Part shown: positions 1-32,000 of the stretch, in pieces
How positions within the stretch are numbered: the first letter of the stretch is position 1
How the letters are laid out: each line of letters opens with the position of its first letter
Source: Candidatus Hermodarchaeota archaeon
GTDB lineage: Archaea > Asgardarchaeota > Heimdallarchaeia > Hodarchaeales > Hodarchaeaceae
Direction of reading: 5' to 3'
DNA: 32,000 nt
Assembly (NCBI GenBank): GCA_048886185.1
Contig: JBHLKY010000003.1
Span: 60,001-92,000, forward strand
The notes under the pieces: model-generated
Database searches by the model: none
What the model was told of the DNA's origin: nothing
Seen by the model: the letters and a program-made list of their open reading frames with translations, nothing else
Made by a program: the position numbers and the translations under genes

Positions 1-653
1 ATTATCTCTGTTGGTTTTGCAATCTTTGAAATATCCTGCATTTCTTTTAATAAGGCTTTTTCCTCTTTATGTCGGCCAGCAGTATCTATTAAAATGAGAT
101 TAATACTTTTTTTCTCCGTAAAGTATTTTAATCCGTTTTTGATGACTTTAGAGGAATTTTTCTCTTTTTCATCTCCAAACACTTCAACATTAATAGGTGC
201 AAGATATTGTTGGAGCTGAGCTAAAGCACCTGGTCTAAATGTGTCTCCTCCTATGACACCGACATTGTATCCTCTTTTTTGGAAATAATTCGCAGTTTTT
301 CCAATAGATGTTGTTTTACCTGATCCTTGTATGCCAATAAACATTAAAATTGATTTCTCAGTTGGATTTAGTCGTAATGGAGCATATTGTTTGCCTAATA
401 GTTTTGAAAGTTCATCATAAATCACTTTTAGAGTGTAATCTTTCCGACTAACGGCCATGGGAATGATGTCTTTGAGTGCTCTTTTACGGACTTCTTCAGT
501 TACATTAAGTACTAAATCAAGGTTAACATCAGCTGCAAGAAGAGCATTTTCTAAATCTTGAATAAGTTCATTGATCAATTTTTCGTCAACAATCGGTGCT
601 CCACGGATTTTCATGATTGTTTTCCGTAATGATGAGCCTAAAGAATCAAGCAT
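1..653 (-). CDS. srp54: Signal recognition particle protein SRP54, N-terminal part (runs off the window edge)
   Basis: Manual translation (not in ORF track): MLDSLGSSLRKTIMKIRGAPIVDEKLINELIQDLENALLAADV...GIQGSGKTT...DTFRPGA...DTAGRH, i.e. NG domain with SRP-GTPase motifs; AGGAG upstream of the ATG at 653. Confidence 0.95.
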   Translation of the reverse strand, partial: MLDSLGSSLRKTIMKIRGAPIVDEKLINELIQDLENALLAADVNLDLVLNVTEEVRKRALKDIIPMAVSRKDYTLKVIYDELSKLLGKQYAPLRLNPTEKSILMFIGIQGSGKTTSIGKTANYFQKRGYNVGVIGGDTFRPGALAQLQQYLAPINVEVFGDEKEKNSSKVIKNGLKYFTEKKSINLILIDTAGRHKEEKALLKEMQDISKIAKPTEI

Positions 654-866
654 ATGTCATAATCTCCTTTCTTGATAAAGATGAATTTTTCCCTACTTTC
701 TCCATTAAATTCTCGCGTTGAATATTTATATCAATGATATTAGTTCTAATCAGAGTGATTCAAGGTTCTGTACAATAATTAATAAATCTTATTTTGCAAG
801 TCAGACGAATTTCTAACTTCATCCTGTTTGATTTATGAACCATACCATTCTTAGATCTATAGGAAA

Positions 867-1415
867 TCATACCTTTGATTTAAAATTATCTAGAAGATAG
901 TTAAGAATTGTAATAGTTTGAGAGCTTAAATATATTTGAGACCCAAGGGAAATTTTTGGTAATTGATTAAAGATCTCATAATGTTCCTCTAGGAACCCTA
1001 TTTGATCTCCAATTAAGAAGGAATCATGTTCTTCAAATAAATGAGATAAATGTTCGCCTTTACTATCTAATAAGATATAGTTATGTTTGTTAAGACAATG
1101 ATTCAGATTTTGGGCATAAAATCTTATCCCAGAATAAGAATAACCCTTAAAAACTCGTTTTAGTACACCTGCTATCGCTCTTTCATCTGGATTTATCCCC
1201 CGAACTTTTTCACCAGAAATCTCTAGTAATTTACCGTTAATCTGAAAATATATTTCGAGGATGACATCTTTCCTGAAATGATCAGAGAGAAAGAAAGCTG
1301 CAGTCACACATCGGCAAAGAACATCCAAGCGACCATATCCAGTAAGCGAATTGAGAGAAAGAGGTTTTGAAGTATCTACAGTATTAGATATGATAAAAAA
1401 ACGTCTTATCATCAT
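867..1415 (-). CDS. trmY: tRNA (pseudouridine54-N1)-methyltransferase TrmY (SPOUT)
   Basis: GRLDVLCRC motif, INPDERAIAG, C-terminal SPOUT knot FLIGDQIG...ISLGSQIYLSSQTI; divergent from pus10. Confidence 0.88.
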   Translation of the reverse strand: MMIRRFFIISNTVDTSKPLSLNSLTGYGRLDVLCRCVTAAFFLSDHFRKDVILEIYFQINGKLLEISGEKVRGINPDERAIAGVLKRVFKGYSYSGIRFYAQNLNHCLNKHNYILLDSKGEHLSHLFEEHDSFLIGDQIGFLEEHYEIFNQLPKISLGSQIYLSSQTITILNYLLDNFKSKV

Positions 1416-1617
1416 TTCTCAACTTCTTATGGCTGAATCATTTTATTTAATTTGTATTTTTACTTATTTTTCCTTTAGAAAAAAGTAAAAAAAATTCTTG
1501 AAAGTGAAAAAATTGAATCACTGGAGAAGTAAATCCAGAAAATACAGTTGATCATTACGAAACTCTGAAACCACCCATGATATGATTCTTAATCAGTATA
1601 ATTGAAGGATTTTACTA

Positions 1618-2973
1618 ATGGAACAGTCAATCCTAAATAAGGTTAAGCAACTAACAAAAGAAGTCCATTGTTGTAATTCATGTCTTGGACGGCAATTTGG
1701 AAATTTATTGACAGGATTGACAAATTTTAAACGAGGTGAGGCACTTAAAATTTTATTATTAATGGAATGGGAGATGGATCATCGGTTATCTAAGAAAGAA
1801 CCTCCTAACTATTCATCATTACTTTCTAAAGATTTTGATATCGGGAGAATGTCAATTCAACGATTTTATCCAGAATTCAAAGCTAATGATTCAGAATGTG
1901 AAATTTGTCACAGTCTTCTTTCTCCTCAAAACTTGAATAACTTAGTTACGAAGGCTCTTAGCGCGCTTGAAGAGTATGAGTTTTCATCTTTTCTTGTCGG
2001 GAGTCAATTTCCTCCAGCTATTGTGGATAAAGAAGATACTGTTCGAAGTAACTATAACCTCGAATTTGGAGAATCAATCAAATCAGAGTTTAACCGAGAA
2101 ATCGGGAAACGATTGCTAGAATTGATTGATTTTGCTACAGTTGAATTCAAAATACCGGATATTGTTTTGACATTTGATCTCATCGATAATCAAGTACAGA
2201 TTAAAAGCAATCCTCTATTCATTTTAGGGAGATATAGAAAATTAGAACGTGGAATTCCGCAATCTAAATGGTTCTGTCGTAAATGTCGGGGGAAAGGATG
2301 TGAAAAATGTAATTTTACTGGGAAGATGTACCAAGAATCAGTGGAAGAATATATCTCTGAGCCAATTCTATTGGCAGCTAAAGGAACAGCAAGCAAGTTT
2401 CATGGTTCAGGTCGAGAGGATATCGACGCACGAATGTTGGGAACTGGACGGCCTTTTATTCTTGAAATTTCTGAACCAAAGAAAAGAAATCTGAATTTTA
2501 AAAACCTTGAGCAGGTAATAAATGATAATGCAGTAAGAAAAGTTGAGGTGGAAATTGAAGGAAAAGCAAGCAGGTCTAAAGTTCGAGAGCTAAAAACACG
2601 TTCGAGTAGAAATGCTAAAGGATATCGAATGGTTATTTCTTTGAATCCTCCTCTGGAGTTAAATGAATCTGAGATATTAGCTATAGAGAAAGAATTTTCA
2701 GGTGTACTTATCCAACAAAGGACTCCATTACGAGTAGCACACCGTCGGGCTGATAAAGTTAGAACAAGGAGAGTTCATAAGTTTCAGATTAAGGAGATAG
2801 CACCGCATCAACTAATAGCTTATGTGATATGTGAAGGGGGATTATATGTAAAGGAACTAATCAATGGGGATGCAGAACGAACCCAGCCAAACCTTTCTGG
2901 ACGTCTTAATACAAATGCTGTAGTTACTCACCTTGATGTCATTGAAGTTTTTGATAATAAAGAGGCTTTTTGA
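1618..2973 (+). CDS. pus10: tRNA pseudouridine(54/55) synthase Pus10
   Basis: N-terminal CxxCLGRQF Zn site, THUMP-like region, GRYRKLERGIPQ, catalytic HGSGREDIDARMLG, GGLYVKELI; conserved position upstream of rpl21e. Confidence 0.96.
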   Translation: MEQSILNKVKQLTKEVHCCNSCLGRQFGNLLTGLTNFKRGEALKILLLMEWEMDHRLSKKEPPNYSSLLSKDFDIGRMSIQRFYPEFKANDSECEICHSLLSPQNLNNLVTKALSALEEYEFSSFLVGSQFPPAIVDKEDTVRSNYNLEFGESIKSEFNREIGKRLLELIDFATVEFKIPDIVLTFDLIDNQVQIKSNPLFILGRYRKLERGIPQSKWFCRKCRGKGCEKCNFTGKMYQESVEEYISEPILLAAKGTASKFHGSGREDIDARMLGTGRPFILEISEPKKRNLNFKNLEQVINDNAVRKVEVEIEGKASRSKVRELKTRSSRNAKGYRMVISLNPPLELNESEILAIEKEFSGVLIQQRTPLRVAHRRADKVRTRRVHKFQIKEIAPHQLIAYVICEGGLYVKELINGDAERTQPNLSGRLNTNAVVTHLDVIEVFDNKEAF

Positions 2974-3116
2974 TTTTTTTATTAGAGTATTATAATTATG
3001 AAAGAAACCCAAAAATAGGTTCAGAAAACTCCTTTCTAATGGTGTCACTGAAGCCAATAGGTCTCCCTCAGACTCGAAAACCAAAGAATAGCTCATATAT
3101 TTTGAGGCAATAAAAA

Positions 3117-3413
3117 ATGGTTAAAAAATCAAAAGGTACAAACTTTAGGACACGGAAAATCTTCTCTAAACACCCAAGGAAACGCGGATTGCCTTCTCTG
3201 TCTCGAACATTGGCAAATTACGAGGTGAACTCCAAGGTTAATATTGTTATAGAACCCAGTATCCAAAAAGGACGCCCTCATAGAAGATTTCATGGGAAAA
3301 CTGGAGTGGTATTAGAAAAACGCGGACAAGCCTATTTAATCCAAGTTTCAGATGGAAAGAGCTTCAAAAAAATAATTGCCCGACCTGAACACCTGAAAGA
3401 ACAAATTCAATAA
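3117..3413 (+). CDS. rpl21e: 50S ribosomal protein eL21
   Basis: KGRPHRRFHGKTGVV and ARPEHL motifs, 98 aa. Confidence 0.97.
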   Translation: MVKKSKGTNFRTRKIFSKHPRKRGLPSLSRTLANYEVNSKVNIVIEPSIQKGRPHRRFHGKTGVVLEKRGQAYLIQVSDGKSFKKIIARPEHLKEQIQ

Positions 3414-3444
3414 ACTAGCTTAGAATGAGAATTGGTTGACAAAA

Positions 3445-3852
3445 ATGGTTAGAAAAGTGCTGGATGAGAAACCCATTCCTCTTGGGCAAGTATATGAATT
3501 ATTAAAAATACGAGAAGAAACAGGTATTAATTACGTACAACGAGTTACAGCCCAACATGCTGAAAAACTTTCGCGTGATGCTGCATATTCAGAGGCTGTT
3601 CTTCAGGCATTACAAGAGGAATTTGATCTTCCCAGGATTCTTGTAGTGCAAATTGTAAACTTAAATCCAAAGTCACCAAAAGATGTACGAGCGATAACAG
3701 GTAATCGCTTGTCAAATGACCAAATCGAAGAACTTCTTGCACGATATAGGGAATTTATTTCTTTGATTGCGTCGACAAAAACAGAGGATAAAGATGAAGA
3801 GGGTGCTCTAGAACCAGAAGACAAAGTGGAAGAAGGTTTCGAGGATCTCTGA
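3445..3852 (+). CDS. rpo4: RNA polymerase subunit Rpo4 (RpoF) with acidic C-terminal tail
   Basis: Follows rpl21e as in the conserved archaeal cluster; NYVQRVT..HAEK, QIVNLNPKSPKDVRAI HRDC-like motif. ATG 3445 preferred over TTG 3436. Confidence 0.85.
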   Translation: MVRKVLDEKPIPLGQVYELLKIREETGINYVQRVTAQHAEKLSRDAAYSEAVLQALQEEFDLPRILVVQIVNLNPKSPKDVRAITGNRLSNDQIEELLARYREFISLIASTKTEDKDEEGALEPEDKVEEGFEDL

Positions 3853-3870
3853 TTTTTTTTTTCATCTTTC
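3853..3870 (+). terminator. Oligo-T archaeal terminator after rpl21e-rpo4
   Basis: Run of 10 T immediately after the rpo4 stop codon. Confidence 0.5.
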
Positions 3871-3981
3871 ACATGATCCCTCTTGAAAATAAGTATTAAT
3901 TCTCTAATTGATATACACTTATAGACAAATAGGGACCAATACTACAAGAAAAGAATAATGCAAAATCCAGCATCTTGGTAA

Positions 3982-4117
3982 AGGGACGTGGCTTAGCTTG
4001 GTATAGTTCCCGGTTCGGGTTCATTAATCGCTTTTGGTTGATGGCGTAATTCCGGGAGATCGGGGGTTCAAAGTAATCACGGTTGTGCACCGTGTAATGA
4101 AAATCCCTCCGTCCCTA
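3982..4117 (+). tRNA. tRNA-Pro(CGG) with two introns (4020-4050 at 37/38; 4073-4103 at 59/60)
   Basis: Acceptor AGGGACG/CGTCCCT+A; D arm GCTTAGCTTGGTATAGT; anticodon stem CCCGG/CCGGG with loop TT-CGG-G|T; T stem GGGGG/CCCTC with loop TTCAAA|T; both inserts fold as BHB-like motifs; CCA not encoded. Confidence 0.93.
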
Positions 4118-4247
4118 TACCCTAGTTACTGTTTAGTTAAGCGCAATTCCTCTTAATTCCAAAAGGATTATGATTTGGAGAATATTTCTGTAATAATTTT
4201 TCTCTCAATCAGGATCAAAAGTATATTAGCTTAAAAATCCTCTCTCT

Positions 4248-4799
4248 GTGAGAAACAAAACGATGACATCCTTTCCAGATTATGTTAGCTGTGTTAAAAT
4301 ACTAATATATTATTCCGTTCCTCCAAATGTGATTTCTCATTCTATTTTAACGACTCAAACAGCATTAAAGGTAGCAAAAAAACTCAAAGATTATAAACAA
4401 GCTATAAATTGTAATCTTATTTTAGCTGGTGCTTTACTCCATGATATTGGCCGTTGTAAATCACATCACATAGATCATGGAATAATAGGGGCTCAATTAT
4501 TACGAAAAGAAGGTTTTCAAGAAGAATTAGCAAGAATCGCAGAAATACATCTTTTTGCTGGAATAACTAAATTTGAAGCTAGTGATTTTGGTTTACCTTC
4601 TCAAAACTATCTACCAGAATCTTTGGAGGAAAAAATCATAACATATGCAGACAATATCTCAAAGAAAGAACCCTTATTAACTATAGAAGAAGTGATCAAG
4701 CGATATAGTAAGTACATAAACAAATCTCACCCGATTCTCGATAGGGTGTACTCACTACATTCTGAAATTGAATTATTACTAAGTAGCAACCAAGGATAG
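4248..4799 (+). CDS. HD-domain phosphohydrolase (TIGR00295-like)
   Basis: HS...GALLHDIGR...HGIIGA...H...EEKIITYADN motifs; start could be ATG 4263. Confidence 0.85.
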   Translation: MRNKTMTSFPDYVSCVKILIYYSVPPNVISHSILTTQTALKVAKKLKDYKQAINCNLILAGALLHDIGRCKSHHIDHGIIGAQLLRKEGFQEELARIAEIHLFAGITKFEASDFGLPSQNYLPESLEEKIITYADNISKKEPLLTIEEVIKRYSKYINKSHPILDRVYSLHSEIELLLSSNQG

Positions 4800-4806
4800 A
4801 TAAATA

Positions 4807-5805
4807 TTGAGACAGATTCCTTCCTTTGTCAATTTCTTTGAATTTCTTCGCAATTGTCAGAATATGGTTATTTTGTCAATGCACCCTCAAGCAGATCCTG
4901 ATGCTGTTGGGGCAGCTATTGCTATAACTCATTTGATTCATGCAATCAATCCAAATCTGATAATCCGTATACTCGAACCAGAGTTGAGTACATTAGGTCA
5001 AAACTTACTAGAAATCACAGATCACAAATTTATTGCCATTGAAGCTAATCAAATCAGATCTCCTATATTTGGGATTTTCCTTGACACTAATTCCATAAAT
5101 TCACATCTGATTGTTCCAGAGAACCAATTTGCTATTATAGACCATCATATTCGCACTCCCTTGGCAGTAGAAATAGCATATGATTTCCAGCTTGATTCCT
5201 TCTGGGCAACAACTGAAATTATTGCTTCTCTGTACTACTATGCAGAAATTGCTCTTACTCCTCAAATAATTAAGAGCCTTCTTGCTGGTATTATCTTTGA
5301 TACAAGACGATTTCTTTATGCTGATCGTGAGCTCTTTGAATGTGTTAATTTTCTTCTTCGTGATAATCTTACCGCTTATTTTGAGACCATGAGTCTTTTT
5401 ACTTCTTCGCGCGTTTATTCGGAGAAGTCAGCTTGCATCAGGGCAGCCCAACGTATGAAACGATATAATATAAATGATAAAATCTTACTTTTCTCTCACG
5501 TGAGCTCCTTTGAAGCAGCTGCTGCCCGTTCACTTATTAATTTAGGAGGAGATATAGCTATTGTTATTGCAAATAGAAAACACGAAACACGAATTAGTAT
5601 GCGTACAAGTCAGGAATTTTTAAAAGATACAGACGTCTCTCTGGGGAAGGATATCATTCCAGAGCTAATAAATCAATACGAAGGAACTGGAGGCGGGCAT
5701 GATAGTGCAGCAGGATACAATTCAACTATGTTAGAAATTAAAACTGTAAAAAAATTCCTTCTTGAGCTTTTTGAAAGAATAATCAAAAGGAAGAATAAAG
5801 GATGA
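4807..5805 (+). CDS. DHH/DHHA1 family phosphoesterase (NrnA-like)
   Basis: HPQADPDAVG, FLDT, IIDHH, GIIFDT and C-terminal GGGHDSAAG motifs. Confidence 0.9.
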   Translation: MRQIPSFVNFFEFLRNCQNMVILSMHPQADPDAVGAAIAITHLIHAINPNLIIRILEPELSTLGQNLLEITDHKFIAIEANQIRSPIFGIFLDTNSINSHLIVPENQFAIIDHHIRTPLAVEIAYDFQLDSFWATTEIIASLYYYAEIALTPQIIKSLLAGIIFDTRRFLYADRELFECVNFLLRDNLTAYFETMSLFTSSRVYSEKSACIRAAQRMKRYNINDKILLFSHVSSFEAAAARSLINLGGDIAIVIANRKHETRISMRTSQEFLKDTDVSLGKDIIPELINQYEGTGGGHDSAAGYNSTMLEIKTVKKFLLELFERIIKRKNKG

Positions 5806-5852
5806 AATTACTCCTATCAGCTGATCCCAGGAACTTGTTCAGCTCTCTTTCT

Positions 5853-6176
5853 TCATTTTAACAGAAATTCAGAACGAATTAAGTCATATTCTTCCTTATT
5901 TAGATAAAAAGTATCAAAATTTTCTTCTCGAAGCGCAATTTGAACTGCTAAATTATGTTTACATTGGTGGACTCGATTATTCAAGATGCTTTGTTGAAAA
6001 TCATAACAGCGACACCAAAACGGATCGATCATTGTTAGGTATTCTCTTGTTTTTCCTACAACTACCCATCGTTCAACTTTTTGATCGTTGTTTCCACTTA
6101 TCACATATTTTTTTACACTATTATTTTTTACTAATTCCTTAGCATCTTTCAACCTTTTAGAAAATTCCGATGTCAC
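5853..6176 (-). CDS. SWIM zinc-finger protein
   Basis: CRC-x(13)-CKH SWIM signature (WCRCYDF...QCKHNLAV). Confidence 0.8.
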   Translation of the reverse strand: MTSEFSKRLKDAKELVKNNSVKKYVISGNNDQKVERWVVVGKTREYLTMIDPFWCRCYDFQQSILNNRVHQCKHNLAVQIALREENFDTFYLNKEEYDLIRSEFLLK

Positions 6177-6776
6177 CTACTTTTTCACCATATCTAATAA
6201 AAAATCAGCTGCAGCTTTTAGCTCCTCTGATTGTTCCAATTCACTCTTCAGATTTGAGAACTGTTGATCATAAATATCGTCTGGAATTTCTTCAATATCT
6301 TTTCGCACAGACAACTCTTCAATGCTATAACTGAGAGATTGAGCCCCTTTTGAAGCACTTTGGCTTATTTCTCTTAATTGATTGATTATTTCATTGATTT
6401 GTTCATCCACTACTCTTTTTTCTCCCAAATATTCATTCTTAAGAGATTCGTAAACAGTAGTTTGAATTCCATGTTTCTTTTCCTCTAATTTGCTGAGACG
6501 TTCCTGCAAAGTAGTTTGTTTATCTATTAAATCAAAGAAAGGATGCTCGAAAGAGTCAAGCTCCTCCTTATCTTTAGTTAATTCTGCAATATTCTGTTCA
6601 ATATTTCTTATCTCTTCGCTAGCATCGATCTCTTCGATTTCAGCACGAAGCTTAAGCTTTTCTGATTTAATTTCTAATTTTTTCAATTCTTCTTCTATTT
6701 TAACTCTTTTTGCTACTTTCTTTAAAGTATCTGAAGAGATATCCATCTGTTTAGTAGTCATTACGGGGATCTCCAC
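6177..6776 (-). CDS. Acidic coiled-coil protein, CdvA-like/SHOCT-like repeats
   Basis: Heptad-rich; motifs LEEKKHGIQTTVYESLKNEY and LSVRKDIEEIPDDIYDQQFSNLKSEL resemble CdvA coiled-coil segments (from memory, not searched); ATG 6761 has GGAG upstream and is a likelier start. Confidence 0.55.
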   Translation of the reverse strand: MEIPVMTTKQMDISSDTLKKVAKRVKIEEELKKLEIKSEKLKLRAEIEEIDASEEIRNIEQNIAELTKDKEELDSFEHPFFDLIDKQTTLQERLSKLEEKKHGIQTTVYESLKNEYLGEKRVVDEQINEIINQLREISQSASKGAQSLSYSIEELSVRKDIEEIPDDIYDQQFSNLKSELEQSEELKAAADFLLDMVKK

Positions 6777-7220
6777 TGGAGAAATATAATTTGATTGAAT
6801 TAATTATAATCTTTAATAAAATTGTTTCCTTGGGGGATTTAGTCAAATTGAGAAATTCCTATTTTCTTTCAGTAAATCATTGATTCATTTTATTTGACAA
6901 GTTAAACAAGTTTTCTTAAAGTTATTTTATATTTAAGCTTTGGAAAGGCTATATTTCCGAATGATATATAAAAAGGAACCTTCAAAGACATAATACTACC
7001 AGTTTAGGATCATTTTTGTTACAATCTAATATTTAAATCTTCTTTGATAACATTACATATAGTAATTGATCATAGTGCTATAAGAATCAATTAAAAATAA
7101 GATTTTTAATTCCTTCGATAATGTCTGCAACGAACCTCTTCATGAGAACGTTTCCTAACACTCAAGTAATCATATCAGCTGTTTGTTTGCTTAATATTAT
7201 TGAATTAGAAGGATTCCGTC

Positions 7221-9014
7221 TTGACATCGATAGTTCAAAAAGGGAAAATTGTTAGAATTTCTGGCCCCGTTGTTGAAATTAGCGGTATGAATCGTGCCCA
7301 ACTTTATGATATCGTTAAGGTCGGTGAAGAACAATTAATCGGAGAGATTATACGAATTAGTCAATCTGGAGATAGGCATATTTCAACAGTTCAGGTGTAT
7401 GAAGAGACTACTGGTTTAAAACCTAGAGAAGAAGCAATAGCGACTGGTTCACCTCTAAGCGCAGAGCTTGGACCGGGATTAATAACACGAATTTATGATG
7501 GTATTCAGCGTCCTTTACCAGCTCTTCAATTAATGGAAGGAGATTTCATCACTCGTGGTATCACATCAAATCCTTTAGACCTAGATAAGAAGTGGGATTT
7601 TAAACCACTAGTAACAAAGGGAGACGAGGTCAGAGGTGGTTCACACATTGGGGAAGTAAAAGAATCTAGAATGGTTACTCATAAAGTAATGGTTCCTCCT
7701 GAAATCGGTCTTGCCAAAGTTACTTCGATCGCTGATCCCAATGAATATTCAATATCGGAAACCATTGGTCATATTGATGTTAAAGGGCAATACCCATTTA
7801 CCTTACCCTTAACTCTGAAGCAAACGTGGCCAGTTAGAAAACCCCGTCCTTTCAAGAGAAAATTAGAAGCCAATATTCCATTAATCACAGGCCAACGTAT
7901 ATACGACACCTTCTTTCCAATCGCGAAAGGAGGAGTAGCAGCTATACCAGGAGGGTTTGGGACTGGCAAAACAGTATCTCAGCATCAACTGGCAAAATGG
8001 TCTGATGCCACTGTCGTTGTTTATGTTGGTTGTGGGGAACGTGGTAACGAAATGGCTGAAGTCTTAAAAGAATTCCCTGACTTAGAAGACCCACGTTCAG
8101 GGGAAAAGTTAATGCAACGTACAGTTCTTATTGCAAATACTTCAAATATGCCTGTTGCAGCAAGAGAGGCTTCTATTTACTTAGGTATAACCATTGCGGA
8201 ATATTATCGGGATATGGGATATGATGTTGCTCTAATGGCTGACTCAACAAGCCGCTGGGCTGAGGCTCTACGTGAAATTTCTGGGCGATTAGAGGAAATG
8301 CCTGGGGAGGAGGGGTACCCCGCTTACCTTGCTTCCAGAATAGCGGAATTCTATGAACGCGCAGGAAGAATTGAAACACTCTCGGGTCATACAGCAAGTA
8401 TATCAGCGATTGGAGCGGTTTCTCCTGGGGGAGGAGATTTCTCGGAACCTGTAACTCAAAATACTTTAAAAACTGTAAGGGTCTTCTGGGCTTTAAGCTA
8501 TCCCTTAGCACGTTCACGACACTTCCCAGCTATTTCTTGGCTAGAAAGTTATAGCCTTTATATCGATTCATTAGCAGACTGGTACCACGAGAATGTAGCA
8601 ACAGATTTTAACAAGCGTAGAGAAGAAGCAATGGCTCTTCTTCAGAAAGAAAAGGAATTACAAGAGATTGTGCAACTTATAGGACCTGATGCTTTACCTG
8701 AATCAGAGAAAATTATTCTACAGGCAGCCAAAATGATCCGTGAAGACTTTCTCCAACAGAATGCCTATTCTACTGACTCATATTGTGCTCTCGATAAACA
8801 GTATAAAATTTTGAAAATAATCATGCTTTTTTATCAAAAGATGCGTGAAAATCATAATGCAGGAGTACCTCTTGAAAAGATGATTTCACTTTCCATTTTG
8901 GCTGATATTGCAGGCTTAAAATGGGCATTTGATGATGAGTTCAATAATCAATATGAAAAATGCATAGATTTTGTTCAAGATCAGATGGAACCAAATGTTC
9001 TTGGGATTGCGTGA
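7221..9014 (+). CDS. atpA: A/V-type ATP synthase catalytic subunit A
   Basis: GGFGTGKT P-loop, GCGERGNEM, ANTSNMPVAAREAS, DSTSRWAEALREISGRLEEMPGEEGYPAYL; no intein. Confidence 0.97.
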   Translation: MTSIVQKGKIVRISGPVVEISGMNRAQLYDIVKVGEEQLIGEIIRISQSGDRHISTVQVYEETTGLKPREEAIATGSPLSAELGPGLITRIYDGIQRPLPALQLMEGDFITRGITSNPLDLDKKWDFKPLVTKGDEVRGGSHIGEVKESRMVTHKVMVPPEIGLAKVTSIADPNEYSISETIGHIDVKGQYPFTLPLTLKQTWPVRKPRPFKRKLEANIPLITGQRIYDTFFPIAKGGVAAIPGGFGTGKTVSQHQLAKWSDATVVVYVGCGERGNEMAEVLKEFPDLEDPRSGEKLMQRTVLIANTSNMPVAAREASIYLGITIAEYYRDMGYDVALMADSTSRWAEALREISGRLEEMPGEEGYPAYLASRIAEFYERAGRIETLSGHTASISAIGAVSPGGGDFSEPVTQNTLKTVRVFWALSYPLARSRHFPAISWLESYSLYIDSLADWYHENVATDFNKRREEAMALLQKEKELQEIVQLIGPDALPESEKIILQAAKMIREDFLQQNAYSTDSYCALDKQYKILKIIMLFYQKMRENHNAGVPLEKMISLSILADIAGLKWAFDDEFNNQYEKCIDFVQDQMEPNVLGIA

Positions 9015-9017
9015 TAT

Positions 9018-9656
9018 ATGGTACCTCGGTTGTCTTTAGCTCCTGGACATGAAAATGTTACCTTAGCTTTGATGACTCTCTTCCTTGTATTCGTATTCTA
9101 CAGTCTCGTATATCCTTTGTTAGTCTTTTTTCTCCCATTCTTTGTTTTAGGATTAGGTGGTCATCTCTTTTTCTTCAGGGATCCTGATCGTGAGATTAAA
9201 AGTGATTCTCAACTCATATATGCCCCTGCAGATGGCAAAATTTATGAAATTGATGGTTCTAAAGGAATTATTAGGATAAGAATGTCAATTTTTGATGTTC
9301 ATGTTACTCGGATCCCTATTACTGGTACTATTTTTGACATTAAATCTCAAAAAGGAAAACATTGGCCCTTCCTTTCATTTATTGGACGAGGATCCTATGA
9401 GAATTCTCGGCAAATAATTAATATTAAGAATTCAATAGGTGAATTTCTTGTTGTTCAAATTGTGGGAATAATAGCTCGACGCTGCATAGTCTATTTTTCG
9501 GTCGGTGATCACATCCAACAAGGTGAACGACTTGGAATGATTTATTATGGTAGTGAGGTTGACATCCATTTTCCTCCAGAAAAATTTGAAATTTTAGCGA
9601 AGAAAAAGGATAAAACAGTTGCAGGTCAAACACCAATTGCAAAATTGAAGGACTAA
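9018..9656 (+). CDS. psd: Phosphatidylserine/archaetidylserine decarboxylase proenzyme
   Basis: FFRDPDR, APADGKI, MSIFDVHVTRIP, GERLGMIYYGSEVD self-cleavage (GS) motif. Confidence 0.92.
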   Translation: MVPRLSLAPGHENVTLALMTLFLVFVFYSLVYPLLVFFLPFFVLGLGGHLFFFRDPDREIKSDSQLIYAPADGKIYEIDGSKGIIRIRMSIFDVHVTRIPITGTIFDIKSQKGKHWPFLSFIGRGSYENSRQIINIKNSIGEFLVVQIVGIIARRCIVYFSVGDHIQQGERLGMIYYGSEVDIHFPPEKFEILAKKKDKTVAGQTPIAKLKD

Positions 9657-9673
9657 TAATCTAAGCTTTCTAT

Positions 9674-10411
9674 ATGGTGCAAATATTGTATTCATTTAAT
9701 AGATTCAGTTTGCTAGCGTTCATATTTACTGGTTTAAATGCTCTTTTTGGTATTATTGGAATTATTGTATCCATTTATTCTTCAGATGAACTTCTATATC
9801 TTCCAATGCAGCTGCTGATTTTTGGGGCGATATTTGATTATCTAGATGGCAGAATAGCTAAAAAATCTCCTACAAGCTCTACTTTAGGAACCTATTCTGA
9901 TTCTGTTGGAGATGTTATAACCTTTGCTATCCTTCCTGGAATAATGTTGCTTAATGCACCTATTGCAGGGAATGAAGTCAACGATTTAAGTTCAATTATG
10001 GCATTAGGAATCGCAGGATTTTATTCTCTGTGTGGTTGGCTAAGATTAATCCGGTTTGCGACTAATCCCACCGAAATCCATTTTGATGGGCTTCCTTCTC
10101 CTGCTGCAGCTCTTTTAATAGGATCGAGTGCCATATTAGCAACATTCGATGAGATGACATGGCTTTTCTGGCCTAATGGAGTTCCCCTCACATTATTAAC
10201 AATTATTACTGGTTTATTGATGGTAATAACCCTAAGCTACCCTACTCCAAAGCGTGGAAAGACTCCTGACATGATCGCAATAAGTATCGCGGGATTAGTC
10301 GTATTATTCTTCGTCTTTTTCCCCCATTATTTCACTCTAAGTTTCATACTTCTCATAGCCATACTTTACACTGTTTTTGGACCATTATATCTAAGAAGAA
10401 CAAGTAAATAG
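9674..10411 (+). CDS. pssA: CDP-alcohol phosphatidyltransferase, phosphatidylserine/archaetidylserine synthase
   Basis: DYLDGRIAK-x7-G-x3-D-x3-D motif, RLIRF, FDGLPSPAAA; multi-TM; adjacent to psd. Confidence 0.88.
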   Translation: MVQILYSFNRFSLLAFIFTGLNALFGIIGIIVSIYSSDELLYLPMQLLIFGAIFDYLDGRIAKKSPTSSTLGTYSDSVGDVITFAILPGIMLLNAPIAGNEVNDLSSIMALGIAGFYSLCGWLRLIRFATNPTEIHFDGLPSPAAALLIGSSAILATFDEMTWLFWPNGVPLTLLTIITGLLMVITLSYPTPKRGKTPDMIAISIAGLVVLFFVFFPHYFTLSFILLIAILYTVFGPLYLRRTSK

Positions 10412-10438
10412 AACTAACTTTGATACCGTTTGATTCAC

Positions 10439-11359
10439 CTAATATCGTCGCAATAAATCTAAAACTATCCTTGTAATAGTATCCTCGACTTCTGTTTGTT
10501 GATAAAGTGTTTTTAGAAAATTATTCAAGTCAGTTAAATTGGGATGTCGTGTTTTTAACAAGAGTGAATATTCTTGGTTTGTTCGATAAATGTCTATTAC
10601 TCGAGTGTTATTTAAACAGAAATTAGTAACTGAACGATATCTTCCCAACGGAGCTTTTATCTGGATATAGGAATGTAAATAGTACTCCTGCCAGAAAGGG
10701 GTATTTATTGAGTATCCTAGAATGATTTTCTCATCTTTCCAGTTCTTTAACTGACGATAGACAACTGATTGGCTAACATTTAGTTGTTTCGCTATATAAT
10801 ATGTTGAAGGTGGTAATTCAGATTCTTCTCCTAGTTTCTGAATCTGATGTAATTTTTCTATTTCCTGAGGCCTTAAAGCTCTTTTTAACTGCTGACATGG
10901 AAATCCGTATTCTTTATATGCTTTAATGACCTCTATTGGCTGATATTTCTGAAAAGTTGTTTCACCCACCAGTTCATACAGGTGTTCTAATGAATCTAAA
11001 AATTCTGAAGCGTTAGGAAAATGAAAACGGCATATTAGTGAATATCCTCCAGTTATTCCCTCTAAACTGCTTAAATGGGTTCGATCATAATTATTTAACA
11101 ATTTAGTAACGACTAATGGTTCATTAGGATTAGTTTTCAATAAAAAAAAGAAGATTTGTTGTTTTTGAAATGAAGGATTCAATACTACATTCCATGATTC
11201 AATTAAACCCTCTCTTCGCAATTTACATATAGTTTTTCTAAATAATGACGTAGACATACCAAGTTCTTCAGCAATCCCTCGTAATGAGATTTTTTCTCTT
11301 CTACTCAAGCTAACGATGATTTGTTCTGCAATATTATCTGAATTCCACTTTTTTCTCAT
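10439..11359 (-). CDS. Lrp/AsnC family regulator with two tandem HTH+RAM units
   Basis: HTH1 SLRGIAEELGMS..., RAM1 ITGGYSLICR; HTH2 IAKQLNVSQSVVYRQL, RAM2 YRTNQEYSLLLK...TITRIVL. Confidence 0.85.
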   Translation of the reverse strand: MRKKWNSDNIAEQIIVSLSRREKISLRGIAEELGMSTSLFRKTICKLRREGLIESWNVVLNPSFQKQQIFFFLLKTNPNEPLVVTKLLNNYDRTHLSSLEGITGGYSLICRFHFPNASEFLDSLEHLYELVGETTFQKYQPIEVIKAYKEYGFPCQQLKRALRPQEIEKLHQIQKLGEESELPPSTYYIAKQLNVSQSVVYRQLKNWKDEKIILGYSINTPFWQEYYLHSYIQIKAPLGRYRSVTNFCLNNTRVIDIYRTNQEYSLLLKTRHPNLTDLNNFLKTLYQQTEVEDTITRIVLDLLRRY

Positions 11360-11490
11360 GAGAAGCTATTAAATACAATATACTTTATATATTTTTAACT
11401 ATTTTAATACCAATATTAGCTCAGAAGCGCTATTATATTAAGATGGCAATTCTTTTAATGTGTGAAACTTAAAGAAAAATTCCTGAATCG

Positions 11491-12843
11491 GTGATTTTGA
11501 TGCCAATTACAACAGTAAAAGGAGAAACTTTCGAAATTAAAGATCCTTCCTTGAAAGAAGAAGGATTGAAAACCATGCGATGGGCTGAAAGTCGTATGCC
11601 TGTCCTACAACTCATTAAAAAGCGTTTTGAAGAAGAAAAGCCATTGAAAGGAGTACGTATCGGAGCATGTCTTCATGTCACTAAGGAAACATCACAATTA
11701 TGTGAAACATGGCTAGCAGGGGGAGCAGAAGTCTATCTCTGTGCTTCTAATCCATTATCATCCCAGGATGAGATTACTGCAGCACTTGTTTCAAAAGGTG
11801 TCCATGTGTATGCGTGGAAGTTTATGGATACGGAAGGATATTACCGATCGATTGGGAATGTAATTAAAGCTCGCCCAATGATCACCATCGATGATGGAGC
11901 AGATCTTGTCTCAATACTTCATAAACTTAAACGTGGAGAAATTGATGAAGAAGTTGAAATCATTAAAAAAATCCTTGGAGATGAAACAAAAATAATTGAT
12001 GGAGTTTGGGGTGGAGCTGAAGAGACCACCACAGGCATTATTCGCCTTCAAGCTATGGCAGATGATGGAGCTCTGTTATATCCCATCATGGCTACCAATT
12101 CTTCACCCTGTAAGAACCTATATGATAATGTTTATGGAACAGGCCAATCGACCATCGATGGTATTCTACGAGCTACAGCAGATCTGATAGCTTCAAAAGT
12201 GTTCGTTGTAGGAGGGTATGGACATTGTGGTAAGGGCATTGCAATGCGTGCTAAAGGGATGGGTGCCCGTCGGGTTATAATTACAGAAATTGAACCTCAT
12301 GCTGCCTTACAGGCTGTCATGGAGGGAATGGAAGTTATGCCAATGCATGAAGCTGCAAAAATCGCAGATATAATCGTTACTGCTACTGGATGTAAAGATG
12401 TTGTTAGAAGGGAACACTTTGAAGTAATGAAAGATGGATGTGTGGTAGCAAACAGCGGCCATTTCAATGTTGAGATCAATATCTCAGATCTAGAAGCTCT
12501 AGCAATTAAAAAAACGGATATCCGTCCATTTATTGAACAATTTACTCTCGGTGATGGCCGAAAAATAAATCTTCTTGGAGAAGGAAGGCTAATTAATCTT
12601 GCAGCGGCAGAGGGCCATCCAAGTGAGGTTATGGACCTTAGTTTCTCTCTCCAAGCTTTAGCCAGTGAATATATCGTCAAAAACAAAGAGTACTTTGCTA
12701 AAATAGGAGGAAAAGTTGTTCAAATTCCAGAAAATATTGATAATAATATCGCTTATCTAAAGTGTGAAACTTTAGGGGTTAATCTAGATGAATTAACACC
12801 AGAACAAGACAACTATCTCTCTAGTTGGCGTACAGGGACTTAA
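11491..12843 (+). CDS. ahcY: Adenosylhomocysteinase
   Basis: CLHVTKET, DDGAD, EETTTG, DNVYGTGQS, GYGHCGKG, NLAAAEGHP; start possibly ATG 11500. Confidence 0.96.
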   Translation: MILMPITTVKGETFEIKDPSLKEEGLKTMRWAESRMPVLQLIKKRFEEEKPLKGVRIGACLHVTKETSQLCETWLAGGAEVYLCASNPLSSQDEITAALVSKGVHVYAWKFMDTEGYYRSIGNVIKARPMITIDDGADLVSILHKLKRGEIDEEVEIIKKILGDETKIIDGVWGGAEETTTGIIRLQAMADDGALLYPIMATNSSPCKNLYDNVYGTGQSTIDGILRATADLIASKVFVVGGYGHCGKGIAMRAKGMGARRVIITEIEPHAALQAVMEGMEVMPMHEAAKIADIIVTATGCKDVVRREHFEVMKDGCVVANSGHFNVEINISDLEALAIKKTDIRPFIEQFTLGDGRKINLLGEGRLINLAAAEGHPSEVMDLSFSLQALASEYIVKNKEYFAKIGGKVVQIPENIDNNIAYLKCETLGVNLDELTPEQDNYLSSWRTGT

Positions 12844-12909
12844 GGTTAGGGCATTCTTTTTCCAATCCCTACTCTTTATTCATTTTCTGAGAGCAGCGAT
12901 AAATACATA

Positions 12910-13749
12910 TTACTCTATCTTTTCCAGAAAATGATTCAGGCTAAAGTCATAGAGAGCTACTTTTGCCTTGGCCTCCATTAAATGCTCTTTCAGTGTATGA
13001 TGAAATAATTGAAGACTTTTTTGATCGTATTCAAACTGAAGATCTTTATACTGTACCGATTCTAAAATCAGATTTTCAGGTGGAGCTGTTGGAGGTTTTT
13101 TGTTGGTACGTTTAGCTTCTAGTAGCTGATAAGTATATTGTAAATCATATTTTCCAGCGGAAATTTCTATTAAATGTCCAATGATACGCCGTACCTGCTG
13201 CCAGAGAAAAGACTTTGAAGACAATCGGATTTGATAGATCTTATCCCCTAGAGTGAAGATATCAGCTGTTTTAAGATCCTTAACTGTACTTACTTCTTTC
13301 TTTGGATCATTCTTTGCGAAGTTCCGAAAATCATGTTTACCAATTAATATTGAAAGTGTTTCACGGGCAAGAGTGATATCAAACTTCTCATCGGTAACCA
13401 AAAAATATGAATATGTTCGTAAGTTTGCATCTCGTCGAGGATGAAAGCCAGAAGAAACCTTTGTTAAGCCTAAAACTTGAATTGGATCAGGTAGGTAGAA
13501 ATTGATTTCAGACAAAATTGGAGCTTGTTTAGTCTTTAAGGATAGAACTTGACCAAGAGCACCCACTCCGCGATCAGTCCGACTAGCATAACGTATTTCC
13601 GCATCAACTTCAGATTCAATTAATCTTGCATTTCTGAATGCTGAGCATAACTGAGTGAATATGTTCTGAGGATCATGCAGCTGGTTACTAAATCCCGAAT
13701 AACTGAGAGTGGGTAAATATCCTAAACAGATTGCGTACCGTTGCATCAA
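12910..13749 (-). CDS. truA: tRNA pseudouridine(38-40) synthase TruA
   Basis: SRTDRGV catalytic motif, GKHDFRNF, FLWQQVRRI, APPENLIL. Confidence 0.92.
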   Translation of the reverse strand: MMQRYAICLGYLPTLSYSGFSNQLHDPQNIFTQLCSAFRNARLIESEVDAEIRYASRTDRGVGALGQVLSLKTKQAPILSEINFYLPDPIQVLGLTKVSSGFHPRRDANLRTYSYFLVTDEKFDITLARETLSILIGKHDFRNFAKNDPKKEVSTVKDLKTADIFTLGDKIYQIRLSSKSFLWQQVRRIIGHLIEISAGKYDLQYTYQLLEAKRTNKKPPTAPPENLILESVQYKDLQFEYDQKSLQLFHHTLKEHLMEAKAKVALYDFSLNHFLEKIE

Positions 13750-14849
13750 ATTTCTCCAGATTTTCTCTTTATCATCAGTTTTCGGATCTGATCCTGATTT
13801 TTTTCCGAGAAATCAATTAATAATTGCTTAATTTTCTCTCCATTGTTCATTGATAGTAAAACTAAATCTCTTTGGGGGAAATTTTGTTTCCAGAAGATAT
13901 TTAGCTCTGCTTTCTGATTTTCAGTAAGTAAGTCTTCTTTCCCACAAATCAAGATTATTGGAATGTCGTGAAAATTCTGCGAGATCTGGAAAAAAAGATT
14001 CTTTTGAGGTATAAGAGATAGGTCTTGAGTAAAGTCAAAAATAAAGACTATTGCAGTAGCCAAAGTTTTCAAAGCAGCAATTGCTCTTAATTCTATCTCA
14101 TTACGTTCCTCTAATGACCGATCTAAAATGCCCGGTGTATCTACAATTTGGTAGGAAATATGGCTAAGTGGTCTTTCAGATGTACTTGGGGCGAAAATAG
14201 GGGCTTTTAAATGGCCTAAAGTCACTTCCTTCGTAGTAAAAGGGTAAGCTCCTATTTCAGGAGTTGCTGATGTTACTGCATTCACTAAAGAGCTTTTTCC
14301 AACATTTGGATACCCTGCAATACATATTGTTGGTTGTTCTAAATCAATACCTGGCATCACTCGCATGCGTGCTCTTATGGTCTCTATAAATTCTAATCTA
14401 GCATCCAATTTTTTGATAACAGACTTCATTCGTCCAAATGCAGCTCTTCGTAATTTTTTTGCTGCTAAAACTGATTTTGCGTTCCAAATGTCCCCGAGAT
14501 ACTCACGTTTGATTTTCCAGATAACATCAGCGGCACCAGAGAATGAACCAAGTGTTTTACGTATTTTATCTAAACCAAAACTAATATCCAGTATTTCTAA
14601 ATAAAATCCCGATATGGTCTCTGCTTCCAAACGTGGAAATTCTTCAACAATGCGGAACAGCCGATTCCTTAGCTCTTTAGAAAGAAGTTCAGTTCTAGTT
14701 GCTTCTTTCTTACGAATTCTACGTATATGAGGTACACTTTCGGATGTTCCTCTTACTGATGTCTTCATAACGCTGTTTTCAGCCATCAAAAATAGTTTTT
14801 CTGCTCGTGGGATGGGAGTAACAGCACGAAATGGATTTACAGATGGCAT
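13746..14849 (-). CDS. Nog1-family ribosome biogenesis GTPase
   Basis: N-terminal helical NOG1 domain, GYPNVGKSS, YPFTTK, DTPGILDR..ERNEIE. Confidence 0.92.
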   Translation of the reverse strand: MPSVNPFRAVTPIPRAEKLFLMAENSVMKTSVRGTSESVPHIRRIRKKEATRTELLSKELRNRLFRIVEEFPRLEAETISGFYLEILDISFGLDKIRKTLGSFSGAADVIWKIKREYLGDIWNAKSVLAAKKLRRAAFGRMKSVIKKLDARLEFIETIRARMRVMPGIDLEQPTICIAGYPNVGKSSLVNAVTSATPEIGAYPFTTKEVTLGHLKAPIFAPSTSERPLSHISYQIVDTPGILDRSLEERNEIELRAIAALKTLATAIVFIFDFTQDLSLIPQKNLFFQISQNFHDIPIILICGKEDLLTENQKAELNIFWKQNFPQRDLVLLSMNNGEKIKQLLIDFSEKNQDQIRKLMIKRKSGEI

Positions 14850-14881
14850 ACACAGACATCCAAGCTTTTATTTTGTATTTT

Positions 14882-15406
14882 TCAATCAGTTTCATGAATA
14901 ATATCTTGTATTCGATTTAGTCCATCTATTGACTCTATGACATCCCATACCGCTTTTGGAACCATCTGACGCCATTTGGTTCCTTCAGCCATATATTTCC
15001 GAATTTGGGCTCCCTTAAAATCAACACGATTAAATGGGCCTGTAGATTTAACATCCATTCCTTCTTCCATGAATAAACGACGAGTAAGACTGTTATTTGT
15101 ATACACACACGTAAAAGGGGGGCAGTAGCTACGTAGATGACTCACCCACACAGAATTACGATGAATATCTGGGATAGTTACAACATAAATCCGTTCTAAT
15201 GGAATATTCGCCTCCTTTACGGCTGCACGAATCATTAATACTCTTTCTCCAGCAGTGAAAGGATCCGAAACAGTGTGAGACTCTTGAGTACTTCCGATGG
15301 CTATAATAATTTCCTCTTCGTGTTCTAAAATATCATGAACAGCTTTTAGATGACCCAAATGGAATGGATTAAACCGTCCAACAAACAACCCTCGGGTTTT
15401 ATTCAT
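14882..15406 (-). CDS. nadM: Nicotinamide-nucleotide adenylyltransferase
   Basis: GRFNPFHLGH, IGSTQESH...PFTAGER motifs. Confidence 0.93.
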   Translation of the reverse strand: MNKTRGLFVGRFNPFHLGHLKAVHDILEHEEEIIIAIGSTQESHTVSDPFTAGERVLMIRAAVKEANIPLERIYVVTIPDIHRNSVWVSHLRSYCPPFTCVYTNNSLTRRLFMEEGMDVKSTGPFNRVDFKGAQIRKYMAEGTKWRQMVPKAVWDVIESIDGLNRIQDIIHETD

Positions 15407-16214
15407 ACTTTTTGACCTCTATTTGCTTCTCTTTTTGTTTTATTGCTTCTTCCAATGAAATTTTGCCTAAAGCTACAGAATGGGCAAGTTCTGCATCTAA
15501 AGTGATTCTATTGTATGATAATTTCCGACTCCATTTTTGAATTTCTTTTATCCTACCAGAGGGTATTTTTGTTCTTACCAGGTGATTTTGTCTTTTTCCT
15601 GAACGATGAGCAATAGTAATTGCTGCTGCTTCATCGGGTCCAAATGTACCATCAGGTGTTATTTTTCTGAGATTTGAATTTGTCTCTTTTACTATCTCGA
15701 TTTTAATATTATCTATATTACTAAAGACTGTAAAAAGCTTGTTAAATATTATTTTTGATACAGAAGTGGGTTGATCACCAATACGAATTACTACCAGTTC
15801 ACTAGGAAATAAAATTATAAATTCCTCTATTTTTTTTGATAATTGGCGTAACCTACTAGTATCTGCAGCCAAAATCATTCCATCGCAGATGGCTGCTAAC
15901 CCTATCTGCTCACCAGGGTCAACTCCCACTATAACTTGTTTAAATTTGGGTTCTCTTTTTCTCACTATTAATCCAATAATTTTAGTAATCAGAAGTGGTT
16001 CAATTTGGTTTAGGTTAAGCCGGAGGACTTTTGGTTCATCCATATAATGGATATATTCTTGATCTGTGATAACTAGATCATACTTATGAAAGGGAATTGT
16101 TTGATTTAGTGCAAAAAACTTGACTATTAAATGGGACCCTTGAAATAGTTTCGAAATTCTGTAATAAAATCGCATATTACCTGTTTGAATGGCAATTCGA
16201 TAATTTACTGGCAA
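15399..16214 (-). CDS. Conserved hypothetical protein with YqgF/RuvC-like RNase H fold
   Basis: IVGVDPGEQIGLA, RIGD, IVKETNS, DEAAAITIA align by eye with YqgF-type catalytic motifs; overlaps nadM start by 8 nt. Confidence 0.5.
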   Translation of the reverse strand: MPVNYRIAIQTGNMRFYYRISKLFQGSHLIVKFFALNQTIPFHKYDLVITDQEYIHYMDEPKVLRLNLNQIEPLLITKIIGLIVRKREPKFKQVIVGVDPGEQIGLAAICDGMILAADTSRLRQLSKKIEEFIILFPSELVVIRIGDQPTSVSKIIFNKLFTVFSNIDNIKIEIVKETNSNLRKITPDGTFGPDEAAAITIAHRSGKRQNHLVRTKIPSGRIKEIQKWSRKLSYNRITLDAELAHSVALGKISLEEAIKQKEKQIEVKKYE

Positions 16215-16364
16215 ATCAAACCCTGATATCTATGAAACACTTTATAGATCCATTTTTCTTCAGAGATATTATATACCTCTCAAACATTATTTTACAGAAT
16301 ATTAACTAATTTATTTAACTTACCTATCAGAGGATATTAATATCATTGAAAAGAAGTAAATACA

Positions 16365-16976
16365 ATGGAAGATCCACTCCATTCACTCCAACAGAAACAG
16401 AAGATTGCTATTCAGCTTTATGGTCTTCCTGGAACATATAAAACTACAGTTCTCGTTCAAATTATTATTAAAAAATTAAAAGAGGGATATGATCGTATTT
16501 ATTTAATAGATAATACCGGAAATTTCCCAATCGTTCGACTTAAATCGATTAAACACCTATTACAGAACATGCTTGTTTTTCACCCCAAAACACTTGAAGA
16601 AGAGGCAATCCTACTAGATGATTTCGACATATTATTTCTTTCAGAGGATTCCATTCTCTTGATTGACGATGTTTTTCGACACACGAATCTCGAAAATGAG
16701 TACAATATTCATCTTAATTCCTATATCTTAGCGCAAGTAAACGCTATTGCAAAAAGAATCTGTTTTCCTGTTATTTTAACAAATCAGGCACGCAGCTATG
16801 ATAAAAATATTCAGCCTTTCTTTCATAATCTCACCCTTCAGTACTTGGATTGGCACTTCTTTTTTGAGAAGTCGCGAAATCCCAATCATATCCTTGTTAC
16901 TTTCTTCGAAAAAGATCGCTATGTTTTACAGAGCGAATATAAAATCAATTCATCAGGATTTATAATTAATTTTTAG
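16365..16976 (+). CDS. RadB-like RecA-family protein
   Basis: Walker A-like GLPGTYKTT, IDN, Walker B LLIDD, VILTNQ; no N-terminal HhH domain, 203 aa. Confidence 0.7.
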   Translation: MEDPLHSLQQKQKIAIQLYGLPGTYKTTVLVQIIIKKLKEGYDRIYLIDNTGNFPIVRLKSIKHLLQNMLVFHPKTLEEEAILLDDFDILFLSEDSILLIDDVFRHTNLENEYNIHLNSYILAQVNAIAKRICFPVILTNQARSYDKNIQPFFHNLTLQYLDWHFFFEKSRNPNHILVTFFEKDRYVLQSEYKINSSGFIINF

Positions 16977-17016
16977 TTAATAGAACTTTATTCCTTTAAT
17001 CTTGGTAAGAAATCTA

Positions 17017-18822
17017 TTAGATCCTTCGTACCTGTTTTAAGAATTCTTGATATGCAATTCTAATATATGTTGGTCGTCCATGAGCACAAATCTGTGGATT
17101 ATCTATCTTTACAAGTTGGTGCAGTAGATCTTTTGTTTGTTGGAAGGATAATAATTCTCCTGCACGATAAGAAGCATGACATGCTATTAGATTTAGAATT
17201 TCATTGATTTGCTCTTCAAATACTGTTTTAGGAATGGTATCTAACAATGATCCCAAGAATTTCTTTAAATCGGTCTTTGCTAAGATTCTAGGAATAGCAA
17301 AAACCTCTATTTCTCGTTTGTTTCCTTTAGGGATTCTGAAATCAAATCCTAGGTTGTTAAATTGAGGGAGAGAATCCATTATAAGGATTTGTTGTTCTGG
17401 AGTCAAAAAGAATCGAAATGGTTTAAGAAAAGTTTGAGAACTAACTTTCTTAACCAAGAACATTGCTTTAATCTTTTCTAGGTTAACTCGCTCATGAGCT
17501 GCATGAAAATCGAGAATAATTAGATCATGATTTGCGATATCTTCTAGTAAAAGAAATTCTTTTCCAAGAGGCCCACGAAATCTTAACTCTGTTCCCAAAA
17601 AGGGAATCATTTCAGATTTTTCATTAGTAATAACATCGAAAGGTGTTTCGCTAGCAGTGGTTAGCTCTATACTTTTGAAATCAGGTTGTAGGCTTATTCG
17701 CTGATTTCTATCAGCCCGTTTTGCATCCTTATGAGTTAATGAATGCTTTTTCCCATCGATTTCGTTTATTGATAGCTCAGTTTGAAGTTCTTTCTTTACT
17801 TGTGATCTTAAATGGGGAACCACTGCTTGTGTTTTGAGACAATGTGAGACAGTTGAGGTTAAAGTTGTAATCAATTCTTTTTCTTGAAAAAAAAGAACTT
17901 CACGCTTCTGAGGGTGAATATTCACATCAAAATGACTAGGATCAAGTTCAAGAAATAGAAATGCAGCAGGAAACTCTCGTTTCATCAAATATGATCCATA
18001 TCCTTCCTCCAAGGCTGATTGAAGAATCTTTGAGAAAATACGTCTTCCATTAAGATAAAAAAATTGATATTTCCTGTTTCGTCTGTGATGACCCTGTTTA
18101 CTAAGATAACCATGAATTAGGATATTATCGCGTTGTATGATACCAATATCGAGGAGAGATCCAGCGATGTCTTGACCGAAGGTTTCACTTATAGCAGAAA
18201 GATGATTTTGACTCTTTACTGTCTGAAATTCAAGCTCGCCATCTGAAATATAGGTGAATGAAATTTGAGGATGACCAATAGCATATTGGGCAACAATTTC
18301 GTAAATATAGGATTGTTCAATAGAGGCTTTCTTCAAAAATTTTCTACGTACAATAAAATTAAAAAACAAATCACGAATCTGAACAAGAGTTCCTGGGGAA
18401 GCCATGACCTCTTCTGAAATTTGACTTCTATCTGTATCACCCTCTACTGTGATACGGGTTGCTAGCTCATCTTCAACTGTTCGACTAATAAGAGAGAATC
18501 TAGAAACAGATGCTATTGAATACAACGCTTCTCCGCGGAACCCCAAAGTAGAAATTGAATCTAAGTCTTGTTCGGAACTAATCTTACTAGTGGCGTGACG
18601 TTTGATGGTTAAAGGAAGATCTTCGGGAGGAATTCCCGTTCCATTGTCACGGATTTCTATCAAATCCTTCCCACCATTTTTAATCATCACTCTAATCTCA
18701 GAAGCAGAAGCGTCTATCGCATTTTCCAGTAACTCTTTCACAACACTGGCAGGACGCTCAATAACTTCACCTGCAGCGATTTTACTTACACATATGGGAT
18801 CTAATATCCGAATTCGAGGCAA
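17017..18822 (-). CDS. mutL: DNA mismatch repair endonuclease MutL
   Basis: IAAGEVIERPASVVKELLENAIDA, DNGTG, LGFRGEAL GHKL motifs; C-terminal DFHAAHERVNLE, ACH, CAHGRP. TTG 18822 has AGGAG upstream and avoids overlap with mutS (track start 18852). Confidence 0.96.
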   Translation of the reverse strand: MPRIRILDPICVSKIAAGEVIERPASVVKELLENAIDASASEIRVMIKNGGKDLIEIRDNGTGIPPEDLPLTIKRHATSKISSEQDLDSISTLGFRGEALYSIASVSRFSLISRTVEDELATRITVEGDTDRSQISEEVMASPGTLVQIRDLFFNFIVRRKFLKKASIEQSYIYEIVAQYAIGHPQISFTYISDGELEFQTVKSQNHLSAISETFGQDIAGSLLDIGIIQRDNILIHGYLSKQGHHRRNRKYQFFYLNGRRIFSKILQSALEEGYGSYLMKREFPAAFLFLELDPSHFDVNIHPQKREVLFFQEKELITTLTSTVSHCLKTQAVVPHLRSQVKKELQTELSINEIDGKKHSLTHKDAKRADRNQRISLQPDFKSIELTTASETPFDVITNEKSEMIPFLGTELRFRGPLGKEFLLLEDIANHDLIILDFHAAHERVNLEKIKAMFLVKKVSSQTFLKPFRFFLTPEQQILIMDSLPQFNNLGFDFRIPKGNKREIEVFAIPRILAKTDLKKFLGSLLDTIPKTVFEEQINEILNLIACHASYRAGELLSFQQTKDLLHQLVKIDNPQICAHGRPTYIRIAYQEFLKQVRRI

Positions 18823-18826
18823 ACGG

Positions 18827-21571
18827 TTATATCTCCTGGATCTTCTTCTCAAACTCCTTTATATCTTCGACAAGTTGCCCAAGTTGCTGGAGAGCTTCTA
18901 CCGGTGTTTTATAATTAATATCAATGTCAATATAGTTCTTTAAGAAGGCGAGTATTTCAAACCTTAAATTATTCAATTTATTTTCTAGTTCCTGTTGATT
19001 CACACTCTTTGAGAGAGCCTCCGCAAGGGATAATTGTCTAGGTTGGGTTTCTAGTTTTTTCTTGCTAGTTGGTAATTTTGATGCATCAGATGTGGCCTCT
19101 AGTTCCATTAGTTTCTTCTGAGCCTCAAGAATGACTTGATTTGGAATACCAGCCATTTTAGCGACACTTATTCCAAATGAATGGTCAGTTGAACCCTCCT
19201 CAATCTTATAAAGTAAGATTAACTTACCATTTCGCTCCTTAGCAGTTTGGTGAAAGTTTTTTATTGCAGAGTAGTGTTGTTCTAATTCACTGAGTTGATG
19301 GTAATGCGTAGCAAACAATGTTTTACTTTTTTTCTCTTTTGCAATGTGTTCAGCTATAGCCCATGCCAGAGATAGTCCATCAAAAGTACTAGTACCACGG
19401 CCTACTTCATCTAAGATTATTAACGAATTTGAAGTGGAATTATTTAAGATATGAGCTGTTTCGAGCATTTCCAGCATGAAAGTAGATTGGCCAAACGCGA
19501 GTCTATCAAATGCACCAACACGAGTGAAAATCTTATCTACTATACCTAATTTACAAGTTTTTGCAGGTACCCATGACCCGCTTTGGGCCAGTAAGACAAT
19601 AAGAGCTACTTGTCTAATAAAAACTGACTTACCAGACATGTTGGGGCCAGTTATAATATGGAGTTCCCCTTTCTTTAAAACAGTGTTATTTGGAACAAAT
19701 CCTGTTTCTTTCTGCAGCTGTTCCACCACAGGATGGCGACCATCAGTAATAGCGATATGTGATTCGTCAAGGAATTGAGGCTTACAATAATTGTTTTTTA
19801 TTGCAGTGAATGTAAAACAAATTAACACATCCAATTCTGCGATTAATTCTGAATAACTACGAATACTAGATACCTTTGTGGAGATCATTTCACGAATTTC
19901 ACAAAATAATTGATATTCTAACTCCTTTATTCTCTCATCTGCATTCAGAATTTTCTCTTCAATTTCTTTCAACTCAGGAGTGATAAAGCGTTCTGCACTG
20001 ACCAAGGTTTGCCTTCGAACATATTCAGATGGAATCAATTCCTCTCCTGCATCCCGAAGTTGAGCTTTTGTGACTTCGATATAATATCCATGGACAGAAT
20101 TATAACCCAGTTTTATATTAAAAGGAGTCCGCTCCTGCTCCCGCTGCTCAATCTCTCGCAAAATGCTATCCTGGTTAGTTTTTAATTCCTGTAACTGATT
20201 GAGATTTTCATTATAACTTGGCTTGATGATCTCCCCATCACGAATAGATGCAGGTGGAGATTCGTGTATTCCACGATCTATCAACTCCACAACACTATTG
20301 AGATCTGAAACATCAAAGGTTTCAATTCTGCGAGAAATGGAACTGTGTAATTTATTCTGCTTCAAAAAAGACTGTATTTCTAGACAAAACTTCAATGAAT
20401 CTCTCACAGAGATTAAATCTCTAGCATTAACAGAACGATACTTAATCTTAGCAACTAGCCTCTGAAAATCAGCTACATTAGAAAGGAGACTAGAAATTTC
20501 TTCAATTACTGATAAATTCTGTTTAAATTGGCTTATTGCTTCTAACCGCTCATTAATGATGTTTATATCACGTAAAGGCTGTAATAACCACCTACGTAGT
20601 AATCTAGCACCCATACTAGTGTTAATATCAGTAAAAATAGAGAGTAAACTACCTTCGGTCTTTCCATCGAAAGCATTTGCAACAATTTCAAGATTTCTTT
20701 GTGCATTAGAATCGAGTATCAAGTAGTTACGATTGTCTAGAGTACGAAGAGACGATATATTACTAGGATAGTCTTTTTTGAGCAATTTTAAATATGAAAT
20801 TAAGGCACCTGCGGCTCGTACTCCCTCAACCATTGAGTCACAACCATATCCAGCAAGTGATTTAACTCCGAAGTGAGTTAGTAAAGTCTGGTAAGCCGTG
20901 TCGAAATTAAAGAGTGTTTCATTTACGGGATAAACAACGGTTTGTGAGGAAGAAGTAATAACTTTTTCCAATGATGTTTGTATTTTTCCTTTTTGCTGAA
21001 CATCAGCAAAAATCACTTCTCGAGGGGTGAAACGAGATAATTCATCTTGAAAATTGTCAATAATATTCTCTTTGAATTCAGTAGCTAAGAATTCTCCAGT
21101 TGAGATATCAACCAGTGATATCCCAACTTTTTGTTGTTTCTCGTTAATGGCTGTGCTTAATAGAAAATTATTGGTTCTTTTATCTAATATAGATGGTTCG
21201 AACACCGTTCCTGGGGTTATAACGCGAGTAACTCCCCTTTTTACGATTCTTCCAGAAGGAACGTTCTTTGCATCCTCTAATTGGTCAACAATTGCGACTT
21301 TAAATCCCTGATCAATCATTTTTTTAATATAAGTATCAATGGCTTTGACAGGAACCCCTGCTAGAGGGATTCTTTCACCACTTACCCCCATACTTCTTGA
21401 CGTAAGTGTGATATCAAGCGCTTTAGAAGTTATTTTAGCATCCTCATTAAAAGTTTCGTAGAAATCACCTAACTGGAAAAAAACGATAGTATCTTTGTGC
21501 GCGTCTTTAATATTATAATACTGACGCATAGCCTCGGTTGTTTTTCTTGGTTTTCTACTCATTGGCTCCAT
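18827..21571 (-). CDS. mutS: DNA mismatch repair protein MutS (MutS1)
   Basis: GDFYETF mismatch-binding motif, GRHPVVE, GPNMSGKS, STFMLEM, DEVGRGTSTFDG, FATHY. Confidence 0.97.
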   Translation of the reverse strand: MEPMSRKPRKTTEAMRQYYNIKDAHKDTIVFFQLGDFYETFNEDAKITSKALDITLTSRSMGVSGERIPLAGVPVKAIDTYIKKMIDQGFKVAIVDQLEDAKNVPSGRIVKRGVTRVITPGTVFEPSILDKRTNNFLLSTAINEKQQKVGISLVDISTGEFLATEFKENIIDNFQDELSRFTPREVIFADVQQKGKIQTSLEKVITSSSQTVVYPVNETLFNFDTAYQTLLTHFGVKSLAGYGCDSMVEGVRAAGALISYLKLLKKDYPSNISSLRTLDNRNYLILDSNAQRNLEIVANAFDGKTEGSLLSIFTDINTSMGARLLRRWLLQPLRDINIINERLEAISQFKQNLSVIEEISSLLSNVADFQRLVAKIKYRSVNARDLISVRDSLKFCLEIQSFLKQNKLHSSISRRIETFDVSDLNSVVELIDRGIHESPPASIRDGEIIKPSYNENLNQLQELKTNQDSILREIEQREQERTPFNIKLGYNSVHGYYIEVTKAQLRDAGEELIPSEYVRRQTLVSAERFITPELKEIEEKILNADERIKELEYQLFCEIREMISTKVSSIRSYSELIAELDVLICFTFTAIKNNYCKPQFLDESHIAITDGRHPVVEQLQKETGFVPNNTVLKKGELHIITGPNMSGKSVFIRQVALIVLLAQSGSWVPAKTCKLGIVDKIFTRVGAFDRLAFGQSTFMLEMLETAHILNNSTSNSLIILDEVGRGTSTFDGLSLAWAIAEHIAKEKKSKTLFATHYHQLSELEQHYSAIKNFHQTAKERNGKLILLYKIEEGSTDHSFGISVAKMAGIPNQVILEAQKKLMELEATSDASKLPTSKKKLETQPRQLSLAEALSKSVNQQELENKLNNLRFEILAFLKNYIDIDINYKTPVEALQQLGQLVEDIKEFEKKIQEI

Positions 21572-21712
21572 TTCTCTTAATTCTTCAAGTACAATAGAAA
21601 AATAATAGACATATTTAATAAATATTCCTCGGATGAGTAAAACTACAAAAAAACATTAATGTTCATGTTCTAGTAATGGAATAAGTACCATCAAATTAGT
21701 CATCCAAAATGG

Positions 21713-22912
21713 GTGAAGAGGCAAATGGTTCGTTCCAGGATGGGATTTTCAAACCTTAAGAGACCAAAGTTATCACAAGGGTACACAGGACTAATTATCA
21801 TTGCAATCTTAAGTGGAATTTATTTACCCTCCAATTCAGGCCAAATATCTATGAAGAGGGGAGTCGCATTATCATTAGGAGCCTTGAGTGAGTGGGCCTT
21901 AATAACCAATAATTATATTCATCCTGATACCTGGTTTCGGGACGTAGTGTTTGTCAACGCGACTCATGGATGGATCGTGGGAGAGAACGGAACTTTGAGT
22001 AGAGGAGGTATTATTCTTCACACAATTGACGGTGGTCAGACATGGAATCTTCAATTTTATGAGAAAATACAAACTTTTAGAAGAATCTCCATTGTTAATA
22101 CTTCAACAATCTGGGTGGCTGGACTCGGAAGTCTTTATTATTCTTATAATGGTGGTCAAACATGGAATCAGAGTGTTATAGCTGATGAACCTTCTGGCCT
22201 TGGAGTTTCATTTCTTAATGAAACTCATGGCTGGACTGGGACGGGTCATACGCTTTACAGAACAATCGATGCAGGTCAGACATGGCAAGAAGATTTGGCG
22301 TGGACTTTTGAAGATACTCCCAGGAAAGTGATCTTTTCCACTCCGATGATCGGATATATAGGAGGATTTTTTGGGGTATATAAGACCAATGATGGTGGAG
22401 TAACTTGGTATCAGCAATATCAGGACGATATTTTCCTTGGGTCTATTTATATAATCAGTGAAACGGAAGGGTGGTTGGTGGGAGATAATACCTTGGCTCA
22501 TATGACTGATGGGGAAACCTGGAAAAGAATGCCAATTCCCTACGATCCTGAGACTTTCCATCGGGTCCCCTATTTTCATGATGTTCAATTTGTTACCTCT
22601 GATCAGGGATGGATTGCTGGTGTATACCCTCCCCTCATGCACACCCAGGATGGCGGCCGCAGTTGGTATGCACAAACCATGCCAGGAAAAGTAAGTGGGT
22701 TAAGCTCACTATTTTTTTTAAATACAACCCATGGATGGGCAGTAGGCCATGATGGGTTAATTATCCTGACCGTATCTGGCGGAGGAACAGGTACCAAGTT
22801 AGTTACCCCCTCTAGCCTTATTGAACCTGTCTATTTCTTACTGGGATTAACTCTTCTCGGGTTGGTTGCAATCATAATAGTTGTTATCAGCTATAAGCGT
22901 TTTGATCGCTAG
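21713..22912 (+). CDS. Membrane-anchored Asp-box (BNR/YCF48-like) beta-propeller surface protein
   Basis: Six T-x-D-G-G-x-T-W type repeats (HTIDGGQTW, YSYNGGQTW, RTIDAGQTW, KTNDGGVTW, MTDGETW, HTQDGGRSW), N-terminal hydrophobic segment, C-terminal TM plus basic tail; start uncertain. Confidence 0.8.
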   Translation: MKRQMVRSRMGFSNLKRPKLSQGYTGLIIIAILSGIYLPSNSGQISMKRGVALSLGALSEWALITNNYIHPDTWFRDVVFVNATHGWIVGENGTLSRGGIILHTIDGGQTWNLQFYEKIQTFRRISIVNTSTIWVAGLGSLYYSYNGGQTWNQSVIADEPSGLGVSFLNETHGWTGTGHTLYRTIDAGQTWQEDLAWTFEDTPRKVIFSTPMIGYIGGFFGVYKTNDGGVTWYQQYQDDIFLGSIYIISETEGWLVGDNTLAHMTDGETWKRMPIPYDPETFHRVPYFHDVQFVTSDQGWIAGVYPPLMHTQDGGRSWYAQTMPGKVSGLSSLFFLNTTHGWAVGHDGLIILTVSGGGTGTKLVTPSSLIEPVYFLLGLTLLGLVAIIIVVISYKRFDR

Positions 22913-23089
22913 AAAGCTAACAGGAGTCTTGGAAATAGAAAGTTTCTACATTTTTAACTAAAATATCCATTAAATATAGTGACCTGAAGAAGGTATTAAC
23001 AGAACAGATTATTCTCGTAACGAAAAATCAGCCATCTAATATTAAAATACTTATAGAAGTAAGTCTCCATTCAGTTCCTAACGCAACCT

Positions 23090-23174
23090 GCGGGGGTTTC
23101 CCAGCCAGGTCAAAGGAGCTAGGTTCAGGACCTAGTCGTGTAGGCGTTCGTGGGTTCAAATCCCACCCCCCGCA
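23090..23174 (+). tRNA. tRNA-Leu(CAG), intron-less
   Basis: GCGGGGG/CCCCCGC+A acceptor, CTAGG-TTCAGGA-CCTAG anticodon arm, long variable arm, GTGGG-TTCAAAT-CCCAC T arm. Confidence 0.96.
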
Positions 23175-23257
23175 TGATTATTGGATGCATCAAAGCCGAA
23201 GTAGCCATAGGATAGCAAAAAGATAAAACAGAATCTTCAAAAAAATGATAATGTACC

Positions 23258-24946
23258 TTATTCAAGCACTTCTGTTGTTAATTTTATTAATGATTGATAG
23301 ATATAATGACGTTCAGTCATTCCCTTCTTGTACAATGAAAATTGATCAACAATCAGATTCTCATCTATTCTTCCTGGTTTTCTTCCTGACAACATCTCTT
23401 TTCCTGATTTAAGCTTTTTTTGTACAAATTCAATAATATCATCCTTCTTAGTAATTTTATAATTATAGATAGCTAATCGAACTGCATTGTATACTTCTCC
23501 AAATCGCTGTAATTTCAAATCTAATTTTCCCCAGTAATGAATTAGAATTCTATGATTATCCGTTGGTAAATTTTCAAGGGATTTAAAGTAACTTCCAGCT
23601 GGGGCATATTCAATTCTGAACGAATTTAATCCTGTATTAGTTACTTGGTCATAACAATTGACACCTTTTAAAAAATCACTGAGGATTTCCTCGTGCCTAT
23701 ATCGTAAAAATTTTGTAGGAATATATGGTAGAACTTTCAATTGGACTTTTTCTATAGCTAATTTGGTTTTTTCATCATAAATCACAATATCGGGGAAATC
23801 TATAGTATTTCTACTGTTGGTGACAATTTTACTCCATTTCTCTTCTGAAAAAACATCTTCAGATAGATCTAAAAAATTTAATAATTCACTATTCTTGGAA
23901 ATTGTTGTTATTCCCGATCTTACTTTTAATATCTGCATGATTACTGCAATGGCTCTTGTAATTCCTTCCTTATTGGATTCACTAGCAAATTTTGCAATCT
24001 GATTCGATATTTTCCCAAATCCAAACTGAATAGAATATGATTGCAAAGTTTTATATGATAACTTATTCTTGATCTCGATAATTCCAGAGTGATTAATTTT
24101 CTGAAATTCTTTATAGAATGTAGTAAAATTTTCCTTACTATAAGAATTCAAATTCTTATTGTGTATTAATTCTTTCAATGATCTTATTTTGCTTGACTGG
24201 TCAGTTATATAGATATTGAATTTAGAGTCTTCTAAATTAAAACAAATTCCAGTCTCAATGAAACTCCGACCTTTTAACATATAATAATCATGAATTCGAT
24301 TCAATCCAGGAGATTGACCTTTATTCCATTGTGATCTCCAATCATATTTATTAATTTCAAAAAATCTCCAAAAGAGATTTTCAAAGAATTCATCAATTCT
24401 TTTCTTGGAATACTTAAGCCTATAAACATCATTGATCTGAATATTCACTGAATTATTTAATCCTAAAGACTCTCTGATACCCGTTTCGCAACTGTTTTTA
24501 ATTTCTCTTCTTTTTAATTTAGATGGTAGATGATATAAATTCATTAGATAATCGAATAAAGCTCTTCTATTACTACCAGGTTTAAAAGAAGCAGGAGATA
24601 ATCCAACTTTATTAAATTTATATGTCTTAATATTATAGATTAGAAACTCTGATAATTCGTTAGATTCAGGATTCAGCATTTTAAAACTAATAAATGGGCT
24701 CTCTCCTTCTAATTCTCGACGATAAATCAACCAACCTTCTATTAATTCAGTGGGAAATTTTTTCCTCCACTCAAAAAACTCTTTTAAATCATTAAAATCT
24801 TCCAAATACTGTAATCTGATGGTTTTCTTTATTGGGGAGAAACCAATATGAATTGTGTTCTCAAACTTATTATTTAATTCATTATACAAATCAAGTAAGT
24901 TAGGTGTATATTCTTCTGTAATAATATCTGAATCATTCCATAACAC
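23258..24946 (-). CDS. Large AT-rich hypothetical protein with putative C-terminal PD-(D/E)xK-type nuclease domain
   Basis: 562-aa ORF; FPDIVIYDEKTKLAIEKVQLK (PD at 23794-23789, QLK at 23743-23735); frame stays open upstream to 25069 without a start codon, so it may be the 3' part of a longer gene. Confidence 0.55.
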   Translation of the reverse strand: MLWNDSDIITEEYTPNLLDLYNELNNKFENTIHIGFSPIKKTIRLQYLEDFNDLKEFFEWRKKFPTELIEGWLIYRRELEGESPFISFKMLNPESNELSEFLIYNIKTYKFNKVGLSPASFKPGSNRRALFDYLMNLYHLPSKLKRREIKNSCETGIRESLGLNNSVNIQINDVYRLKYSKKRIDEFFENLFWRFFEINKYDWRSQWNKGQSPGLNRIHDYYMLKGRSFIETGICFNLEDSKFNIYITDQSSKIRSLKELIHNKNLNSYSKENFTTFYKEFQKINHSGIIEIKNKLSYKTLQSYSIQFGFGKISNQIAKFASESNKEGITRAIAVIMQILKVRSGITTISKNSELLNFLDLSEDVFSEEKWSKIVTNSRNTIDFPDIVIYDEKTKLAIEKVQLKVLPYIPTKFLRYRHEEILSDFLKGVNCYDQVTNTGLNSFRIEYAPAGSYFKSLENLPTDNHRILIHYWGKLDLKLQRFGEVYNAVRLAIYNYKITKKDDIIEFVQKKLKSGKEMLSGRKPGRIDENLIVDQFSLYKKGMTERHYIYQSLIKLTTEVLE

Positions 24947-25069
24947 AACAAATTCTATTATATTAGAAGATTCATTTAGTGCAATCTTACCATTCTTAAT
25001 TAATTTTTCAATTTTTTCTCTCCTAGATTGAGTAAAATAGCTTGTAATATTATTCCCTTCTTGATATTT

Positions 25070-25450
25070 TTACCCTGTACTAGTACATTTAGTCAGTTTT
25101 ACCGTTTTTTATTATATACCCGTAATTCTTATAAGTACCCTCATATTCGGAACAACCTTGGCCATCCATTCTGATAATAGTATTTTCAATTATCTTAGTA
25201 ATCTCAGTAATCAATTAATTAGGATCTTTTCATCTTATAAACCTTATAAACACCAGTATCAAAATCAAATTGGTTTTTTATCCTTTTATTTCAATCTTAT
25301 AATGTTTTTAAGTCCATTAATATTGCTTCAATTCCATGAGATCGTTCTAAACTCAGACGATGCTCATTATCAATCCAGTTTTGGCATGAGTTCAATCATG
25401 GAGGTTTTTATTTTAGGAGAAGAACAAGGAGAAACACTCATTAGAATAAT
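25070..25450 (-). pseudogene. Possible degraded 5' extension of the AT-rich nuclease-like gene
   Basis: Protein-like segments in shifting minus frames (NWIDNEHRLSLERSHGIEAILMDLKTL*, LITEITKIIENTIIRMDGQGCSEYEGTYKNYGYIIKNGKTD*) leading into the open frame at 25069. Confidence 0.3.
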
Positions 25451-25532
25451 TTTCTTATCTCAATGATATTGGAATTACGATTCAGCAATATTAATATTTA
25501 AGAAAGTTAAATTAAAACCTGATTAAAGGTGA

Positions 25533-25667
25533 GCCGAGGTAGCCAAGAGGAAAGGCGCTAGACTCGAGTAATTATCTCCTCGTCAGAGAAATCTAGTGTG
25601 CTGTGCACGCGTGGGTTCAAAATTCACCGAAATGCCTTTTCGATGAATGAAAGTCCCACCCTCGGCG
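25533..25667 (+). tRNA. tRNA-Ser(CGA) with two introns (25569-25590 at 37/38; 25622-25653 at 59/60)
   Basis: GCCGAGG/CCTCGGC+G73 acceptor; CTAGA-CT-CGA-G|A-TCTAG anticodon arm; variable arm GTGC-TGT-GCAC; GTGGG-TTCAAA|T-CCCAC T arm; T-loop insert forms a clean BHB. Confidence 0.93.
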
Positions 25668-25821
25668 TTGATAGAAAGAATTCCTGCACTTTACACCCAC
25701 TTTTTCGAACAGACATATTTGACTCCAGAAGATGAATGGAACATCATCTTTTTCAAGGTACTTCAATGATGTAACAAGTTTCTCATCCACATTGTGACCA
25801 GATTTAATCGATTCAATATAA

Positions 25822-26569
25822 TGGAGAAGTGAAGTCAAGGGTTCCAGTAGTAGTTCAGGCTATTACTCCTTTTGGGTGGATAGTTCCCCTCTCCAACATC
25901 AATTATGGGCTTGGTATGAGGATTACGCACCCGATTGCACGAATATCACTCTCAACACAAATCAAGAAGTAAATTTCACCCTGATTCTCGAAAAAGCGCT
26001 TAGACCGACTCCCCTCGGGAGCTAAAAGGATCTTACCAGCCATTCAGACGTTTATAATGGTTGGACATCCGAAATAGAAGCATATACTAAAAGTGGTGAT
26101 TATGCTATCGGTAACCAAAGTAATCCTGTTCAAACAGTATACTATAAGAACTTTAATTGGAATCTTCCAAGTGGGGTGACGTCTGGATGCATCAAAGTCT
26201 GTATTCATTGGAAATTTAATCATTGATGACCAAATATGGGTATGAATCCACTGGAATGAATCTGAGGGGTATTCAGATTAGAAAATATTGGAAGATCACT
26301 CCTCTTGGACTTTAGATGTAATTGAGTTCAACGATCCTAATTGGACTGGAAGTGAGATTACTAATGATAGCTTTATGGTCGAAATTGAAGAACAAACGCA
26401 GAATGCCTGTGATCTTGTCTTAATTGATTGTGTTGGAACCCTAGTGGAATATGCAGATGTTCAAGCCACTACCTGTTCTATCAGCGATGGATCAAAAGGC
26501 CAAAATCAGGCGGATCAGATCCAATTTCATAATTTTGGTACAATAGCAGCTGATGATCCAAGGATTTAA
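25822..26569 (+). pseudogene. Fragmented gene for a secreted/surface beta-rich protein
   Basis: Consecutive protein-like fragments in different frames (SSGYYSFWVDSSPLQHQLWAWYEDYAPDCTNITLNTNQEVNFTL; YNGWTSEIEAYTKSGDYAIG...NFNWNLP; GNLIIDDQIWV*IHWNESEGYSD*KILEDHSSW...) with in-frame TGA 26243 and TAG 26279. Confidence 0.55.
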
Positions 26570-26934
26570 AACTCATTGAAGGGGGTCTTTATGATTGAAA
26601 TTACAGCTCATAATACTCTTTGTGTCTAAAAACAGTAAAATTGTTTCTAGGAATAAAAATCATTGTACTTTGACTTTTTTCCAGGCTTTAATCGCTTTTT
26701 AATAGGTTTATCTTCATTATTTCTACATGAATTCGTGAAAATAACTACGATACAAAGAGCAAAATAATTAAGTTGAAAGCAGAGTAGGCGTACCTTTGCT
26801 GATTTGATAAAATAGCAAATAATTGTATCTATTCTCAGCCAGAAAAGTATTTGGAGATACTGTTACATCTATTTGGATCAAGTTCCTTTAGTAGGATACT
26901 TAATTATGTTTTAATAATACATAGGTGACATTTA

Positions 26935-27804
26935 GTGGACATTGAAAAAGCAATATCCGAAATTCAAGAGAAATTTGGTGTCGTTGGGCGTGAAAGTTCA
27001 CTCCGCAAGCTCATCTTAGGGAAACAAGCAGGTAAGCATATCATTATTGAGGGTCCTGTGGGTGTTGGAAAAACAACCTTAGCGCATGCGGTTGCAGCAT
27101 ATTTTGACCAGGGTTTCATTCGTATTGACGGTGATGAACGATATACAGAAAGTAAACTAGTTGGTCATTTTGAGCCTCCATTAGTGGTAGAAAAAGGGTG
27201 GATATGGGACGCATTTGTTCCAGGTCCGCTGACGTTAGCAATGAAGAACGGATCAATTCTGTTCATCAACGAAGCAAACCGCTTGATTGAGGGAACCCAA
27301 AATGTACTACTTCCTTCTATGGATGAAGGATTACTTATTTTACCTAAATTAGGAGTTATTAGGGCAACAGACGGCTTTCTTGTTGTCGCAACTCAGAATC
27401 CAGAGTCTTATATTGGGACTACCGTCCTTTCAGAAGCATTAAAAGATCGTTTCGTTTGGATTAAACTGGAACATCAAGGATTTGAAGAAGAAGTCGACAT
27501 CGTTGAACAGAAAGCAGGTATTGGACCAGAAGATAGATTGATCTCAGAGACTGCCACAAAAATCACAAGAGCAACACGAAAGCATCCTGATATCCGACGT
27601 GGATCATCAATTCGAGGAGCAATTGACCTAGCCAAAATCCTGTATTTAGTAAAGAGTTTAAATCTGGAAACTGTTTCTGAAATGGCTATCATGACCCTAG
27701 CAACAAAAATCGAATTAGAGGATGGCGTCGAGAGACCAATTGAAAGTGTGATTCATGAAATTGTTGAAGCTGTATTATCAGGGGACGAAGACCGTTTTTT
27801 ATAG
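26935..27804 (+). CDS. MoxR-family AAA+ ATPase (289 aa; also the N-terminal half of a predicted frameshift fusion)
   Basis: GPVGVGKT Walker A, FINEANR (Walker B with D>N), ATQNP, ALKDRF, SSIRGAIDL; AGGTGA SD 6 nt before GTG. Confidence 0.93.
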   Translation: MDIEKAISEIQEKFGVVGRESSLRKLILGKQAGKHIIIEGPVGVGKTTLAHAVAAYFDQGFIRIDGDERYTESKLVGHFEPPLVVEKGWIWDAFVPGPLTLAMKNGSILFINEANRLIEGTQNVLLPSMDEGLLILPKLGVIRATDGFLVVATQNPESYIGTTVLSEALKDRFVWIKLEHQGFEEEVDIVEQKAGIGPEDRLISETATKITRATRKHPDIRRGSSIRGAIDLAKILYLVKSLNLETVSEMAIMTLATKIELEDGVERPIESVIHEIVEAVLSGDEDRFL

Positions 27805-27831
27805 ATAAATCCCGAGAATCCACTCGGGATT
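27780..27831 (+). promoter_or_regulatory. Candidate -1 programmed ribosomal frameshift signal
   Basis: AGGGG (27780-84), 10 nt, T-TTT-TTA heptamer (27795-27801, in the MoxR frame), 6-nt spacer containing the MoxR TAG, 9-bp hairpin AATCCCGAG/CTCGGGATT (27808-16/27823-31). Confidence 0.75.
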
Positions 27832-27926
27832 ACAACAAGAATATTCGTCTATTTGGTCGATTAAAACTAGAGGACCTGGCAGAAGCCGCTATTGCCTCAG
27901 GAGATACTCTACCTAAACTCGATAAA

Positions 27927-28871
27927 TTGGACCTAGCTAGCATTGAACGTTTAACAGAATCAGCTATTGAACATGAGAATCTTCCTGCTTTAATGTCCTT
28001 GGCTAAAATTAACAAATATGCGGTATCCAACACCTTAAGAACGGATAGAATCGTCTCTTTGGGTCGCGTAGCAGGATCTGGAGGTATTTACACTCCACGC
28101 CTCTACTTTGTTATGAGAGGGGTTCTTGATATCAAACGAAGAAAAATTTTGAAAAGATTAACACGTACATCGATCTTAAAATTGTCTTTACGAATTGCAT
28201 CGGAAGGTTTGAGAGGAGATTTACCTATCCGAGGGGAATATCAACCAGAAAGTGATTTCGATCTTGATGCAACAATGGATCAGTTACTTGAAAAATATCC
28301 AACTGGCATTCCTACTTTGAGAAGAAGTGATATTGTGGGTATTGAACGTCGAGAGAGGAAAAAAAATGGAGTGCTTATCTTGGATGCCAGTGGTTCCATG
28401 ATGGGGGAACGAAATATTAACGCAGCTTTATCTGCTGCAGTAATGGCTTATTCAATGCGCCATGATAAATTTGGAGTAGTTGCTTTCAATACCAAAGCAT
28501 TTTTGATCAAAGGAATCAAAGATGACCTTGCAATACAAGATATCATGGATAAAATACTAGATTTAGAAGCAGTAGGATATACAAATATTGAAGATGCCTT
28601 GAGAGTAGGGGCGTTACAATTACAAGGACTAAAAACTCGATTCAAATGGGCAATTTTATTAACTGATGGTGCCTATAACAAGGGAGATGATCCACGCTAC
28701 TTGTGTAAACAGTTTGAAAAGCTTCATGTGCTAAATTTACCAGGAGGGAAGAAATGGGGTGAGCGTGTCTGTAAAGATTTAGCCCGCTTAGGCGGCGGAC
28801 GATATGTTGTCGTTAGAGACTATTCTGAAGTTCCGCGCGCACTGATGAAGATTCTCAGATCTCCTTGGTGA
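27927..28871 (+). CDS. VWA (MIDAS) domain protein, CoxE-like; probably translated from 27801 as a -1 frameshift extension of MoxR
   Basis: ILDASGSM, GYTNI, LLTDG intact MIDAS; reading frame open from 27768 with no ATG/GTG/TTG before 27927. Confidence 0.88.
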   Translation: MDLASIERLTESAIEHENLPALMSLAKINKYAVSNTLRTDRIVSLGRVAGSGGIYTPRLYFVMRGVLDIKRRKILKRLTRTSILKLSLRIASEGLRGDLPIRGEYQPESDFDLDATMDQLLEKYPTGIPTLRRSDIVGIERRERKKNGVLILDASGSMMGERNINAALSAAVMAYSMRHDKFGVVAFNTKAFLIKGIKDDLAIQDIMDKILDLEAVGYTNIEDALRVGALQLQGLKTRFKWAILLTDGAYNKGDDPRYLCKQFEKLHVLNLPGGKKWGERVCKDLARLGGGRYVVVRDYSEVPRALMKILRSPW

Positions 28872-29595
28872 GAACTTTTTTCAGCCGATCAGGAAAATTG
28901 GTCAGTATTCCATCCACTCCTAATTTAATGACTTCTTTTATATCAGCTATTTCATCAGCATAAAAATAGAAGATTTTGATGTCTTTCTCCTTACATTTCT
29001 TTAAAAAGGAGGATTTAAGTGCAGACCAACGGATTTGAGCTGTTTTCAGCTCTAATTTTAGTAAAAGGTCAAAATATTCTTCAGGATTGCGTTCTTTTTG
29101 TAATAGGGCACAATTAATGTCTGGCGCTATTTCTTGTAATTTAACTATATTTTCAATATGTCTCGCTGTTATCACCGTTCTATCTTCTATGTTAAATTTC
29201 TTGATAGTATTAATGATCTCTTTCTCAAACCAGTTAGAGAGGGGATTATAATATTTCAGCTCTATATTATATGACACTTTTGTGGATGAAGTGTTTTTTA
29301 ATACCTCAGAGACAGTTGGAATCCTTTCACCTTTAAATTTCTGATCGAACCAGCTTCCTGCATCCAGTGATTTCAAATAGTCAAGAGTTAAGTCTGGTAT
29401 TTTTCCTTTACCATTAGTAGTTCTTTCAATTCCATCACGATCATGATACACCATTAGCTGTGAATCTTTAGAAGGTTGGACATCAAATTCAATCATATCA
29501 GCATAAATTACTCCTCGCTCAAAGCATGCAAGAGTATTTTCTGGAGCTAATCCTGCTCCTCCACGATGGGCTATATTGAGGATCATTTGTGTCAC
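28855..29595 (-). CDS. Glycerophosphodiester phosphodiesterase (GDPD)
   Basis: IAHRGGAG..PENT, IEFDV, HD, ERIPT, NIELK, GILTNFPD; convergent 17-nt overlap with the VWA gene. Confidence 0.93.
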   Translation of the reverse strand: MTQMILNIAHRGGAGLAPENTLACFERGVIYADMIEFDVQPSKDSQLMVYHDRDGIERTTNGKGKIPDLTLDYLKSLDAGSWFDQKFKGERIPTVSEVLKNTSSTKVSYNIELKYYNPLSNWFEKEIINTIKKFNIEDRTVITARHIENIVKLQEIAPDINCALLQKERNPEEYFDLLLKLELKTAQIRWSALKSSFLKKCKEKDIKIFYFYADEIADIKEVIKLGVDGILTNFPDRLKKVLTKEI

Positions 29596-29717
29596 TCACT
29601 TTCTTTAAAAATCCTTGTCGTTTTTATTATGTAAGTTTATAGGTAAGTATTTGGTTATATGGTAAGAAATAGTTTTCATCTAATAATAACCTGGTAAGAA
29701 TCATCATGTTATGTTAT

Positions 29718-30825
29718 CCTCCCACACCTACCTTTCCTTCCATTGGAAACACTTAATTAATAATAATTTAATGTCTTACCATATGATTTTATATATCTCA
29801 ATAACATGATTCTATTTCGATGGAAATTCTCAGAATATTAGCTATTAAGGCCACTATTGATTTTTTATAATTAACAAACTAGTTCTAATCATTATTCAAT
29901 AAAAAATGACTTTTTTGTCGTATATAATTTTTCTTTAAAACCTTCAGTTTTCGCGGTTATCTAGTTCCTGATGTTCCATTGGAAATCAACGGGTACGGGG
30001 TTCCGACTTTAATATGAAATCTGATAATACCTCTTTTGAGAGTAGAATTTAAGGTTAAAAATAATTATTTATAAAAGATAAAAGAGATTTCCAATACTCT
30101 AGGACTAAGATAATCGATAAAAGACTTGTGGCCTTCCTTTTGTTTTCCTAGGAGGTGAAAATTTTACTACAATCTTTTTTAGCATCAATCTGTTTAAAGC
30201 ATCATAGATAGTTGTTCTTGGAATCCCTGTTTTTTTACAAAGATCCATACGTGTTGAAGGTTGGATTTCTGAGAGTGCTCCTAGTACTATTCGATCTGTC
30301 TCATTCGTTAATTCCATATCTGAGATGATTGAATGTTTTTGAGTAAGATTCTCGGTCTCTTTTTTTGACGAAAACGATTTCTGAAGATATTGGTTCATAT
30401 CTTATCACAGTGATGTTATATCCTTTTACATATCTCTATAAGCGGCCATATTTAAGATTTTCAGTATTACATTAATATTAAAGACAACAGAAACACCATG
30501 AAATAGCTTTTAAAAAAAATATTCTCATAAAAAACTAATTTCAGTAAAAGAGACTATTATTTCACACATTAAAAGTGTAAGTAGTAACCATGATCAGTCA
30601 ACACTTTCATTAAAAGCAAAAACGCTAATGATAGTTTCACCGGAAATGAAGGTCAAACTAGCTGTCAACTAGGTTTCTCTATAAAAAAAGATAATTTTCC
30701 TAAAGTTTCCTTCTTTAATAGACTTAAATTTAACTAATAGCTCATCCAAGGGAAATTTTAAAGATATTTATGAAATAAGATATAGTTCACATTGATAGAT
30801 GCCACCCCCTCATTTCCATTGGAAC
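29718..30825. other. Candidate replication origin: cluster of ORB-like boxes in AT-rich DNA
   Basis: Exact TTCCATTGGAA at 29738, 29974 and 30814, each with a G-rich tail on one side; degenerate copies at 29815, 30634 and 30745. Confidence 0.65.
30105..30398 (-). CDS. TrmB-like winged-helix DNA-binding protein
   Basis: STRMDLCKKTGIPRTTIYDALNRL...GRPQVFY HTH/wing pattern. Confidence 0.8.
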   Translation of the reverse strand: MNQYLQKSFSSKKETENLTQKHSIISDMELTNETDRIVLGALSEIQPSTRMDLCKKTGIPRTTIYDALNRLMLKKIVVKFSPPRKTKGRPQVFYRLS

Positions 30826-31172
30826 TTTTTTATGAGAAGGAATGAAAATATATGATGATTTTTCACATTGAGAAAATATTAATCTATTAAATAATTGAGT
30901 AAAAGATTTCTAAATAGCAAAAAAAAGTGACCGATGGTAATATATCACAATTGTAGCCAATAACTTATCGCATAACGACAAATTAAGAGATTCTTCTTGT
31001 TCACAACATATAAAAAATTATTAATTCACATGAGAAAAAGCATTAACATGATAAAAGATATCTAGGAAAAGTCAATGTCGATAGGTAAAGATGTTATTGA
31101 GATATAGATTAAACTTTATTAGAGTGAAAGTAGAAATCTAACTTGTGAAAGAATTAAGTTGAAAGATGTTCC

Positions 31173-31694
31173 TTGAAGGGTATATCCATCGGGAAAATCG
31201 AATTTAAGGTTATTATTATGCGTGAAACGGGTCCGAAAGTAACTGCAAACAATGATAAAATCACAATATCCTTTGATAGGAAAATTAGGTTAGGTCCTTT
31301 ACATACACTTATTGAGGGATATTTACAATTGACTAGAGATCAACAAAAGCAGATCGACTATTTAATGGAATCTCTTTTGATGGAAAATGACATTCAGGAA
31401 GAATATTCAGAGTCTCATGGTGATAGATTTGCAGTTCTTACTGATCTAAAAACGAAGAAAGAAAGAATTCTCAATATTGTTGGAAATAGAGCAAATCCGA
31501 ACTATTTAACTGCTCGAGAAATCCAGGAATTATACCAGCATTACATGAAAGAGGAAATAGGGATCTCAACTATTCAGACAAATTTGAATCGATTAGTAGA
31601 GCTTGGATTAGTTGAGCGGCAGGAAGGAGTTAATCCCATTGAATATCGGATTAATCCTAACAGAGCTCATGAGATCCCAAAAGTGTTAATGTAA
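31173..31694 (+). CDS. Hypothetical protein with C-terminal winged-helix domain
   Basis: LTAREIQELY...IGISTIQTNLNRLVELGLVER...YRIN; likelier start ATG 31218. Confidence 0.7.
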   Translation: MKGISIGKIEFKVIIMRETGPKVTANNDKITISFDRKIRLGPLHTLIEGYLQLTRDQQKQIDYLMESLLMENDIQEEYSESHGDRFAVLTDLKTKKERILNIVGNRANPNYLTAREIQELYQHYMKEEIGISTIQTNLNRLVELGLVERQEGVNPIEYRINPNRAHEIPKVLM

Positions 31695-31894
31695 CGGGCG
31701 TACTCCACTAAATCTTTTAAGATTTTCTGAAATACATAGTTTTTTGGCGAGAAATTGGCTTTTTGTTTCTTTATTTTATTTTTACTTCATTATTAGGTTC
31801 TTAACCAATTTTTCAAAACATAATGTCTAGATATTTTCGAATCTTAAATTTTTATGAGATGAGTAATAATACAGAAACCCATGCGGTGGATTAT

Positions 31895-32000
31895 ATGTCC
31901 AAAAACCAAGTTATTAAAATATCTGAAAAAAGAGGTCAATCTTCTTCTGAATTGAAATCTACAGCAAGAACAGAAAAACCAGCAATTGTTCATGAATTGG
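31895..32000 (+). CDS. Partial ORF running off the window (unknown)
   Basis: ATG 31895 preceded by GGTGGA, open to the window end (MSKNQVIKISEKRG...); in-frame ATG also at 31859. Confidence 0.35.
   Translation, partial: MSKNQVIKISEKRGQSSSELKSTARTEKPAIVHEL

Follow-up and report, generated by a model that had tools for sequence, protein, structure and literature searches.

The closest precedent for the locus described here is the frameshifted chlD gene (fs-chlD; Antonov et al. 2013, PMC3711429; Kuznetsov et al. 2022, PMC9227772), which makes AAA and AAA-VWA subunits and is known from bacteria and archaea. As in fs-chlD, an AAA+ ORF at our locus precedes a VWA ORF in a different frame, an AT-rich slippery site with a downstream structure would give two subunits, one short (AAA) and one long (AAA-linker-VWA), and relatives carry in-frame fusions. 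The original prediction was right to invoke this precedent. The two differ in the AAA+ protein, which here is of the AAA_5/MoxR type (NorQ/CbbQ-like) in a genome where no CobN/ChlH was found, and in the slippery site: those tested in chlD are poly-A stretches 7-11 nt long, and ours is U_UUU_UUA at the stop codon.

The NorQ-NorD and CbbQ-CbbO systems, which are MoxR/VWA remodelling complexes, provide a second comparison. In NorQ6:NorD1, NorD docks through its N-terminal domain on a single NorQ subunit, at the C-terminal helical subdomain of the latter (PMC13036017). The partner protein here shares the layout of those partners, which is an N-domain, a linker and a VWA/MIDAS domain. NorQ-NorD and CbbQ-CbbO are encoded by separate genes with their own starts and are tethered non-covalently, whereas no start is conserved for the partner here, which probably arises solely by C-terminal extension of the ATPase.

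The recoding signal resembles those of HIV-1 gag-pol and E. coli dnaX in having a simple 3' stem-loop at about 6 nt, and, as in dnaX, the predicted products are two proteins with a common N-terminus in one AAA+ assembly. Frameshifting in dnaX gives the shorter product, whereas here it would give the longer one. The upstream SD stimulator of dnaX is not conserved here and, unlike in both signals, the 0-frame stop comes immediately after the heptamer. For Archaea, a 2021 review gives fucA1 of Saccharolobus solfataricus as the only experimentally proven cellular -1 programmed frameshift (PMC8211752). That gene is likewise an archaeal cellular gene with a 0-frame ORF, a -1 ORF, a heptamer and a putative stem-loop, but it is found in a few strains only and its relatives are full-length, whereas the signal described here is genus-wide and has a shorter form in most of the phylum. 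Our literature search on programmed frameshifting in Asgard archaea, or on frameshifting together with MoxR and von Willebrand, found nothing relevant.

The host is an Asgard (Hodarchaeales-type) archaeon, and all coordinates are positions in the window, the whole 32,000-nt stretch of DNA that was analysed; every feature lies on the + strand. The ORF list, Pfam and PDB sequence matches identified a MoxR-like AAA+ ATPase in the 0 frame (26935..27804), 289 aa long, with a GTG start and GGTGA 6 nt upstream of it. Its last codons are CGT (27793-95), TTT (27796-98) and TTA (27799-801), followed by the stop codon TAG (27802..27804). The -1 frame is open from 27768 to a stop at 28869-71, and the ORF read after a shift (27801..28871) has 356 codons plus the stop. 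Past the MoxR stop, the first ATG, GTG or TTG in this frame is a TTG at 27927 and the first ATG is at 27993. The predicted products are 289 aa (ATPase alone) and 645 aa (ATPase-VWA). Sequence and translation thus bear out the layout first proposed, including the ORFs, heptamer, hairpin, open -1 frame and product sizes. The neighbouring genes encode MutS, a BNR-repeat protein, GDPD and small regulators, which offer no functional clue, and inspection of the gene neighbourhood found no nor or cbb genes near the locus.

To place the ATPase, we compared it with known AAA+ families. It matched Pfam AAA_5 (E 1e-17; 64.9 bits against a cut-off of 22) and AAA_3, and it has a Walker A motif, GPVGVGKT, in which G34, G36, K37 and T38 are invariant in 16 orthologues. 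Among single-domain chains in the PDB, NorQ/CbbQ match it best, with alignments covering almost the entire chain. Eukaryotic midasin came out on top of the PDB search (E 6.5e-33), but per-domain alignments showed that this value adds up six AAA_5 repeats, none of them above ~30 bits, against 46.6 bits for NorQ, and we rejected a special kinship with midasin/Rea1. Membership in the class I chelatases was also rejected because the ChlI/ChlD-type AAA models scored below their cut-offs (Mg_chelatase, 16.8 bits against 20.3; TIGR02031, 27 against 499.55; TIGR02442, 25 against 779.45) and CobN/ChlH (PF02514) was not found in the organism's own genome, which is 96% complete, by a search that gave matches in control genomes. 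The VWA/MIDAS ORF lies directly downstream of the ATPase, its DxSxS motif is invariant and its fold is closest to that of NorD, as would befit the ATPase partner. The locus had been proposed to be a MoxR/CoxD-CoxE-type system; the MoxR-VWA pairing stands, and the nearest relatives are of the NorQ/NorD type rather than CoxD/CoxE specifically.

At the junction of the two ORFs, the heptamer T_TTT_TTA (27795..27801) is in phase with the MoxR frame and has the X_XXY_YYZ form of a canonical -1 frameshift signal. This U_UUU_UUA is identical to the HIV-1 slippery site. It is common to all 19 same-genus loci (85-96% amino-acid identity), hereafter the genus set, and in the 17 gapless orthologues used for the codon test CGT TTT TTA showed no variation (17/17), although Arg and Leu each have six codons. 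Among conserved degenerate codons elsewhere in the set, only 4% are invariant and the mean synonymous entropy is 1.22 bits. The MoxR stop codon itself varies among TAG, TAA and TGA in the orthologues while the heptamer does not, and the -1 overlap is kept as well. In one locus (L011), the -1 frame is blocked by a stop 10 nt upstream of that of MoxR, which leaves the heptamer as the only place for the change of frame; in 27 of 83 loci the -1 frame becomes open at most 13 nt ahead of the MoxR stop. The T6 run was found with no indel in Logan assemblies of four sequencing runs at a depth of 12-46; all four runs belong to one study and may be the source samples themselves. One part of the original prediction failed. 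The SD-like AGGGG (27780-84) does stand 10 nt before the heptamer, but we rejected it as a dnaX-like stimulator because it is not conserved: all four synonymous codons are used in the genus for the Gly codon within it.

Downstream, folding predicts a putative stimulatory hairpin (27808..27831) with a 9-bp stem, including a 7-bp GC-rich core, and a 6-nt loop. The 5' arm is AATCCCGAG (27808-16), the loop AATCCA (27817-22) and the 3' arm CTCGGGATT (27823-31). RNA structure is expected 5-9 nt downstream of such a heptamer, and here a spacer of 6 nt (27802-27807), which contains the TAG, separates the two. The 40 nt from the MoxR stop fold at -14.1 kcal/mol, a value equalled by 0.6% of same-length segments elsewhere in both genes. 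Within the genus set, 92% of cells were paired, compared with 18-54% when the stem was slid, and one stem pair runs through an A-U/G-U/G-C series. The Ser and Arg codons of the arms are invariant or nearly so, the loop codons vary and nearby Arg and Leu positions use three to five codons. Covariation in the genus is thin: 5 of the 9 pairs are constant, and the observed score was matched by only 15 of 500 shuffles. We conclude that the evidence for the stem within the genus is mostly conservation, and the arms also encode conserved Ser-Arg and Arg-Asp. The hairpin matched no Rfam family. We ruled out that it is a terminator, because no T-tract follows the stem and it is absent from the terminator scan.

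We then surveyed the junction across the phylum. The -1 arrangement was kept in 83 of 97 sampled Asgard loci and in 18 of 21 families, and an in-phase T_TTN occurs within the last three codons in 80 of the 83, against ~9.5% expected by chance; related genomes in these counts are not independent samples. Two of the 83 have C_CCT at the site. Both U_UUN and C_CCU tetramers are shift-prone in E. coli when a 3' stimulator is present (PMC4066793). The junctions fold at a mean of -10.1 kcal/mol compared with -4.5 kcal/mol for controls, and 49 of the 83 fall in the top 5% of control segments. The stem kept in the genus is replaced in other families by wholly different ones, unrelated between families (for example, CCCGAG/CUCGGG, CGCACGGCC/GGCCGUGCG, GGGAAUUC/GAAUUCCC and GAGGAGG/CCUCC). 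A count of fixed-arm stems gave 32% perfect (7/7) against 0.6% in controls, a crude measure that shows enrichment only, as registers differ. In the Loki-type group the covariation signal is mostly sequence conservation, and only two pairs show changes in both partners; we gave this weak signal no weight. Conservation of the signal beyond what the protein needs was therefore found at the synonymous sites of the heptamer and stem arms, and in family-specific stems at the same place. One genus carries in-frame fused orthologues of 669-716 aa, with Phe-Phe kept at the equivalent site. The phenomenon appears, by sequence comparison, to be far wider than this locus, extending to most of the Asgard phylum and mostly with the shorter U_UUN site.

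Between the MoxR stop and any start codon, the sequence changes as a protein-coding one would in the -1 frame, under protein-level selection. A tblastn search with the -1 ORF aligned orthologues from codon 1, at the MoxR stop, and from the stop to +125 substitutions in the genus set have a three-base periodicity in the -1 frame (entropy 13.2/6.1/48.3 by codon position). No position is fixed for the first ATG, GTG or TTG in the VWA frame, which falls anywhere between -1 and +191 within the genus and between -19 and +605 across the phylum, and public gene calls for this ORF range from 279 to 356 aa with arbitrary starts. The ORF is open and encodes a conserved protein with no conserved start of its own in the orthologues, which counts against an independent VWA start. 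The AF2 model of the VWA protein (mean pLDDT 82.5) has residues 1-18 below 50, a disordered linker of 18 residues preceding an N-terminal helical domain (27867..28199; residues 23-133 of the -1 ORF) whose helices begin at residue 23. The helices encoded ahead of any start codon are predicted with confidence, and according to this model, starting at TTG 27927 (residue 43) or ATG 27993 (residue 65) would remove helices 1 to 3. The VWA domain follows (28371..28808; Pfam VWA_2, VWA_CoxE and VWA_3), with an intact MIDAS motif, D-A-S-G-S, at 28383-28397, in which D195, S197, G198 and S199 are invariant in 46 orthologues. The best fold matches of the model are to the NorD VWA domain in NorQ-NorD complexes. 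The whole VWA ORF together with its start-less leader is under strong purifying selection.

These data also bear on whether two separate proteins could be made, by re-initiation on the AUA that overlaps the stop (A-UAG), or on another non-canonical codon, giving a free 356-aa VWA protein through translational coupling. In prokaryotes, coupled genes most often share a four-base overlap of stop and start. Most genus members have ATA as the codon that overlaps the stop and two (L009 and L019) have ATG (ATGA), TTG overlaps it in several other families, and a canonical start is present at or before +3 in 13 of the 83 loci, where coupled re-initiation could work. Separate genes are viable for a MoxR-VWA system, as in one family (f4) the VWA ORF is in the +1 frame and an ATG lies 10-13 nt beyond the stop. 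In other families, however, the overlapping position is CTA, TTA, CTG or TCA, none of which is a start codon. Coupling leaves the fixed synonymous sites of CGT TTT, upstream of the AUA, unexplained; a stable hairpin 6 nt after the start codon would hinder initiation; and there is no SD motif before the AUA, the AGGGG not being conserved. The fused orthologues show, moreover, that the covalent AAA-VWA form is functional. The same genome has a second, paralogous MoxR-VWA pair with an ordinary ATG start 140 nt downstream, which indicates that the organism is not generally short of start codons here. We therefore consider coupling unlikely.

The homopolymer at the site raises the possibility of transcriptional slippage, in which some mRNAs would gain an extra U from RNA polymerase at the T6 run and encode the fusion in frame. 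Transcriptional realignment leads to two products in some bacterial genes, an example being Thermus dnaX as cited in PMC3711429. T6 is below the runs reported to slip in that paper (A over 7, T over 8), most related families have four T's only, or C_CCT, at the site, and slippage would need neither a phased heptamer nor a 3' hairpin at 6-nt spacing, which makes this explanation very doubtful. It is scarcely credible that the feature is an assembly artefact (an indel) or a sign of decay, with a once-fused gene having recently acquired a frameshift that left the VWA part untranslated: relatives do carry in-frame fusions and homopolymers are classic indel sites, but the same offset and heptamer recur in 19 genus genomes that were assembled independently, the -1 arrangement is shared by 18 families, T6 stands in four independent assemblies, and the VWA ORF and its leader are under strong purifying selection, with MIDAS residues invariant.

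The signal, the synonymous-site conservation, the coding selection on the start-less -1 stretch and the fused orthologues are the observed basis on which we conclude that the AAA+ and VWA ORFs are most likely one recoded gene, from which -1 programmed frameshifting makes both the ATPase alone and an ATPase-VWA fusion. Comparative evidence thus supports the reading of the original prediction. We infer the slip itself and its efficiency, or product ratio, as follows. Most ribosomes would stop at TAG 27802, giving the full 289-aa AAA+ ATPase. In a minority, with tRNA-Phe on UUU in the P site, tRNA-Leu on UUA in the A site and the hairpin 6 nt further on at the mRNA entrance, the ribosome would slip back one base, both tRNAs would re-pair on UUU UUU, and reading would continue as AUA GAU AAA onward in the -1 frame. 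The 645-aa product would comprise the AAA+ module, ~18 disordered linker residues, the helical domain and the VWA/MIDAS domain, with a predicted junction peptide ...DRFL-IDKSR.... Short and long forms may then co-assemble into a hexamer with about one tethered VWA arm, which would mimic NorQ6:NorD1 and could act as a putative remodelling or metal-insertion machine. The fixed stoichiometry and the function of these products are likewise put forward as a model.

On balance, we slightly favour a broader model of ancient, phylum-wide recoding, in which most Asgard archaea (18/21 sampled families) and some other archaea and bacteria make the VWA arm only by a -1 slip at a stop-adjacent U_UUN/C_CCU tetramer or a full heptamer, with slip efficiency setting about one tethered VWA per AAA+ hexamer. 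If true, it would stand as the first cellular frameshift with broad conservation in Archaea, in the prokaryotes most closely related to eukaryotes, with this genus employing a heptamer of the eukaryote and retrovirus type. A textbook-shaped signal across a genus, with a simpler form in most Asgard lineages, would provide a natural setting in which to study frameshifting on the eukaryote-like ribosomes of archaea. The true product of the VWA gene is probably 645 aa, and hundreds of Asgard annotations would need a join. By analogy with chlD and dnaX, and in keeping with structures that have one NorD per NorQ hexamer, our results suggest that MoxR-VWA machines can fix their hexamer-to-adaptor ratio through translation.

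The MoxR-like ORF (26935-27804, + strand) has 289 codons, starts with a GTG preceded by GGTGA, and encodes an AAA_5/AAA_3 (Pfam) ATPase. Its 3' end reads CGT TTT TTA TAG, and therefore T_TTT_TTA (27795-27801, +) lies in phase with the MoxR frame as a slippery heptamer of the form X_XXY_YYZ. A hairpin with a 9-bp stem and a 6-nt loop (27808-27831, +) begins 6 nt past the heptamer and is dominant in the predicted fold of the junction. The -1 frame stays open between 27768 and 28871 (+) and codes for a VWA_2/VWA_CoxE protein (Pfam). The earliest ATG, GTG or TTG in this frame is the TTG at 27927, and the earliest ATG lies at 27993. Products of 289 aa and 645 aa are predicted. Each of these elements of the original prediction was present on checking, including the lack of an early standard start for the VWA protein. 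The last 17 nt of the VWA ORF (28855-28871) are shared with the 3' end of a convergent glycerophosphodiester phosphodiesterase (GDPD) gene (28855-29595, - strand). Judged by the names of homologs, the genome belongs to the Asgard archaea (Heimdallarchaeia/Hodarchaeales); it also carries a full-length bacterial-type MutS with domains I-V at 18827-21571 (-), with another large ORF (17017-18852) upstream of it. The neighbor genes of the MoxR-VWA locus were uninformative on its client.

We compared codons across 17 gapless orthologs from the genus, which have 85-96% protein identity. The predicted heptamer is conserved, as the last three MoxR codons were CGT, TTT and TTA in all 17. Arginine and leucine are six-fold degenerate, and conserved degenerate MoxR codons had a mean synonymous entropy of 1.22 bits, with 4% invariant. 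The stop codon varied (TAG, TAA or TGA), and two genomes of the genus had one extra codon between the heptamer and the stop. Within the hairpin arms, the serine codon and both arginine codons were fixed or nearly so (TCC, CGA/CGG, CGG), arginine and leucine codons a few positions downstream used three to five synonyms, and the amino acids of the loop codons changed freely. On the genus alignment 92% of stem cells were paired, compared with 18-54% when the partner was slid. One stem pair ran through A-U, G-U and G-C, and five of the nine pairs never varied; therefore, the genus evidence for the stem is mainly conservation and not covariation. The predicted hairpin thus stood, whereas compensatory change was thin. 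The AGGGG proposed as a Shine-Dalgarno-like stimulator was ruled out as a conserved element, because the glycine codon inside it uses all four synonyms in the genus.

From the MoxR stop to +125, substitutions showed a strong period of three in the -1 frame (column entropy, summed for each codon position, was 13.2, 6.1 and 48.3), and tblastn alignments to orthologs started at the very first -1 codon. Counted relative to the MoxR stop, the earliest ATG, GTG or TTG in the VWA frame fell at -1, +14, +59, +62, +65, +125, +188 or +191 in different species of the genus, and as a result public annotations of the VWA protein differ in length (279, 292, 334, 336 or 356 aa). An AlphaFold2 model of the VWA protein, built on 46 orthologs (pLDDT 82.5), was disordered over residues 1-18 and helical from residue 23 on. 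According to this model, a protein begun at the TTG (residue 43) or the conserved ATG (residue 65) would lack one to three helices of the confidently folded N-terminal domain. By comparative sequence analysis, we conclude that the start-less stretch between the MoxR stop and the first start codon is translated. In one genus member, a stop closes the -1 frame 10 nt before the MoxR stop, so any frame change is confined to the heptamer. A paralogous pair in the same genome (L032, contig C9; MoxR of 284 aa, VWA of 293 aa) has a conventional ATG start 140 nt past the ATPase stop and serves as an internal contrast to the putatively recoded pair.

Orthologs of the ATPase were found in 241 of 400 genomes of the Asgard phylum (E <= 1e-60), and we surveyed the junctions of 97 loci from 21 families. 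The -1 arrangement was present at 83 loci (18 families), a +1 frame at 10 (3 families) and an in-frame fusion at 4 (1 family); related genomes do not count as independent samples, which makes the tally of families the safer one. Across the survey, the earliest canonical start of the VWA frame ranged from -19 to +605, and the -1 frame opened 13 nt or less before the stop in 27 loci. An in-phase T_TTN was found within the last three sense codons at 80 of the 83 -1 loci, compared with about 9.5% per locus by chance (for example GAT TTT CAA TAA, AAT TTT TGA and GAT TTT TTC TAG); two of the remaining three had C_CCT, and one had a T-run five codons up. In E. coli, the tetramers on which -1 frameshifting can occur, given a 3' stimulator, include U_UUY and C_CCY (PMC4066793). 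The 40 nt from the stop had a mean fold of -10.1 kcal/mol, compared with -4.5 in control windows from the same genes, and 49 of the 83 junction folds were in the top 5% of control windows. The stems were unrelated in sequence between families and occupied the same position. An alignment of Loki-type loci (A4, L083-L170) contained a 26-nt block at columns 6-31, GGATTTT(C/T)A(A/G)TA(A/G)TCGATGATTTCTC, which hardly varied among 25 species, although their proteins share only about 50% identity with those of the window; CAA versus TAA at one codon of this block moves the MoxR stop by one codon and leaves the -1 reading unchanged. In many Asgard loci (e.g., L042-L044, L050-L051 and L068-L075), GATGA stands directly 3' of the 3' arm of the hairpin, about 20-40 nt past the MoxR stop. 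It encodes (S/P)-D-D/E in the -1 frame, its ATG is in the MoxR frame, and the 5' arm at such loci is often GAGGAGG, SD-like in appearance.

From the aligned junctions, we conclude that the recoding signal is real and conserved, and we consider frameshifting at this locus likely. Coupled re-initiation at the AUA overlapping the MoxR stop is conceivable, and it is plausible at the 13 of 83 loci where the stop-overlapping codon is ATG or TTG. Re-initiation leaves unexplained, however, the CTA, TTA or TCA at this position elsewhere and the fixed synonymous sites upstream of the AUA, and it accounts for neither the hairpin nor the fusions described below. Transcriptional slippage at the T run is unlikely, given that the run has six T's here and four in most relatives. 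An assembly artefact, recent mutation or pseudogene is excluded, because an ortholog search yielded 19 other-species genomes of the genus, each with the VWA ORF in the -1 frame. The T6 run was also recovered without an indel at the heptamer in Logan assemblies of four runs (depth 12-46); these runs share a single study and are possibly the source samples themselves. In two of these assemblies (X1 and X4), unitigs end or overlap exactly across the heptamer and hairpin (27788-27817), which may reflect strain variants there or an assembly-graph effect; the other two runs spanned this junction in one piece.

The in-frame fused orthologs that the original prediction suggested looking for do exist, and AAA-linker-VWA fusions overall are about 600-716 aa. 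Those from Asgard archaea (L036, L041, L076 and L077; genus g61, Njordarchaeia-type) are 669-716 aa, keep Phe-Phe at the shift-site position (Phe-Phe-Arg), and connect through a longer linker of low complexity to the same helical and VWA domains. Thermoplasmata homologs are fused as well (L137, L138, L154, L157, L163, L168 and L172), as are L128, L132 and L181. The +1-frame loci are L030, L062-L067 (family f4), L035, and L078 and L079, the last two from g61. Their MoxR ORFs end K-F-F-R-x(-x)-stop (AAG TTT TTT CGG ...), and in the +1 frame, open 20-44 nt upstream, the same T6 is translated as F-F-G-P. An ATG follows the stop after 10-13 nt in most of them, and L062 is without one; these loci may be either ordinary separate genes or sites of a +1 shift at UUU_CGG. 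In non-Asgard homologs with 45-52% identity, the VWA part likewise lies in the -1 frame, preceded by a slippery motif in phase: C_CCA_AAA GYC TGA, with one codon between motif and stop, in Thermoleophilia and a deltaproteobacterial MAG (L167, L171, L173, L176, L179 and L180), an A-run in Spirochaetia (L174), T_TTT_TTA CTG TAA in a Thermoproteota MAG (L127), and AAT TTT TGA in Nitrososphaerota (L139). On its own, an open -1 frame is weak evidence where the genome is high in GC.

The ATPase belongs to the AAA_5/MoxR class and is closest to NorQ/CbbQ among single-domain structures, and the VWA model is closest to NorD in NorQ-NorD complexes. A NorQ hexamer in these complexes bears one NorD, whose N-terminal domain docks on the helical C-terminal subdomain of a single NorQ subunit (PMC13036017). 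The chlD precedent invoked in the original prediction agrees with the literature: in frameshifted chlD, AAA and VWA ORFs are joined by -1 programmed ribosomal frameshifting (PRF) to give small and medium chelatase subunits, slip efficiencies in E. coli were 10-63%, and some relatives are fused (PMC3711429, PMC9227772). This is the direct precedent, sharing with our locus an AAA-VWA pair, a -1 frame and fused relatives. Membership in chlD itself was rejected, as Pfam Mg_chelatase, TIGR02031 and TIGR02442 scored far below cut-offs and a profile search of the genome found no CobN/ChlH. A special relationship to midasin was also rejected, because its high score is the sum of six repeats.

We infer a -1 PRF by simultaneous slippage on U_UUU_UUA, which would be stimulated by the downstream hairpin and would compete with termination at the adjacent stop. 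The outputs would be the AAA+ ATPase alone and a fusion of the form AAA+-linker-helical-VWA, joined at ...DRFL-IDKSR.... If one ATPase subunit were tied covalently by its C-terminus to the VWA N-terminus, the NorQ-NorD geometry would be reproduced, and a modest slip frequency might yield roughly one long subunit per ring. A review counts a single proven cellular -1 PRF in Archaea (PMC8211752), and searches of the literature turned up no work on PRF in Asgard archaea or MoxR-VWA genes. The locus would represent a further case of PRF linking an AAA+ ATPase to its VWA partner.

Follow-up and report, generated by a model that had tools for sequence, protein, structure and literature searches.

A cluster of three ORB-like boxes in the genome of a Hodarchaeales archaeon raises two questions: whether the boxes mark a chromosomal replication origin, and whether such an origin stands apart from any initiator gene. 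The boxes lie in the window, which is the whole 32-kb stretch of DNA analyzed here. Position 1 of the window corresponds to position 60001 of contig C3 (JBHLKY010000003.1), and the assembly consists of 75 contigs (4.84 Mb, 35% G+C). The region at 29.6–31.2 kb of the window is a strong candidate for an oriC1-type chromosomal replication origin of this Hodarchaeales (Asgard) archaeon, with a probability of roughly 0.85. The original prediction of a replication origin is well supported by the canonical form of the ORBs, their inverted pair, their uniqueness in the genome, and their conservation, while its statement that an adjacent cdc6 gene is lacking and two of its degenerate boxes had to be given up.

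The coordinates of all features are collected in Table 1. Re-reading of the DNA gave the same three exact TTCCAtTGGAA dyads with 3′ G-strings, at the same positions as predicted. Each of the three boxes has a TCCAnTGGA-type dyad followed by a G-rich string on one side, the combination expected of an ORB. ORB-a is further flanked by GTTCC half-sites, one located 9 nt upstream and the other directly after the G-string.

Table 1 Features of the candidate origin region and the linked initiator gene. Positions are those of the window unless preceded by C3 (contig numbering).
Feature	Position	Strand	Description
Second conserved motif CATATGGTAAGA, copy 1	29657–29670	+	ATATGGTAAGAAAT; left of ORB-c
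Variant of the second motif	29691–29701		CCTGGTAAGAA
ORB-c	29718–29750	−	Dyad TTCCAATGGAA, then split G-rich string GGAAAGGTAGGTGTGGGAGG; left-hand box of the core pair
Candidate DNA unwinding element (DUE)	29751–29972	.	222 bp between the inverted ORB-c and ORB-a
Second motif, copy 2	29771–29787	−	Reverse of CATATGGTAAGA; within the unwinding element beside ORB-c; 88% identity across congeners
ORB-a	29973–30000	+	GTTCCATTGGAAAT with G-string CGGGTACGGGG; right-hand box of the core pair
97-aa TrmB-like winged-helix gene	30105–30398	−	Pfam TrmB 3.7e-6; between ORB-a and ORB-b
Six TTCACA words	30561–31149	.	5 on +, 1 on −; between the 97-aa and 158-aa winged-helix genes
Mini-ORB-like box	30634–30652	+	TTTCACCGGAAATGAAGGT; one base short of a full dyad; 80% identity, 5 congeners
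ORB-b	30804–30825	−	GTTCCAATGGAAATGAGGGGGT; most canonical of the boxes
158-aa winged-helix gene	31218–31694	+	Start ATG 31218, not TTG 31173
123-aa TrmB/MarR-like winged-helix gene	31823–32000, ending at C3:92194 beyond the window	+
Degenerate box before cdc6	about C3:95009–95029		Beyond the window; 30–50 bp upstream of cdc6
cdc6 (Orc1-1-type)	C3:95061–96308	+	Starts 3.06 kb beyond the window and 4.2 kb from ORB-b

Three copies of the dyad TTCCANTGGAA are present in the window, where 0.13 would be expected, and none of 100 shuffles reached this count. The whole assembly contains 20 such dyads, three of which are clustered here within 1.1 kb, and these three are the only ones among the 20 that are followed by a G-string. 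The assembly was also scanned with a 25-nt weight matrix constructed from 15 boxes of relatives. The host genome was excluded from the matrix to avoid circularity. ORB-a (30.1 bits), ORB-b (29.4 bits), and ORB-c (26.1 bits) rank first, second, and third genome-wide, and the next match scores 23.7 bits. Equal frequency of the motif throughout the genome had been named as a result that would speak against an origin; the dyad counts and the matrix ranks show the opposite. The six next-best matrix matches examined (on contigs C2, C38, C4, and C14) are isolated and located within long ORFs, and were treated as chance occurrences. In a complete congener genome, two bare dyads 1.3 kb apart (at 3.58 Mb) have no G-strings and were left unscored by the matrix.

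The arrangement of the boxes should be noted. Both of the inverted pairs in the original prediction were observed: ORB-c (−) and ORB-a (+) bracket an AT-rich spacer, and the mini-ORB (+) and ORB-b (−) form an inverted repeat, 80% complementary with a separation of 154 nt. The former pair gives the ORB(−)/DUE/ORB(+) pattern, in which at least two inverted ORBs surround an AT-rich element. The spacer between ORB-c and ORB-a contains 76.6% A+T, which places it in the top 0.5% of the 222-bp windows of the genome, and its least stable 100-bp duplexes fall in about the genome's top 1%. Long intergenic spacers are generally AT-rich here, and the value of this spacer is high but not unusual among them; the AT richness therefore supports the origin reading without proving it. 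The middle of the spacer is 47% identical across the congeners, and the dyad-to-dyad distance between ORB-c and ORB-a is constant (233–236 bp in five genomes). The spacers gave no match to known RNA families (best E-value, 0.93).

We aligned six genomes, those of the host and five congeners, and measured the identities against the host genome. The order, strands, and spacing of the boxes are shared with the five congeners G010, G008, G014, G006, and G011, the last of which has two of the three boxes. The distance from ORB-c to ORB-a is 233–236 bp in five genomes, and that from ORB-a to ORB-b is 823–842 bp in six. Identities of 0.89 (ORB-a), 0.85 (ORB-b), 0.75 (ORB-c), and 0.80 (the box at 30634) stand against a non-coding mean of 0.55; the three ORBs are thus conserved above the surrounding spacer (75–89% versus 55%). 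In a sixth congener with a complete genome (G015), ORB-b was the only box found within the 15 kb fetched. The degenerate copies proposed earlier fall into two groups. The copy at 30634, the mini-ORB, is conserved, whereas those at 29815 and 30745 are present but unconserved; with identities of 45 and 37%, respectively, under the spacer mean of 55%, they are probably chance occurrences. Another degenerate box, located just upstream of cdc6, is kept in every congener, where the dyad starts 51–54 bp before the gene.

It is true of the 32-kb window that it holds no orc1/cdc6 gene. The original prediction had also suggested a look just past 32 kb for cdc6, and an Orc1-1-type gene was indeed found there. 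The absence of an adjacent orc1/cdc6 is largely an artifact of the window boundary, because the window edge falls 3.06 kb short of the gene. The genome has four Orc1/Cdc6 genes, and the linked one scores best (TIGR02928, 438.8 bits). Its product scores 376 bits against Saccharolobus solfataricus Orc1-1 (2QBY_A) and 363 bits against Aeropyrum pernix ORC1 (2V1U), both entries being named Cdc6 homologs, and 24 of 34 residues are identical to those of 2QBY_A in a stretch of the winged helix. The other three paralogs score at most 147 bits against 2QBY_A, and their best match is Pyrobaculum Cdc6 (1FNN). On these comparisons, the linked cdc6 product is the sole Orc1-1-type paralog among the four. 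No convincing ORB-like repeats were found within about 1.5 kb of the genes for the other three paralogs (C1, C13, and C36).

The gene order in the genus begins with genes for a MoxR-like AAA protein, a VWA protein, and a GDPD (−), followed by ORB-c, the spacer, and ORB-a, then by the 97-aa winged-helix (wHTH) gene (−), and then by the mini-ORB and ORB-b. After ORB-b come the 158-aa wHTH (+), 123-aa wHTH (+), DUF6788 (+), and cdc6 (+) genes and the gene for the small subunit of PolD, DP1 (−). The last lies directly after cdc6 and was identified by its DNA_pol_E_B and Metallophos domains. Each of the 15 Thermococcales loci fetched, of which 14 bear the title Thermococcus and one Thermococcaceae, likewise has DP1 after cdc6. 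Since the linkage of cdc6 and PolD DP1 recurs in Thermococcales, the locus is, as far as gene order and homology indicate, a conserved origin–cdc6–PolD replication island rather than an orphan origin.

The linkage of the candidate origin to the Orc1-1-type gene is syntenic, with the gene 4.2 kb downstream, and the origin lies outside the spacer next to cdc6. The distance from ORB-b to cdc6 is 1.9–2.2 kb in G008, G010, G014, and G006; it reaches 4.2 kb in the host genome and 7.0 kb in G011. The longer distance here is due to an insertion of about 2.2 kb between DUF6788 and cdc6 in the host genome, which includes a gene for a 469-aa repeat protein without a Pfam match. Conserved small winged-helix genes do separate the origin from its initiator gene, a mildly unusual trait. 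Two features of the locus count against the origin reading: a protein gene lies between ORB-a and ORB-b, and three conserved small genes together with the extra 2.2 kb separate the origin from cdc6.

A close resemblance is found to the Pyrococcus/Thermococcus oriC, as seen at the cdc6 loci of Thermococcus, where boxes GTTCCAnTGGAAAT followed by a G-run take the form GTTCCAGTGGAAATGAAACTCTGGGGGGT, the same box type as here. In both, an ORB(−)/AT-rich spacer/ORB(+) unit lies upstream of a plus-strand cdc6 gene, the two boxes being 236 bp apart here and 262–268 bp apart in Thermococcus. Thermococcus has an extra degenerate box 30–40 bp before the cdc6 start, which has its counterpart here, and the PolD small subunit gene adjoins cdc6 in both, the Orc1 proteins being 53–57% identical. 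The differences are as follows. The distance from the inverted pair to cdc6 is 5.1–5.3 kb here (2.8–3.3 kb in the closest congeners) but 0.5–2.2 kb, mostly 1.1–1.5 kb, in Thermococcus. Here four small genes lie between the origin and cdc6 or inside the origin, and the G-string is closer to the dyad. DP1 and cdc6 are convergent here and co-directional in Thermococcus, and three further Orc1 paralogs are present here. The same box type also occurs next to cdc6 at loci of Ca. Asgardarchaeum abyssi and some Nitrososphaerota.

Conserved small neighbor genes travel with the haloarchaeal oriC1. The small neighbor genes of the origin here encode wHTH and DUF6788 proteins, one of them lying between the boxes. 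The ORBs of haloarchaeal oriC1 have a G-string, as here, and a review states that the extended G-string of halophiles is essential for autonomous replication.

The locus is also like oriC1 of Sulfolobus/Saccharolobus, which has three ORBs (ORB3–DUE–ORB2 and ORB1), an inverted pair around the DUE, and an Orc1-1-type initiator. The core differs in length, 222 bp here versus about 130 bp, and orc1-1 is not immediately adjacent here. Sulfolobus oriC1 needs the two inverted ORBs in vivo, and these guide MCM to the DUE between them (2025, PMC12141716). According to the 2026 Ori-Finder-Arch preprint, ORB(−)/DUE/ORB(+) is the prevalent archaeal pattern, and no initiator gene adjoins at least one of the model origins. 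Taken as a whole, the locus is very probably a canonical ORB origin on the classic archaeal plan, with the embedded winged-helix genes, the second motif, and the 2.2-kb insertion as departures from it.

For Orc1 binding, MCM loading, and firing, we propose a mechanism taken from the findings on Sulfolobus oriC1 in the UBP paper (PMC12141716). If the site works like Sulfolobus oriC1 and Pyrococcus oriC, each ORB would be bound by monomers of the Orc1-1-type initiator, the gene for which lies 4.2 kb downstream, with the winged helix of Orc1 on the TTCCAnTGGAA dyad and the AAA+ domain on the G-string. The inverted ORB-c(−)/ORB-a(+) pair would then recruit two MCM hexamers onto the AT-rich spacer of 222 bp, which would melt and become the starting point of bidirectional synthesis. 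ORB-b and the mini-ORB would serve as accessory Orc1 sites, and the degenerate box upstream of cdc6 probably lets Orc1 regulate its own gene. We infer that this is the main origin of the genome, and the three additional Orc1 paralogs leave room for others.

A change in GC skew close to the site, seen in two genomes, is weakly consistent with an origin. On contig C3, the minimum of the cumulative G-minus-C curve lies at 86,016, 3.7 kb left of ORB-c, and the mean skew is −0.008 to the left and +0.008 to +0.010 to the right. In a complete congener genome (CP070695, 4.94 Mb), where the ORB locus lies at 2.716–2.718 Mb, 60 evenly spaced 20-kb samples were taken, and the ORB boundary was specified beforehand. 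In all, the sampling covered 32% of this genome. The negative-to-positive step at the boundary ranks first of the 60 for flanks of 4–8 samples and second for flanks of 3. As a genome-wide maximum over the 60 samples of this congener, the step is not significant (permutation P, 0.17–0.64). In a contiguous 400 kb of the complete congener, the 200 kb before the boxes have mostly negative skew (mean, −0.031), ending in a plateau 0–24 kb before the boxes, and the cumulative minimum is 24 kb from them; to the right, four positive 10-kb windows are followed by noise, the skew being flat at distances above 40 kb.

A second conserved motif, CATATGGTAAGA, is found in addition to the ORBs. Copy 2 occupies the same place in 6 genomes, and copy 1 is also conserved; the copies at 29657–29670 and 29771–29784 form an inverted pair around ORB-c. 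In ten genomes, a third copy precedes the DUF6788 start by about 38 bp. The sequence ATATGGTAAGA has only 13 copies genome-wide, three of which lie within 2.6 kb at the origin locus. The copy at 29771–29787, inside the DUE, corresponds in position to the Sulfolobus ucm element, which is bound by UBP (PMC12141716). A role of CATATGGTAAGA as a genome-wide regulon or promoter motif was considered and rejected: the short core occurs 195 times against 188 expected, as by chance, and the copies elsewhere have no consistent distance from start codons, conservation being confined to the origin-linked ones. The TTCACA words are similarly concentrated, with six in 1577 bp against about 1.0 expected from the genome density, and their alignment columns are invariant. 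The CATATGGTAAGA motif and the TTCACA words may be targets of the local winged-helix proteins.

With 45% identity, the 97-aa and 123-aa proteins form a paralogous pair, both having winged helices of the TrmB/MarR type. The start of the 158-aa protein was placed as in Table 1, because its homologs align from MRETG. Sequence homologs of the 158-aa protein are found in Hodarchaeales-type assemblies. Its predicted fold is a generic single wHTH like that of RosR, PadR, MarR, and Fur, and the PDB structures closest to it were RosR, ST1889, MarR, and Fur; the mean pLDDT of the model is 70, and the N-terminal half is poorly modeled. Identification of this protein as an AAA-less Cdc6 winged helix or as a Cdt1/WhiP-like initiator was rejected, as the fold search returned generic wHTH regulators only, and a protein atlas search with it gave sub-threshold leads only (0.89). 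An origin of the WhiP/Cdt1 type, as in Sulfolobus oriC3, was likewise dismissed: the 158-aa neighbor has a single winged helix, and canonical ORBs are present.

The 97-aa and 158-aa genes hold their origin-side position in the congeners. Homologs of the 97-aa (38%, E 1e-20) and 158-aa (26%, E 2e-6) proteins are also encoded beside the ORBs of Ca. Asgardarchaeum abyssi, the Orc1 of which is 58% identical to the linked Orc1; DUF6788 and the 109-aa ORF at that locus gave no alignment. The linkage between winged-helix genes and ORBs is thus older than the genus, and the homologs argue against mere chance linkage. We put forward, as a tentative suggestion that is itself rather doubtful, that the 97-aa/123-aa pair and the 158-aa protein are lineage-specific accessory origin factors of Heimdall-group Asgard archaea, which together with the CATATGGTAAGA motif and the TTCACA words would couple origin activity to initiator expression in a role like that of UBP and ucm in Sulfolobus.

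Three other readings of the boxes should be considered. The boxes may be Orc1 sites that solely control transcription of the flanking genes (GDPD, the winged-helix genes, and the DUF6788–cdc6 unit), with replication starting elsewhere or without a fixed origin. Archaeal Orc1 proteins do act as regulators too, as described for Orc1-2 of Sulfolobus (PMC9738581), and some archaea grow without origins, according to a review. The boxes sit in promoter-containing spacers, a degenerate box is found shortly upstream of cdc6 in every congener, and the skew evidence is weak. This reading is nevertheless unlikely. An inverted pair around an AT-rich spacer conserved in length but free in sequence is the pattern of an origin core and not a promoter layout, and the Thermococcus ORB locus linked to cdc6 has the same layout. 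ORB-a lies downstream of the stop codon of the 97-aa gene, away from the promoter, and the boxes are unique in the genome and therefore form no regulon. If the dyads were instead operators of one of the local winged-helix proteins (97, 158, or 123 aa), the three wHTH genes conserved within or beside the cluster would be explained, and dyad-symmetric sites suit dimeric wHTH repressors. Yet the Thermococcus and Nitrososphaerota cdc6 loci carry the dyad and the G-string with no wHTH homolog in the fetched flanks (tblastn E ≤ 1e-4), and a one-sided G-string is unexpected in the target of a symmetric dimer. ORB-a is found beyond the 3′ end of the 97-aa gene, some 400 bp separate ORB-b from either start codon, and CATATGGTAAGA and TTCACA are available as likely wHTH sites. 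An examination of whether the sites track a regulator gene across lineages and overlap its promoter came out negative, and operators are accordingly very improbable.

Archaeal integrated elements commonly carry clusters of small wHTH genes together with orc1. The locus resembles such elements in its cluster of small wHTH genes and orc1, a 2.2-kb insertion is present in it, and the genome has four Orc1 paralogs; the boxes may thus belong to the origin of an integrated plasmid or virus, or to a dormant secondary origin, carried along with its own orc1 and small DNA-binding genes. There is very little probability in this either. The linked Orc1 is the Orc1-1 ortholog, with the best TIGR02928 score, and its gene is joined to PolD DP1, just as in Thermococcales; the genes on either side are ordinary chromosomal ones that are syntenic across a genus in which Orc1 has diverged to about 83% identity, and the arrangement recurs in another Asgard lineage. 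All three readings, Orc1-only regulation, local wHTH operators, and a mobile-element origin, are possible but fit less well than a chromosomal origin because of the cross-phylum box type, the asymmetric G-string, the spacer that is constant in length and free in sequence, the orthology to Orc1-1, and the synteny of core genes.

Bulk computational prediction of origins covers the Asgard phylum (2026 Ori-Finder-Arch preprint), and our literature search returned no study in which an Asgard origin was defined by experiment, mapped, or dissected, those of the two complete congener genomes included. For a chromosomal origin at this locus, the exact boxes, a candidate DUE, and the cognate initiator are now at hand for binding and MCM-loading assays. 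Predictors that check only the spacer adjacent to the initiator gene could miss an origin of this kind. The Sulfolobus UBP paper (PMC12141716) asks explicitly whether accessory factors of the UBP kind exist in other lineages, and the winged-helix genes and the second motif are candidate accessory origin factors open to testing. The origin of this Hodarchaeales archaeon looks canonical, that is, sequence-defined by Orc1-1 and ORBs, and not eukaryote-like. This appearance is informative because Hodarchaeales are among the closest known archaeal relatives of eukaryotes.

The surroundings of ORB-a, the plus-strand dyad and G-string box of the core inverted pair, should be mentioned. Extra GTTCC half-sites flank this box (GGGGTTCCGAC), one preceding the dyad by 9 nt, the other directly after the G-string. 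Both are kept in four congeners out of the five in the alignment and may provide further half-site contacts. Apart from the ORBs, the two most conserved blocks in the spacers are A/T-rich and TATA-like, and lie approximately 50–110 bp upstream of the starts of the genes for the 97-aa and 158-aa winged-helix proteins. These blocks are probably the promoters of the two genes.

Features of the probable origin region and related loci (L012, stretch of contig C3 running past the window end; plain coordinates, window)
Feature	Coordinates	Strand	Identity
ORB-a with flanking half-sites	29960-30012		
97-aa gene	30105-30398	-	
Block upstream of 97-aa gene	30449-30470		95%
Block upstream of 158-aa gene	31107-31131		92%
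123-aa gene	L012:5823-6194	+	
Insertion	L012:6596-9008 (C3:92596-95008)		
DP1 gene	L012:10337-11962 (C3:96337-97962)	-	
orc1 paralogue	C36:12393-13463		
orc1 paralogue–MCM region	C36:12393-17955		
Congener locus L014	G015:C1:1669000-1684000		

In the complete congener genome G015 (CP070760), L014 retains ORB-b, the 158-aa and 123-aa genes, DUF6788, and cdc6; the 10 kb upstream lack ORB-c, ORB-a, the 97-aa gene, and GDPD. This congener has either lost the core inverted pair or carries it elsewhere after a rearrangement. The completeness score of this genome is only 70% despite its single contig.

An insertion of ~2.2 kb past the window end separates the DUF6788 gene from cdc6 in the genome of the window (G000) only, the former being immediately 5' of the latter in the congeners. 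The insertion contains short ORF fragments and a minus-strand gene for a 469-aa protein that consists of tandem repeats and has hydrophobic ends, for which no Pfam match was found. In G000, cdc6 and the gene for the PolD small subunit (DP1) converge, whereas in the Thermococcus loci the two are co-oriented, with DP1 downstream. An STT3/AglB oligosaccharyltransferase gene comes next after DP1 in G000.

On contig C36, the gene for the most divergent Orc1 paralogue of G000 precedes an MCM gene by ~2 kb. The Pfam MCM match is split into halves ~1.9 kb apart inside a single 1340-aa open frame, and this MCM looks like an intein-bearing candidate beside the orc1 paralogue.

The 97-aa and 123-aa paralogues share a basic C-terminal tail, K/R-G-R-P-x-V-F/Y-Y, with which their Ca. 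Asgardarchaeum abyssi homologue also ends. This tail may serve these proteins as an additional arm contacting DNA.
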